From the NCBI GenBank assembly GCA_963728205.1, contig CAVSIV010000006.1, positions 1,216,001-1,280,000 of the forward strand: a DNA stretch of 64,000 bases. Direction: 5' to 3'. The translations under genes were made by a program, and so were the position numbers. The DNA is from an uncultured Chloroflexia bacterium. GTDB lineage: Bacteria > Chloroflexota > Dehalococcoidia > UBA2979. Shown here in pieces: positions 1 to 64,000 of this stretch; positions within the stretch are counted from its first letter, which is position 1; each line of letters begins with the position of its first letter. The notes beneath the pieces are model-generated. The model ran no database searches. It saw nothing but the letters and a program-made list of their open reading frames with translations, and was not told where the DNA came from.

Positions 1-445
1 GCGGCACCTGCCCGAGCTCGTGGACCCCATCGCGGACGGTCGGTTCGACCTGGCATACGGGTCGCGCCTGCACCCGCGCTCGCAGACCAGCCGCGGGCTG
101 AAGCGCGAGGTCACCTCGCGCGGGTACGTCCTCGTGCTCCGCTACCTCGCGGGCCTGCGCGTCAGCGACGCCCAGTGCGGATTCAAGGCGATCAGCCGGG
201 AGGCCGCCCGCGCACTCGTGCCGCTCGTGCGCGACACGCAGTGGTTCTTCGACTCCGAGCTGCTGCTGGTCGCGCAGCGCAACGGCTACCGGATGCTGGA
301 GGTGCCTGTGCACTGGGTGGAAGACCGCGACACGCGGGTCCACGTGCTGCGCACGGCGATGGAGGATCTGCGCGGCATCTGGCGCATGCGGCGGAGCGGC
401 GTGCCCATCGTCGCCGGACGCGGCGCCGACGGGCCGCGCCCGTAA
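1..445 (+). CDS. Glycosyltransferase family 2 (Dol-P-Man/Glc synthase-like), 5'-truncated by window edge
   Basis: Motifs 'DLAYGSR', 'SDAQCGFKA', 'WFFDSELL' and 'EVPVHW' are typical of the DPM/DPG-synthase-like GT2 C-terminal half. The frame is open back to the window start. Confidence 0.85.
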   Translation, partial: RHLPELVDPIADGRFDLAYGSRLHPRSQTSRGLKREVTSRGYVLVLRYLAGLRVSDAQCGFKAISREAARALVPLVRDTQWFFDSELLLVAQRNGYRMLEVPVHWVEDRDTRVHVLRTAMEDLRGIWRMRRSGVPIVAGRGADGPRP

Positions 446-506
446 TGCGACAAGCAGACGCGCGCGTCCTCGGGGCGGGCGGCGATTCCGCCCACCGGCT
501 GATTCC

Positions 507-536
507 TTGACCCTAGCCGATCGGCGTAGATAGCAT
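507..536 (+). promoter_or_regulatory. Sigma70-type promoter of the Rieske/cytochrome b operon
   Basis: TTGACC (507-512), 18-nt spacer, TAGCAT (531-536). Confidence 0.55.
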
Positions 537-608
537 CGGCCGCGGCCGCGCCGGGGTCGCCCTGTCCGCGGATCCCGCCACGCCGAGTGTCCTCGAAGGG
601 TGAAGCCG

Positions 609-710
609 ATGATTGGTGAGGGCGAAGGCCTCGAGCTTCTTGGCGTGTTCATCACCTTCATGACCGGGCTCGCCATCATGGTGCTGCTCGGGAAGTGGTG
701 GGAAGCCTGA
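609..710 (+). CDS. 33-aa single-transmembrane microprotein (candidate small subunit of the cytochrome b6-type complex)
   Basis: ATG 609 to TGA 710 encodes MIGEGEGLELLGVFITFMTGLAIMVLLGKWWEA. It has a GAAGGGTG RBS-like motif, GC3-rich codons and one hydrophobic helix, and is the first ORF after the promoter. Confidence 0.65.
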   Translation: MIGEGEGLELLGVFITFMTGLAIMVLLGKWWEA

Positions 711-789
711 GCGTCTGCGCGTACCGGCAGCGCGGCCTTGCGCCGTCGGGTCCGCACGTCGACCGGTGTACGGAAATTAGGAACTGCTA

Positions 790-1545
790 ATGGCGACGAC
801 TGAGCGACCCGAACACCGCGCCCTGGGGGATCGCCTCTACGACGGCATCTTCCACAACCGGGTGTGGCAGTCGATCTTCCGCTCGGGGTACCCGAACACC
901 CCGCGCAACCAGATGCTCGCCGTCGCCACCAACGTCTTCCTGCACCTGCACCCGACGCGCATCCACCGCACGCACGTCAAGATCACGCACACGTTCTGCC
1001 TTGGCGGGCTGTCGTTCTTCCTGTTCCTCGGCCTGACCATTACCGGCGTGCTCCTGATGTTCTATTACGTGCCGTCTACCGACCGCGCGTACACGGACAT
1101 CCTCGCGTTGCAGAACGACGTCCGCTTCGGCCAGCTGATGCGCAACCTGCACCGCTGGATGGCCCACGGCATGGTGCTGCTGGTGCTCATGCACATGATG
1201 CGGGTGTTCTACACCGGCGCGTACAAGCCGCCTCGCGAGTTCAACTGGGTCGTGGGCGTCGTGCTGCTGGTGATCACGCTGCTGCTCTCGTTCACCGGGT
1301 ACCTGCTCCCGTGGGACCAGCTGGCCATCTGGGCCATCACGGTCGGCACGAACATGGTCGGGTCGGCGCCGATCCTCGGGCCGGCAAACCGGTTCGTCCT
1401 GGTCGGTGGCTTCCAGGTGGGGCAGAATGCGCTCATCCGCTTCTACACCCTGCACGTGATCGGACTCCCGCTGCTCGCAGCGGTGTTCATGACGGTGCAC
1501 TTCTGGCGCATTCGCCGCGACGGCGGCCTCGCGCGGCCCCTGTAA
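790..1545 (+). CDS. petB: Cytochrome b6-like subunit (N-terminal half of split cytochrome b)
   Basis: Heme ligands in '[16 protein letters not shown]' and '[17 protein letters not shown]', 'GYLLPWDQ', and 'FCLGG' (heme ci-attachment Cys). Confidence 0.92.
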
Positions 1546-1566
1546 GCCGAGGTCGGGAGGACACTC

Positions 1567-2442
1567 ATGGCAGTCGCACGCTCGGTTCCGCCTGAGCCCG
1601 TCTCGCAGGCCGTGCGCGGTCGTCAGCGCCGCCAGCGCGAAGAAGAGCTGCTGGTATGGCCGGATCTCGTCTTCATCGAGTTCATCGCCGCGGTCGTGTT
1701 CACGATCTGCCTCACGATCCTCGCGGTGCTCGTGAACGCGGTGCTCCTGGACCAGGCGAACCCGAACGTCACGCCGAACCCGTCGAAGGCGCCGTGGTAC
1801 TTCCTGAATCTGCAGGAGATGCTGCTGCACATGAACCCGGCGCTCGCCGGCGTGGTCGTGCCGACCATCGCCCTCGTGCTCCTCGGCGCCATCCCCTACG
1901 TCGACCGGTCGCACGAAGGCCAGGGCGAGTGGTGGGGCACCCCGCGGTCCAAGCAGATCACGGTCTTCATGACCGTGGTCTCACCGATCATCACAGTGGT
2001 CCTCATCCTCTTCGACTCGTCGAAGCACGTGCAGCTCTACGAGATCATCACCGGCAAGACCTGGCCCACGCGGCTGAGCTGGCTCAGCAGCGTGCGGTCG
2101 ATTCAGACCGATCTCCCGTGGCCGGACTGGACGAAACACATCCCGCTCGGCTCGAAGGTGCTGCGCACGGACCTGATCGGGCTGCCGAAGATCAACCTCG
2201 ACATCAACTTCCCGGCCGTGCTCGTCGAGCAGATCATCCCGGTCACTTTGATGGTGGGCTTCCCGGCGATCCTCTGCCTGGTCGCCTGGCGCATCCGCCT
2301 GTGCCGGAACCGGCGCGATTTCATGATCCTGCTCTTCACCGGGTTCATCGCGGTGTACGTGACGATGACCATCGTCGGGACGTTCTTCCGGGGCCACAGC
2401 CAGACGCTGGTGCCGTACAGCATCTTCTCGACGGAAGGCTGA
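1567..2442 (+). CDS. petD: Cytochrome b subunit IV-like (C-terminal half of split cytochrome b), extended
   Basis: 'WPDLV' start motif and 'ANPNVTPNPSKAPWYF' (PEWY-equivalent Qo loop), several TM helices, GGGAGG RBS. Confidence 0.85.
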   Translation: MAVARSVPPEPVSQAVRGRQRRQREEELLVWPDLVFIEFIAAVVFTICLTILAVLVNAVLLDQANPNVTPNPSKAPWYFLNLQEMLLHMNPALAGVVVPTIALVLLGAIPYVDRSHEGQGEWWGTPRSKQITVFMTVVSPIITVVLILFDSSKHVQLYEIITGKTWPTRLSWLSSVRSIQTDLPWPDWTKHIPLGSKVLRTDLIGLPKINLDINFPAVLVEQIIPVTLMVGFPAILCLVAWRIRLCRNRRDFMILLFTGFIAVYVTMTIVGTFFRGHSQTLVPYSIFSTEG

Positions 2443-2488
2443 GCGAGGCCCGAGGAGCAAGACGCCACCGGCGGAGAGGTAAGACGGA

Positions 2489-3154
2489 GTGACGAACGAA
2501 ACGCAGACCACGGAAGAGCGGCCGGAGGCGGCGCCGACCGACGCCTGGCGCGCGGCGATCGCCTCGCGCAAGACGCAGATCGCGCGCACCGAGGGCGTGC
2601 CGAGCGTGCAGGCGGCGCCGATCGAAGCGGACCTCTCGCGCCGGCGCTTCATCCGGGCATCGTTCTTCAGCGGACTCGGCGTGACGCTGCTGGGAAGCGT
2701 CGGGCTCTTCGTCGACTACTTCTATCCTCGGCACGTGAAGGGCTTCGGCGGCCCCGTCCCGGCCGGGAAGGTGTCGGACTACCCGCAGGGTGCGGACCCG
2801 GTGCACAACCTGGACGGTCAGTTCTGGATCGCGAACCTCGACCCGAAGGAGACGCGCAAGGGCGGCACGGGCGGCGCCGAGGGCTTCCTGGCGCTGTGGC
2901 ACAAGTGTCCGCACCTCGGCTGCACGGTGCCCTGGCGCCCGGAGTTCGAGTTCGAGGGCGACAAGGGCTGGTACCGCTGCCCCTGCCACGGCTCGACCTA
3001 CACGAAGGCAGGCGTCCGCGTCTACGGTCCGGCACCGCATGGCATGGACGTGATGACGGTCGAGATCGACAAGTCCGGGAACATCACGGTCCAGACGGGC
3101 GACATCACGATCGGTGGCCCGAACAACCCGAAACTCGCCGTGAAACCAGCGTGA
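2489..3154 (+). CDS. petC: Rieske [2Fe-2S] subunit, Tat-exported
   Basis: CPHLGC and CPCHGSTY boxes; twin-arginine motif SRRRFI followed by a TM helix. Confidence 0.95.
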   Translation: MTNETQTTEERPEAAPTDAWRAAIASRKTQIARTEGVPSVQAAPIEADLSRRRFIRASFFSGLGVTLLGSVGLFVDYFYPRHVKGFGGPVPAGKVSDYPQGADPVHNLDGQFWIANLDPKETRKGGTGGAEGFLALWHKCPHLGCTVPWRPEFEFEGDKGWYRCPCHGSTYTKAGVRVYGPAPHGMDVMTVEIDKSGNITVQTGDITIGGPNNPKLAVKPA

Positions 3155-3200
3155 TCGCACGCGTCTCCCGGGACACTGACTTCAGCAGATCGGCGGCTAC

Positions 3201-4589
3201 ATGAACACGAGCAAGCAAGTCAACGCGATGATCGGGTTCCTGTTCCTCGCGTTTCTCGTGTTCGCCGCCTACTACGCATACGAACCGCACCGCGAAGCGC
3301 AGGCCACGCAGACGCAGCAGGACGTGTTTGCCGAGCGCGGCGCCACGCTGTTCGTGAAGAACTGCCGCACGTGTCACGGCCTCGACGGCAACGGCCCGCT
3401 CGAGGGCGGCGTCGGACCGCAGCTCAACACGCCTGCGTTCGTGATCCTGCAGCCGGACAACAAGTTCGGCCTGCCGCCGACCTCCGCCGGAGTGACGAAG
3501 CAGATCACGGACTTCCTCACCGAGACCATCGCGTGCGGCCGCGCCAACACCTTCATGCCCACATGGGCGCAGTCAAACGGCGGAACGCTCTCCGCGATCC
3601 AGGTCCAGTACATCGTCAGCATGATCACGCAGGGTCGCTGGGACCTCGTGAAGTCGATCGGCGAGGCGACGGACGCGGAGACGGGGCAGACCGCCAAGGA
3701 CATCGTCCAGAGCGACCCGTCGAAGCTGTCTGTCAACACGAACCACTGCGGGCAGTTCACCGCCGACTACGTCTCGGAGCTGCGCAAGCGCGACCCGTTC
3801 CACCCGAACGCCGCGACGGCGACGCCGAGCCCGACGGCGACCGCTACCCCGGCGGCGCCGAGCGGACCGGTCGCCGGGAAGATGGCCGTCACCGAGAAGG
3901 AATTCTCGGTCTCGGTTGACCAGTCGAGCATTGCGGCGGGCAACGTCGAGTTCGACGTGAAGAACGCCGGCTCGATCGTGCACGACATTCGCATCATCAA
4001 GACGGACCTCGCGCCGGACAAGCTACCGGTGGCCGGCGGCCTGGTGGACGAGTCTCAGGTCGACGTGGTCGGCAAGATCGACACCGTGAGCCCGGGATTG
4101 ACGCAGACCGTCAACGTCCAGCTGGAGCCCGGCAAGTACGTGATCATCTGCAACGTGCCCGGGCACTACCAGCTCGGCATGCGTACCGGCTTCACGGTCA
4201 CGGCCGCGACGGGCGGCGGCTCCGCGACTCCGTCGCCGTCCGGGACGGCGAGCCAGGCAGCGACGCTGGCCGTCACCGAGAAGGAGTTCTCGATCTCCCT
4301 CGGCCAGGCGAGCGTGGCCGCAGGTGACGTGACGCTCGACGTCAAGAACGCGGGCGCGATCGCCCACGACATCCGGGTCATCAAGACCGACCTCGCGCCG
4401 GACAAGCTGCCCGTGGCGGGCGGGCAGGTGGACGAGAGCCAGGTCGACGTGGTCGGTAAGATCGACACCGTGAAGCCCGGGAGCTCTCAGCAACTCCAGG
4501 TCAAGCTGCAGCCGGGGCACTACGTGATCATCTGCAACGTCCCCGGGCACTACCAGCTCGGCATGCACACCGAGTTCACGGTGCAATAG
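3201..4589 (+). CDS. Membrane-anchored cytochrome c fused to two cupredoxin (auracyanin/sulfocyanin-like) domains
   Basis: N-terminal TM helix, CRTCH heme site with distal 'FMP' Met, a T/P/A linker, then two domains each with 'HDIR' and 'CNVPGHYQLGM' (C-x4-H-x4-M type-1 Cu loop). Confidence 0.88.
   Translation: MNTSKQVNAMIGFLFLAFLVFAAYYAYEPHREAQATQTQQDVFAERGATLFVKNCRTCHGLDGNGPLEGGVGPQLNTPAFVILQPDNKFGLPPTSAGVTKQITDFLTETIACGRANTFMPTWAQSNGGTLSAIQVQYIVSMITQGRWDLVKSIGEATDAETGQTAKDIVQSDPSKLSVNTNHCGQFTADYVSELRKRDPFHPNAATATPSPTATATPAAPSGPVAGKMAVTEKEFSVSVDQSSIAAGNVEFDVKNAGSIVHDIRIIKTDLAPDKLPVAGGLVDESQVDVVGKIDTVSPGLTQTVNVQLEPGKYVIICNVPGHYQLGMRTGFTVTAATGGGSATPSPSGTASQAATLAVTEKEFSISLGQASVAAGDVTLDVKNAGAIAHDIRVIKTDLAPDKLPVAGGQVDESQVDVVGKIDTVKPGSSQQLQVKLQPGHYVIICNVPGHYQLGMHTEFTVQ
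3885..4583 (+). repeat. Intragenic tandem duplication of a 315-nt cupredoxin domain (3885-4199 and 4269-4583)
   Basis: Two 105-aa copies, 82/105 identical by hand alignment. Confidence 0.95.
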
Positions 4590-4614
4590 CGGCGGACGTG
4601 CAATAGCGGCGGAC
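4581..4614 (+). repeat. Perfect 17-bp tandem duplication spanning the stop codon
   Basis: GTGCAATAGCGGCGGAC at 4581-4597 and 4598-4614. Confidence 0.95.
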
Positions 4615-4683
4615 GCGCACGAGAACGATTCGCGGGCTCGCCTGGCGGCGGGTGGCAGCGCGCAGCACGAGGGGGTTGGATCG

Positions 4684-4803
4684 ATGGCAGCAACGACCGG
4701 GAAGCGATACCGCTGTCCGAACTGCGGCGCGGAGTTCATCGTGACGCGCGGGTCGGACGAGGGCGAGCTCCGCTGCGGCGACACGCCGCTCGAGCAGCTG
4801 TAG
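4684..4803 (+). CDS. 39-aa desulforedoxin/zinc-ribbon-like microprotein
   Basis: MAATTGKRYRCPNCGAEFIVTRGSDEGELRCGDTPLEQL. It has a GAGGGGG RBS and a YxCxxCG...LxCG pattern like desulforedoxin. Confidence 0.75.
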   Translation: MAATTGKRYRCPNCGAEFIVTRGSDEGELRCGDTPLEQL

Positions 4804-4822
4804 GCAGCAGGGGGACGCCGAT

Positions 4823-4966
4823 ATGGCCGTGGCACTCGGTAAGCGCTACAAGGACGAGCAGACCGGCATCGAGCTGCTCTGCATCAAGCCGGGCGACTGC
4901 AACCTCAACGTCGACGGGCGCGGCATGGAGGAGCTCCAGCCGAAGGTGCTGCCGTCCGCCGACTAA
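4823..4966 (+). CDS. 47-aa microprotein, paralog of the preceding one, with C-terminal 'KVLPSAD' tail
   Basis: MAVALGKRYKDEQTGIELLCIKPGDCNLNVDGRGMEELQPKVLPSAD. It has an AGGGGGA RBS and shares the GKRY..G.E...G.L pattern with 4684-4803. Confidence 0.75.
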   Translation: MAVALGKRYKDEQTGIELLCIKPGDCNLNVDGRGMEELQPKVLPSAD

Positions 4967-5028
4967 GCCCGTCGCCCGGCTGGCGAGCGTTTCTCGCTCG
5001 CAGGTCGGCCGCGGGGACACCGGCGCGT

Positions 5029-5057
5029 TTGACGTGCCGGTGAACGTTTCCTAGCAT
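5029..5057 (+). promoter_or_regulatory. Sigma70 promoter for rpsU
   Basis: TTGACG (5029-5034), 17-nt spacer, TAGCAT (5052-5057). Confidence 0.6.
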
Positions 5058-5132
5058 GAATGTTCGCGTCACGCTGCGCATCAGTTGCGCGGACGCGTCA
5101 CAATGCGTGCACGTTGAGGATGGTGATTCGAT

Positions 5133-5342
5133 TTGTCGGAAGTCTACGTCGGGGAATCGGAATCGCTGGACGCGGCACTGCGCCGGTTCAACAAGCGCGT
5201 GCAGGCCGACGGGATTCTGACCGACGTCCGACGGCACGAGTACTACGAGAAGCCGTCGGAGCGACGCAAGAAGAAGGAAGCCTCGCGCCGCCGCAAGCTG
5301 CGGAAGGCGCTGCTCAAGCAGAAGCAGCGACGGGAGCTCTAG
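5133..5342 (+). CDS. rpsU: 30S ribosomal protein bS21
   Basis: '[12 protein letters not shown]', '[16 protein letters not shown]'; TTG start. Confidence 0.95.
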
Positions 5343-5352
5343 TCCCGGAGCG

Positions 5353-5380
5353 GAAACCCCGGCAGCCCCGGGGTTTCTTG
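5353..5380 (+). terminator. Intrinsic terminator-like hairpin after rpsU
   Basis: GAAACCCCGG / CCGGGGTTTC 10-bp stem with 5-nt loop, followed by TTG. Confidence 0.6.
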
Positions 5381-5434
5381 TCGGAGGGGACCGGCGGCCG
5401 GCTCGCGCCGGGCCGCCGAGCGGGAGGAGAGGCG

Positions 5435-5887
5435 ATGATGCCCGGCATCCCCGACCAGATTCGCGCCGAGATGACCACGGCGATGAAGTCCGGCGACGCG
5501 CAGCGCCGCGATGCCCTCCGACTGCTGATCGCCGCGTTCCAGAACGCACGCATCGCGGCCGGCCACGAGCTCTCCGACGAGGAGGCCGTGCGCACGCTGC
5601 AACGCGAAGCCCGGCAGCGGCGCGACTCAATCGAGGAGTACCGGCGCGGCAACCGCGACGACCTCGTCGCACGCGAGGAGTACGAGCTCGCGATCATCGA
5701 CGCGTATCTCCCTCAGGCGCTCTCGGAGGACGAGGTCCGCTCCCTCGCGCGTGCCACAATCGACGAAGTGGGCGCGTCCGGGCCCACCGACGTCGGCAAG
5801 GTGATGGGCCCGCTGATGGCGCGCCTTGCCGGCCGCGCCGACGGGAGGCGAGCGAACGAGATCGTGCGCGAGCTGCTGGCGGGCTGA
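5435..5887 (+). CDS. GatB/YqeY domain protein
   Basis: 'AMKSGD..RRDALRLL', 'RRDSIEEYRRGNR.DL', 'YLPQALS', 'DVGKVMG', 'GRADG'; GGAGGAG RBS; canonical neighbour of rpsU. Confidence 0.92.
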   Translation: MMPGIPDQIRAEMTTAMKSGDAQRRDALRLLIAAFQNARIAAGHELSDEEAVRTLQREARQRRDSIEEYRRGNRDDLVAREEYELAIIDAYLPQALSEDEVRSLARATIDEVGASGPTDVGKVMGPLMARLAGRADGRRANEIVRELLAG

Positions 5888-5929
5888 GCGGCCGGTCACG
5901 CCGGTCGCCGCCCGGCGAGGCGGTCGACG

Positions 5930-8257
5930 ATGAGCCAGCGACCACCGGCCGGTCGCCCCGACGCCGCGCGTGCGCGTGAGCGCCGCCTCGGCGCGTTCCT
6001 CTTCGGTGGATTCCTCACGATCACGTTCGCCGTCGCACTGTTCCCGTGGTTCCCGGGCGGCGTCCGTCTCGAACGCGGCTCGATCGCGGATCGCGCCATC
6101 GTCGCCCCGCGGGACATCACCTACGATTCCACCGTGCTCACCGACCAGGAGCGGCACGCGCGCGCCGATGCCGTGCAGCAGGTCTTCGTGCTCGATACCG
6201 ACGTCCGCGACAAGCAGCTCGCACAGCTCAACCAGGTCCTGGCGTCGATCGACCGGGTGCGCGGCGATTCCACCCTCTCCGAATCGGCGAAGGAAACGGC
6301 GGTGCGCAACGTGACCGGCGTGTCGCTGTCGGCGCGCTCCGCGGCGACCCTGGTGCAGAGCAGCGCCGAGCAATTCAAGGCGCTCGGCGACGAGGCGAGG
6401 AACGCGCTCGGCCGCACGCTGACGCAGAGCATCGGCGCGAGCGACGTCTCCGCCGCGCAGACGAAGGCGTCCACCTTCTTCTCGCCGCTCCTCTCCGCCG
6501 GCCAGGTGATCGCGCTGCAGGAGCTCATCGATCCGCTGATCGTGCCAACGCTCGTCGTCGACCAGGAGCGCACGAAGGCGCTGCGCGACGAGGCGATGGC
6601 GAACACACCCCCGGTCCAGGTCAGCTACACGCGCGGACAGGTCGTCGTTGCCGCTCGGACGCAGCTCACCGCGGCCGACATCGAGGCGCTCGACCGGCTC
6701 GACCTGCGTCACGCGGGGATCGATACGCGGAGCGTCCTCGCCGTCCTGCTCTTCGCCGCGATGCTCGGGTGTGCGGCCAGCGGCTACGTGGCGGTGGCCC
6801 GCCCCCGCGCGCTGCAGGGTGCGCGCCGGCAGCTGCTCTTCGGCCTGCTGCTGCTCGTGCCGGCCGCCGTCGCGAAGTTCGTCCTGCCGCTGGCGCTGCC
6901 CGACCTCGACCGACACTTCCTCGCCTACGCGCTGCCACTCGCCGCGGCGCCGATGGCGGCGACGGTGCTGCTCGACGTGCCGATCGCGGTGCTGCTCGCG
7001 ACGCTGCTCGCCGCGGTGGTGGTGTTCGTGTCGATCCTGCTGCCCGGCGTCGACCCGGGCGGCGCGACCGCGCAGCTCGAGACGGCGCGGCTGGCGCTCA
7101 CCGTGCTCGCAAGCTCGTTCGCCGGGATCTACGTCACGGCGCGCGCCGACCGGCTGCAGCGCTTCCTCGTCGCCGGCGCGGCCGCGGCCGTGGCGTCCGG
7201 CGGTGCGCTCACAGTGATCTGGCTGCTCGACGCCGACCGCCGCGTCGTCGACTTCGTCTGGATCGCCGGCGTCTCCGCGGGCGGCGGCATCCTCGCCGCG
7301 TTGATCGCGGTCGGCGCGTTCGTCCTGCTCAGCCGCCCATTCGGGATCATCACGCGCGTAGAGCTGATGGAGCTCGCTCAGCTCACCCACCACCTGTTGC
7401 GCCGGCTGCAGGACGAGGCGCCGGGGACCTTCCAGCACTCCATCCTCGTCGGCAACATGGCCGAGCGCGCCGCCGACCGCATCGGCGCCGACCCGTTGCT
7501 CGTGCGCGTCGGCGCGTACTACCACGACATCGGGAAGCTCGTCGCGCCGGCGTTCTTCGTGGAGAACATCCCAGCCGGGGAGACGTCGCCGCACGAGGGG
7601 CTCGACCCGCTCCAGAGCACCCGCGTGATCCACCAGCACGTCTCCGGCGGCGTCGAGCTCGGGCGCAAGGAAGGGCTCCCCGAGGCCGTCGTCCGGTTCA
7701 TCCCGGAACACCACGGGACGCGGTTGATGACGTTCTTCTACCGCAAGGCCGCGCAGCTCGATCCACAGATCGACGAGGAGCTCTTCCGCTACCCGGGCCC
7801 GAAGCCGCGCACGCGCGAGACGGCGCTGGTGATGATCGCCGACGGCTGCGAGGCCACGGTGCGCGCGGCCGCCGACCGCTCCCCGGCGAACGTGCGCGCC
7901 ATCATCGACGAGACGATCAAGGAGCGCATCGACGAAGGGCAGTTCGACGACTGTGACATCTCGCTGCGCGACCTGCGCATCGTCGCCGAAGCCTACACGT
8001 CGACGTTGAGCGCCGTCTATCACCCGCGCGTCGAGTACCCGGAGCCGACGCAGCGCGAACGCGAGCGCCGCGCCGCCGGCCTGACCGCGCGCCGTGAGGA
8101 GCCGGCGCCCGAGGCGCCGGCCGCAACCGGCACCGAGGGGCGCTCCGCCGCGCCGCGCCGCGCCGCGCCGGAGGACGTCGAGCCGCCGCAGCGGGCGCGT
8201 CCGTCGTCCTCGGCGGCGAGCCGTCGCGAGCGGGAGCTCAGCGAGGACGACACCTAG
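5930..8257 (+). CDS. pgpH: 7TM-HD (HDIG) phosphohydrolase, PgpH/YqfF-like c-di-AMP phosphodiesterase
   Basis: Extracellular domain, multiple TM helices, 'EAPGTFQHS', 'GAYYHDIGK', 'EHHGT', 'FRYPGPKP', 'MIADGCEA'. Confidence 0.85.
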   Translation: MSQRPPAGRPDAARARERRLGAFLFGGFLTITFAVALFPWFPGGVRLERGSIADRAIVAPRDITYDSTVLTDQERHARADAVQQVFVLDTDVRDKQLAQLNQVLASIDRVRGDSTLSESAKETAVRNVTGVSLSARSAATLVQSSAEQFKALGDEARNALGRTLTQSIGASDVSAAQTKASTFFSPLLSAGQVIALQELIDPLIVPTLVVDQERTKALRDEAMANTPPVQVSYTRGQVVVAARTQLTAADIEALDRLDLRHAGIDTRSVLAVLLFAAMLGCAASGYVAVARPRALQGARRQLLFGLLLLVPAAVAKFVLPLALPDLDRHFLAYALPLAAAPMAATVLLDVPIAVLLATLLAAVVVFVSILLPGVDPGGATAQLETARLALTVLASSFAGIYVTARADRLQRFLVAGAAAAVASGGALTVIWLLDADRRVVDFVWIAGVSAGGGILAALIAVGAFVLLSRPFGIITRVELMELAQLTHHLLRRLQDEAPGTFQHSILVGNMAERAADRIGADPLLVRVGAYYHDIGKLVAPAFFVENIPAGETSPHEGLDPLQSTRVIHQHVSGGVELGRKEGLPEAVVRFIPEHHGTRLMTFFYRKAAQLDPQIDEELFRYPGPKPRTRETALVMIADGCEATVRAAADRSPANVRAIIDETIKERIDEGQFDDCDISLRDLRIVAEAYTSTLSAVYHPRVEYPEPTQRERERRAAGLTARREEPAPEAPAATGTEGRSAAPRRAAPEDVEPPQRARPSSSAASRRERELSEDDT

Positions 8258-8355
8258 CGCGGTCGGGAGCCGCGCGTCGAGGCTAGCCCGGCGCGTCCGT
8301 ATACTCGGCGTGGAGCATCTCCCCGCCGCCGGCATCCGCAGCACGAGGAGTCCAC

Positions 8356-9051
8356 ATGCGCGCCGCCATCGTCGTGTTCCCCGGCACCTGGAGCGACGGC
8401 GACTGCGCCTGGGCGCTCGAGCGCCTTGGCGTGGAGACGCGACGCGTCTGGCACCGCGAGACCGAGCTGCACCGCGACGAGCTCGTCGTCCTCCCCGGCG
8501 GATTCTCCTACGGGGACTACCTGCGCTGCGGCGCGATCTCGCGGTTCTCGCCGGTGATGGGTGCGGTCCAGGCGCATGCCGCCGCCGGCGGTCTCGTCAT
8601 CGGGATCTGCAACGGCTTCCAGGTGCTGTGCGAGGCAGGCATGCTGCCCGGCGTGCTGATGCGAAACGACTCGCTGCAGTTCCGCTGCCAGGACACGTAC
8701 CTGGTCGCCGCCAACCACTCATCGCCATTCACGCGCGGCATCGCCCCCGGCCGCGCGCTCGAGATCCCGATCTCCCACGGCGAAGGGCGCTACTTTGCCG
8801 ACGCGGCAACGCTCGACCGGCTGGAGGACACCGACCGCGTCGCGTTCCGTTACGCCGACGCAGCCGGCCGCGTCACGCCGGAGGCGAACCCCAACGGCTC
8901 CGAGCGCAACATCGCCGGGATCCTCAACGAGCGCGGCAACGTGCTCGGGATGATGCCGCACCCCGAGCGCGCGTGTGAGCCGCTGCTCGGCAACGACGAC
9001 GGCAACGCGATCTGGCAGTCGATTCTCGATGCCGTCGCGGCCCCCGCCTGA
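8356..9051 (+). CDS. purQ: FGAM synthase glutaminase subunit
   Basis: 'VFPG', 'PGGFSYGDYLR', 'GICNGFQ', 'NPNGS', 'MMPHPER'. Confidence 0.97.
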   Translation: MRAAIVVFPGTWSDGDCAWALERLGVETRRVWHRETELHRDELVVLPGGFSYGDYLRCGAISRFSPVMGAVQAHAAAGGLVIGICNGFQVLCEAGMLPGVLMRNDSLQFRCQDTYLVAANHSSPFTRGIAPGRALEIPISHGEGRYFADAATLDRLEDTDRVAFRYADAAGRVTPEANPNGSERNIAGILNERGNVLGMMPHPERACEPLLGNDDGNAIWQSILDAVAAPA

Positions 9052-9052
9052 A

Positions 9053-9075
9053 CCGTCCCGGACGCGCCGGGACGG
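9053..9075 (+). terminator. Hairpin after purQ
   Basis: CCGTCCCGG-ACGCG-CCGGGACGG; no U-tract. Confidence 0.45.
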
Positions 9076-9208
9076 ATGCCTCTGCCTCAAGCCCTCGGAT
9101 CCGTCATGCTGGTGACGACCGTTCGCCACGCCGCGCGCTTGGCGCATCTGGCAGCACGTTCGTGTTCGTCATAGTGTGAACGCGCGGCGGGCGGTCAGGA
9201 GGCACGTC

Positions 9209-9799
9209 GTGACCGCATCCGCTCCCATCCAGCCCGCATACCCGGTGGTCTTCAACGTCGAGTACCCGGAGGACCCGGGCCGCTTCTCGATCCTGATCCG
9301 CTGGCTGCTCGCGATCCCGCAGTCGATTGTCGCCAGCATCCTCACGCGGCTCGCTCAGGTGCTGACGTTCTTCGCATTCTTCGTCATCCTCTTCACGAAG
9401 CGCTTCCCAGAGGGGATGTTCCGGCTCATCGTCGGCGCCTACCGCTGGCAGTACAACGTGACCGTCTACGCGCTGTTTCAGCCCCACCCGTACCCGCCGT
9501 TCTCGATGGACGCCGGCGCGTACCCGCACTTCCAGTACGACGTCATCCGGCGCGAGGAGTACAACCGCTGGCTCCCGCTCGTGAAGTGGCTGCTCGCGAT
9601 CCCGCACTACATCGTGCTGGCGTTCCTGGCATTCGTCGGCGTCTTCGTCGGATTCATCGCGGTGATCCTCGTGGTGCTCACCGGCAGGTTTCCGCGGTGG
9701 GCGTTCGACTACCTTGTCGGGCTCGGCCGCTGGTCGGCGCGAGTGACCGCATACGTGATGCTGCAGGTCGACGCGTACCCGCCGTTCTCGATGTGGTAG
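9209..9799 (+). CDS. DUF4389-like membrane protein (two internal repeats)
   Basis: Duplicated '(R/K)WLLAIP...(P/A)YPPFSM' module; AGGAGG RBS before GTG 9209. Confidence 0.8.
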   Translation: MTASAPIQPAYPVVFNVEYPEDPGRFSILIRWLLAIPQSIVASILTRLAQVLTFFAFFVILFTKRFPEGMFRLIVGAYRWQYNVTVYALFQPHPYPPFSMDAGAYPHFQYDVIRREEYNRWLPLVKWLLAIPHYIVLAFLAFVGVFVGFIAVILVVLTGRFPRWAFDYLVGLGRWSARVTAYVMLQVDAYPPFSMW

Positions 9800-9905
9800 C
9801 CGCGCGACCGGGGCGGCGCGGACGCGGCGGCGGCGCGACTCCCGCCTGACGGCGGGCGCTGGTACGCTGGCCGCTCTCCCCGCACCGCCCCGAGGAGCGC
9901 CCCCG

Positions 9906-12155
<2,250 letters not shown>

Positions 12156-12307
12156 CCGTCACGCGCGGCCGGCTCGCGGTGATCGCCCCCGCCGAGCGCG
12201 GGCTCGACCTCGCCCGCGCGGCGCGAGAGCATAGAGCACCACCCGAGCGGAGACGAGGAGCCCATGCGCACCGATCCGCGGATCCCACGGCCGGCGGTCC
12301 GCCGCCC

Positions 12308-13156
12308 GTGAACGTGCTGACAATCGTCATCGGCCTCGATCCCGTCGCGTTCCGGCTCGGGCCGATCGCCGTGCACTGGTACGGCCTCGGCTACGTGCTC
12401 GCGATCGCCGTCGCCGCCTGGGTCTCGCTGCGCATCGCACCGTACTTTGGTGCCGACACCGAGGAGCTGTGGAACGTCTTCCCGTGGGCGATCGTGACGG
12501 GCCTCATCGGCGGGCGTCTCTACTTCGTCGTCCAGAACGACCAGTCGTATTACCTGCACCACCCGCAGCACATCCTTGCGGCGTGGGAGGGAGGCATGGC
12601 GTTCTTCGGCGCGATCATCGCGGTGATCCTGACGATGATCGTGTTCGCTCGGGTGCGGGGGCTGTCGATGTGGCCGTTCCTCGATGTCGCCGCGATCTTC
12701 GCGGCGGTCGGGCAGCCGTTCGGGCGGCTGGGGAACATCGTGAACGGCGACATCGTGGGCTACCCGACGCACCTGCCGTGGGGCACCGCGTACACGAACC
12801 CGCACGCGCTGGCGCCGGCGTTGAACGTCCCGTACCAGCCGGCGGCCGTCTACGAGATCCTGTGCAACCTCGCGCTGATTGCGGTGCTGTGGTTCGTCCT
12901 GCGACGCTGGCGGCCCGCCGGTGCGGCGACGGCGCTGTACATCACCGGCTACGCGGTGACGCAATTCCTCGTGTTCTTCTGGCGCGCGAACAGCGTGACG
13001 GCGCTCGGGCTGAAGCAGGCGCAGCTCACGGCGCTCGTCGCGCTCGCGGCCGGGCTGGCGTTGCTGTGGTGGCGGTGGCGCGCCGCGGGTCGCGACGACG
13101 CGGCCGCCGGCGGTTCCGCTACGCCGGCGGGGCGGCCGGCGCGTCGAGGCACTTGA
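12308..13156 (+). CDS. lgt: Prolipoprotein diacylglyceryl transferase
   Basis: 'GPIAVHWYG', 'GGRLYFV', 'WEGGMAFFG', 'GRLGNIVNG'; GTG start inferred. Confidence 0.92.
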   Translation: MNVLTIVIGLDPVAFRLGPIAVHWYGLGYVLAIAVAAWVSLRIAPYFGADTEELWNVFPWAIVTGLIGGRLYFVVQNDQSYYLHHPQHILAAWEGGMAFFGAIIAVILTMIVFARVRGLSMWPFLDVAAIFAAVGQPFGRLGNIVNGDIVGYPTHLPWGTAYTNPHALAPALNVPYQPAAVYEILCNLALIAVLWFVLRRWRPAGAATALYITGYAVTQFLVFFWRANSVTALGLKQAQLTALVALAAGLALLWWRWRAAGRDDAAAGGSATPAGRPARRGT

Positions 13157-13604
13157 GCATGATCAGCGCGGGCTGTTCGGGGCCCCAGAACGCCGTCGTC
13201 TCTTCGAGCGGGGCGAAGCCCAGCGCGGTGTAGAAGGCGCGGGTCCGCCGGTAGCCCTCGTCCGGATCCGACGGGCCGAGCGTCTTCACCTGCACGAACC
13301 GCACGCCGTCCGCGCCCAGCCACGCCTCCACTGCCTCGAGCAGCCGCCGGCCGATGCCCTGTCGGTGTCGGTTGGGCAGCACGCCGAGCACGAGCAACTC
13401 CGCGCTCTCCGGGAAGTGCCGCCGGACGGTCATGAAGCCGACCGGCTCGCCGCCGTCGCGTGCGACGAATGTCGGCAGTGCTTCGATGTCGCGCACGTAC
13501 TGCCGGTTCGACTCCTCGAAGCCGAACCAGTGGGGGAGCGCGGCGAGAATGCCGGCACCAATCAGCCCCTGGCCCGCGAGCGGGCCGTCGATCGCGATGC
13601 TCAT
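13119..13604 (-). CDS. GNAT family N-acetyltransferase
   Basis: 'LPHWFG', acetyl-CoA motif 'HRQGIGRRL', 'RAFYTALGF'. Confidence 0.85.
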   Translation of the reverse strand: MSIAIDGPLAGQGLIGAGILAALPHWFGFEESNRQYVRDIEALPTFVARDGGEPVGFMTVRRHFPESAELLVLGVLPNRHRQGIGRRLLEAVEAWLGADGVRFVQVKTLGPSDPDEGYRRTRAFYTALGFAPLEETTAFWGPEQPALIMLKCLDAPAAPPA

Positions 13605-13640
13605 CGCGCGGCTCCTCTCTCGCGCAACGATACGACGCGC

Positions 13641-14129
13641 CTAGCGCACGACCAGCGTGACCCGGTACGCGCTCGCAGGAATCCCCCGGCCGGAGATTGG
13701 CTGCGGCGCGACGTCCTGGGCGGTCAGCGTGTACGGGCCGAACGCGGCGGTCGCGTCGCCCTCGCCGAAGCGCGCGGTGAGCGCGGAGGCGGTGCCCCCC
13801 GGGCTCGTCGCGGTGAAGTGGAGCGTGACATCGCCGGCGCGCACGCAGCTTGCGTTCGCCGGGCAGCGGGAGTCGGCCGTCGCCTCGACGAAGGCGAGAC
13901 GCCAGCCATCGACGCCGACGCCAACCGACTGGCCCGGCGCGAGCGTGAACGGCCTGCCCGGCGCGACGGCCATCGGCGCCGATGTCCCGCCGGTCGTGCC
14001 GGTCGCGGTGGGAGCCGGCGTGGCGTTGGCCGTGCCGCACGCGGCGGCGAGCGCGACGACGACGGCGAGCGCGGCAAGGGTGCCGACCGCGCGAGCCAGG
14101 TGGGAGGGAGCGTGGCGCATCGGGCGCAT
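13641..14129 (-). CDS. Secreted lipoprotein of unknown function
   Basis: Signal peptide with lipobox 'LAAAC', T/P-rich linker, and a beta-rich domain with 'DSRCPANASCVRAG'; AAGGA RBS. Confidence 0.7.
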   Translation of the reverse strand: MRPMRHAPSHLARAVGTLAALAVVVALAAACGTANATPAPTATGTTGGTSAPMAVAPGRPFTLAPGQSVGVGVDGWRLAFVEATADSRCPANASCVRAGDVTLHFTATSPGGTASALTARFGEGDATAAFGPYTLTAQDVAPQPISGRGIPASAYRVTLVVR

Positions 14130-14213
14130 CGGGGATCCTTTCGCTGCTTGCTGAGAGTCGGACGCCCGGCGCGGCGATTGCGTTCCCGGCCGGCGGGGCG
14201 GCGAGCCCTGGTA

Positions 14214-14252
14214 GAACATGTGTTTGACACGAGCGAACGCCTGTTCTACCAT
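14214..14252 (+). promoter_or_regulatory. Sigma70 promoter overlapped by two LexA (SOS) boxes
   Basis: TTGACA (14224-14229), 17-nt spacer, TACCAT (14247-14252). GAAC-ATGT-GTTT at 14214-14225 and GAAC-GCCT-GTTC at 14235-14246. Confidence 0.7.
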
Positions 14253-14318
14253 GGCCGCGCTCTTCCGTCGCCGTGTGGCGCGAGTTCCCGGGGGACGTGA
14301 TTGCGTCAGCGCAGGGCA

Positions 14319-14415
14319 GGTGGATACCCTTGGAGTTCATTCCACCCGGTTGTCCACGTCGTCCGAGTGCGATCCGGCACGAATGCCGACCGCTTTCGGA
14401 CAACCCTGTGAGTAA
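14319..14415. promoter_or_regulatory. Cluster of degenerate DnaA-box-like 9-mers
   Basis: TTGTCCACG (14350-14358), GGTGGATAC (14319-14327), TTCGGACAA (14395-14403), TGTGAGTAA (14407-14415); 1-2 mismatches to TT(A/G)TCCACA or its complement. Confidence 0.4.
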
Positions 14416-14492
14416 CTCGCACTCCCGTCGTCCGGGTCGGCCGCATAGTGACGGCAGTCCCGGCTCCGACACGCCGAGAGGGTCAGTCCGAA

Positions 14493-15131
14493 GTGAAGGT
14501 CGTGTTCCTGGAGACCGTTGAGGGATCGGGTGACATGGGCGAGGTGAAAACCGTCGCTCGTGGGTACGCCCGGAATTACCTGTTGCCGCGCGGCCTGGCC
14601 GCACCGGCAACCCCTGCCCTCCTCCGACGAGCCGAAAGGCTTCGCGAGGTGGAGGAGCAGCGGCAGCGGGATCAGGACGAGCGCGCTCAAGAGCTGCTCG
14701 GCAGGCTTGAGGGCAAGGCTCTGATCATGGCCGTTCGCGTCGGCGAGCAGGGGCGTCTGTACGGTTCTGTCACCAATGCGGACATCGCCGAGAAGGCTGG
14801 GGAGATTCTCGGCGAAGAACTGGACAGGCGCGTCATCCTGCTGCCCGAGGCGATTCGGAGCGTGGGGGTCTACACCGTTCCCATCCGGCTGTCACGTCAT
14901 GTGATACCGGAGGTCACGGTGGTCGTGGTGGACGTCGAGGCGCCGGAAGGCGTCGAGGCGGCTGCCGAGGCGCTGCTCAATCCGCCGGCTCCGCCGGAGG
15001 TGCGCGCAGCGTCGACCACTGGAGCGGAAGCCTCCATCGCCGCCGACTCCGAGGAGGCATCCTCGGAGACCCCGACCGCCGAAGGCGAGTCGGAGCCGGG
15101 CACTTCCGAGGAAGGCGCACCTCAGACGTAG
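14493..15131 (+). CDS. rplI: 50S ribosomal protein bL9 with acidic C-terminal extension
   Basis: 'GEVKTVARGYARNYLLPRGLA', 'GRLYGSVT'; GTG start. Confidence 0.95.
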   Translation: MKVVFLETVEGSGDMGEVKTVARGYARNYLLPRGLAAPATPALLRRAERLREVEEQRQRDQDERAQELLGRLEGKALIMAVRVGEQGRLYGSVTNADIAEKAGEILGEELDRRVILLPEAIRSVGVYTVPIRLSRHVIPEVTVVVVDVEAPEGVEAAAEALLNPPAPPEVRAASTTGAEASIAADSEEASSETPTAEGESEPGTSEEGAPQT

Positions 15132-15155
15132 CGGCGACACGAAGGAGGAGCGGGG

Positions 15156-16592
15156 TTGGTCATCGAAGGTCGCCCCGCCCCGATTCGCACCGACGTCCGT
15201 CCCGCCGGGGGCCTCCCGCCGCACGACGTCGCCGCCGAAGAGGCCGTGATCGCGGCTCTCCTCCTCGACGAGGACTCCTACGCGCGCGTCCTGCCCATCG
15301 TCCAGCCCGACGATTTCTTTCGCGAGCAGAACGCCTGGATCTACGAGGCCTGCCTCGCCCTCGGCGAGCGCGGCGAGCGGATCACGCTGCCGACCGTCGC
15401 GCACGAGCTCGACCGCGAGGGCCGGCTCGACCCTGCCGGCGGCGAGCCCTACCTCGTCGAGGTCTCCGGCAAGTACTTCACCGCCGTCGGCGTCGAGGCC
15501 CACGCGCGCATCGTCGCGCGCGATGCCCTCTACCGCCGCCTGATCGGCGCCGCGCAGCAAATCGCACAGCTCGCCTACGCGGGCGGGCCCGACGTGCGTC
15601 GCGTGCTCAGCCATGCCGAGACGCTGCTGCTCGGCATCCGCACCGCGGAGGCCGCCGGCGACTTCAAGCGGCTGCGCGAGCTGCTCGATGAGTTCCTCGA
15701 GCAGGCGGAGGAAGAGGAAGAGGGCGCGCTCGCCGAGTCGGTGCGGACCGGCTTCATGGACGTCGACGCGCTGCTCGGCGGCTTCAAGCGCGGGGACCTC
15801 GTGATCCTCGCCGCGCGCACCGGCGTCGGGAAGACGAGCCTGATGCTGAACTTCGCGCGCAACGCTGCGGTCGGTCAGCATGCGACCGTTGCGCTGTTCT
15901 CCCTGGAGATGGGCGGCGAGCAGTTGGCGACGCGCCTGCTCTCGGCCGAGGCCGACGTCGAGATGGCGCGCCTGCGGCTCGGCCGCCACAACGAGCAGGA
16001 GGAGCACCGCGTGATGCACGCTCACGGCGTGCTCGGCGGCACGAACATCTTCATCGACGACTCGGCCGTGCTGACGGTGCCGGAGATCCGCGCGAAGTGC
16101 CGGCGCCTGCAGACCGAGCACGGGCTCGACCTCGTGATCATCGATTACCTCCAGCTGCTGCACGGGGCCGGCCGCGCCGACACCCGCACGAACGAGATCT
16201 CGCAGATCTCGCGCGCGCTCAAGGAGCTGGCACGCGAACTGCGCGTCCCCGTGATCGCCGCGGCGCAGCTGTCGCGCGCGGTCGAGACGCGCCATCCGCA
16301 CATCCCGATGCTGTCCGACCTCCGCGAGTCGGGCTCGATCGAGCAGGACGCCGACATCGTCATGTTCATCTACCGCGAGGACGTCTACGTCACGCCGGAC
16401 GAGTGGCAGCAGCAGCATCCCGACGCACCGGGTGCGCAGAACCCGTCGGGGCTCGCGCAGATCATCGTGGCGAAGCACCGCAACGGCCCCACCGGCACGA
16501 TCACCGTGCGCTTCCGCGACCGCACCGCGTCGTTCCAGGACCTGCTGCTGCGCCCCGATCCCGCGTTCGACGACGAGTGGGACGGCGTCTAG
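15156..16592 (+). CDS. dnaB: Replicative DNA helicase
   Basis: 'PPHDVAAEEAVI', Walker A 'AARTGVGKT', 'FSLEM', 'IIDYLQL', 'LSDLRESGSIEQDAD', 'AKHRNGPTG'. Confidence 0.97.
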   Translation: MVIEGRPAPIRTDVRPAGGLPPHDVAAEEAVIAALLLDEDSYARVLPIVQPDDFFREQNAWIYEACLALGERGERITLPTVAHELDREGRLDPAGGEPYLVEVSGKYFTAVGVEAHARIVARDALYRRLIGAAQQIAQLAYAGGPDVRRVLSHAETLLLGIRTAEAAGDFKRLRELLDEFLEQAEEEEEGALAESVRTGFMDVDALLGGFKRGDLVILAARTGVGKTSLMLNFARNAAVGQHATVALFSLEMGGEQLATRLLSAEADVEMARLRLGRHNEQEEHRVMHAHGVLGGTNIFIDDSAVLTVPEIRAKCRRLQTEHGLDLVIIDYLQLLHGAGRADTRTNEISQISRALKELARELRVPVIAAAQLSRAVETRHPHIPMLSDLRESGSIEQDADIVMFIYREDVYVTPDEWQQQHPDAPGAQNPSGLAQIIVAKHRNGPTGTITVRFRDRTASFQDLLLRPDPAFDDEWDGV

Positions 16593-17353
16593 GTGACGCA
16601 GTCGGGCGGCGCGCCCGGCCCGGCGGGCCCGATCGGGGACGAGGCGTTCGCCGGCTTTCGCACGGGCGGGCTCTCGGTCGCGCTGCCGGCGGAGTTCTTT
16701 GTCGACGTGCTGCCGACGATCGAGGACGAGGCGGAGCTGCGCGTCACGCTGTACGCGCTCTACGCCATCGGGCGCGTGCGGGGCGAGCCGCGCGCGGTGC
16801 GCGCGAGCCGGCTCGCCGCGGAGGCGCCGCTCGCGCGCGCGCTCGCCGCGTGCGGCGGCGCCGATGCCATCCCGGCCGCGCTGCGCGCGGCCGCGCGGCG
16901 CGGCGTGCTGCTGGAGTGCGCGCTCGAGGACGGGGACGCCTGCTACTTCGTGCACAACGACGGCGGCCGCCGGCAGCGCGACCGCGTGCTCGCCGGCGCG
17001 CTCGCGCCGCCGGGCGGCGGCCGCGCCCGGCCGCCCGCGGAGCCTGCGCCGCCGCCGGGCCGGCCCGCGCTCACCTACGAAGCCGAGGAATCGGCCTGCT
17101 CACGCCGTCGATCACGACGGCCCTCCGTGAGGCGGAGGCGCGCTACCCCGCGACCTGGATCGTGGACGCCATCCACGAGGCCGTCGCGCACAACGCGCGC
17201 TCCTGGCGATACGCGGAGGCGATCCTCGAACGCTGGGAAGCGGAGGGGCGAGACGATGAAGCCGCTGGTGGACCTGCTGGGACCGCGCCGGGACGCGCAC
17301 GGCGCCCCGATCCCTACGGACGCGTCGTCCGACGCAGCTTCGACCCCGAGTGA
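16593..17353 (+). CDS. DnaD-domain primosomal protein (frameshift near 17086-17091)
   Basis: N-terminal part in one frame up to 'LTYEAE'. The DnaD domain 'IGLLTPSI...WIVDAIHEAV..NARSWRYAEAILERW' continues in another frame to TGA 17353. Confidence 0.8.
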
Positions 17354-18636
17354 GGGGGCCGCGCACCGCCGCGCCGGCGTCTGCCCGCTCTGCGACGGCG
17401 CGCGCTTCGTGCGCGTCACCGACGACCCCGAGCACCCGTCGTTCGGCCGCCCCGTCCCCTGCGAGTGCGCGCAGCGCGAGGACGTCGACGCGCGCCGCCG
17501 CCGGCTGCTCGCGTACTCGCGACTCGGCGCGCTCCAGCGCCTGACATTCGCGACGCTCGTGCGCGCCGGCCGCTCCTCCGAGCCCGCCGCGCAGCGCCGG
17601 TACGGTGCCGCCGTCGACGCCGCCGAGCGGTTCGCCGACGCGCCCGAGGGCTGGCTGGTGCTCACGGGCACGCACGGCGCCGGCAAGACGCACCTCGCCG
17701 CCGCGATCGCGAACCGCCGCATCGAGCGCGGCCACCCCACGCTCTTCCTCTCCGTCGCGGATCTGCTCGACCACCTGCGCGCGGCCTATCGCGACGATGC
17801 CGAGGTCGACTTCGACGACCTGCTCGACCAGGTGCGCACCACGCCGCTGCTCGTGCTCGACGACCTCGACGCGTACGCCGAGACCCCGTGGGCGCGCGAG
17901 AAGTTCTTCCAGGTCGTCTCGCACCGCTTCAACGCGGCGCTGCCCACCGTCTTCACGTGCGTGCGCCCGCCGACCCGAGATCGACCCGCGCCTGGGCACG
18001 CGCCTCACCGATCCGGCGCTCGCGCAGGTGCTCGAGCTCGACCAGGACGTCGGCCCGCGCTACTTCGCGGTCGGCGCGATGACGCGCGAGCGGCTCGAGC
18101 AGTTCACGTTCGAGCAGTTCCGGCCGGGCGGGCAGGGTCTGCGCGGGGAGTCGCGGCGCAACCTCGAGGGCGCGTTCCGGCTCGCCCGCCAGTGGGCGGC
18201 GGAGCCGGACGGCTGGCTCGTCTTCCTCGGCAAGAACGGCTGCGGCAAGACCCACCTCGCCGCCGCGATCGCCGGCTACCGGCATGCGCAGGGCGACGGC
18301 GTGGGCTTCGCGAACGTTCCGGACCTGCTCGACGAACTGCGCGCGAGCTATGCGCCCGACGCGAGCCAGCGTTTCGACACGCTCTTCAAGCGGCTGACGG
18401 ACGTTGCGGTGCTCGTGCTCGACGACCTCGGCGCACATCAGTCGAGCCCCTGGGCGGAGGAAAAGCTCTACCAGGTGCTGAACCACCGCCATCTCGCTCG
18501 GATGCACACCGTCGTCACGACAAATCGCGAGCTCAAGCAGATGGAGCCGCGCATCGCGTCGCGCCTCGCGGACCTCAAGACGTCGACCGTCTATGGGATC
18601 ACGGCGCCCGACTTCCGTACTGGCGGTATGCCGTAG
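17256..18636 (+). CDS. DnaC/IstB-like helicase loader with Zn finger and two tandem AAA+ domains (frameshift near 17974-17976)
   Basis: GGAGGGG RBS with ATG 17256; CPLC...CEC; Walker A 'GTHGAGKTHLA' and 'GKNGCGKTHLA'; two 'LVLDDL' Walker B motifs. An extra C in ACCC shifts the frame between the domains. Confidence 0.82.
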
Positions 18637-18647
18637 CATCGAGGCTC

Positions 18648-19175
18648 ATGGACGTCCCCGAGCTCAGCACCCAGCACCTCAAATTGCGCGGCTGGCGGCC
18701 CGACGACGTGGATGCACTCGCCGCGATCATGAGCGATCCGGACGTCACCCGGCACCTCGACGAGGCGCCCCGCGATCACGACGAGGTGGCAGGCCGCGTC
18801 GCCGAGTTCATCGCGGAGTGGCGCGCGCACGGGTTCGGCCGCTGGGCCGTCGAGGAGACGGCGACGGGGGCGCTGATCGGCCTGTGCGGCTTCCGGCGGT
18901 ACGACCGTGCGGTCGGGGACTTCACAGCCGTCATCGCGCGCGATCGACAGGGCCGCGGCCTCGGCTCGGAAGCCGCCCGCGCGGCGCTCCGGTACGCGTT
19001 CGAGGCGCTCAAGTTCCGACGCGTGCAGGCGGTGGTGCACCCCGCGAACCGGGCGGCGCAGCGCGTGCTCGAGAAGCTCGGCATGAGCCACACCGAGAGC
19101 GCGGTCCGCGCGCACGGGGTGCGCGTGATGGTCTACTCGCTGACCGAGCTCGAACGGCGGATGCGCGCGCGCTAG
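18648..19175 (+). CDS. GNAT acetyltransferase (RimJ/RimL family)
   Basis: 'LKLRGWRPDD', 'LIGLCGF', 'QGRGLGSEAA', 'NRAAQRVLEKLGM'; GAGG RBS with ATG 18648. Confidence 0.85.
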   Translation: MDVPELSTQHLKLRGWRPDDVDALAAIMSDPDVTRHLDEAPRDHDEVAGRVAEFIAEWRAHGFGRWAVEETATGALIGLCGFRRYDRAVGDFTAVIARDRQGRGLGSEAARAALRYAFEALKFRRVQAVVHPANRAAQRVLEKLGMSHTESAVRAHGVRVMVYSLTELERRMRAR

Positions 19176-20243
19176 CTAGAGCAGCCCGCGTGCGAACAGG
19201 CGGCGGACCGACGCGCCGCACGTGTCGAAGAGCTCGGGCCACGGCACCTCGTCGGCGGCGAACCAGCGCAGCTCGCTCATCTCCGGCGTCGGTGCGGGCT
19301 CGTCGTCCGTCTCGCCGTGGTAGGCGACCTCGACATGCGTCGGCGTGGAGTAGACGTGAACGAGCCCGGTGATGCGTGCGCGCACCGTGGTTTCCTCGCG
19401 GATCTCGCGGACCGCCGCTTCCTCCGCGGTCTCGCCCGGGTCGATGTAGCCGGCCGGCCCGGCCCACAGGCCGAAGCCCGGGCGCCGCGGGTTGGCGCGG
19501 CGCCCGAGGAGGACGCGGCCGTCGCGCACGGCGAGCAGGCTCGATGCTGCGAGCGGGTTCACCCAGTGCGGCGCGTCGCAGCGCGCGCAGCGGGCGTGCC
19601 CCGCCTCGCCCGTCCGGGCGGGACGCGTGGCGCCGCCGCAGGCGCGGCAGTACGCCGGGAGGGCGCGATCACGGGGGGCGCGTGCGAGCGGGACCGCGTG
19701 GTCCCCGGCCGCGTCGACTGCGGGCGCGTCCAGCCCCGCGGCCAGCAGGGCGCGTAGCGCCACGGCCGTCGATGCGAACGCGAGCTCGTCCCATGGGAGC
19801 TCGGACGGCGCGAACCAGCGGCAGGCATCGACCTCGTCGCCGGGCACCGGTTCGCCGTCGGCGACGCCGCGGTAGGCGATCACGAGGTGGTGCGGATCGA
19901 CGAGCGTGTGCGGGCGCCCGACGATGCCGGTGACGCGCACCCGCAGCCCGACTTCCTCGAGGGTCTCGCGCCGTGCCGCGCCTTCGGCCGACTCGCCGGC
20001 CTCGACAAACCCGCCGGGGTAGGCCCAGCGGCCGCCGGCGCGCTCCATCGCCGCGGCTCGCCGCACGAGGAGCACGCGCCCGTCGCGGACCACGAGGACG
20101 CCGGCGACCGGGAGCGGGTTGCGCCACTCGACGCCCCGGCAGGCAAGGCACGACGCGTGGCCGGCGTCGCGCGGCCAGGCGGCCGCGAGCGGGGCTCCGC
20201 AGTGGATGCAATGGGCGACCGTCGGGCCGGGCGAGACGGTCAT
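19176..20243 (-). CDS. Tandem double Nudix hydrolase, each module with an N-terminal Zn ribbon
   Basis: Two modules of CxxCG...CxxC-WxNP plus Nudix boxes 'GFVEAGESAEGAARRETLEEVG' and 'GYIDPGETAEEAAVREIREETT'. Confidence 0.85.
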   Translation of the reverse strand: MTVSPGPTVAHCIHCGAPLAAAWPRDAGHASCLACRGVEWRNPLPVAGVLVVRDGRVLLVRRAAAMERAGGRWAYPGGFVEAGESAEGAARRETLEEVGLRVRVTGIVGRPHTLVDPHHLVIAYRGVADGEPVPGDEVDACRWFAPSELPWDELAFASTAVALRALLAAGLDAPAVDAAGDHAVPLARAPRDRALPAYCRACGGATRPARTGEAGHARCARCDAPHWVNPLAASSLLAVRDGRVLLGRRANPRRPGFGLWAGPAGYIDPGETAEEAAVREIREETTVRARITGLVHVYSTPTHVEVAYHGETDDEPAPTPEMSELRWFAADEVPWPELFDTCGASVRRLFARGLL

Positions 20244-20269
20244 GGGGGAGCGCGCCGGCGCCGCGCCGC

Positions 20270-20983
20270 TCACCGGCGGAGGGGCTTCGGCTGCACGCCT
20301 TCCTGCCAGCGGCTGCCGCCGGGCCCATACTCCTTCTTCCACACCGGCACCGTCTCCTTGATGCGGTCGACCGTGCGCAGCGCCGCCGCGAACGCGTCGC
20401 CGCGGTGCGCGGCGGAGACGGCCACGACGAGCGACGTCTCGCCGACTTCGAGCGGGCCGATGCGGTGGTGTGCGGCGATCGCGTGAACCTCGCGGTCGCG
20501 GAAGTCGGCGAGCACCTCGTCGGCGACCGCGCGCAGCTGACGCTCCGCCATCTCGGCGTACGCCTCGTACTCGAGGCGGAGCACCGCGTGCCCCTCATGG
20601 TGGTTGCGCACGACGCCCTCGAACACGACGGCCGCGCCGCTCGCCGGCGTCATCACGATGTCGCGGAGCGCCTGCGCGCGCAGTTCAGCGGTCGTGACGA
20701 GGAACGGCGGCGTCTCGTTGGGATCCGCGTCCGGCGCGCCACCGGAGATCGGGGGGACGAGCGCGACGGTGTCACCGTCCGACAGCTCGTGCGTGTCCTC
20801 GAGGACGTAGTCCTCGTTTACGGCGATCGCGACGCCGCTGAGGTACGGCTTGAGCTTCGGCTGCGACGCCTCGAGCCGCGCGCGGAGGTCGCCGACGGTG
20901 ACGCGCGGCGCTTCGAACTGCTCCGTGAGGTCGCCGCCGACGACGTCGCGAAGACCGGCGAAGAGACGAATCTGAACCTGCAC
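20270..20983 (-). CDS. moaX: Molybdopterin synthase MoaD-MoaE fusion (MoaX-type)
   Basis: MoaD 'IRLFAGLRD...AIAVN...VALVPPISGG' fused in frame to MoaE 'GAAVVFEGVVRN', 'LEYEAY', 'HRIG', 'VPVWKKE'. Confidence 0.9.
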   Translation of the reverse strand: MQVQIRLFAGLRDVVGGDLTEQFEAPRVTVGDLRARLEASQPKLKPYLSGVAIAVNEDYVLEDTHELSDGDTVALVPPISGGAPDADPNETPPFLVTTAELRAQALRDIVMTPASGAAVVFEGVVRNHHEGHAVLRLEYEAYAEMAERQLRAVADEVLADFRDREVHAIAAHHRIGPLEVGETSLVVAVSAAHRGDAFAAALRTVDRIKETVPVWKKEYGPGGSRWQEGVQPKPLRR

Positions 20984-21031
20984 GGGGCTGCTCCGGGAGT
21001 GCGCGGGGGCGGGGGGTCGGCCCCAGTATAG

Positions 21032-21808
21032 GTGCGGGCCGGTGCGCCGGCGGCCGTCCGGCGTGGCAGAGTGGGTGGGCGGCCGGTGGCGGGGAGACGA
21101 GCCGTGGCCAGGGGGCGCTGGCGGCTGCGGGACGCGGTCGACGCGGCGAGCGAGATGATGCTCCCGCAGCGGTGCATCGCGTGCGGGCGCTACGGTGCCG
21201 CGCTACACGACGCGTGCGCCGCGGCGCTGCCGCGCGCGGCGGGTTCGCGCTGCCGGGTGTGCTGGGAGCCGGGCGAGGTATCGCCGTGCGCGCGCTGCGC
21301 CGGCGGCGGCGAGGACGCGCCGGCGGTGGACGCGCTGCGCGCGGCGTTCCCGTTCGAGGGCGTGGCGCGCCGCGCGATCCTCGAGGCGAAGTTCCGCGGC
21401 GTGCTCGCGCTGCTCCCGCCTCTGGGTCGCGCCGCGGCGCCGGCGGTGCCGTCTGAGTGGGCGCCGGATGTCGTCGTCCCGGTGCCGCTTGCCGTGCGGC
21501 GCCGGCGCCAGCGCGGGTTCAACCAGGCGGAGGTGGCGGCGCGGCCGATCGCCCGGCGGGTCGAGGCGCCGCTGGCGCCCCGGCTGGTGGAACGCGTGCG
21601 CGAGACATCGCCGCAGTCGACGCTCGACGCGAAGGGACGGCGCCACAACCTCGACGGCGCCTTCGCCGTGCGCGGCCCCGTTCCGCCGAACGTCCTGCTC
21701 GTCGACGATGTGACGACGACGACCGCGACGCTCTCGGCCGTGGCGCGCGCACTGCGTGCCGCGGGCGCGGAGCGCGTGTACGGGCTCGCGCTCGCGCGGG
21801 AGGACTGA
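21032..21808 (+). CDS. comF: ComF family protein (double Zn ribbon + PRTase domain); start uncertain
   Basis: CxxC pairs, 'VVVPVPL', 'RGFNQAE', 'VLLVDDVTTT'. Confidence 0.85.
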   Translation: MRAGAPAAVRRGRVGGRPVAGRRAVARGRWRLRDAVDAASEMMLPQRCIACGRYGAALHDACAAALPRAAGSRCRVCWEPGEVSPCARCAGGGEDAPAVDALRAAFPFEGVARRAILEAKFRGVLALLPPLGRAAAPAVPSEWAPDVVVPVPLAVRRRRQRGFNQAEVAARPIARRVEAPLAPRLVERVRETSPQSTLDAKGRRHNLDGAFAVRGPVPPNVLLVDDVTTTTATLSAVARALRAAGAERVYGLALARED

Positions 21809-22102
21809 GTTCGCCGGCGTCCGCCGCCGGTCGCCGGGAGCGGGCCGCGGGCCTCGGGTGCCGGTCGAGTGAGCGGCGACGACGGATGCCGCTGCGCGCT
21901 CGCCGTTCGCCCCGCCGGCCACACCGCGCAATTCCCGCGGGAGACTGCGCACCGTGCGCCAGCGGGAGTTCTGCGTAAGCCTCTCCGTCCGGTGGGTGAC
22001 GCCGCGCGAAGGTTCGGGTGCGACGCGGCTGGCGCGTTGCGCCATCGCCCGCCATACAATCGGCGTGCCTGCGAGCGCAGCGTCGCGGTCCGGGGGCCGT
22101 CC

Positions 22103-23065
22103 ATGATCATCACCATCACGCTGAACCCGGCGATCGATCAGACGATCGAGATCGAGCGGCTGGTCGTCGGCGACACCAATCGCGTTGTCGCCAACCGTTT
22201 CGACATCGGCGGCAAGGGCATCAACGTTGCGCGCGTCCTGAAGGAGCTGCACTACGAGCCGATCGCCATGGGCTTCGGCGTCGGCGAGCTCGGGCGGATG
22301 ATCGAGGACCAGCTGCTCGACTCCGGCATCGGCTGCGACTTCGTCTACATCCCCGGCGAGACGCGCACGAACCTCACGATCCTGGACCGCTCCACGCACA
22401 CGCACACGGTGATGAGCGGACCCGGCGAGACGGTCAGCGAGCGCGAGCACGCGCAGTTCCTGCAGCGCCTGCGTCGGCGGCTGCGGCGAGACTCCTGGCT
22501 GGTGATCGCGGGATCGATTCCGCCGCCGGGCGATCCCTCCGTCTACGTGCAGCTGATCCTCGCGGCGCAGCACGAGGGCGCGCTCGTCGGGCTCGACGCG
22601 GATGGGCCCGTGGTGCACGCGGTGCTCGAGGCCGGCGTCCGGCCGGCGCTGGTCAAGGTCAACGAACACGAGCTCGAGCGGCTGATCGGCGCGCCGGTCG
22701 CGTCGGAGCGCGACGCCATCGCCGGCGCGGAGCAGATGCGCGCCTACGGCGTGCCGAACGTAATCGTCACGCGCGGCGCCGACCCGGCGATCGCGCTGAC
22801 GTCGGCCGGCGACTATCGCGTGTACGTGCCGCACGTCCAGGTCGAGTCCGCGGTCGGGGCAGGGGATGCGTTCCTTGCCGGGGTGCTGCTCGGACTCAAG
22901 CGAGGCGATGGCTGGGAGCGGGCGCTCGCGCTCGGCGCCGCGGCGGGGTCCGCGTGCTGCCTCGCACACGGCACGCAGCTGTGCCGCGAAATCGACGTCA
23001 CGCGCCTGCGCCCGCAGGCGTACATCGAGCGGCTCGAGCGGGTCCCCGCCGGTCGCGCGCTCTGA
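22103..23065 (+). CDS. PfkB family 1-phosphofructokinase-like sugar kinase
   Basis: 'ITLNPAID', 'GGKGINVAR', 'GETRTN', 'KVNEHE', 'SAVGAGDAFLAG'. Confidence 0.9.
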   Translation: MIITITLNPAIDQTIEIERLVVGDTNRVVANRFDIGGKGINVARVLKELHYEPIAMGFGVGELGRMIEDQLLDSGIGCDFVYIPGETRTNLTILDRSTHTHTVMSGPGETVSEREHAQFLQRLRRRLRRDSWLVIAGSIPPPGDPSVYVQLILAAQHEGALVGLDADGPVVHAVLEAGVRPALVKVNEHELERLIGAPVASERDAIAGAEQMRAYGVPNVIVTRGADPAIALTSAGDYRVYVPHVQVESAVGAGDAFLAGVLLGLKRGDGWERALALGAAAGSACCLAHGTQLCREIDVTRLRPQAYIERLERVPAGRAL

Positions 23066-23092
23066 GCCGCCCTGTCCGGTGAGGCGCCGCCC

Positions 23093-24226
23093 GTGAACAA
23101 TCCCTCGCTGGTCGTCATGCTCGGCGGCGTGTCCGGCGGGCCACTCGAGACTCTCATGCGACGCGCGCTCGAGGCGAGCGCGCTCGACACGCTCGAAGTC
23201 GCGCTCGGCACCGGGCGCTTCGGGCGCGCGCTGCTGCTCGCCGACGCCGCTCCGGCCCTGCCGGTGCCCGACGGCGTGACGGTGGAGGTCGACGACCACC
23301 CCGACCGCCCGTTTCACTACGGCGAGCGGCTGGCCGCGGCGGTCGCGACGCATGGGATCGAGCGCGTGCTGTATGTCGGAGGCGGGAGCGGCCCGCTGCT
23401 CGGCGCCGAGGACTTCGTCGCGCTCGCGAACGGTGTGGCCGGGCCGTCGGCCGCGTGCGCGACGAACAACTACTTCTCGGCCGACCTCTTCGCGCTGCAT
23501 CCCGCGGGACTGCTCGCGCGCCTCGACCCGCCGCCGGTGTCCGACAACGCCGTGCCTCGCCGCCTCCGCGAGGACCTCGACGTCGAGGTGACGGAGCTGC
23601 CGCGCACGCTCGAGACGCAGCTCAACATCGACTCGCCGACGGAGCTGCTGGCCCTCGCGCTCGCCGGGCGCATCGGCACGCGCCTCGAGCGTGTGCTCGG
23701 CGAGTGGGCGCCGGACACCTCGCGGCTCGCGCGCGCGGCGATGACGTTCACGGACCGCGAGGCGGAGGTGCTGGTCGCGGGCCGCGTCGGCGGGAGCCGC
23801 GCGTGGCAGTACCTCGAGCGCGAGACGGCGTGCCGCGTGCGCATCCTCGCCGAGGAGCGCGGCATGCAGGCGGCGGGGCGCCACCTGGACGGCAGCGCGC
23901 GCTCGATGCTCGGGCAGCTCATCGGCGCCGCCGGCCCGGATCGGGTCTTCGGCGAACTGCTGCCGCAGCTCTGCGACGCCGCCTTCGTCGACATCCGCCC
24001 CACGCTCATCCACCTCGGGCTGCAGCCGTCGCGCGCCGACCGCTTCGCCGCGGATCTCGGGCTCGCAGACGACATCGAGGACCCGGAGCTCCGCGCGCTG
24101 GTCGCCGCCGCGAACGCCGCGCCGATCCCGGTGGTGCTCGGGGGGCACACGCTCGTCGCGGGCGCACTGATGCTGCTGAACGACTGGGCATGGGCCGAGC
24201 ACGACCGCGCCCGCGGGCTCGCGTAG
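23093..24226 (+). CDS. Conserved hypothetical protein, possibly GT-A/nucleotidyltransferase (CofC/MobA-like) fold
   Basis: Good codon usage; 'FHYGERL', 'YVGGGSGPLL', 'NNYFSAD', and 'NIDSPTEL', which resembles the D(V/I)DTPxDL end-motif of CofC/MobA-like enzymes. Confidence 0.55.
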   Translation: MNNPSLVVMLGGVSGGPLETLMRRALEASALDTLEVALGTGRFGRALLLADAAPALPVPDGVTVEVDDHPDRPFHYGERLAAAVATHGIERVLYVGGGSGPLLGAEDFVALANGVAGPSAACATNNYFSADLFALHPAGLLARLDPPPVSDNAVPRRLREDLDVEVTELPRTLETQLNIDSPTELLALALAGRIGTRLERVLGEWAPDTSRLARAAMTFTDREAEVLVAGRVGGSRAWQYLERETACRVRILAEERGMQAAGRHLDGSARSMLGQLIGAAGPDRVFGELLPQLCDAAFVDIRPTLIHLGLQPSRADRFAADLGLADDIEDPELRALVAAANAAPIPVVLGGHTLVAGALMLLNDWAWAEHDRARGLA

Positions 24227-24325
24227 TGGCCTCCCCGGCGAGTGCATCGCGGCGCGCGTAGCCACCTCGTCCGCTAGCATGGCGCGCACAACCCGGACCT
24301 GCCCCGCCCGCGTCGAGGACATGCC

Positions 24326-25609
24326 ATGACCGCACCGTCGAACCGCGCCACGCGCCAGCAGCCCTCGCTGGCCGAGGTGGACCCCGAGGTCTTCGCGGCG
24401 ATCCGTCACGAGGAGGAGCGCCAGAGCAGCGTCCTCGAGATGATCCCCTCCGAGAACTACGCCAGCCGCGCCGTGATCGAGGCCGTCGGCAGCGTACTCA
24501 CCAACAAGTACGCGGAGGGCTACGCGGGCGCCCGCTACTACCACGGCAACCAGTACGTCGACGACGTCGAGACGCTCGCCATCGAGCGCGCGCAGCGCCT
24601 GTTCGGTGCCGACCACGCGAACGTGCAGCCGCACTCCGGTGCCCAGGCGAACATGGCCGTCTACCTCGGCGTGCTGAAGCCGGGCGATCCCGTCCTCGGC
24701 ATGCAGCTCGACGCCGGTGGCCATCTCACGCACGGCTCGCCGGTCAACGCGAGCGCGAAGCTCTACCGCTTCGCCGCGTACGGTGTCGACCGCGAGACCG
24801 AGGTCATCGACTACGACGCGATGCTCGAGACGGCGAAGCAGCACGAGCCGAAGATCATCGTCGTCGGCGCGACGGCGTACCCGCGGCAGTTCGACTTCGC
24901 GCGCGCCCGGGCCGTGGCGGACGAGGTCGGCGCGGTGCTGATGGCGGACATGGCGCATATCGCCGGCCTGGTTGCCGGCGGCGCGCATCCGTCGCCCGTC
25001 GGGCATGCGCAGCTGATCACGACGTCGACGCACAAGACGCTGCGTGGCCCGCGCGGCGGCATGATCCTCAGCGACCAGAAGTTCGCGCGCCGGGTCGACC
25101 GCGGGGTCTTCCCCGGCACGCAGGGCGGCCCGCTGATGCACGTGATCGCCGGGAAGGCGGTCATGCTCAAGGAGGCCGACAGCGAGGAGTTCCGTGCCTA
25201 CGCGCGCCAGACCGTCGCGAACGCGAAGGCGCTGGCGGCCGCGCTCATGGACGCCGGGCTGCGCCTGGTGTCGGGCGGCACCGACACCCACCTCGTGCTG
25301 ATCGACGTGCGCGACCTCGGCATCAACGGCCACGAAGGCGCGGACGCGCTCGAGCGCGCGGGCGTCGTCGCGAACTACAACACGATCCCCTTCGACCCGC
25401 TGCCCCCGACGCTCGGCTCGGGTGTGCGCATGGGCACGCCGGCGCTCACGTCGCGCGGCATGCGCGAGGAGGAGATGCAGCGCGTCGGCGGCCTGATCGC
25501 TCGCGTGTTACGCGCCCCGAGCGACGCCGGCGTGGCGGAGCAGGTGCGCGCCGAGGTCGCCGAGCTGTGCGCAGGGTTCCCCGCCCCGGGTATCCCCGCT
25601 CGCGCGTAG
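24326..25609 (+). CDS. glyA: Serine hydroxymethyltransferase
   Basis: 'SENYAS', 'NKYAEGY', 'NVQPHSG', 'GGHLTHG', PLP lysine in '[12 protein letters not shown]'. Confidence 0.97.
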
Positions 25610-25730
25610 GCGCACCCACAGCTTTCGGGGCCCATCCCCGCTCGATCCCTCAATACGACCGGATATAATCCCGGCCTGCCCCGGGCCGTGTCCGGGTGCG
25701 TTCGCGCTTACCGGATGCAGGAGGCGACAC

Positions 25731-26948
<1,218 letters not shown>

Positions 26949-27134
26949 CCGCCGTTGCGCGTCTCTGGTGCTCGCATGCGGGGGCGGCACGGCCGCTCCC
27001 GCCGCGTTTGTGCCTAGTCGCGCGCGCCTCCTACACTCGTTGAGCCCGAACGAGGGCTACCCACACCGCTTGATCGGGGCGCGCAACGGTGACGCCGGGC
27101 GCGCCTCCATCGACCAGGGTCAGCGGAGGCACCT

Positions 27135-27713
27135 GTGCACGAGTACGAGTTGATGTACATCCTTCACCCGCGGCTGACCGCGGATGAGACGGCCGGCGCC
27201 ATCGAGCGCGTGAGCGAGCGCGTGACGTCGGTCGGCGGAGAGATCCTCTCCATCGACAACTGGGGCAGGCGGCGGCTCGCCTACCCGATCCACCACCACT
27301 TCGAGGGCACGTACGTGCTGGCGACCATGCGGCTGCCGGCGGAGGCGACGGCGCCCCTCGAGTCGGCCCTGCGAATTTCCGAGGACGTGATCCGGCACCT
27401 GCTCATCCGTGGCATCATCGCGTACGAAGGGCCGCCGATGCAGGAGGAGCGGGGTCGCTCGCAGCGGCCGAGCGCCGGCGAAGCCGAGGCTGCGCCCGCG
27501 GAGCGACCGGTCGCCGCGGCCGAGGAGGGCGCCGCGAGCCCGGCCGAGCCGGCCGAGCCGACCGAGGCAGCCGAGCCGGTCACCGCGGCGGAGGCGCCGG
27601 TGGCAACCGAGTCCCCGGCCGAATCCTCGACCGAGACGCCCAGCTCTGAGAACGGCGGCAGCGAGTCAGGGTCGGAGGCGGAGGGGGAGCGGGCCGCCGG
27701 GACCGCCGAGTAG
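27135..27713 (+). CDS. rpsF: 30S ribosomal protein bS6 with long acidic C-terminal tail
   Basis: 'YELMYIL', 'WGRRRLAYPI', 'VIRHL'; followed by ssb and rpsR. Confidence 0.95.
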   Translation: MHEYELMYILHPRLTADETAGAIERVSERVTSVGGEILSIDNWGRRRLAYPIHHHFEGTYVLATMRLPAEATAPLESALRISEDVIRHLLIRGIIAYEGPPMQEERGRSQRPSAGEAEAAPAERPVAAAEEGAASPAEPAEPTEAAEPVTAAEAPVATESPAESSTETPSSENGGSESGSEAEGERAAGTAE

Positions 27714-27740
27714 GCACGCCGTCCCCCGAAGGGGGTCACC

Positions 27741-28157
27741 ATGCTCAACAAGGTCATGATCATCGGGAACCTGGGCGCCGACCCGGAGATGCGGTACACC
27801 GCGAACGGGAACGCCGTCACCACCTTCAACGTCGCCACGTCGCGCCGCTTCACCGACAGCAACGGCGAGCGCCGCGAGGAGACCGAGTGGTTCCGCGTCG
27901 TGACCTGGGCGCGCCTTGCCGAAACCTGCGCGCAGTACTTGACGAAGGGCCGCCAGGTCTACGTTGAGGGGCGCATGCAGACGCGCTCCTGGGAGGGCCA
28001 GGACGGCCAGAAGCGCTACACCACCGAGCTTGTCGCCGAGGACGTGCGCTTCCTCGGCGGCGGCCGCCAGGACGAGTCGCATTCCTCGTTCACACCCGGC
28101 CTCCCGGTCGGTGCGGATGGCGAGGGCGACGTCGACCCGGACGATCTGCCCTTCTAG
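27741..28157 (+). CDS. ssb: Single-stranded DNA-binding protein
   Basis: 'LNKVMIIGNLGADPE', 'TEWFRVV', C-terminal 'DDLPF'. Confidence 0.97.
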   Translation: MLNKVMIIGNLGADPEMRYTANGNAVTTFNVATSRRFTDSNGERREETEWFRVVTWARLAETCAQYLTKGRQVYVEGRMQTRSWEGQDGQKRYTTELVAEDVRFLGGGRQDESHSSFTPGLPVGADGEGDVDPDDLPF

Positions 28158-28187
28158 CAACGGCCGAAGGGCAACGAGGAGGAACGA

Positions 28188-28511
28188 GTGACCAGCGACT
28201 TCGAAGACCGAGGCGGTCGCGGCGACGATCGCGAAGACCGCTTCCGACGCGGCGGACCCCGTCGCGGCGCCCGGCGCCGCGGCTGTGAGTTCTGCCAGCG
28301 CAAGACCGACGTCGTCGACTACAAGGACGTCGATCTGCTCCGCCGGTACGTCACCGAGCGTGGCAAGATCGACGCCCGTCGCAAGGTCTCGACGTGCGCG
28401 AAACACCAGCGGACCGTGGCGCAGGCGATCAAGCGCGCGCGCCACATCGCGCTGCTGCCGTACACGGCAGAGCACATCCGCTTGAGCGGCGTCGGCCTGG
28501 GCCGCCGCTAG
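28188..28511 (+). CDS. rpsR: 30S ribosomal protein bS18 (Zn-binding type)
   Basis: 'CEFC', 'DYKDVDLLRRY', 'CAKHQR', 'AIKRARHIALLPY'. Confidence 0.96.
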   Translation: MTSDFEDRGGRGDDREDRFRRGGPRRGARRRGCEFCQRKTDVVDYKDVDLLRRYVTERGKIDARRKVSTCAKHQRTVAQAIKRARHIALLPYTAEHIRLSGVGLGRR

Positions 28512-28529
28512 CCACAGCACGCGGCCTGC

Positions 28530-28552
28530 GGGGTCCCGCGCCGCGGGACCCC
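28530..28552 (+). terminator. Hairpin after rpsR
   Basis: GGGGTCCCGC-GCC-GCGGGACCCC. Confidence 0.5.
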
Positions 28553-28593
28553 CGGTCGTGCTCCGTCCCGGGGCTTCGGAGGGGAAGTCGCAG

Positions 28594-29751
28594 GTGTCGC
28601 GAAGCCGACAGGCGAACTCCAGGTCAAGCGCGCGCCGTGGGACCTCCGGGCTCCAGCAAAACCTCATCTACCTGATCGCCGGCGTGGTGCTCGCCGCGGC
28701 CGCGCTGATCGTGCTCGCCGGCGTCTACATCACCCAGTACCGCCCGCCGCGCGTGCGCATCCTCACCGTTCAGAACGAGCACTTCAACGCGTCGCAGGTC
28801 GTCGACCGCGGGGCCTACCTCACCGCGTTCCAGGGCGGCGTGACGAGCGCCGCCACGCTCGCGACGGACACGCTGAGCCGCCTCGAGGACGAGGCGAGCC
28901 TGCGCATCGCCGGACCCGCGCTCGTCGGCGACGTCACGCAGGACCAGGTGGACCAGCAGATCGCGAAGGAGCTCGGGCTCGCGCCAATCGCCGGCGTGCC
29001 CACCGAGACGCCGACACCCGCCGGCGGCGCCGCCGCCGGCGCGACCGGGACCGCGACGGCCACCGCCACCGCGACGCCGGAGCCGACGGCGACCGCCGCC
29101 GCGGGCGCCACGGGCACCCCTACCGCCGCGGCGACGCCGACGGATCGTGCGACCTTCGCGACGAAGTACCAGGACTTCCTCAACCTCGTCGGGCTGAGCA
29201 AGCACGAGTTCGAGCAGATCGTGCGCGCGCAGATCATTCAGCAGCGGCTGCAGCAGCAGTTCCAGGATTCGCTCGGCAGCAGCGGCCCGCAGGTCCGGCT
29301 GTCGCGCATCCGGCTGAACGACTCGGCGCTCGCACAGGTGATCGAGCAGCAGCTGAAGGACGGCGGCGACTTCGCGCAGCTGCACGACAAGTATTCGACC
29401 GGCAAGGAGTCGGGCGCGGGCGGGGACATCGGCTGGTCGCCCGTCTCCGTGCTGCCGGCCGACGTTCAGAGCGCGGTGAAGGACCTCAAGACCGGTGAGG
29501 TCAGCGGCGTCGTCAAGCAGGGCACGAACTACGACGTCTACGAGGTCACCGATCGCGCGACCGACCGCGCGTACGATGACACGATGAAGCAGCAGCTCGT
29601 GAGTCAGCAGGTCCAGGACTGGCTCAACGTGGAGCAGGCGAAGCTCACGATCTCGCGCTCGATGTCGGCCAGCGAAGAGTCGTGGCTCAACGACCACATC
29701 CTCGCGAAGGCGCAGGCCCTGGCGACGGCCGCGCAAAACTCGAGCCCGTAG
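28594..29751 (+). CDS. Membrane-anchored parvulin-type peptidyl-prolyl isomerase (PrsA/SurA-like)
   Basis: N-terminal TM helix; 'GGDFAQL..KYS', 'GGDIGW', 'LKTGEVSGVV'; internal T/A/P low-complexity insert. Confidence 0.75.
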   Translation: MSRSRQANSRSSARRGTSGLQQNLIYLIAGVVLAAAALIVLAGVYITQYRPPRVRILTVQNEHFNASQVVDRGAYLTAFQGGVTSAATLATDTLSRLEDEASLRIAGPALVGDVTQDQVDQQIAKELGLAPIAGVPTETPTPAGGAAAGATGTATATATATPEPTATAAAGATGTPTAAATPTDRATFATKYQDFLNLVGLSKHEFEQIVRAQIIQQRLQQQFQDSLGSSGPQVRLSRIRLNDSALAQVIEQQLKDGGDFAQLHDKYSTGKESGAGGDIGWSPVSVLPADVQSAVKDLKTGEVSGVVKQGTNYDVYEVTDRATDRAYDDTMKQQLVSQQVQDWLNVEQAKLTISRSMSASEESWLNDHILAKAQALATAAQNSSP

Positions 29752-29786
29752 GGGCCGCGCCCGGTCGCGGCTGGCATGAGGACGCG

Positions 29787-31085
29787 ATGAGCGACGTGAT
29801 CGGCATCTCGCTGCTCGGCGCGGGCAACGTCGGGTCCGGTGTCGTGGCCGCGCTTGCGCGCGGTCGCGAGCGCCACGCCGGCCACGTCGGCCGTCCGCTC
29901 GCGCTGCGGCGCGTGCTCGTGCGCGACCTCGCCCGCGACCGCGACGGCGTAGCCGCCGAGCAACTCACCACCGACCTCGACGCCGTCCTCGCGGACGCCG
30001 AGACGCGCATCGTCGTCGAGCTGATGGGCGGCGAGCAGCCGGCGTTTGACTACATCACGCGCACGCTCGCCTCGGGCCGCCACGTCGTCACCGCGAACAA
30101 GGAGGTGATGGCGAAGCGCGGCGCGGAGCTGCTCGCCACCGCCGACGCGCACGGCGTCCGCCTGCTCTACGAGGCCTCGGTCGGCGGTGGCATCCCGATC
30201 ATCAGCCCGCTGTCGCGCGACCTGCTCGCGAACGACATCACGTCGGTGACGGCGATCATCAACGGCACGACGAACTACATGCTCACGGCGATGACCGAGC
30301 AGGGCGCGGGGTACGACGCCGTGCTGGCCGAGGCCCAGCGCCTCGGCTACGCCGAGCCCGATCCGACCGCCGACGTCGAGGGCATCGACGCGGCCTACAA
30401 GCTCGCCATCCTCTGCGGTCTCGCGTTCCACGTGCAGGTCGTGCCCGAGGACGTGACGCGCCGCGGCATCACGCGGCTCACGGCCCGCGATTTCCTCTAC
30501 GCGCGCGAGCTCGGGTACACGATCAAGCTGCTCGCGAGCGGTCGACTGGTCGACGACCAGCTGGAGGCGACGGTCCAGCCGACGCTGGTCGCGTCCGGCG
30601 AGCCGCTCGCAAAGGTCGACGGCGTGCTCAACGCCATTCAGATCGAGGGCGATCTCGTCGGGCGCGTGGTCTTCGAGGGGCCGGGCGCCGGCCGCCTGCC
30701 GACGGCGAGCGCCGTGCTCGCCGACGTGCTCGACGTCGCACGAGACATCGTCGCCGGGCGCGTCGAGCGGCCGGAGCCGGGCCGCCGCGCGGTGCGTGTG
30801 CGCCCCGCGGACGAGCACCGGTCGCGCTTCTACATCCGCGTCACCGTCGTCGACCAGGCAGGGGTGCTCGCGCGCATCGCCGGCGCGCTCGGCGACAGCG
30901 ACGTCAGCATCGCGTCGGTCATCCAGTTCGAGACCGACCCCGACCAGGGCACCGCCGAGCTCGTGCTGACGACGCACCAGGCCGTGGGCGGACCGCTGCG
31001 ACGCGCGATCGAGCGCATTGAGCAGATGGACGTCGTGCCCGAGGTTCGCGCGGTGCTGCCGATGACGGGGCAGGGCGCGCGATGA
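29787..31085 (+). CDS. hom: Homoserine dehydrogenase with C-terminal ACT domain
   Basis: 'LLGAGNVG', 'VVTANK', 'YEASVGGGIP', 'GYAEPDPTADVEG', 'GPGAG..PTASAV'. Confidence 0.95.
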   Translation: MSDVIGISLLGAGNVGSGVVAALARGRERHAGHVGRPLALRRVLVRDLARDRDGVAAEQLTTDLDAVLADAETRIVVELMGGEQPAFDYITRTLASGRHVVTANKEVMAKRGAELLATADAHGVRLLYEASVGGGIPIISPLSRDLLANDITSVTAIINGTTNYMLTAMTEQGAGYDAVLAEAQRLGYAEPDPTADVEGIDAAYKLAILCGLAFHVQVVPEDVTRRGITRLTARDFLYARELGYTIKLLASGRLVDDQLEATVQPTLVASGEPLAKVDGVLNAIQIEGDLVGRVVFEGPGAGRLPTASAVLADVLDVARDIVAGRVERPEPGRRAVRVRPADEHRSRFYIRVTVVDQAGVLARIAGALGDSDVSIASVIQFETDPDQGTAELVLTTHQAVGGPLRRAIERIEQMDVVPEVRAVLPMTGQGAR

Positions 31086-32152
31086 CGACGCGCGGCCCGC
31101 AGCAGCCGGCCGGTGCCGCCGGGGGCGCGCCCACTGCCGCGGATCTCGCGGGAAGCTGGGTCGGTGACGAGCTGCAGCTCGCAACCGCCCGCGCGCAGGC
31201 GCTCGAGCGCGAGCTGGAGCACGTGCGCGCCGCGCTGGCGGCGCAGCAGGAGGAGGTCGCACGGCTGCAGGAGGTGCTCGCGACGGTCGATGGTCGCACG
31301 CGGCGGCACGAGGCCGGGCAGGATCTCGCGCGCGAGGTGAAGCAGGAGCTCGCCACGCTCCAGGAGCAGCTCGCGGCCGAGGCCTCCGTGCGGCGCGAGC
31401 TTGCCGCGCGGCTCGAGCGCACCACTGAGCGCGATCACGGCGACGAAGAGCGACTGCAGCGGGCGCTCGAGCTCGTCGTCCGCCGGCTCGATCGCTTCGA
31501 AGGCCGCCAGTCCGCGGTCGACGACCGGCAGCGCCACCTCGAGCTCGGCATCGCCGAGCGCGACCAGGGCGGCCAGGCGGCCGACGGTCGGCTCGACGCG
31601 CTCGAGCGCCGCGTCGACTCCGATCGCGAAGCCGTGCACCACGCCGCCGACGCGATCTCGCGGCTCGACGCCGCGCTGCCGGGTCTCGTGACCGGCATCG
31701 ACGAGTTGCGCCAGCGCCTGCAGGCCGTGCAGAACGACCAGCGCCGCCTCGACGACGACATCGCTTCGCTGCGCGCGGTGCGCGATCGCGAGGGCGACCT
31801 GCTCGAGGTGCTCGAGCAACAGCGTGCCACGCGCGCCCGGACGGAGGAGCGGTTGAACGCCGTCGAGGAGCAGATCGAGCAAGTCCGCCGCACGGTGGCG
31901 GACTCCGGAGACGAGCGCGCGCTGCTCGCGCGCTCGCAGTCCGGTGTGCAGGGGCAACTGCGCGGGCTGTCCGAGGAGCTCGAGGCGCTGCGCCTGCTCT
32001 TCGTCGCGCACTTCCGCCGCCAGCTGCAGGCGGACGAGCAGGCCGGCCGCCGGCGCATCGAAGAAGTCGAGCGCGAGGCCCGGATCGCGCGCGACCTGCT
32101 CGTGCGGCTGAGCGAGCAGAGCGACGAGCTGCGCGGGGGGCAGCCGCTGTGA
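31082..32152 (+). CDS. All-helical coiled-coil protein of unknown function
   Basis: Continuous E/Q/R/L/A heptad pattern over about 330 aa; start and stop overlap hom (ATGA) and thrC (GTGA). Confidence 0.75.
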
Positions 32153-33228
32153 CCGCCGAGCGGTCCGCCACCGGCGCCATGCCCACGCGCTTCATCCTCG
32201 AGCGCTACCGCGAGTTCCTCCCGATCACCGACGCCACGCCGATGGTCACGCTCGGCGAAGGCGGCACGCCGCTCGTGCGCATGCCGCGCCTCGAGCGCGA
32301 GGCCGGCGTCGGCACCGTCTATCTGAAGCTCGAGTCGACGAACCCGACCGGGTCGTTCAAGGACCGCGGCATGGTGATGGCCGTCGCGAAGGCCGTCGAG
32401 GCCGGCGCGCGGGCCGTGATCTGCGCGTCGACGGGGAACACCTCCGCCTCCGCCGCCGCGTACGCGGCGCGTCACGGGCTGCGCGCCTATGTCGTCGTGC
32501 CCGCGGGGCGCATCGCGATGGGCAAGCTCGCGCAGGCGGTCGTTCACGGTGCCGAGATCGTCTCGATCGACGGCTCGTTCGACGACGCCCTGCGCATCGT
32601 GCGCGAGCTCGCGGAGCGCCACGAGGTGGCGCTGGTGAACTCCGTGAACCCGCATCGCATCGAAGGCCAGAAGACGGCCGCGTTCGAGATCGTCGACGAG
32701 CTCGGCGACGCGCCCGATGTGCTGTGCATCCCGGTCGGCAACGCGGGCAACATCACCGCGTACTGGCGCGGATTCGGCGAGTACTACCACCGGGAGCGCG
32801 CCTCGCGGCTGCCGCGCATGTGGGGGTTCCAGGCCGCGGGCGCCGCGCCGCTGGTGCTCGGCGCGCCCGTCGCGAAGCCCGAGACGATTGCGACGGCAAT
32901 CCGCATCGGCAACCCGGCCTCGTGGCAGGGCGCCGTCGACGCGCGCGACGCCTCGGGCGGCGCGATCGAAGCCGTCACGGACGACGAGATCCTGTCGGCC
33001 TACCGCCGACTTGCGAGCGAGGGCGTGTTCTGCGAGCCGGCCTCGGCGGCGTCCGTCGCGGGGCTTCTCAAGCGCGCCGCCGGGGCCGACCTCTCGGAGC
33101 AGACGGCGGTCTGCGTGATCACCGGCAGTGGGCTCAAGGATCCAGACACGGCGCTCGGCGTCGAGGCGGTGCGGCACGACGCGAAGGCCGACGTCGCGGA
33201 CGTGGCGCGGGCGCTCGGCTGGGCTTGA
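32149..33228 (+). CDS. thrC: Threonine synthase
   Basis: '[11 protein letters not shown]', '[14 protein letters not shown]', 'PVGNAGNI', 'FCEPASAA', 'TGSGLKDP'. Confidence 0.96.
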
Positions 33229-33345
33229 ACGCGGTGCGCGCGAGCCCGGTCGGCCGGGCCCCGCGTGCTAGCATGATGTGTCGTTGCACCAGAACTCCTA
33301 CAGCGTGGTACGAAATACCGGCTCCCACCGAGGGCGGGTAAAGGC

Positions 33346-33948
33346 ATGAGCGCGATGACCAGCGTCGACAGTCCGAACGGGCGCTTCGACCCGACCGATC
33401 CCGCGTTGCTCGAGACGATCCGCACCATGATCCGGCTGGTGGGCGAGGACCCCGATCGCGAGGGGCTGCTCGAGACGCCGCGCCGCATCGCCGCGATGTA
33501 CGCAGAGCTCTTCGAGGGACTTCACCTCGACCCGGTCGCGGCTCTCTCGGTTGGGTTCGAAGAGGGTCACGACGAGATGGTGATCCTCCGCGACATCCCG
33601 TTCCATTCGATGTGCGAGCACCACTTCCTGCCGTTCCACGGCAAGGCGCACGTGGGGTACCTGCCGGACGGCCGCATCGTCGGCCTCTCGAAGATTGCGC
33701 GGGCCGTCGAGATCTTCGCGCGCCGACCGCAGGTGCAGGAGCGGCTCACGACGCAGATCTCCGAGTGCATCGACTCGGTGCTGCACGCGCGCGGCGTGGC
33801 GGTGGTGATCGAGGCGGAGCACCTCTGCATGACGGCGCGCGGCATCCGCAAGCCGGGAGCCGTGATGGTGACGTCGTCGATGCGCGGAGCGTTTCGCGAC
33901 GACGTGAACACGCGCCAGGAGTTCCTGCAGCTGATCGGGCAGGGGTGA
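33346..33948 (+). CDS. folE: GTP cyclohydrolase I
   Basis: '[10 protein letters not shown]', '[10 protein letters not shown]', 'GLSK', 'RPQVQERLT', 'HLCMTARG'. Confidence 0.97.
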
Positions 33949-35249
33949 GCGCGGTGCACCCCGCCGCCGACGCGGCCCCGCGCCGCCGCGGCGCTGCCGC
34001 GCCGCCGGCGCGCGTCGCCATGCTCTCGTACCACACGTCGCCACTCGCGCCCCTCGGCGGCAACGAGACGGGTGGCATGAACGTCTACGTGCGGGCGGTC
34101 GCCGAGCGGCTCGGGGCGATGGGTGCGCAGGTCGACGTCTTCACGCGGCGCGACGACGCCGGCGCGCCGGCGGTGGTGGCGTTCGCGCCGGGGGCGCGGC
34201 TCGTGCACGTCGACGCGGGCCCGGCCCGGCGCGTCGACAAGAACGCGCTGCCCGCGCACGTCGCCGCGTTCGCCGCCGGCGTGCAGGCGTTCGCCGCCGG
34301 CGGCGGGCGTGCGTACGACGTCGTGCACTCGCACTACTGGCTCTCGACGCTCGCCGGCGAGCGGCTGGCGGCGGCCTGGGATGTGCCGCACGTGACGATG
34401 TTTCACACCCTCGCGGAGGTGAAGCTCCGCGCCCGCGCGTCCGAGCACGAGGCGCCGGAGCGACTCGAGGCGGAACGCCGGCTGATGCACGGGGTCGATC
34501 GCATCGTCGCCGCCACGGATCACGAGCGGCGCGTGCTGCGCCAGATCTACCGCGTGCCGCCGCAGCGGATCGGCGTCGTCCCGCTGGGGGTTGACCTCGA
34601 ACGCTTTCAGCCGCGCGACCGCGCCGCGGCGCGGCGCGCGCTCGGCATCGACCCGCGGGAGCGCATCCTGCTGGCGGTCGGTCGCATCCAGCCACTGAAG
34701 GGGCTCGACATCCTCGTGCGCGCCCTGAGCGAGCTCACCGACCGAACGGGTGTGCGCCTGCTCATCGTCGGCGGCGACCACCAGGCCGCGGCGGAGATCG
34801 CGCGGCTCGAGGCGATCGCCGGTGAGGTCGGCGTTGCGGACGCCGTGCGCTTTGTCGGGCCGGTCGCGCACGAAGCGCTCGCTGGCTATTACAACGCCGC
34901 CGACGTCGTGGTGGTGCCGTCGTTCTACGAGTCCTTCGGGCTTGTCGCCGTGGAGGCGATGGCGTCAGGGGTGCCCGTGGTCGCCTCGCGCGTCGGCGGG
35001 CTGCCGTCGACGGTGGCGGACGGGCGCACGGGCTACCTCATCCCCTGGCGCTGCCCCGAACCGTTCGCGGAGAAGATCGAGCTGCTGCTGCGCAACGAGC
35101 CGCTGCGCGCGGCGCTCGGCGCCGCGGGGGTCGCGCGCATGCGCGACTACTCGTGGGACGCCGTCGCGGAGGGGCTGTGTCTGCTCTACCGCGACGTGAT
35201 CGATGCCCGCCGCCACGCGCAGACGGTGCACGTCGCCGGCGGAGGGTAG
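33945..35249 (+). CDS. mshA: MshA-like GT4 glycosyltransferase
   Basis: 'HTSPL...GGMNVYV', 'HSHYWLS', 'FHTL', 'GRIQPLKG', '[11 protein letters not shown]'; GTG overlaps the folE stop. Confidence 0.75.
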
Positions 35250-35259
35250 ACTCGCGCGC

Positions 35260-36093
35260 ATGCCGACCCGACGCACGACGACCCGCCCGCGCACCGGCGC
35301 CGCCATCCGCCGCCCGCCGCAGACGCGGGTCAACGCCGACACCATCGACGAGCAGGCCGACCTGATCGAGCAGCTCGCGCTCCACGTGCCGAAGCGGGCG
35401 ATGGTCGTGATGGCGCACCCCGACGACACGGAGTTCTCGTGCGGTGGGACCGTCTCCACGCTCTGCCGTGACGGCTGGGACGTGCAGATCGTCGTCACGA
35501 CGAGCGGCAACAAGGGCACGAAGGATCCCGAGGTGACGGGCCAGTTCCTCGCCGGCGTGCGCGAGGAGGAGCAGCGCCGCGCCGCAGAGGTGATGGGTGC
35601 CCGCGAACCGGTCTTCTTCGGTTTCCCGGATGGGTACATCCGCAACGACGACGAGCTGCGCGGGCTGATCGTGCGCCAGATTCGGCTGCACCGCCCGGAG
35701 CTCGTGATCACGTGGGACGGGTTCCGGCCGGGGTTCAATCACAGCGACCACCGGCTCACCGGGCAGGCGACCTACGACGCGATCTACCCGGCCGCCGACG
35801 ACCACCTCTATTACCCGCTCGACAAGGAGGAGGGCCTCGCGCCGCACCGGCCGCTCGCGTTGCTGCTCGCGGGGACGAACGACCCGGACTACGTGGTGGA
35901 CATCGAGCCGGTGCTCGAGACGAAGGTGCGTGCCGTGCTCGCGCACACCTCGCAGATGGGTGGGCGCTCCGAGGAGCAGCTGCTGGGAATGTGGCGGGAG
36001 CGCGCAGAACGCGAGCGCGCGGTGTCCGCCGACGAGCAGCCGTTGCAGCCGATCTTCCGCGAATCGTTCAGGAAGGTCCTGCTCCGGCGCTGA
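35260..36093 (+). CDS. PIG-L family deacetylase (MshB/Mca/BshB-like)
   Basis: 'AHPDD', 'REEEQRRAAEVMG', 'FPDG', 'HSDH'; TAGACT -10-like hexamer 7 nt before ATG (possibly leaderless). Confidence 0.88.
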   Translation: MPTRRTTTRPRTGAAIRRPPQTRVNADTIDEQADLIEQLALHVPKRAMVVMAHPDDTEFSCGGTVSTLCRDGWDVQIVVTTSGNKGTKDPEVTGQFLAGVREEEQRRAAEVMGAREPVFFGFPDGYIRNDDELRGLIVRQIRLHRPELVITWDGFRPGFNHSDHRLTGQATYDAIYPAADDHLYYPLDKEEGLAPHRPLALLLAGTNDPDYVVDIEPVLETKVRAVLAHTSQMGGRSEEQLLGMWRERAERERAVSADEQPLQPIFRESFRKVLLRR

Positions 36094-36145
36094 CTCGGGC
36101 GCGGCTCTGGGCCCGGGCGCAGGGCCGGCCGCCTCCCGGCACGCG

Positions 36146-36174
36146 TTGACACTGAACCCGTGCGGGGTCAAAAT
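36146..36174 (+). promoter_or_regulatory. Sigma70 promoter of the str/S10 supercluster
   Basis: TTGACA (36146-36151), 17-nt spacer, CAAAAT (36169-36174). Confidence 0.65.
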
Positions 36175-36181
36175 CATATTT

Positions 36182-36322
36182 CGCGCCTCTGAGAGCGCGT
36201 GGCAGCATCCACGACCACGGTCGGTTGGCCGGATCGCGGTGAGGACCGGCGACACCAAGCGCGCTTCGGCGCGCCGTCGCGGCCCAGGCTCATCGCCAAG
36301 CCATTCGGCCGTTCATGTTGCC
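36182..36322 (+). ncRNA. Candidate structured RNA leader upstream of rpsL
   Basis: Five nested helices closed by a cUUCGg tetraloop (pairings listed in findings). Confidence 0.5.
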
Positions 36323-36387
36323 TTCTGACAGGTTGCACGGACCGCGGTGGCTTACCGGGGTCTGGAGCAGGGAAGCAAGGAATCGGC

Positions 36388-36801
36388 GTGCCGACGATCA
36401 ATCAGCTCGTACGCAGCGCGCGCAAGCCGGTGCGCCAGAAGACGAAGGCGCCGGCGCTGCGCTTCCGGCTGAACACGTTGAAGAACCGCATGGTGCGCTC
36501 GCCGAAAGGTTCGCCCCAGAAGCGCGGCGTCTGCACCCAGGTGCGCACCGTCACGCCGAAGAAGCCGAACTCGGCGCTGCGCAAGGTCGCGCGCGTGCGG
36601 CTCTCGAACGGCATCGAGGTCACCGCGTACATCCCGGGCGAGGGTCACACGCTGCAGGAGCACTCCGTGGTGCTGATCCGCGGCGGTCGTGTGAAGGACC
36701 TCCCGGGCGTGCGCTACCACATCATCCGGGGCGCGCTCGACGCGCAGGGCGTGAACGGGCGCAAGCGCGGACGCTCCAAGTACGGCACGCGGAAGTCCTG
36801 A
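36388..36801 (+). CDS. rpsL: 30S ribosomal protein uS12
   Basis: 'PTINQLVR', '[11 protein letters not shown]', '[11 protein letters not shown]'. Confidence 0.98.
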
Positions 36802-36802
36802 C

Positions 36803-37270
36803 ATGCGACGCAACAAAGCTCCCCTCCGCCCGACCGAGCCCGACCCGCGCTACCAGTCGCGCGTGCTCAGCAAGTTCATGAACAAGCTGATGCTCAGCGG
36901 CAAGAAGAGCACGGCCGAGGGCATCGTGTACGACGCACTGGACCGCATCGAGGGCCAGAGCGGGCGCCGCGGCATCGACGTGTTCGAGCAGGCCGTGCGC
37001 AACATCATGCCGATCATCGAGGTCAAGCCGCGCCGCGTCGGCGGTGCGACGTACCAGGTGCCGGTGGACATCCGCAGCGAGCGCCGTCAGGCGCTGGCGC
37101 TGCGCTGGCTGCTGGCCGCCGCGCGTTCCCGTTCCGGGCGCTCGATGGCCGAGAAGCTCACCGCTGAGCTGCTGGACGCCGCCAACAACGCCGGCAACGC
37201 CGTTCGTCGCAAGGAAGAGACGCACCGGATGGCCGAGGCCAACCGGGCGTTTGTGCACTACCGCTGGTAA
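36803..37270 (+). CDS. rpsG: 30S ribosomal protein uS7
   Basis: '[11 protein letters not shown]', '[15 protein letters not shown]'. Confidence 0.98.
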
Positions 37271-37351
37271 CCGCGCGCCCACGACCGCCCCGCCTGCGCG
37301 GGGCGGCTCGGTGTGTGGCGCCGTCCCCAGCAGAACAGGTTTAGAGGAAGC

Positions 37352-39448
<2,097 letters not shown>

Positions 39449-39474
39449 CAGCGACCAGGTAGGAGACACCGAAC

Positions 39475-40674
<1,200 letters not shown>

Positions 40675-40700
40675 TTGAGTCCGGGCAAGAGGGACCGCAA

Positions 40701-41009
40701 GTGCCGCAGCAACGCATCCGGATCAAGTTGAAAGCGTTCGACCATCGCGTGCTCGACGCCTCGGCGAAGCAGATCGTCGAGTCCGCGGAGCGCACCGGGG
40801 CGGTCGTCGCCGGGCCGGTGCCCCTCCCGACGCGCATTCGGAAGTACACGGTGATTCGCTCGCCGTTCATCGACAAGGACTCGCGGGACCAGTTCGAGAC
40901 CCGCACCCACAAACGATTGATCGACATCATGGAGCCGACGTCTCGCACAGTGGACACGCTGATGCGGCTGCAGCTTCCTTCCGGTGTCGACATCGAGATC
41001 AAGCTGTAG
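40701..41009 (+). CDS. rpsJ: 30S ribosomal protein uS10
   Basis: 'RIKLKAFDH', 'GPVPLPT', 'THKRLID'. Confidence 0.98.
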
Positions 41010-41019
41010 GGACCGCTCG

Positions 41020-41853
41020 ATGGCCATCGGCATGATCGGACGCAAAGTCGGGATGATGCGCCTCTATGACGGCGCCGGGCGTGCGCGCGGCGTGAGCGTC
41101 ATTGAGCTCGGCCCGAACACGGTCACGCAGCTCCGCACGCCGGAGCGCGATGGCTACACCGCGGTGCAGGTCGGGTTCGACGGCAACCGCAAGCGCTTGA
41201 ACCGCCCCGAGCGCGGCCACCTCCGACGCGCCGGCGTCGAGCAGGTTGCGCTGGACGAGCTGCACGAGTTCCGTCTCGCCGAACCCGGCGCGTACGAGCT
41301 CGGTCAGCAGCTCACCGTGGACCTGTTCCAGCCCGGGCAGTTCGTGAACGTGCGCGGCACCTCCAAGGGGCGCGGGTTCGCGGGCGGCGTGCGGCGGTGG
41401 AACTTCCACGGCGGGCCGAAGACGCATGGCCAGTCGGACCGCCACCGGGCGCCGGGCTCGGTGGGCGCCGGCACGACGCCGGGCCGCGTGTTCAAGGGCC
41501 AGCACATGGCCGGCCACATGGGCGCGGAGGCGGCGACGCAGACCAACCTGCTCGTGGTCCTGAGCGACCCGAGTCGCAACCTGCTGTTCGTCGAGGGCTC
41601 GGTGCCGGGCGCGAACGGCGGCATCGTGATCGTGGTCCCGGGCCGCCGCAAGGCGCTCGCGGACTTCCAGCCGCCGGAGCTGCCGGGCGGCGTCGAGGAG
41701 ATCGAGGAGCCGGTCGCCGAGGCGCCCGCGGCCGACGAGGCCGAGGAGGCTGCGCCGCCGGCCGAGACGGTGGAGGCCGCCGAGACGGCCGAAACCGCTG
41801 AGTCTGGCGAGGCGGCGCCGGCCGAGGGCGAGAAGAGCGAGGCGGGCGAATGA
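41020..41853 (+). CDS. rplC: 50S ribosomal protein uL3 with acidic tail
   Basis: 'GRKVGM', 'DGYTAVQ', 'SKGRGFAG', 'HRAPGSVG', 'GHMG'. Confidence 0.97.
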   Translation: MAIGMIGRKVGMMRLYDGAGRARGVSVIELGPNTVTQLRTPERDGYTAVQVGFDGNRKRLNRPERGHLRRAGVEQVALDELHEFRLAEPGAYELGQQLTVDLFQPGQFVNVRGTSKGRGFAGGVRRWNFHGGPKTHGQSDRHRAPGSVGAGTTPGRVFKGQHMAGHMGAEAATQTNLLVVLSDPSRNLLFVEGSVPGANGGIVIVVPGRRKALADFQPPELPGGVEEIEEPVAEAPAADEAEEAAPPAETVEAAETAETAESGEAAPAEGEKSEAGE

Positions 41854-42545
41854 AGCTGCAGGTGATCGGGCCCAGCGGCCAGCCCGCCGACAGCATCGAC
41901 GTCGACGACGCGGTGTTCGGCATCGAGCCGAACGAGCCGGTCGTGCACCAGGCGCTGGTGGCGCAGCTCGCCGCGCGGCGAGCCGGCACGGCGCGCACGA
42001 AGACGCGCGGCCAGGTAGCGGGATCGACCAGGAAGATCCGTCGCCAGAAGGGGCTCGGCATGGCGCGCCAGGGCGCGATCCGGGCGCCGCAGCACCGCGG
42101 CGGCGGCATCGTGTTCGGCCCGTCGCCGCGGTCGTACGTGCAGCGGCTCCCCAAGCGCATGCGTCGGCTCGCGATCCGCTCCGTGCTCTCGTCGCGTGCG
42201 CGCGACGAGCGGCTGGTGGTGTTGAGCGACGTCGGGCTCGACGCGCCGTCGACGAAGGGGCTGCGGGCGCTGCTCGCGGCCGCCGGCGTCGAGCAGTCGG
42301 CGCTGCTGGTGCTCGGCGGGGCCGACCGCAACGCGCTGCTCTCGGCGCGCAACCTGGATGGGACGCGGGCGCTGCCGGCCGACACCCTGAACGTGGCCGA
42401 CATGCTCGCGCACCGCACGCTGGTGATGACGGTGGACGCGGTGCGCCGCGCCGAGGCGCTGTGGGGCGGTGAGCGTGCCGCCGGCCGCAACGCGCCGGCG
42501 GCGGCTGCGGGCGCGGCCGGGACGTCATCGGGGATGGAGGCGTAG
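41850..42545 (+). CDS. rplD: 50S ribosomal protein uL4
   Basis: 'TKTRGQV', 'RQKGLGMARQG', 'GGGIVFGP'. Confidence 0.97.
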   Translation: MKLQVIGPSGQPADSIDVDDAVFGIEPNEPVVHQALVAQLAARRAGTARTKTRGQVAGSTRKIRRQKGLGMARQGAIRAPQHRGGGIVFGPSPRSYVQRLPKRMRRLAIRSVLSSRARDERLVVLSDVGLDAPSTKGLRALLAAAGVEQSALLVLGGADRNALLSARNLDGTRALPADTLNVADMLAHRTLVMTVDAVRRAEALWGGERAAGRNAPAAAAGAAGTSSGMEA

Positions 42546-42547
42546 CG

Positions 42548-42850
42548 ATGCCGAAGGCGATCCACGTCTACAACGTGCTGCGCCGCCCGATCGTCACGGA
42601 GAAGAGCACGATGCTCGCCGGTCACGGCAAGTACGTGTTCGAGGTGGCGCGTGACGCCAACAAGCCGCAGATCAAGGACGCCGTCGAGAAGGCGTTCAAC
42701 GTCAGCGTGACCGCGGTGAACACGACGCTCATGCGCGGTCGCCGCAAGCGCAACCGCTACGGGCGTGCGACGGGCGAGGCGCCGACCTGGAAGAAGGCGA
42801 TCGTCACGCTCAAGTCCGGTGATCAGATCGAGCTGTTCGAAGGCATTTAG
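42548..42850 (+). CDS. rplW: 50S ribosomal protein uL23
   Basis: 'PIVTEKS', 'ANKPQIK', 'WKKAIVTL'. Confidence 0.97.
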
Positions 42851-42858
42851 GGACCGCC

Positions 42859-43692
42859 ATGCCGATCAAGACTTTCAGGCCGACGTCACCCGGGCGCCGC
42901 AACGCCTCCGGCCACAGCTTCGACGAGATCACGAAGAAGCGCGCCGAGAAGGCGCTGCTCGTCTCGAAGAAGAACAACGCCGGGCGCAGCGGCGGCAAGA
43001 TCGCCGTGCGCCACCGCGGCGGCGGTCCCAAGCGGCGCGTCCGCATCGTGGACTTCAAGCGCGACAAGCTCGGCGTCCCGGGCCGCGTCGCGGCCATCGA
43101 GTACGACCCCGGACGCACCGCGCGGCTGGCGCTGATCTTCTACGTCGACGGCGAGAAGCGGTACGTGGTTGCGCCGGACGCGCTGAAGGTCGGCGACACG
43201 ATTCTCTCGGCCGATAACGCGCCGATCGCGCCGGGGAACACGCTGCCGCTGTCGGCGATTCCGACCGGCACGGCGATTCACAACGTGGAGCTACAGCCCG
43301 GCAAGGGTGGCCAGCTCGGTCGCTCGGCCGGCACGGCGATCCAGCTGATGGCGCGCGACCAGGGCTACGCCCTGCTGCGCATGCCGTCCGGCGAGATGCG
43401 CCAGGTGCTCGAGAGCTGTCGCGCGACGATTGGGGTCGTGGGCAACTCGGAGCACGCGCAGGTCAAGCTCGGCAAGGCCGGACGCACGCGGCACCGGCGA
43501 CGCCGTCCGCAGGTGCGCGGCTCGGTGATGAACCCGGTCGACCACCCGCACGGCGGTGGCGAGGGCAAGTCGCCCGTCGGCATGCCCGGCCCGAAGACGC
43601 CGTGGGGCAAGCCGGCGCTCGGCTACCGGACGCGAAACAACAAGCGCACCGACAAGTACATCGTCCGGCGGCGCGGCAAGGGCCGGAGGTAA
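42859..43692 (+). CDS. rplB: 50S ribosomal protein uL2
   Basis: 'IEYDPGR', '[18 protein letters not shown]'. Confidence 0.98.
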
Positions 43693-43695
43693 TCG

Positions 43696-43980
43696 ATGTC
43701 GCGATCGACGAAGAAGGGTCCGTACGTCCACCCGTCCCTCATGAAGAAGGTGACGGTGGCGCAGGCCGCGAGCCGCAAGGAGGTGATCAAGACCTGGTCA
43801 CGCTCCTCCACGATCATGCCGGAGATGGTCGGACTGACCATCGCCGTGCACGACGGGCGACGGCACGTGCCGGTCTTCTGCACGGAGAACATGGTCGGGC
43901 ACAAGCTCGGGGAGTTCTCGTTCACGCGGACGTTCCGCGGCCACCGCGGCCGGTCGGAATCGACGTCGAGGTCCGGCTGA
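43696..43980 (+). CDS. rpsS: 30S ribosomal protein uS19
   Basis: 'KTWSRSSTI', 'MVGHKLGEF'. Confidence 0.98.
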
Positions 43981-44321
43981 TGGAAGTACGTGCCAAGGCC
44001 GCCGACCAGCCCGTGTCGCCCCGCAAGGTGCGGCTCGTGCTCGACCTGATCCGTGGACGCTCCGTGGAGGATGCGCTCAACGTGCTGCGGTTCACGCCGC
44101 AGCCGTCCGCGCGGATCGTCGCGCAGGTGGTGAAGTCCGCCGCGGCGAACGCGGAGAACAACTTTGATCTGAACCCGGACGGGCTCGTCGTGAAGCGGGC
44201 CTTCGCGGGGGACGCGCGGAAGCTGCGCCGATTCAAGGCGCGCTCGCGCGGGCGGGCGGCACCGCGCATCAAGCGCTATTCGCACATCGAGATCGTGGTC
44301 GAGGGAGACGAGGGGTTCTAA
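43980..44321 (+). CDS. rplV: 50S ribosomal protein uL22
   Basis: 'SPRKVRLVLDLIRG', 'SAAANAENN', 'RSRGRA..I.KRYSHI'. Confidence 0.97.
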   Translation: MEVRAKAADQPVSPRKVRLVLDLIRGRSVEDALNVLRFTPQPSARIVAQVVKSAAANAENNFDLNPDGLVVKRAFAGDARKLRRFKARSRGRAAPRIKRYSHIEIVVEGDEGF

Positions 44322-44989
44322 TGGGTCGGAAAGTACACCCCTACGGCTTCCGCGTCGGTGTCACGCGCGACTGGCAGTCCAAGTGGTACGCGGACCGCAA
44401 CTACGCGGCCTTCGTGCACGAGGACCTGCGGCTGCGCAAGCTGATCATGAACACGCTGCCGGACGCGGGCGTGTCGCAGATCCTGATCGATCGCAACGCG
44501 AACCAGATCACGCTCACGGTGAAGACCGCGAAGCCCGGCATCGTGATCGGCCGCGGCGGCCAGAACGCCGAGATGCTGCGCACGATGCTGCAGAACGCGA
44601 CGGACAAGCGCATCCGGCTGAACATCGAAGAGATCCGGGTCCCCGAGCTCGATGCGTTCCTGGTGGCGCGCTCGGTCGCGGACCAGCTCGAGCGCCGCGT
44701 GGCGTTCCGGCGCGCGATGAAGCAGGCCGTGCAGCGCACGATGCAGCGCGGGGCGCTCGGGTGCCGCGTGCGCATCGGCGGCCGGCTGGGCGGCAGCGAG
44801 ATGTCGCGGTCGGAGGCGGAGATGCAGGGCCAGGTGCCGCTGCACACGCTGCGCGCGGACATCGACTTCGGGATCGCCGAGGCGCACACGACGTTCGGCG
44901 TGATTGGTGTGAAGTGCTGGATCTACAAGGGCGAGATCACGCGGGAGAACAACCCGCTGTTCGCGTCCGCCATCGCGGAGACGGAGTAG
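44321..44989 (+). CDS. rpsC: 30S ribosomal protein uS3
   Basis: '[10 protein letters not shown]', '[10 protein letters not shown]', '[10 protein letters not shown]'. Confidence 0.98.
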
Positions 44990-44993
44990 CGCC

Positions 44994-45410
44994 ATGCTGA
45001 TGCCGCGGCGCACCAAGTACCGCAAGTCTTTCCGCGGCCGTCGTCGCGGCGCCGCGCACAACGGCTCGACGGTGTCGTTCGGGGAATTCGGGCTGCAGGC
45101 GCAGACGACGGCCTGGATCGACTCGCGGCAGATCGAGTCCGCGCGACGCGCGATCACGGGTTCGCTGAAGCGCGGCGGCAAGGTCTGGATTCGCGTGTTC
45201 CCGGACAAGCCGGTCACGAAGAAGCCGGTCGAGGTCCGCATGGGCAAGGGCAAGGGCGCGACCGACCGCTGGGTCGCGGTGGTGAAGCGCGGGCGGGTGA
45301 TGTTCGAGGTCGCCGGCGTTCCGGAGGACGCGGCGCGCGAGGCGTTCCGCAAGGCGCACCACAAGCTGCCCGTGAAGACGAAGGTAATCACGCGCGAGGA
45401 GGCGCTCTGA
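44994..45410 (+). CDS. rplP: 50S ribosomal protein uL16
   Basis: 'RQIESAR', 'WIRVFPDKP', 'RMGKGKG'. Confidence 0.98.
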
Positions 45411-45688
45411 TGGCGCGCGACACCGGCGACCTGCGCGCCCTGTCGGACGAGGCGCTGCAGCGCGAGCTCGACGAGACGCATCAGGCGCTGTTCAACCTGC
45501 GCTTCCAGGCCGCGACCGGCCAGCTGTCCGATGTGATGCAGGTGCGCAAGACGCGCCACCGCATCGCGCGCATCAAGACGCTGCAGCGCGAGCGCCACAT
45601 CCTGGCGATCGCCGACGCGGCGGCAGCGGCGTCGGGTGCGGCTTCCGCCGCAGGCGCCGCCGGCGCGGAGAACGAGGGATCCCGATGA
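45410..45688 (+). CDS. rpmC: 50S ribosomal protein uL29
   Basis: 'LFNLRFQAATGQL', 'IARIKT'; Ala-rich tail. Confidence 0.95.
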   Translation: MARDTGDLRALSDEALQRELDETHQALFNLRFQAATGQLSDVMQVRKTRHRIARIKTLQRERHILAIADAAAAASGAASAAGAAGAENEGSR

Positions 45689-46149
45689 CGCAGCCATCCG
45701 TGGGCGCACCGGCCGAGGCGTCGGTCAACCGCAAGCGGCGCGTGGGCACCGTGGTGTCCGACATCAACGACAAGACGATCGTCGTCGAGATCGTGCGCCA
45801 GGCGCCGCACCGCATCTACCACAAGGTGATCCGGCGCACGAAGCGTTACCACGTGCACGACGCGGACAACCGCGCGACGGTCGGCGACCTCGTGCGCATC
45901 GAGGAGTGCCGGCCGATCAGCAAGACGAAGCGCTGGCAGCTCGTCGAGGTGCTGACGGAGCGCCAGGTGGCCGAGGTGGCGCCCGAGAAGCTCGACGCGC
46001 AGATCGTGGACGAGTTCCAGCGCTCGGCCGCGCGTGCGGAGGCCGAGTCGCGCGAGAGCGCCGATGAGGCGCCGGAGGCGGCCGCCGAGGCTGCGCCGGA
46101 GCCCGAGACGGCGCCGGCGGATGCAGGCGACGAGGAGAAGGCGGAGTAG
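45685..46149 (+). CDS. rpsQ: 30S ribosomal protein uS17 with acidic tail
   Basis: 'GTVVSD..DKTIVV', 'YHVHD', 'ECRPISKTKRW'. Confidence 0.97.
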   Translation: MTQPSVGAPAEASVNRKRRVGTVVSDINDKTIVVEIVRQAPHRIYHKVIRRTKRYHVHDADNRATVGDLVRIEECRPISKTKRWQLVEVLTERQVAEVAPEKLDAQIVDEFQRSAARAEAESRESADEAPEAAAEAAPEPETAPADAGDEEKAE

Positions 46150-46521
46150 ATGATCCAGCAGGAGACCCGCCTCAAGGTCGCCGACAACTCCGGCGCCCGC
46201 GAGATCCTCTGCATCCGCGTCCTCGGGGGCTCGCGCCGCCGCTACGCGCGCGTGGGCGATCTGATCGTCGCCTCCGTGAAGGAGGCGCAGCCGAACGGCG
46301 CGATCAAGAAGGGCGACGTGGTGCGCGCGGTGGTCGTGCGCACGGCGCAGCCGGTGCAGCGCATCGACGGATCGGTGATCCGGTTCGACGAGAACGCCGC
46401 CGTGCTGGTCGCCGACAAGGAGGGGAACCCGCGCGGGACGCGCATCTTCGGGCCGGTGGCCCGCGAGCTGCGCGACCGTCGGTACATGCGCATCATCTCG
46501 CTCGCTCCGGAGGTGCTGTAG
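46150..46521 (+). CDS. rplN: 50S ribosomal protein uL14
   Basis: 'VADNSGA', '[12 protein letters not shown]', 'SLAPEVL'. Confidence 0.98.
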
Positions 46522-46838
46522 TGGCCGCGAAGATTCGCCGCAACGACACCGTCCAGGTGGCCGCCGGCAAGGATCGCGGCCGCCGCGGCGACGTGCGCCA
46601 GGTGCTGCCCGACGACGGGCGCGCGGTCGTGACCGGCGTGAACATGGTGAAGAAGCACCAGCGCGCGCGCTCGCCGCAGGAGCCGGGCGGGATCATCACC
46701 GCCGAGGCGCCGATCCGGCTCGACAACCTGCGCCTGGTGTGCGCGGCCTGCGACAGGCCCACGCGCGTCGGTTTCCGGCGGCTCGAGGACGGGCGCAAGG
46801 TGCGCTACTGCAAGCGCTGCAACGAGACGATCGACTGA
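46521..46838 (+). CDS. rplX: 50S ribosomal protein uL24
   Basis: 'DTVQVAAGKDRG', 'GVNMVKKH', 'EAPI'. Confidence 0.97.
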   Translation: MAAKIRRNDTVQVAAGKDRGRRGDVRQVLPDDGRAVVTGVNMVKKHQRARSPQEPGGIITAEAPIRLDNLRLVCAACDRPTRVGFRRLEDGRKVRYCKRCNETID

Positions 46839-46878
46839 TGCGACGAGAGACGACGATGCGACGGACGGTGGTGGCGCG

Positions 46879-47439
46879 ATGGTGACCGAGACCTACGTGC
46901 CGCGCATGCTCGCGCGCTACCGGGACGAGGTGGCGCCCGCGCTGCAGCGCGAGTTCGGCTACGCAAACGTGATGCAGACCCCGGCGCTGCAGAAGATTGC
47001 CGTGAACATCGGGCTCGGGGAGGCGATCGAGAACGCGAACGCGATCGACGGCGCCACGAAGGACCTGATGACGATCACCGGGCAGCGGCCGTACGTGCGG
47101 CGGGCCCGGCAGGCGATCTCGAACTTCAAACTGCGCATCGGGATGCCGATCGGCGTGTCGCTCACGCTGCGCGGCGCCCGCATGTGGGAGTTCTACGACC
47201 GGCTGGTGAACGCGTCGCTCCCGCGCGTCCGCGACTTCCGCGGCGTGCCCGACGACTCGTTCGACGGGCGCGGGAACTACTCGCTGGGGCTCACCGAGCA
47301 GGTGATCTTCCCGGAGGTCAGCTTCGACACGATCGACCGCGTGCGCGGGCTGCAGGTCAACATCGTGACCTCGGCGCGCACCGACGAAGAAGGCAAGCGG
47401 CTGCTCGAGTTGCTCGGCATGCCGTTCGTCCGGAGGTAG
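46879..47439 (+). CDS. rplE: 50S ribosomal protein uL5
   Basis: 'ITGQRP', 'PRVRDFRG', '[10 protein letters not shown]'. Confidence 0.98.
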
Positions 47440-47447
47440 GGCACGCG

Positions 47448-47651
47448 ATGGCGAAGAAGAGTCAGATCGCGAAGGCGAACCGGAAGCCCAAGTTCTCGAG
47501 CCGGGTGAAGAACCGCTGCCCGGTGGTGTGGGCGGACCGGCCGTGCGGGCGTGCTCGCGGGTTCATGCGGCGGTTCGGCATGTGCCGCATCTGCTTCCGC
47601 AAGCTGGCGAACGAGGGGAAGCTCCCCGGGGTGAAGAAGTCTTCGTGGTAG
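47448..47651 (+). CDS. rpsN: 30S ribosomal protein uS14 (Zn-binding type, 67 aa)
   Basis: 'MAKKS', 'CGR', 'CRICFR', 'PGVKKSSW'; insertion between the first two Cys. Confidence 0.95.
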
Positions 47652-47703
47652 CCGCGCAGCGACGGCGCTCGATGGAACCCACGAAGGAAGGCAGGCGTTC
47701 CGG

Positions 47704-48102
47704 ATGACGATGTCCGACCCCCTGGCTGACATGTTCACGCGCGTGCGCAACGCGGCGCTGGCGCGGCACGAGTCCGTGCGCGTGCCGAAGTCGAAGGTCA
47801 AGCGCGCGATCGCGGAGGTGCTCAGGCAAGAGGGGTTCATTCGCGATATCGGCGAGATCGAGGACGGGCCGCGGGCCTACCTCGAGTTGAAGCTCAGCTA
47901 CGGCGACGACCGGCGGGCGGTGCTCTCGGGCATCCGCCGCGTGTCGCGGCCCGGGCTGCGCGTGTACGTGAACAACCGCGAGATCCCGCGGGTCTTCGGA
48001 GGCCTGGGGGTCGCGATCATGAGCACGTCGAACGGCGTGATGTCGGGCCGCGAGGCCTGGCGCCGCCGCATCGGCGGCGAAGTGCTCTGCTACGTCTGGT
48101 AG
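47704..48102 (+). CDS. rpsH: 30S ribosomal protein uS8
   Basis: '[12 protein letters not shown]', 'SRPGLRVY', 'GGEVLCYVW'. Confidence 0.98.
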
Positions 48103-48111
48103 GACCGAACG

Positions 48112-48648
48112 ATGTCGCGAGTAGGGAAGAAGCCGATCCCCGTGCCCGCCGGCGTCGAGGTGGCCGTCGACGGTCACCAGTGCCGGGTGAAGGGCCCGAA
48201 GGGACAGCTCGAGCAGGAGTTGCACCCGGCGGTGCGTGTCAGCGTGGACGACGGCCACGTCGTGGTCACGCGCAGCACGAACCAGCCGGAGGACCGCGCG
48301 CTGCACGGGCTGACGCGCGCGCTGATCCAGAACATGGTGACCGGCGTGACGGACGGGTTCCGCAAGTCGCTGGAGCTGCAGGGCACGGGCTACCGCGCGC
48401 AGCTCCAGGGCTCGAACCTCGTGCTGAGCGTCGGCTACTCGCACCCGGTGGAGATGCAGCCGCTGGACGGCGCCGCCTTCGAGGTGGAGTCGCCGACGCT
48501 GCTGCACGTGTCGGGCATCGACAAGCAAGTCGTGGGCCAGCAGGCCGCGCTGGTCCGCCGCGTGCGGCCGCCCGAGCCCTACCACGGCAAGGGCATCCGC
48601 TACCGCGGCGAGGTCGTGAAGCTCAAGGCCGGGAAGTCGAAGGCGTAA
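48112..48648 (+). CDS. rplF: 50S ribosomal protein uL6
   Basis: 'SRVGKKPI', 'KGPKG', '[12 protein letters not shown]'. Confidence 0.98.
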
Positions 48649-48650
48649 GG

Positions 48651-49010
48651 ATGTCGACGAAGCAGACCCCATACGCCAGCCGGCTGCGCCGGCACACGCG
48701 CGTCCGCCGCAAGGTGGCCGGCACGCCGGAGCGCCCGCGGCTGGCGGTGTTCCGCTCGAACCAGCACATCTACGCGCAGGTCATCGACGACCGCGCGGGC
48801 CGCACGCTGGCGCACGCGTCGGACGCGGAAGCGGACCTGCGCGCGGGCGGCAGCAAGACCGAGCGGGCGCAGGCCGTGGGCAAGCGCCTCGCCGACCGCG
48901 CGAAGCAAGCCGGGATCGAGACGGTGGTCTTCGACCGCGGCGGCTTCCGCTACGCGGGCCGCGTGCGCGCGCTCGCCGATGCGGCGCGCGAGGAAGGGCT
49001 GGTGTTCTGA
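48651..49010 (+). CDS. rplR: 50S ribosomal protein uL18
   Basis: '[20 protein letters not shown]', '[13 protein letters not shown]'. Confidence 0.98.
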
Positions 49011-49549
49011 TGGTCCAGGACCGCCGCGGCGGCCGGGAGTCGCGTCGTGATCGCCGTCGGGGCGACGACGACGGCGCCCCGGAGCTCATCGAGAAGGTCG
49101 TCTACATCAACCGTGTCGCGAAGGTCGTCAAGGGTGGCCGGCGCTTCTCGTTCACCGCGATCGTGGTGGTCGGCGACGGGCAGGGTCGCGTCGGCTTCGG
49201 CATGGGCCGCGCGAACGAGGTGCCGGAGGCCATCCGCAAGGGCGGCGTGATCGCGCGACGCTCGATGTTCAAGGTGCCGATGCGCAACGGCACGATCGTG
49301 CACGACCTCAGCGCGACCTTCAAGGCGTCGCGCGTGATCCTGCGCCCGGCGTCGCCGGGCACGGGGATGATCGCCGGCGGCGCGGTGCGCGCGGTGATGG
49401 AGGCCGCGGGCATCTCCGACGTGCTGACGAAGTCGCTGGGCTCGAACAACCCGGTGAATGTCGTGCGCGCGACGATCGACGGCCTGCGCTCGCTGCGCAT
49501 CCCCGAGGACGTGCGGCGCCGGCGCCTGGCCCTGGTGGAAGGCGCGTGA
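49010..49549 (+). CDS. rpsE: 30S ribosomal protein uS5
   Basis: '[15 protein letters not shown]', 'KSLGSNN'. Confidence 0.98.
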
Positions 49550-49551
49550 CG

Positions 49552-49737
49552 ATGGCTGCGAAGCTGCGCATCACCTGGGTGAAGTCTGGCATCGGATACG
49601 CGAAGGATCAGAAGGCGACGCTGCGCGCGCTGGGGCTGCGCCGGCTGCACCACACCGTGGAGCACGAGGACACGCGGTCGATCCGCGGGATGGCGCACAA
49701 GGTCGCGCACCTCGTCTCCGTCGAGGAGGTTTCGTAG
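49552..49737 (+). CDS. rpmD: 50S ribosomal protein uL30
   Basis: 'KSGIG', 'TLRALGLRR', 'IRGM'. Confidence 0.95.
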
Positions 49738-49738
49738 C

Positions 49739-50269
49739 GTGGACCAGCACTCCCTCCGTCCGCCCAAGGGCGCGAAGCGCGCGCCGAAGCGTCTCGGCCG
49801 CGGCAACGCGTCCGGCACGGGCACGTACGCGGGCCGAGGCCGCAAGGGCCAGAACGCGCGCGGCGGCGTCCGGCCGGGGTTCGAGAGCGGACACCTCTCG
49901 ATGATGCGCCGGCTGCCCCACCTGCGCGGGTTCAAGAACCCGACGCGCGTGGAGTTCCAGGCGGTCAACCTCTCCGATCTCGAGCGCGTGTTCGAGGCCG
50001 GCGCCACCGTCGACGCCGACAGCCTGGCCGCCGCGCGGCTGATCGACGGCGCCAGAGAGCCGTACAAGGTGCTGGGACGCGGTGAGCTGTCGAAGGCGCT
50101 GACCGTGCGCGCGCCGCGGCTCTCCGAGACGGCGAAGCAGGCGATCACCGCGGCGGGCGGCTCGTTCGACGAGCTCGCGCCTGCGGTGCGCCGCCAGCGC
50201 AACCGCGTTCACCTGCGCAACCGGGCCGCCGCGGCGGCGCCGGCGGCGCCGGCAGAGCAGGGCGCGTAG
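49739..50269 (+). CDS. rplO: 50S ribosomal protein uL15
   Basis: 'RLGRG..SG.G..AGRG.KGQ.AR', 'RRLP', 'KVLGRG'. Confidence 0.97.
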   Translation: MDQHSLRPPKGAKRAPKRLGRGNASGTGTYAGRGRKGQNARGGVRPGFESGHLSMMRRLPHLRGFKNPTRVEFQAVNLSDLERVFEAGATVDADSLAAARLIDGAREPYKVLGRGELSKALTVRAPRLSETAKQAITAAGGSFDELAPAVRRQRNRVHLRNRAAAAAPAAPAEQGA

Positions 50270-50292
50270 GCCCGGACGAGGCACAGGCGAAG

Positions 50293-51636
50293 ATGGCGCA
50301 ACGCACCGCCCCGGCGAAGAGCAACCGCCCGCAGCTCCTGCAGGCGGGTATCGACGCGTTCAAGCAGCCCGACGTTCGCGGCAAGCTGCTGTTCACGATC
50401 GCGATGCTGCTCATCTTCCGGTTCGTCGCGCACGTGCCGGTGCCCGGTGTCGACCGTGCAGCACTGGCGCGCACGTTCGACAACAACGCGATCCTCGGGT
50501 TCCTGAACATCTTCTCGGGCGGCGCGCTGCAGAACCTCTCGGTCGCGGCGCTCGGCGTGTACCCGTACATCACGGCGCAGATCGTGATGCAGCTGGCGAC
50601 GCCGCTGATCCCGCGCCTGCAGTCGCTGTCGGAAGAGGGCGAGTCGGGCCAGAACCGCATCAACCTCTACACCACGTGGATGACCGTGCCCCTGGCTGCG
50701 TTCCAGGGCTACGCGCAGCTGCTGCTGATCCAGCAGCTCGGCGGCATCACGAACATCGGCTTCACGGGGACGAACGCGCTCCCGACCATCGCGACGATCT
50801 TCTCGCTCATCGCCGGGACGATGTTCCTCGTCTGGCTCGGCGAGCTGATCTCGGAGCGCGGCATCGGGAACGGCGTGTCGCTGATCATTCTCGGCGGCAT
50901 CGTGGCGCGACTGCCGTCGATGATCGGCAGCGGGGTGATGACCGGCACGGGTGCGGCCATCCAGGGGCTGCTGCTGCTGAGCGGCATCACCATCGCCGTG
51001 ATCGCGTTCATCGTGATCTTCCAGGAGGCGACGCGGCGCATCCCGGTGCAGTACGCGCGATCGACGTTCCGCGGCGGGCGCATGTACCGGCAGCAGGGGC
51101 AGTCCTACCTGCCGCTGCGTGTGAACAGCGCCGGCATGATCCCGCTGATCTTCGCGATCTCGATCATGATCTTCCCGCCCGTCGTGGCGCAGTTCGTGGC
51201 GACGACGGTGGACGTCGGCTGGCTGGCGAGCATGGCGCGGTTCTTCCAGACCGCGTTCTCGCCGACGGGCCTGCTCTACTGGGCCGGCACGTTCGTGCTG
51301 GTCATGGTGTTCACGTTCTTCTACACGATGGTCGTGTTCTCGCAGCAGAACCTGGCCGAGAACCTGCAACGGCAGGGCGGCTTCATCCCCGGCATCCGGC
51401 CGGGGCGGCCGACGCAGGAGTACATCACGCGCGTCCTCGTGCGCATCACCTGGGGCGGCGCGATCTTCCTCGGTATCGTGTCGGTGATTCCGTACTTCGC
51501 CACCGCGCTGACGAGCGTGCAGGCGCTGCGCATCAGCGCCGCCGGCCTGCTGATCGTGGTCGGCGTGGTGATCGACACGATGCGGCAAGTCGAGGCGCAG
51601 ATGAACATGCGCAACTACGAGGGGTTCATCACCTGA
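50293..51636 (+). CDS. secY: Preprotein translocase subunit SecY
   Basis: 'ALGVYPYITAQI', 'GIGNGVSLII', 'FIPGIRPG'. Confidence 0.98.
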   Translation: MAQRTAPAKSNRPQLLQAGIDAFKQPDVRGKLLFTIAMLLIFRFVAHVPVPGVDRAALARTFDNNAILGFLNIFSGGALQNLSVAALGVYPYITAQIVMQLATPLIPRLQSLSEEGESGQNRINLYTTWMTVPLAAFQGYAQLLLIQQLGGITNIGFTGTNALPTIATIFSLIAGTMFLVWLGELISERGIGNGVSLIILGGIVARLPSMIGSGVMTGTGAAIQGLLLLSGITIAVIAFIVIFQEATRRIPVQYARSTFRGGRMYRQQGQSYLPLRVNSAGMIPLIFAISIMIFPPVVAQFVATTVDVGWLASMARFFQTAFSPTGLLYWAGTFVLVMVFTFFYTMVVFSQQNLAENLQRQGGFIPGIRPGRPTQEYITRVLVRITWGGAIFLGIVSVIPYFATALTSVQALRISAAGLLIVVGVVIDTMRQVEAQMNMRNYEGFIT

Positions 51637-52307
51637 TGCGGCTCATTCTGCTCGGGCTGCCGGGTGCCGGGAAGGGCACGCAGGCCAGGGTGCTCGCCGA
51701 GCGCCACGGGCTGCTGCACATCTCGACCGGCGACATGTTCCGCCAGGCAGCGGCCGAGGGCACCGACCTCGGCAAGCGCGCCCAGGAGTACATGTCGCAC
51801 GGCGAGCTCGTGCCCGACGAGGTGACGATCGGGATGCTGCTGGAGCGCATCGCGAAACCGGACGCCGAGTCCGGCTTCATGCTCGACGGCTTCCCGCGCA
51901 CGATCCCGCAGGCGGAGGCGCTCGACCGCGCGCTCGACGAGCGCAGCGGCGGCATCGACGCGGTGCTCTACATCCGGGTGCCCGAGGACCTGCTGATGGC
52001 ACGTCTGACCGGCCGCTGGAGCTGCCCGCAGTGCGGCGCGATCTACCACGAGCTGACGAACCCGCCGAAGCAGCCTCGGGTCTGCGACCGTTGCGGCTCG
52101 ACGCTGACGCAGCGCGACGACGACCGTCCAGAGACCGTGCAGGCACGGCTCGATACCAACCGCGAGTGGACCGAGGCGCTCGCGCGCTACTACGACGCGC
52201 AGGGCAAGCTGCGCGAGGTGGACGGCACGGGAGAGCCCGACGAGGTCACCGCGCGCCTGGAGGGCGCGCTCGGCAGTGCAGACAGCGGTGCGATGGGCGT
52301 AACATAG
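51636..52307 (+). CDS. adk: Adenylate kinase (Zn-lid type)
   Basis: 'GLPGAGKGTQA', 'HISTGDMFR', 'LDGFPRT', CxxC...CxxC lid. Confidence 0.97.
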   Translation: MRLILLGLPGAGKGTQARVLAERHGLLHISTGDMFRQAAAEGTDLGKRAQEYMSHGELVPDEVTIGMLLERIAKPDAESGFMLDGFPRTIPQAEALDRALDERSGGIDAVLYIRVPEDLLMARLTGRWSCPQCGAIYHELTNPPKQPRVCDRCGSTLTQRDDDRPETVQARLDTNREWTEALARYYDAQGKLREVDGTGEPDEVTARLEGALGSADSGAMGVT

Positions 52308-52308
52308 A

Positions 52309-53070
52309 ATGTCCGTCGTCATTAAATCCGAGTCTGAGCTCGAGGTGATGCGGCAGGCGGGCCGGATCAACGCCGAGGTGCGCGCGCTGCTGCGCGATGC
52401 CGTGGCGCCCGGCGTGACCGGCACCGAGCTCGACCAGCTCGCCCGACGGGCGATCGCGGAGCGCGACGCGGAGCCGACGTTCATCGGCTATGCGCCGCAC
52501 GGGAAGCCCCCATATCCCGGGGCGATCTGCTTCTCGGTGAACGAGCAGCTGGTGCACGGGATTCCGACGGGCCGGGTACTGAAAGAGGGAGACATCGTCA
52601 GCATCGACCTCGGCGTGACCTACGGGGGATACGTCTCGGACGCCGCGTTCACCGCTCCCGTCGGGAGGGTGAGCGAGGAGGCGCTCGAGTTGATGCGCGT
52701 TACCGAGGAGTCGCTCTGGAAGGGCATCGAAGTCGTCCGCGCGGGCAACCACGTCGGCGACATCGCGTATGCCATCGGGAGCCACGCCGGTCGCTACGGT
52801 GTCATCGCCGACTACGGCGGACACGGGGTCGGGCGACAGATGCACGAGGAGCCCCACATTCCAAACAAGGGGCGCCCGGGCACCGGCCACAAACTGAAGG
52901 CAGGGATGGTCCTCGCGCTGGAGCCGATGTTCAGCATCGGCCACCCGGCGACGGTGGAGGAGGCGGATCGCTGGACGGTTCGCATGCGTGACGGGAGCCT
53001 GTCGGCTCACTTCGAGGAGACCGTTGCGATCACCGAGGCCGGCCCGGAAGTCCTCACCCGCATCGCATAG
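52309..53070 (+). CDS. map: Methionine aminopeptidase type I
   Basis: '[11 protein letters not shown]', 'GHGVG', 'HEEP', 'LEPM', 'SAHFE'. Confidence 0.97.
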
Positions 53071-53087
53071 GGCGGGAGGAGCGCACC

Positions 53088-53339
53088 ATGGGACGAAGTC
53101 GCGGACCGCGCGAGAAGCGCGAAAAGAAGAAAGAGGTCATCGAGGTCGAGGGGATCGTGCGCGAAGCGCGACCGAACGCCATGTTCGACGTCGAGCTCGC
53201 GAACGGGCACCACGTGCTGGCGGGGATCTCGGGACGGATGCGGCTGCACTACATCCGCATCCTGCTCGGAGACCGGGTGCTGGTGGAACTCAGCCCGTAC
53301 GACCTCAGTCGTGGACGGATCACGTATCGCTTCCGATAG
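53088..53339 (+). CDS. infA: Translation initiation factor IF-1
   Basis: 'IEVEG', 'ISGRMR', '[13 protein letters not shown]'. Confidence 0.97.
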
Positions 53340-53363
53340 GGAGTGTGGCGGGAAGCACGAGCG

Positions 53364-53477
53364 ATGAAGGTATCGGCATCCATCAAGAAGCGGTGCGACA
53401 AGTGCCAGATCATCCGGCGTCATGGGACGTTGCGGGTGATCTGCTCGAACAAGCGCCACAAGCAGCGCCAGGGCTAA
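53364..53477 (+). CDS. rpmJ: 50S ribosomal protein bL36
   Basis: Hand translation gives [37 protein letters not shown] (below the ORF-track cutoff). Confidence 0.96.
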
Positions 53478-53497
53478 GGCAAGGCTAGGAGGCCGCG

Positions 53498-53878
53498 ATG
53501 GCACGTATCGCGGGTGTGGACATTCCGCGCGACAAGCAGGTGCTCTTCTCGTTGCCGTATATCTACGGCGTCGGGCGGCCCACCGCGCTGAAGGTGCTGG
53601 CGCAGACGAACATCGCGCCGGAGACGATGACGCGCGACCTGACGGACGACGAGGTCCTGCGGCTGCGCGCGGTGATCGAGGGCGAGCACGTGGTCGAGGG
53701 CGACCTGCGCCGCGAGATCCGCCAGAACATCCAGCGGCTGATCGAGATCAACTGCTACCGCGGGCAGCGGCACCGCCGCGGTCTGCCGGTGCGCGGCCAG
53801 CGCACGAAGACGAACGCACGCACGCGCCGCGGGGCGCGCCGCACGGTGGCCGGCAAGCGCCGGGCCGCGCGCAAGTAG
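53498..53878 (+). CDS. rpsM: 30S ribosomal protein uS13
   Basis: 'ARIAGVD', '[19 protein letters not shown]'. Confidence 0.98.
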
Positions 53879-53899
53879 CGGGTACGGGGAGCGACGCAG

Positions 53900-54298
53900 A
53901 TGGGTCGATCACGACAGTCCTCGACACGAGCGCGACGGCGCGAGCGGAAGAACGTGCCGCGCGGGCGCGCGTACGTGCGGTCGACGTTCAACAACACGAT
54001 CGTCACGATCACCGATCCGAACGGCAACGTGCTGTCGTGGGGCAGCGGTGGTGCCGCCGGGTTCACCGGCTCGCGCAAGAGCACGCCCTACGCCGCGCAG
54101 ATCGCGGCGGAGGGTGCGGCGCAGCGCGCGATGGAGCACGGCCTGCGCGAGGTCGAGGTCTTCGTGAAGGGTCCCGGCCCGGGCCGCGAGGCGGCGATTC
54201 GTGCGCTCTCGTCCGTGGGCGTGCGCGTCACCGCGATCCGCGACGTCACCCCGATCCCGCATAACGGCTGCCGCCCGCGCCGCCGGCCCCGGACGTAG
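53900..54298 (+). CDS. rpsK: 30S ribosomal protein uS11
   Basis: 'STFNNTIV', 'RKSTPYAAQ', '[12 protein letters not shown]'. Confidence 0.98.
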
Positions 54299-54314
54299 GA
54301 GGAAGCGAGAACCG

Positions 54315-54923
54315 ATGGCCCGATACACCGGACCCAAGTGCCGGAAGTGCCGCCGCTATGGCGTCTCGCTGTGCGGGAAGGCTCGCTGCGCGCTCACGCG
54401 CCGGCAGAACCCGCCCGGCCCGCGCCCGCTCCGGCGGCGGAAGATTTCCGACCGCGGCATGCAGCTGATCGAGAAGCAGAAGGTGCGCTTCGCGTACGGC
54501 CTGATGGAGGCGCAGTTCAAGCGCTACTACGAGGAAGCCTCGCAGAAGCAGGGCGTCACCACGGATCTGCTGATGCAGTCCCTGGAGACGCGCCTCGACA
54601 ACGTCGTCTACCGCCTGGGCTTCGCGTCGACGCGGGCACAGGCGCGGCAGCTCGTGACTCACGGGCACGTCGCGGTGGACGGGCGCAAGCTCGACGTCGC
54701 GAGCGTGCGTGTGAAGCAGGGCCAGGAGATCGCGCTGACCCCGCGCGGGCGCCGTTCGGAGTACGCCAAGATCCTCGTCGAGGAGATCAAGAGCCGGGAC
54801 GTCCCGGGATGGCTCGAGATCGACCGTCCGGGGCTCAAGGGGCGCGTTGCCGCGCTGCCGGGCCACGGCGACTGGGAGGCGTACTTCAACCCCAACGCGA
54901 TCGTTGAGTACTACTCGCGATAA
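54315..54923 (+). CDS. rpsD: 30S ribosomal protein uS4
   Basis: 'MARYTGP', 'EKQK', '[10 protein letters not shown]', 'IVEYYSR'. Confidence 0.98.
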
Positions 54924-54968
54924 GCGAGAATCGCCGTCCTTCGCAGCGAAGGGCGTGAGAGGTGTCTC

Positions 54969-56069
54969 TTGGCTGACCTGCTGAAACCAGAGATTCGCAT
55001 CGAGACGGAAGAGGCGGACTACGCGCACCTGGTCGCGGAGCCGCTGGAGCCCGGCTTCGGCACCACCATGGGGAACGCCCTGCGGCGGGTGCTGCTGTCG
55101 TCGCTCTCCGGCGCGGCGATCACCTCCGTGCGCATCGAAGGCGTGGAGCACGAGTTCTCCACCGTGGAAGGCATGAAGGAGGACATCACCGAGTTCCTCC
55201 TGAACCTGAAGGAAGTGCGCCTTCGGGCGTTCTCGGACCGCCCTGCGCGACTCTTCCTCGAGGCGTCGGGCGACGGCGAGGTGACCGCCGGCCAGATCCA
55301 GACCACGGCCGACTACGAGGTCGTGAACCCGGAGTTGCACCTGGCGTGGCTCAACGGCAAGGACGCATCGCTGGTCGTCGACATCAACGTCGAGACCGGG
55401 CGGGGCTACCTGCCGGCGACGATGAGCGAGGGCATGCCGATCGGCGTGATCCCGGTCGACGCGCTGTTCACGCCGGTGCGGCGCGTGAACTACAAGGTGT
55501 CGAATACCCGCGTGGGCCAGGACACGAACTACGACAGCCTCGACCTCGAGGTCTGGACGGACGGCACCCTGGGCGGCGCGCAGGCCGTGGCGATGGCCGC
55601 GGAGTTGGTGCGCGACCAGATGCTGGGGTTCCAGTTGCTGGGCCGACCGGAAGCGGTCGAAGAGCCGGCCGCCGCGCACGAGCAGGCGCCGTTCGAGGGG
55701 TACGACACGCCCATCGAGCAGCTCGACCTGTCGGTGCGCGCGTACAACTGCCTGAAGCGATCCGGGCTGATGACCGTCGGTGCCGTCCTCGAGAAGTCCG
55801 AGGAGGAGCTGCTGGCGCTGCGCAACTTCGGGGAGAAGTCGTACCTCGAGCTGCGCGACAAGCTCGTCGAGCACGGCTTCCCGGCCCCGCGCGTGGACAC
55901 GCGACGCGGGAGCCCCGTGGGCGTGGGCGGACTCCGCGAGGAGGCTGCCGACGAGGAAGACGAGCGCGAAGAGCCGGCCGCGCCCTCCGGGGACGGCGAC
56001 GAGGTCGGCGCACTCGGCGCCGCACTGATGGAAGCGTTGAAGGAAGCCGGTCGGGCCGACCGGGAGTAG
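54969..56069 (+). CDS. rpoA: RNA polymerase alpha subunit
   Basis: 'EPLEPGFGTTMGNALRRVLLSS', 'HEFST', 'LSVRAYNCLKR', 'RNFGEKS'. Confidence 0.98.
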   Translation: MADLLKPEIRIETEEADYAHLVAEPLEPGFGTTMGNALRRVLLSSLSGAAITSVRIEGVEHEFSTVEGMKEDITEFLLNLKEVRLRAFSDRPARLFLEASGDGEVTAGQIQTTADYEVVNPELHLAWLNGKDASLVVDINVETGRGYLPATMSEGMPIGVIPVDALFTPVRRVNYKVSNTRVGQDTNYDSLDLEVWTDGTLGGAQAVAMAAELVRDQMLGFQLLGRPEAVEEPAAAHEQAPFEGYDTPIEQLDLSVRAYNCLKRSGLMTVGAVLEKSEEELLALRNFGEKSYLELRDKLVEHGFPAPRVDTRRGSPVGVGGLREEAADEEDEREEPAAPSGDGDEVGALGAALMEALKEAGRADRE

Positions 56070-56096
56070 CCGGGTCCCGACGGGGGAGAGATCCAG

Positions 56097-56447
56097 ATGC
56101 GACATCGCAAGGCCGGACGACGTTTCGACATGGACACGTCCCAGCGGCTGTCCATGTTCCGCAACATCACGACCGCGGTGCTCGCGCACGGCGGTGTGGA
56201 GACGACGGAGCCGCGGGCGAAGGAAGCGCGGCGCTTCGTCGAGCACATGATCACGCTCGGCAAGCGCGGCACGCTGCACGCGCGGCGCCAGGCGCTCGCG
56301 TACGTCTACGATCCGCACGTCGTGGATCGCCTGTTCGACGAGATCGCGCTGAAGTACGCGGACCGTCCGGGCGGCTACACGCGCGTCGTGAAGCTGGGCC
56401 CCCGCCTCGGTGACGCGGCGCCCGCAGCGCGGCTCGAGCTGGTCTAG
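56097..56447 (+). CDS. rplQ: 50S ribosomal protein bL17
   Basis: 'MRHRK', 'RPGGYTR', 'GDAA'. Confidence 0.97.
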
Positions 56448-56481
56448 CGCGACGGGCCGGCAGCCATCGGGAGCGTGCGCC

Positions 56482-57258
56482 ATGCGGCGGCTCGCGCTGC
56501 TGTTGGAATACGACGGGACGGACTTCGCCGGGTCGCAGTCCCAGCGAGCGACGCGCACGGTGCAGGACACCGTGGAGGCGGCAATCGCGGAGTTCACCGG
56601 CGAGCGGCGACGGGTGGCCTTCGCAGGCCGCACGGACGCCGGGGTGCACGCCACGGGTCAGGTGGTCGCCCTCGATACCGAGGCGGCGCACGACCCGGCC
56701 ACGTGGCGGGACGCGCTGAACCACTTCCTCCCGGAGGACGTGGTGGTGCGCGAGATCGCGGAGGTGGGTGACCGCTTCGACCCGCGTCGGCACGCGACGT
56801 CGAGGTGCTACCGGTACCGCGTGGAGGACGGTCGCGGCCGGTCGCCCCTCGGGCGGCGCGCCGCTTGGCAGGTGCCGCGCCGGCTGGACGCGGCGGTGAT
56901 GGCGGAGGCGGCGGCCCGGCTGCCGCGGACGCCGACGGACTGGTCCGCGTTCTGCGGGCCCGTCGCGGAGGGATATTCGACGGTGCGCACCCTCGCGCGC
57001 TGCGACGTGCAGCGCTGCGGGCCGGGCGCGATGACCGTCGTGGTGGAGGCAGGCGGCTTCCTGCCGCACCAGGTGCGCCGCACGGTCGGCGCGCTGGAGC
57101 GCGTGGGGAGTGGCCGGATGAGCGCGGAGGCGTTCGCGGCGCTGGTCGAGGGCCCACCGGGCTCCGCCGGCCCGGCCGCGCCGCCGCAAGGATTGACGCT
57201 GGTCGCCGTGCGTTACCCGCCCGGCACGCTCGACTGGGAGACGGGAACGGAACGATGA
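56482..57258 (+). CDS. truA: tRNA pseudouridine(38-40) synthase
   Basis: 'EYDGTDF', 'AGRTDAGVHATGQV', 'FLPHQVR', 'APPQGL'. Confidence 0.95.
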   Translation: MRRLALLLEYDGTDFAGSQSQRATRTVQDTVEAAIAEFTGERRRVAFAGRTDAGVHATGQVVALDTEAAHDPATWRDALNHFLPEDVVVREIAEVGDRFDPRRHATSRCYRYRVEDGRGRSPLGRRAAWQVPRRLDAAVMAEAAARLPRTPTDWSAFCGPVAEGYSTVRTLARCDVQRCGPGAMTVVVEAGGFLPHQVRRTVGALERVGSGRMSAEAFAALVEGPPGSAGPAAPPQGLTLVAVRYPPGTLDWETGTER

Positions 57259-57974
57259 CGACGAAGACCTACCGGCTGCGGGCGAAGGACATCGACCGCT
57301 CCTGGCACGTGATCGACGCCGGCGGCCGGCCGCTCGGGCGTGTCGCGAGCGAGGTCGCGCAGCTGCTGCTCGGCAAGCACAAGCCGACGTTCGAGCCGCA
57401 TCTGCCGATGGGCGATCACGTGATCATCGTGAACGCGAAAGACGTCGTGCTGACGGGGCGGAAGGCCGAGCAGAAGGTCTACCGCCGGCACAGTGGCTAC
57501 CCCGGCGCGCTGCGGTCGCGCTCATTCGAGGAGCAGATGCAGCGCGACCCGCGTCGCGTGCTCGAGAAGGCCGTGCAGGGGATGCTCCCGCACAACGCGC
57601 ACGGCCGCGAGCTGTATCGCCACCTGAAGGTCTACGCCGGTGGCGAGCACCCGCACGACGCGCAGCTGCGCGCCGGCACGGGCGAGCGCGCCCGCAAGCG
57701 CGAGGCGCGCGAGGAGCGCGAGCGCACGGAACGCGCGAGCGCCCCCCGCCGCGAGCGCCCCGCGGCCGAGCCGACGCCGGCCGCCGCGGCAGCGGCGCAG
57801 GCCGGTGCGAGCGCGCAGCGACTCGATGGCACGCTGAGCAAGTACAAGCGCGCCGAACTGGACGCGGAGGCGGAGCGCCTCGGCATTGCGGTCGAGAGCG
57901 GCTGGAACAAGCCAGAGGTCGTGGACGCCATCCAGGCGTACTACGATGAGCACCCGGTCGAGGGCGAGGCATAG
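57255..57974 (+). CDS. rplM: 50S ribosomal protein uL13 with C-terminal extension and Rho-N/HeH-like domain
   Basis: 'WHVIDA', 'LGRVAS', 'RHSGYPG', 'GMLP', 'HPHDAQ', then about 100 extra residues. Confidence 0.95.
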   Translation: MTTKTYRLRAKDIDRSWHVIDAGGRPLGRVASEVAQLLLGKHKPTFEPHLPMGDHVIIVNAKDVVLTGRKAEQKVYRRHSGYPGALRSRSFEEQMQRDPRRVLEKAVQGMLPHNAHGRELYRHLKVYAGGEHPHDAQLRAGTGERARKREAREERERTERASAPRRERPAAEPTPAAAAAAQAGASAQRLDGTLSKYKRAELDAEAERLGIAVESGWNKPEVVDAIQAYYDEHPVEGEA

Positions 57975-57977
57975 TCG

Positions 57978-58373
57978 ATGACGAGCGAGCACTACTACTA
58001 CGGTCTGGGGCGGCGCAAGTCGTCGGTGGCGCGCGTGCGCCTCTACCCCGGCAACGGCACCGTCGTGATCAACGGGAAGCCCGCCGAGGCGATGATCCCG
58101 CGCGAGTCGCAGCGCCAGGAGATGCTCCGGCCGCTGGCCACGACGGAGACGCTCGCGTCGTTCAACGTGCAGGTGCGCGCCGAGGGCGGTGGCACGTCCG
58201 GCTGGGCCGGCGCCATCCGCCAGGGCATCGCACGCGCGCTCGTGGTGGCCGACGAGGGCTACCGCCGCCCGCTCCGCCAGGAGGGGCTGCTCACGCGCGA
58301 CCCGCGCGTGAAGGAGCGCAAGAAGCCCGGTCTGAAGCGCGCCCGCAAGGCGCCGCAGTTCACGAAGCGCTAA
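57978..58373 (+). CDS. rpsI: 30S ribosomal protein uS9
   Basis: '[10 protein letters not shown]', '[15 protein letters not shown]', 'QFTKR'. Confidence 0.98.
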
Positions 58374-58402
58374 CCGGCGGCTCAGTCGCTCGATCGATAG
58401 CG

Positions 58403-58428
58403 GCAGGCCGGGCACACGCCCGGCCTGC
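58403..58428. terminator. Hairpin between convergent rpsI and hydrolase genes
   Basis: GCAGGCCGGGC-ACAC-GCCCGGCCTGC 11-bp stem. Confidence 0.6.
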
Positions 58429-58518
58429 TGCGTGTGTGCGAGTCGGTCGCGATGGCCACGGCGCGGAACGTGCGGGCAGCGGCAAGCGGCGCTCCCCGGG
58501 CGTTCGGGGGCGGATGCG

Positions 58519-59241
58519 CTAGGGCAGCACGTCGTCCGCCACGCGGAGCAGCGCGTCCGCGACGGCGCCCGGGTCGACCAGCATCTGCAGATGGCTGCCG
58601 TCGAGCGCGCGCAGCGGCCAGCCGCGTGCTCGCGCCTGCTCGGCGTCCGCGCCGTAGCCCGCACTGAGCTGGAGATAGCCCGAGGGCACCACGGGCAGCC
58701 CCGCCGGCCACGCGAGACGCTCCTCGAACAGCGCCAGCGGTACGCGCGGCAACTCTGCAACGAACCGCGCTCGCACCGTGGCGTCCGGGAGCACAACGCG
58801 CATCGCGTCCGGGCCGAACCACTCGGACCACGGCGGCAGGGAAGCACCGTCAGACAGCTCGCGGACGAGCGCGGCGAACTCCGGCGGGGCGTTCTCGAGA
58901 AGTGTGCGGTCGCGTGCCGGCCGCGCGGAGTCGACGTAGAGACACGCGGCTGCGTCGCGCGGGAGCGCAGCGCGCACCGCGGGGAGGTACTGGCCGGCCG
59001 CGCTGTGGCCCGCGAGGATGAGCCCCGCGTCGAGCGCGGCTCCGGCTACCGCGTCGGACACCGTGGCGGCGAAGCGCGGTGCATAGGGCGGGTCGCCGGC
59101 GAGCGCCGGGAGCAGCGACGGCACGACGGCCGCGACCTCCCGCCGGCGCAGCTCGGCCGCGACGCTCTCCCAGCTGAGCGGCCCCACCAGGGGGCTGTGG
59201 ATGAGGACGAAGGTCGGCCGCCGCCGAGCGCGTGCCGGCAC
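58519..59241 (-). CDS. Alpha/beta hydrolase
   Basis: 'VLIHSPLVG..SW', nucleophile elbow 'GHSAAG', 'GSHLQM'. Confidence 0.85.
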   Translation of the reverse strand: MPARARRRPTFVLIHSPLVGPLSWESVAAELRRREVAAVVPSLLPALAGDPPYAPRFAATVSDAVAGAALDAGLILAGHSAAGQYLPAVRAALPRDAAACLYVDSARPARDRTLLENAPPEFAALVRELSDGASLPPWSEWFGPDAMRVVLPDATVRARFVAELPRVPLALFEERLAWPAGLPVVPSGYLQLSAGYGADAEQARARGWPLRALDGSHLQMLVDPGAVADALLRVADDVLP

Positions 59242-59245
59242 GCAA

Positions 59246-60334
59246 TCAGCCCTCGCCGTGACGCGCCAACGCGGCCTTCAGCCGGTCGATCGGCGCCATC
59301 GCCGAGGGGTCGACGCCGTTGAGCAGCGCGAGGTAGAGCGACATCCAGTCGCCCAGGTAGCAGGCGCGCATGACCGTCTCGAGCATGCCGTCGCCCGGGA
59401 CGTCCACGACGCGCGCCGCCACGGCCTCCGCGCCGAGTGCGTCGGCGGTGAGTCGCGCGCGCAGGCGGTTGCGGGCGTGCACGCCGGCGCCGTCGAGCAC
59501 GACGACGCGGATCAGCGCCACGGCGGCCGCCGGCGCGCCGAAGCCGACGATCAGATTGTGGTTCACCTCTGGCAGCGCCCCGGCGAATGCCCACTGCTCC
59601 GCGTTCTCGCTCACCTGCCCCGCCCAGCGGCGCGCCGCGACCTCGAGCCCGTCGGCGCCGAGCGCCACCGGCAGCCCGCCGTGCAGCCAGCCCGCGATCT
59701 CCTTCGCCGCGTTGCGCTGCACCGGCACGTCCGGTGCCAGCGCTCGAGCGTCGGCGTCCAGGCCCGTGAGCGCGGCCTCCACCGCCGCGGCGTCGACCGC
59801 GACGACGCCGGCACGCGAGAGGATCGCGAGCAGCACGAAGACGCCGTAGCCGAACGCCGTGCGCGGCGAGCCGTCCCAGCGATAGCGGAAGACGCCGGCG
59901 CCGGCCTCCTCGGCGAGACGCGCGAGCGTGCCGCCGGTGGTGATCGCGAGCCGCCGGCACGGCGCGGCGAGCGCCGCGCGGAAGCCGTTGAGCGTCTCCT
60001 CCGTCTCGCCGGAGAACGAGCACGCCACCACCAGCGTCCGCTCGTCGAGTGGCGGCAGCGCGTAGTTCCGGATCAGCTGCACCGGCACCGCCGACCCGGC
60101 GGTAGCCAGCGCCGCGACGACGTCGGCCCCGATCGCGGAGCCGCCCATGCCGAGCACGAGCACGCGCGTCGGTGGCTCGCGCCACGCCGCCGGCAGCGGC
60201 CACGCGGACCCCTCGGCCCACGCGGCGCGCGCCTGCGCCGGGAGGCCGGCGATGCGGTCGCGCATGCCGCCGGGGTCGAGCGCCGCGTAGAGATCGGGCT
60301 GGTCCAGTGCCTGAAGGGCGGCGCGGTCGATCAT
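59246..60334 (-). CDS. Bifunctional phosphoglucose/phosphomannose isomerase (SIS domain)
   Basis: 'GMGGSAIGAD', 'SFSGETEET', 'TTGG', 'SPR', 'SENA', 'PEVNHN'. Confidence 0.88.
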   Translation of the reverse strand: MIDRAALQALDQPDLYAALDPGGMRDRIAGLPAQARAAWAEGSAWPLPAAWREPPTRVLVLGMGGSAIGADVVAALATAGSAVPVQLIRNYALPPLDERTLVVACSFSGETEETLNGFRAALAAPCRRLAITTGGTLARLAEEAGAGVFRYRWDGSPRTAFGYGVFVLLAILSRAGVVAVDAAAVEAALTGLDADARALAPDVPVQRNAAKEIAGWLHGGLPVALGADGLEVAARRWAGQVSENAEQWAFAGALPEVNHNLIVGFGAPAAAVALIRVVVLDGAGVHARNRLRARLTADALGAEAVAARVVDVPGDGMLETVMRACYLGDWMSLYLALLNGVDPSAMAPIDRLKAALARHGEG

Positions 60335-60384
60335 GCGTGCTCGCTCACCCGCGCGCCGCGCGGCCGGCCGGAGGGCTGGACGTG

Positions 60385-61815
60385 CTAGAGGGTCACCCCG
60401 GCGAGCTCCTGGCCGGCCTGCAACGCCTCGTGGACGTCGTCCAGAGATGGCATCTCCGCGTAGATGCGGAGTAGAGGCTCGGTGCCGGAGAAGCGCAGCA
60501 GCAGCCACCACCCGCCCTCGAGGTTGAAGCGGAAGCCGTCGACCGAGTCGCGCGACTCCACGCGGTGGCCGGCAATCGTCTTCGGCTCCGCCTGGCTGAT
60601 GCGCTCGCGGATCGCGCCCTGCTCGTCGGGCCGCAGCGTGATGTCCACCCGGTCGTACTGGTGCGGGCCGACGATGTCGTAGAGGTCCTTCAGCAGCTGC
60701 GACGGCTTCTTGCCCGTTCGCGCCACCCAATCGAGGAAGAACATGCCGGAGAGCACACCGTCCCGCTCGGGGATGTGGCCGCGGAACGCGAAGCCGCCCG
60801 ACTCCTCGCCGGCGAGCATCGCGTTGGTCTCCATCATCTTCGGGCCGAGGTACTTGAAGCCGACCGGCGTCTCGTAGACGGGGCAGTCGAAGCGCTCGCC
60901 GAGGCGGTCGACCATGCGGGTCATCGTCACTGAGCGCACGATCGGGCCGCGCTCACCGCGCACCTCGAGGAAGTAGTGCACGAGCAGCGCGAACGTCTGC
61001 AACTGCGTGATGAAGCGGCCGCGCTCGTCGATCAGGCCGAAGCGGTCGCCGTCCCCGTCCGTCGCCAGGCCGAGGTCGAAGCCGCCCTGCTGGAGCGTCG
61101 CCATCGCCTCGCCCAGGTTCGTGCCAATCGGCTCGGGCGCGCGGATACCGGGGAACGACGGGTTGCGCACACCGTGGATCTCGCGCACGCGCGTGGAGCC
61201 GTCGCCGACGACGTCGGCGGTCACGCCCTGCGCTGCGCCGTACATCGAGTCGACGAGCACGTTCAGCCCGGCGCCGCGGATCGCCTCCATGTCGACGAAC
61301 TCGCGGATTGCCTTCACGTAGGGCGTGCGGAGGTCGACGCGCTCCACGAGGCCGCGCGCCTCCGCCTCTCCGAGCGCACGGTGCTCGACGCGCTCGCCGG
61401 TCACGACGCCGGGAATGGCCTGCTCGATCTCGGCCGTGACCTCGGGCGGCGCGGAGCCGCCGTAGTGCGGCTTCACCTTGTAGCCGTTCCAGCGCGCGGG
61501 GTTGTGGCTCGCCGTGATCATCACGCCGAAGCCGGCTTCATGCTGGCGCACGGCGAACGAGAGCGCCGGCGTCGGGACGAAGGAGTCGCCGAGCCAGGTG
61601 TGGATGTCGTTGCCGGCCATCACCTCGGCGGCGGCGCCGGCGAAGGAACCGGAGAGGAAGCGCGTGTCGTAGCCGATGACGACGCCGCGCGACGCGAGGT
61701 CGCGGCGCTTGAGGTACTCCGCCACGGCCTGGGAGATGATGCGGACGTTGTCGAACGTGAAGTCATCGGCGATGACCGCGCGCCAGCCGTCGGTCCCGAA
61801 CGTGATGTCGCTCAT
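60385..61815 (-). CDS. Phosphoglucomutase/phosphomannomutase
   Basis: 'FGTDGWR', 'TASHNP', 'DGDGDR', 'GEESGG', 'RFSGTEP'. Confidence 0.95.
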   Translation of the reverse strand: MSDITFGTDGWRAVIADDFTFDNVRIISQAVAEYLKRRDLASRGVVIGYDTRFLSGSFAGAAAEVMAGNDIHTWLGDSFVPTPALSFAVRQHEAGFGVMITASHNPARWNGYKVKPHYGGSAPPEVTAEIEQAIPGVVTGERVEHRALGEAEARGLVERVDLRTPYVKAIREFVDMEAIRGAGLNVLVDSMYGAAQGVTADVVGDGSTRVREIHGVRNPSFPGIRAPEPIGTNLGEAMATLQQGGFDLGLATDGDGDRFGLIDERGRFITQLQTFALLVHYFLEVRGERGPIVRSVTMTRMVDRLGERFDCPVYETPVGFKYLGPKMMETNAMLAGEESGGFAFRGHIPERDGVLSGMFFLDWVARTGKKPSQLLKDLYDIVGPHQYDRVDITLRPDEQGAIRERISQAEPKTIAGHRVESRDSVDGFRFNLEGGWWLLLRFSGTEPLLRIYAEMPSLDDVHEALQAGQELAGVTL

Positions 61816-62822
61816 GACGCCGTCACCGCCTCGACGTGCTGGTCGGGGTCGACCGATACGTCGACCGCGCGGGCACCGGACGGGACGACCGCGCCGTGCG
61901 CGAGCACCGCGCGCTCCACGGTCGCGCCGGCGCCGACGCGCACTCCCGTCGCGAGCACGGAGTCGCGCACCACCGCGTCGGCACCGATCTCGACGTCGTC
62001 CCAGAGCAGGCTGCGCGTGACGAGCGCGCCGCGCTCGACCCGCGAGCCGCTCCCGATCACGACCGGCGCCTCGACGCGCGCACCATCGGCGATCCGCACT
62101 CCCGGCCCGAGTGCGGTCGCGTCGTCCACGCGATCGAGGTTCACCATGCGCAGCGCCTCCGGCCTGCCGACGTCGATCCAGTATGCGTCGGAACGGAATC
62201 CACAGAGCCCGCGACCCTGCGTGGCGAGGCGCGGGAAGAGCTCGTCTTCGACGCGGTTGAAGCGCGTCGCGTCCATCTCCGCGAGCACGGACGGCTCAAA
62301 CAGCCACGTGCCGGCGTTGATCAGGTGGGAGGGTGCCGACTCGCGCGGCGGCTTCTCGACGAAGCGCGTGATGCGGTCATCCGGGTCGAGCACCACGACG
62401 CCGAACCCGGACGGATCGTCGACTTCGTGCAGCGAGATCGAGAGCAGCGCGCCGCGTTCGCGGTGCGCGCCGATCATGGCGGTGACGTCGAGATCGGTGA
62501 TGATGTCGCCGTTGCAGACGAGGAACGGCTCGTCCCAGCCCGCGGCGGCCTGCGCGATCGCGCCGCCGGAACCCAGCGGCTGATCCTCGTACGTGTAGGC
62601 GATGCGCAGACCGAGCTGCGCGCCGTCGCCCAGGGCGCCGCGAATCGCCTCGTTGCGATGCAGCATCGCCAGGGTGATGTCGCGCACGCCGTGTGCCGCG
62701 AGGTGTGCGAGGAGGTGCTCCAGCAGCGGCCGGTGGAGCACCGGCATGAGCTGCTTCGGGGTGCGGTAGGAGAGCGGACGCATGCGCGTCGCCTCCCCGC
62801 CGACCAGCACTATTGCACGCAT
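61812..62822 (-). CDS. Mannose-1-phosphate guanylyltransferase-like NDP-sugar synthase
   Basis: 'LVGGEATRMRPLS..TPKQL', 'PLGSGG', 'CNGD', 'FVEKP', C-terminal hexapeptide repeats. Confidence 0.88.
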   Translation of the reverse strand: MRAIVLVGGEATRMRPLSYRTPKQLMPVLHRPLLEHLLAHLAAHGVRDITLAMLHRNEAIRGALGDGAQLGLRIAYTYEDQPLGSGGAIAQAAAGWDEPFLVCNGDIITDLDVTAMIGAHRERGALLSISLHEVDDPSGFGVVVLDPDDRITRFVEKPPRESAPSHLINAGTWLFEPSVLAEMDATRFNRVEDELFPRLATQGRGLCGFRSDAYWIDVGRPEALRMVNLDRVDDATALGPGVRIADGARVEAPVVIGSGSRVERGALVTRSLLWDDVEIGADAVVRDSVLATGVRVGAGATVERAVLAHGAVVPSGARAVDVSVDPDQHVEAVTAS

Positions 62823-62886
62823 TTCGGGATCCTATGCGTGCGCCCGGGCGCCGTCCAAGGACAGCGTTGCCGCCCGCGAGCACCCG

Positions 62887-64000
62887 CTAAGACGCGTGAT
62901 CCGAACGCGCCGGTCCCTCGAGCCCGGCTTCGGCGCGCAGCGCGTCCGCGGCGTCGAGCTCCTCCCACGGCAGGTCGATGTCGGGCCGGCCGAAGTGACC
63001 GTACGACGCCGTCTGGAGGTACATGGGGCGGCGCAGGTCGAAGCGATCGATGATGGCGGCCGGCCGCAGGTCGAAGTGCTTGCGGATCAGCCGCTCGATC
63101 TCCGTCTCCTCGATGTGTGCGGTGCCGAACGTCTCGAGCGCGAGCGACGTGGGCCGCGCGACGCCGATCGCATAGGAGACCTGCAGCTCGAAGCGGTCGG
63201 CGAGCCCCGCCGCGACGACGTTCTTCGCCACGTGGCGCGCCGCGTAGGCCGCCGAGCGGTCGACCTTCGACGGGTCCTTCCCGCTGAACGCGCCGCCGCC
63301 GTGGCGGGCGATGCCGCCGTAGGTGTCGACGATGATCTTGCGGCCGGTGAGACCGGCGTCGCCCATCGGGCCGCCGGTCACGAAGCGGCCGGTGGGGTTC
63401 ACGTAGATCTTGGTGTCCTGCAGCAGCTCCTCGGGGCAGACGTGCCGGATCACGAGCTGCTCGATGTCGCGCTGGAGCACGTCGTCGCTCACCTCGGGCG
63501 CGTGTTGCGCGGAGACCACGACGGCCTCGATGCGCCGCGGCACGCCGTACGCGTACTCGACCGTGACCTGCGACTTCCCATCGGGGCGCAGGTAGGGCAG
63601 CGTGCCGTTCTTGCGCACCTCGGCGAGGCGGCGGGTGAGCGCGTGTGCGAGCGAGATCGTGAGCGGCATGTACTCGTCGGTCTCGTCGGACGCGAAGCCG
63701 ATCATCATGCCCTGGTCGCCGGCGCCCTCGAGGTCGTAGTGATCGACCTCGCCGAGCGCGCGGCGCGCCTCCCATGCGCGGTTCACGCCCTGCGCGATGT
63801 CCGACGACTGCTCCTTGATCGAGGTCAGCACGCCGCAGGTGTCGGCGTCGAAGCCGATCGCGGAGCCCGTGTAGCCGATGGAGCGCACCGTGTCGCGCAC
63901 GATCTTCTCGATGTCCACGTATGCCTTCGTCGTGATCTCGCCGAAGACCAGCACCGTGCCGGTGGTCGTCGAGGTCTCGCAGGCGACGCGGGAGTTCGGG
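62887..64000 (-). CDS. metK: S-adenosylmethionine synthetase (5' end beyond window)
   Basis: 'GAGDQG', 'DGKSQVT', '[13 protein letters not shown]', '[15 protein letters not shown]'. Confidence 0.97.

Follow-up and report, generated by a model that had tools for sequence, protein, structure and literature searches.

The operon at positions 790–4589 of the window (the 64,000-nt stretch of DNA analyzed here) probably encodes the housekeeping complex III of an aerobe, namely a Rieske/cytochrome b6-type complex with tethered copper carriers leading to a caa3-type oxidase. The host is an uncultured soil bacterium of the phylum Chloroflexota, class Dehalococcoidia. Four open reading frames (ORFs), all on the forward strand and separated by intergenic gaps of 21, 46, and 46 nt, occupy this interval. 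The earlier note had limited the cluster to these four genes; however, the conserved unit reaches further on both sides. The features assigned, with the occurrence of the two downstream ORFs among 80 related loci, are as follows.

507–536, forward strand: sigma-70-like promoter match, TTGACC-18-TAGCAT, 9/12, a consensus match only
600–710, forward strand: small one-helix ORF, candidate small subunit, 36 aa from GTG; relatives start at Met, giving 33 aa
790–1545, forward strand: cytochrome b6-type subunit, 251 aa (Pfam Cytochrome_B, 1.7e-43), with FCLGG (Cys70) and four His ligands
1567–2442, forward strand: extended subunit IV, 291 aa (Pfam Cytochrom_B_C, 1.5e-07), with APWY at residue 75 and five predicted helices
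2489–3154, forward strand: Rieske iron-sulfur subunit, 221 aa (Pfam Rieske, 1.6e-06), with an RRRF TAT motif, CPHLGC, and CPCHGSTY
3201–4589, forward strand: fusion protein of 462 aa, a monohaem cytochrome c with a membrane anchor followed by two cupredoxins
3219–3275, forward strand: N-terminal membrane anchor of the fusion protein, residues 7–25, by hydropathy
3318–3794, forward strand: haem c domain, about residues 40–198, with CRTCH at 55–59 and Met119
3795–3884, forward strand: linker 1, T/P/A-rich by sequence, pLDDT < 50 at residues 205–221
3885–4199, forward strand: cupredoxin 1, residues 229–333, with His261, Cys317, His322, and Met327
4200–4268, forward strand: linker 2, G/S/T/P/A-rich by sequence, pLDDT < 50 at residues 339–352
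4269–4583, forward strand: cupredoxin 2, residues 357–461, the copy that arose by duplication, its ligand set equal to that of cupredoxin 1
4684–4803, forward strand: 39-aa zinc-ribbon-like ORF (CxxC...C), in 77/80 loci, 62–92% identity
4823–4966, forward strand: 47-aa ORF, in 77/80 loci, 74–100% identity

The Pfam search showed that the cytochrome b is split over two adjacent genes, PF00033 followed by PF00032. Comparison of the b6 ORF with solved b6 chains (phmmer, E 2e-48) aligned Cys70 of FCLGG with Cys35 of b6, and on this alignment the residue is a candidate haem-ci-binding cysteine of the CxGG motif. The ligands His121 and His135 in helix B have 13 residues between them, and His222 and His237 in helix D have 14. 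The best solved match of subunit IV was a b6f subunit IV (E 2e-04); its Qo motif, APWY, pairs with PEWY of 1vf5_B in the alignment. Five hydropathy peaks were found in this protein, the two extra ones at residues 223–241 and 252–270, and its full length is kept in relatives. For the Rieske protein, the best solved match was 9rk4, the chain name of which is in the style of anammox annotations. The c-type subunit had no match to the cytochrome f families in Pfam. Thus, the split cytochrome b, the cysteine, the helix-D spacing, and the position of the Rieske gene 3' of both cytochrome b genes agree with what had been read from this DNA earlier. The label “b6f-like,” also given then, holds for the gene split, the cysteine, and the histidine spacing, but not for the Qo motif, the number of helices, or the cytochrome; five helices are predicted for subunit IV, vs. 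three in the b6f type.

Since APWY is combined here with a five-helix subunit IV and no cytochrome f, the complex was putatively placed, by motif, in the “APWY clade.” The Rieske protein carries CPCHGSTY, the S and Y of which we take to be the residues meant by the S-Y rule, and this would be the predicted high-potential signature. According to the passages of Kao and Hunte (2014) that deal with the clade, its complexes are uncharacterized and may run in reverse, its members include Chloroflexi, and its Rieske proteins are of the mid-plus to high-potential type with an S-Y or S-F signature. The same passages describe CxGG as frequent in the clade, mostly as WCMGG, vs. FCLGG in the window. The cytochrome b barely exceeded the cut-off of the ExtP model (291.6 vs. 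290), which belongs to the NF040969/NF040970 pair ExtP/ExtQ from a selenite/tellurite-reduction operon of Geobacter. The ExtP/ExtQ identity was rejected, as the ExtQ model failed (52.6 vs. 150), and an automatic name “ExtP” would be misleading. The marginal match itself is consistent with placement in the APWY clade.

Analysis of the fusion protein revealed two Pfam matches above their cut-offs, the SoxE cupredoxin family (PF06525, 7.7e-09, 35.6 bits vs. 21) and Cytochrom_C (PF00034, 5.3e-05); the match to Cytochrome_CBB3 (PF13442, 9.1e-06) reached 26.4 bits, just under the 27-bit cut-off. C-x4-H-x4-M occurs at residues 317 and 445, and the ligand set His...Cys-x4-His-x4-Met is complete in both cupredoxins. 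Both domains have intact predicted type-1 copper sites and would bind copper. No variation was seen among 24 aligned homologs at the haem residues C55, C58, H59, and M119 or at the copper ligands H261, C317, H322, and M327. The invariant Cys112 and Cys183 of the haem domain may form a disulfide. In the AlphaFold model, residues 3–54 form a single long helix, and the block-mean pLDDT is mostly 71–97 in the three domains, with dips to 53–62 within the haem domain; both cupredoxins (71–97) are modeled as beta-strands. The linkers are predicted to be flexible from their low model confidence. Cupredoxin 2 had its best solved match (E 1.6e-05) in 6kol_A, a “Blue (Type 1) copper domain protein” that we take to be a Roseiflexus auracyanin, and Foldseek matched two-cupredoxin proteins with a probability of 1.00. 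The membrane anchor, the single CxxCH haem, and the two intact type-1 copper domains proposed for this protein were therefore all found, and the composition and pLDDT of the linkers agree with their proposed flexibility. The earlier note knew of no characterized complex with such an architecture, and our literature searches likewise yielded no paper describing a haem c-cupredoxin-cupredoxin subunit.

The related loci came from 80 species-level genomes, all of them MAGs of uncultured Dehalococcoidia/Chloroflexota. The gene order was conserved in 80/80 loci: the Rieske gene is located directly 5' of the fusion gene in all 80, and the b6 gene was found in 76, the other four loci being cut short. 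In the same family, the b6 gene lies about 1.7–2.8 kb 5' of the fusion gene in 24/24 genomes, and the b6 protein is 82–94% identical over all 24. The N-terminal haem domain is constant among the loci, while the distal domain is variable: a class-I haem c in 58 loci, a single cupredoxin in 18, a cut sequence in three, and neither motif in one. On the tree of b6, Rieske, and haem domain sequences (72 rows), the distal type switches 8–9 times. At least seven of these switches are forced by starred branches; the search was a quick one (LG+G4), and its stars deserve less trust than stars from a careful search. Because the relatives have a second haem c domain at the same position in 58/80 loci, a tethered carrier, as suggested in the earlier note, is the best reading of the distal module.

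Conservation also extends to the small flanking ORFs. A homolog of the 600–710 ORF, in the same orientation as b6 and immediately 5' of it, occurs in 74/80 related loci (48–85% identity), and the six loci without it are all cut short upstream. This one-helix ORF of 33–36 aa had no Pfam family match and is at most a candidate counterpart of the small one-helix subunits PetG/L/M/N. Downstream, every Pfam match of the 39-aa ORF was under its cut-off; the 47-aa ORF is very highly conserved, has weak similarity to the 39-aa ORF, and had no Pfam family match. A consensus scan of positions 300–5300 detected two sigma-70-like sites vs. 0.3 expected, one at 507–536 and the other at 5029–5057, ahead of rpsU; none was detected within the operon.

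Two cupredoxins were found in 2/120 homologs among the matches listed, i.e., the window protein and one metagenome protein (P0002) 78% identical to it, and in 0/80 genome loci. Being this rare, the double cupredoxin is not essential to the design, and it cannot be regarded as the design of the family. The four cupredoxin domains of the two proteins form one clade (support 99), within which the first domains pair together and the second domains pair together. As read from this tree, the second cupredoxin is the product of one domain duplication, recent and lineage-specific, which is older than the split of the two lineages. Three genomes of the same genus have one cupredoxin copy, their matches stopping at residues 336–361. 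The two window copies share 78% identity in protein and 80% in DNA, and their dS of 0.52 and dN/dS of 0.30 show that the duplication is held under purifying selection. All four ligands are retained in all four copies, and some differences between first and second domains are fixed in both lineages, e.g., GMR/GMH beside the Met ligand and PGKY/PGHY. Other multi-cupredoxin chains were observed in the lineage: P0008 and P0009 with four domains and P0063 with CoxIV and three.

The second cupredoxin might instead be a redundant duplicate, the working unit being the cytochrome c with one cupredoxin and the extra copy contributing nothing else, except perhaps dosage. Such redundancy would fit the rarity of the double form, the single copy in the same-genus genomes, and the identity between the window copies. 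However, the dS and dN/dS values together with the intact ligands argue for a maintained function, and the age of the duplication, the few fixed differences, and the recurrence of multi-cupredoxin chains also weigh against redundancy, which we regard as rather unlikely. A functional second copy would most likely provide a longer tether reach or an extra relay step.

The direction of electron flow was considered in the light of the quinone. MenD is present in the genome, pointing to low-potential menaquinone, and MqnA was not found there. Since a Rieske protein with the S-Y signature is predicted to be of high potential, the energetics of its combination with menaquinone would be unusual. If the complex ran in reverse, the cupredoxins and haem c would take electrons from a high-potential donor on the periplasmic side, and the proton-motive force would push them uphill to menaquinone. 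The APWY motif with the S-Y signature, the reverse operation proposed for APWY complexes in the relevant passages of Kao and Hunte (2014), the presence of MenD without a detected MqnA, the cytochrome b score just above the ExtP cut-off, and the anammox-style name of the best Rieske match are in line with this. However, the cytochrome b of the operon is the sole cytochrome b match in 23/24 same-family genomes, and an A-type oxidase (COX1) is present in 23/24; if no alternative complex III exists, these aerobes need forward operation. In addition, the cluster contains no obvious high-potential donor enzyme. Reverse operation thus appears improbable, and the forward direction, from quinol to an oxidase, is preferred.

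Copper handling (CopI/EfeO-like) or a laccase-like multicopper oxidase activity, instead of electron shuttling, is a highly improbable role for the cupredoxins: the NCBIfam matches are weak, 77.4 bits for EfeO and 36 bits for CopI, far under the cut-offs of 270 and 280; two-domain laccases top the Foldseek list for the whole model, but with an rmsd of 11–13 Å and a TM of 0.2–0.3, reflecting only the presence of two cupredoxin folds; the HxH/HCH trinuclear-site motifs are absent from both domains, which have ICNVPGH around the Cys and one upstream His each, so that a two-domain laccase/multicopper oxidase was rejected; and the domain occupies the haem c carrier position of the relatives in a complex III operon.

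A search of the genome for haem-copper oxidases and nitrite reductases, advised in the earlier note, detected four A-type oxidases and one NirK as candidate acceptors. Only one of the four oxidase loci, C1:616–620k, has no adjoining cytochrome b; its genes encode CoxII-cytochrome c, CoxI, CoxIII, a CoxIV-cupredoxin fusion, and CtaG. The cupredoxin of this CoxIV is 58–59% identical to window cupredoxin 2. The full-length CoxIV-cupredoxin fusion occurred in only 4/41 genomes, that of the window and those of three same-genus relatives, and the other family members carry CoxIV with COX1 alongside; a Cu-to-Cu hand-over to the oxidase would therefore be at most a genus-level trait. Judging from co-occurrence and paralogy, the partner is probably the family-conserved caa3-type oxidase, and NirK is a possible second acceptor. 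For service to two acceptors, raised in the earlier note, no direct support was found; the two copper domains are 78% identical. The genome also encodes a separate cupredoxin (L018), apparently lipoprotein-anchored, and its CoxII-cytochrome c fusions display the same carrier-tethering habit.

Comparison with known systems demonstrated several partial likenesses. The b6f complex with plastocyanin of cyanobacteria and chloroplasts also has a cytochrome b split into b6 and subunit IV, the haem-ci cysteine, and a Rieske protein; its histidine spacing is likewise 13/14, and its electron outlet is a type-1 copper protein. Unlike it, the window complex has APWY, a five-helix subunit IV, and an anchored class-I-like haem c in place of cytochrome f; its copper protein exists in two copies, joined covalently to the cytochrome, and its setting is respiratory, not photosynthetic. 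The actinobacterial bcc complex (QcrC) and the heliobacterial/firmicute b6c complexes have dihaem cytochromes c, a layout identical to that of the 58 loci with two haem domains. In the QcrC-type subunit, the second, distal redox domain stands in for a free carrier. The window protein differs in that a cupredoxin, doubled in this species, takes the place of the distal haem domain, and its match to the QcrC model was weak (28 bits vs. a cut-off of 200). In the Sulfolobus SoxM supercomplex (SoxMEFGHI), sulfocyanin SoxE, which belongs to the Pfam family of the window cupredoxins (PF06525), links the Rieske/cytochrome b module to the haem-copper oxidase. SoxM differs from the window system in being archaeal and lacking any c-type haem; its supercomplex is fixed, and sulfocyanin occurs in it as a subunit of its own with a single domain. 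The auracyanins of Chloroflexus and Roseiflexus, from the same phylum, are likewise membrane-attached type-1 copper carriers; however, they are separate proteins, and their partner is Alternative Complex III (ACIII), not a Rieske/cytochrome b complex.

The halocyanin gene is a published precedent for a blue-copper gene within a Rieske/cytochrome b cluster. As presented in the sections of Baymann et al. (2012, PMC3509893) on the haloarchaeal cluster, this comprises a split cytochrome b, which is described as lacking the haem-ci cysteine, and a Rieske protein of the high-potential type in an organism that uses menaquinone; the cluster also encodes halocyanin, a type-1 copper protein presumed to be the acceptor. 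In contrast to the window protein, halocyanin is, on this account, a separate protein without a haem c domain and comes from another lineage. Carriers fused through a linker to their client enzyme are also found in caa3 oxidases and in copper nitrite reductases, for which tethered cytochrome c or cupredoxin domains are mentioned in the relevant part of PMC13324648. In these cases, the carrier is located on the accepting enzyme, whereas in the window the donor complex bears it; in this genus, oxidase subunit IV does so as well.

The proposed electron path would start with the oxidation of quinol, probably menaquinol, at the Qo site. One electron would pass through the Rieske cluster to the anchored haem c domain, which would act as cytochrome f or c1 does elsewhere, and then to a blue-copper cupredoxin on the flexible tether. 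The tethered cupredoxin would serve as the mobile carrier, a role filled in other organisms by plastocyanin, auracyanin, or cytochrome c in free form; with the carrier duplicated in this species, the path would run from haem to Cu to Cu on a single chain. The final acceptor would most likely be the family-conserved caa3-type oxidase, whose subunit IV bears a closely related cupredoxin in this genus.

What appears to be new here is the presence of two cupredoxins in tandem on the haem c subunit of complex III; blue-copper genes in such clusters were already known. As a tentative and rather speculative extension, one blue-copper family tethered both on complex III, as a tandem pair, and on caa3 subunit IV might constitute a fully protein-bound copper relay replacing the diffusible carrier, with the exchange of haem c and cupredoxin acting as an evolutionary dial and the chains of two to four cupredoxins representing a copper counterpart of multihaem cytochromes. 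If this is true, the module exchange, with at least seven changes among 72 operons, would be set by iron vs. copper supply or by the oxygen regime.

The Rieske/cytochrome b cluster at 790–4589 of the window (+ strand; window G+C ~66–76%) consists of four co-directional ORFs separated by 21, 46, and 46 nt. In Pfam searches, the first matched cytochrome b/b6 (PF00033, 1.7e-43), the second the C-terminal cytochrome b/PetD family (PF00032, 1.5e-07), and the third the Rieske family (PF00355, 1.6e-06). The fourth scored above the cut-off for the sulfocyanin-type cupredoxin family (PF06525, 7.7e-09) and for c-type cytochromes (PF00034), with PF13442 just under it (26.4 vs. 27 bits). Comparison with solved structures placed the b6 protein closest to cytochrome b6 (E 2e-48), ahead of the long cytochromes b (E 1e-29). 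Cys70 of its FCLGG motif aligned to b6 Cys35, the residue that holds haem ci, and its His pairs are 121/135, with 13 residues between, and 222/237, with 14 between. The Rieske protein contains a twin-arginine motif (RRRF), CPHLGC, and CPCHGSTY. The motif and Pfam evidence thus bore out the operon content read in an earlier note, namely four ORFs with a split b6/subunit IV, the FCLGG cysteine, the 14-residue helix-D spacing, and a Rieske gene placed after the cytochrome b genes. The description of the complex as b6f-like held in part: the split, the haem-ci Cys, and the His spacing agree with it, whereas the PEWY motif, the three-helix subunit IV, and cytochrome f of b6f complexes are missing. 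The Qo motif of subunit IV is APWY, where the b6f protein has PEWY at the aligned position; the subunit has 291 aa with five predicted helices, and its full length is kept in relatives; no gene for cytochrome f was found in the cluster. The NCBIfam model for Geobacter ExtP scored 291.6 against a cut-off of 290 on 790–1545, a margin of 1.6 bits, and the model for its partner ExtQ failed (52.6 vs. 150). Annotation pipelines may therefore name the b6 gene “selenite/tellurite reduction operon b-type cytochrome,” a name that would mislead and finds no support in the gene context.

The conserved cluster proved longer than the 790–4589 first proposed, since three small ORFs accompany the four genes in related loci (best 80 of 119).

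Small ORFs and promoter-like sites around the four genes of the window
507–536, +, promoter-like site, consensus match
600–710, +, one-helix ORF of 33–36 aa, directly upstream of b6 in 74/80 related loci
4684–4803, +, zinc-ribbon- or desulforedoxin-like ORF of 39 aa (CxxC...C), kept in 77/80 loci
4823–4966, +, ORF of 47 aa, kept in 77/80 loci, 74–100% identity among relatives
5029–5057, +, next promoter-like site, before rpsU, consensus match

The six misses of the first ORF are loci cut upstream, and the three misses of the other two are likewise cut loci. None of the three ORFs matched a Pfam family above the cut-off. The product of 600–710 has one hydrophobic helix and ends in ...LLGKWWEA; it may be a small subunit comparable to PetG/L/M/N. 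The 39-aa and 47-aa proteins, both encoded 3′ of the fusion gene, are weak paralogues with no signal and no helix, so they would be cytoplasmic. A scan of the + strand for terminator-like sites found none within 300–5300, a result that is uninformative. A search of sequencing runs gave six DNA runs, in which the shares of matching words were small, and no RNA run. The genes nearby serve housekeeping functions with no link to the complex: S21, YqeY, a 7TM-HD protein, and a PurQ-like amidotransferase. Upstream, a gene for a GltD-like flavoprotein is not evident, and the ORF found there is a fragment of 147 aa that matched no Pfam family.

The fourth ORF (3201–4589, +) encodes a fusion protein of 462 aa with a hydrophobic anchor at residues 7–25, a CRTCH haem motif at 55, and the motif C-x4-H-x4-M twice (317 and 445). 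Across an alignment of 24 homologues, the residues C55, C58, H59, and M119, as putative haem ligands, and H261, C317, H322, and M327, as putative copper ligands, were invariant. Cys112 and Cys183 were also invariant and may form a disulfide in the haem domain. In the AlphaFold model built on this alignment, block-mean pLDDT was mostly 71–97 over the three folded domains (haem and two beta-sandwich), fell to 53–62 at places within the haem domain, and was below 50 in the T/P/A/G-rich linkers 205–221 and 339–352. The motifs and the model agree with the earlier view of the acceptor subunit as one with a transmembrane anchor, one CxxCH haem, and two intact type-1 copper sites, and the low pLDDT of both linkers fits the flexibility ascribed to them. 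Among solved structures, cupredoxin 2 matched 6kol_A, named “Blue (Type 1) copper domain protein” (E 1.6e-05). Foldseek with the whole model returned two-domain laccases alone, at high rmsd. The laccase and copper-resistance readings of the cupredoxins were judged very unlikely.

Among the 120 matches of the fusion protein listed, 61 combine haem c with one cupredoxin (about 330–430 aa), and 37 lack a cupredoxin but have a second haem c motif. A further 12 are long forms of 677–770 aa whose middle part is rich in repeats and which have one cupredoxin; seven consist of one to four cupredoxin domains alone, and one is a haem-only fragment. Two cupredoxins were present only in the window protein and in P0002, a protein from a JGI metagenome that is 78% identical to it. 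In the long forms (P0076, P0090, and ten more), ~400 residues separate the haem domain from the cupredoxin; this middle part contains many RGVDGTxAAxH-like repeats and matched no Pfam family. The haem-free proteins P0008, P0009, and P0109 have two to four tandem cupredoxins of the same family on T/P/A-rich linkers, and the N-terminus of P0008 is hydrophobic, signal- or anchor-like.

With one genome taken per species, 119 loci contained a relative, and the best 80 of these were fetched, all from MAGs titled Dehalococcoidia, Chloroflexota, or similar. In these 80, the Rieske gene lay directly upstream of the fusion homologue in every case and b6 upstream in 76, the remaining loci being cut. The distal module, i.e., the redox domain that follows the constant haem c domain, was a second haem c in 58 loci and one cupredoxin in 18; three loci were cut, one had neither motif, and none of the 80 had two cupredoxins. 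Across the 24 further genomes of this family, the b6 protein was 82–94% identical to that of the window, and the distance from its gene to the fusion gene downstream was always ~1.7–2.8 kb. A tree of b6, Rieske, and the constant haem domain was calculated for 72 loci, eight having been dropped as cut or incomplete. On this tree the type of distal module changes 8–9 times, at least seven changes being forced by the starred branches, a count to be read with caution since the tree comes from a quick LG+G4 search. Thus, the anchor and proximal haem are constant and the distal module varies, which makes the distal redox domain an exchangeable module; its swaps with a distal haem c are the main argument that the cupredoxin is the equivalent of a carrier haem. 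In a sample of 251 genomes of the phylum, no protein outside the window's own genome gave a match at E ≤ 1e-12 that extended over haem domain and cupredoxin alike; the sample includes two unpublished genomes (G264 and G077), and no claim is built on either. ESM Atlas leads suggested clusters with cytochrome c and cupredoxin in Thermomicrobiota, Actinomycetota, and Acidobacteriota.

The cupredoxin domains of P0002 and of the window protein, four in all, formed one clade (support 99), in which the first domains clustered together (94), as did the second domains (90). Three genomes of the same genus have one cupredoxin domain. The clade points to one duplication in the common ancestor of the window protein and P0002, after the split from the single-domain relatives. 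The repeat was rejected as an assembly artefact, since identity between the window copies is only 80% in DNA (78% in protein) and a metagenome protein of independent origin has the same arrangement. Decay of the second copy was rejected as well: dN/dS between the copies is 0.30 (dS 0.52, dN 0.155). All four copies retain the four copper ligands. A few differences between first and second domains are fixed in both lineages, among them R/H beside the Met ligand and K/H in PGxY, a hint of possible tuning. The double copper domain is a lineage-specific detail, and so would be the service to two acceptors that the earlier note considered possible.

Possible acceptors were sought in the genome of the window (4.1 Mb, 6 contigs, completeness 89%, contamination 5.6%), of which the window covers G000:C6:1216001-1280000. 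Of the oxidases and nitrite or N2O reductases that the earlier note proposed to look for, four A-type haem-copper oxidases and one NirK were found; for NosZ nothing scored above the cut-off, the matches being CuA-like tails of CoxII and NirK. Three of the four oxidases adjoin a long cytochrome b of their own. At two oxidase loci, L015 (G000:C2:34000-50000) and L016 (243000-259000), the cytochrome b has a C-terminal cytochrome c fusion. The third oxidase cluster is an actinobacterial-style ctaE/qcrC/qcrB with ctaD and ctaF. L017, a respiratory cluster of actinobacterial style on the window's contig (G000:C6:1820000-1838000), groups the genes for CoxIII, a dihaem cytochrome c, and a long cytochrome b with those for COX1 and an actinobacterial-type Cyt_c_ox_IV (PF12270, 148.6 bits). 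This cluster could be an accessory chain gained by transfer; the contamination given for the assembly is an estimate. In total, four loci of the cytochrome b type occur in the genome, all of them adjacent to an A-type oxidase or matched with one, and a Rieske gene was confirmed in the window alone.

The fourth oxidase, of the caa3 type (C1:616-620k), has no cytochrome b nearby. Its genes encode CoxII-cytochrome c, CoxI, CoxIII, a CoxIV-cupredoxin fusion, and CtaG, and cytochrome c maturation genes adjoin.

Candidate acceptor genes elsewhere in the genome
L014:11806-12552 (G000:C1:619805-620548), CoxIV (COX4_pro)-cupredoxin fusion, same cupredoxin family as in the window
G000:C2:296466-297638, +, NirK of 390 aa with a TAT-like signal

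The cupredoxin of this CoxIV shares 58–59% identity with the window protein's domain 2. The full fusion was found in 4 of 41 genomes, namely this one and three relatives of the same genus only; the metagenome protein P0063 joins CoxIV to three cupredoxins. Among the 24 family genomes, 23 had a single cytochrome b match, of the b6 type, and 23 had COX1, the miss being a 77%-complete genome; CoxIV adjoins COX1. The window complex and a caa3 oxidase of the C1 type therefore form a conserved core chain of the family. NirK is intact, with two domains and no fused carrier (345.9 bits vs. a cut-off of 296.3). The 495-aa gene after it has an N-terminal part that is SCO1/SenC-like by eye, and a separate cupredoxin with a lipoprotein-like N-terminus is encoded at another locus, L018. 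MenD was found in the genome and MqnA was not, so menaquinone is the likely quinone.

Kao and Hunte (2014; PMC4122944) describe the APWY clade as split cytochromes b, often with a CxGG motif, from Chloroflexi, delta-proteobacteria, Nitrospirales, Planctomycetes, and some Actinobacteria, and state that no APWY complex has been characterised. By the rule quoted there, the S-Y signature of the Rieske protein predicts a high potential, which would clash with the likely menaquinone; Baymann et al. (2012; PMC3509893) raised the same clash for the haloarchaeal halocyanin cluster. The main alternative to forward electron flow is that the complex operates in reverse, as has been suggested for APWY complexes in the former work. 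However, most members of the family are aerobes that appear to have no Rieske/cytochrome b complex other than the window-type one, and this argues that some APWY complexes at least run forward.

Under forward operation, we infer the following route and partners. Quinol would be oxidised at the APWY-type Qo site, and one electron would pass via the Rieske cluster and the anchored haem c to the tethered cupredoxin, which would swing to the acceptor. The second cupredoxin would lengthen the tether (linkers of ~27 and ~20 residues) or add a relay step. The most likely acceptor would be the caa3 oxidase, with the haem c of its own CoxII and the genus-limited CoxIV cupredoxin; NirK is a possible second one.

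Such a complex would resemble b6f with plastocyanin in working principle, and would work like the dihaem bcc/b6c complexes. A copper carrier gene also lies inside the Rieske/cytochrome b cluster of haloarchaea, as Baymann et al. (2012; PMC3509893) describe. The Sulfolobus SoxM system is a further case. Precedents for carrier-enzyme fusions are caa3 oxidases and tethered nitrite reductases. Other cytochrome/cupredoxin fusions of Chloroflexi, in nitrite reductases, are described in PMC8756737, and PMC5826079 scores bc complexes just as present or absent. What is new is a donor complex whose own subunit joins haem c to cupredoxin, the repeated alternation of that subunit with a dihaem form, the tandem copper domains, and the matching CoxIV-cupredoxin. 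In agreement with the earlier note, which knew of no characterised complex of this architecture, our full-text search of the open literature found no paper in which a Rieske/cytochrome b complex has a subunit joining cytochrome c to cupredoxin, nor one on the other three features.

Complex III usually relies on a free carrier to take up its electrons. In the present complex the carrier appears to be an integral part, and haem c iron and copper versions have been swapped repeatedly on the same anchor, a natural experiment on what a carrier requires. The soluble haem-Cu-Cu part has ~420 residues, and intramolecular transfer from haem to copper and from copper to copper should be directly measurable. 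The APWY complex of this family is a simpler biochemical entry point than the anammox or Geobacter versions.
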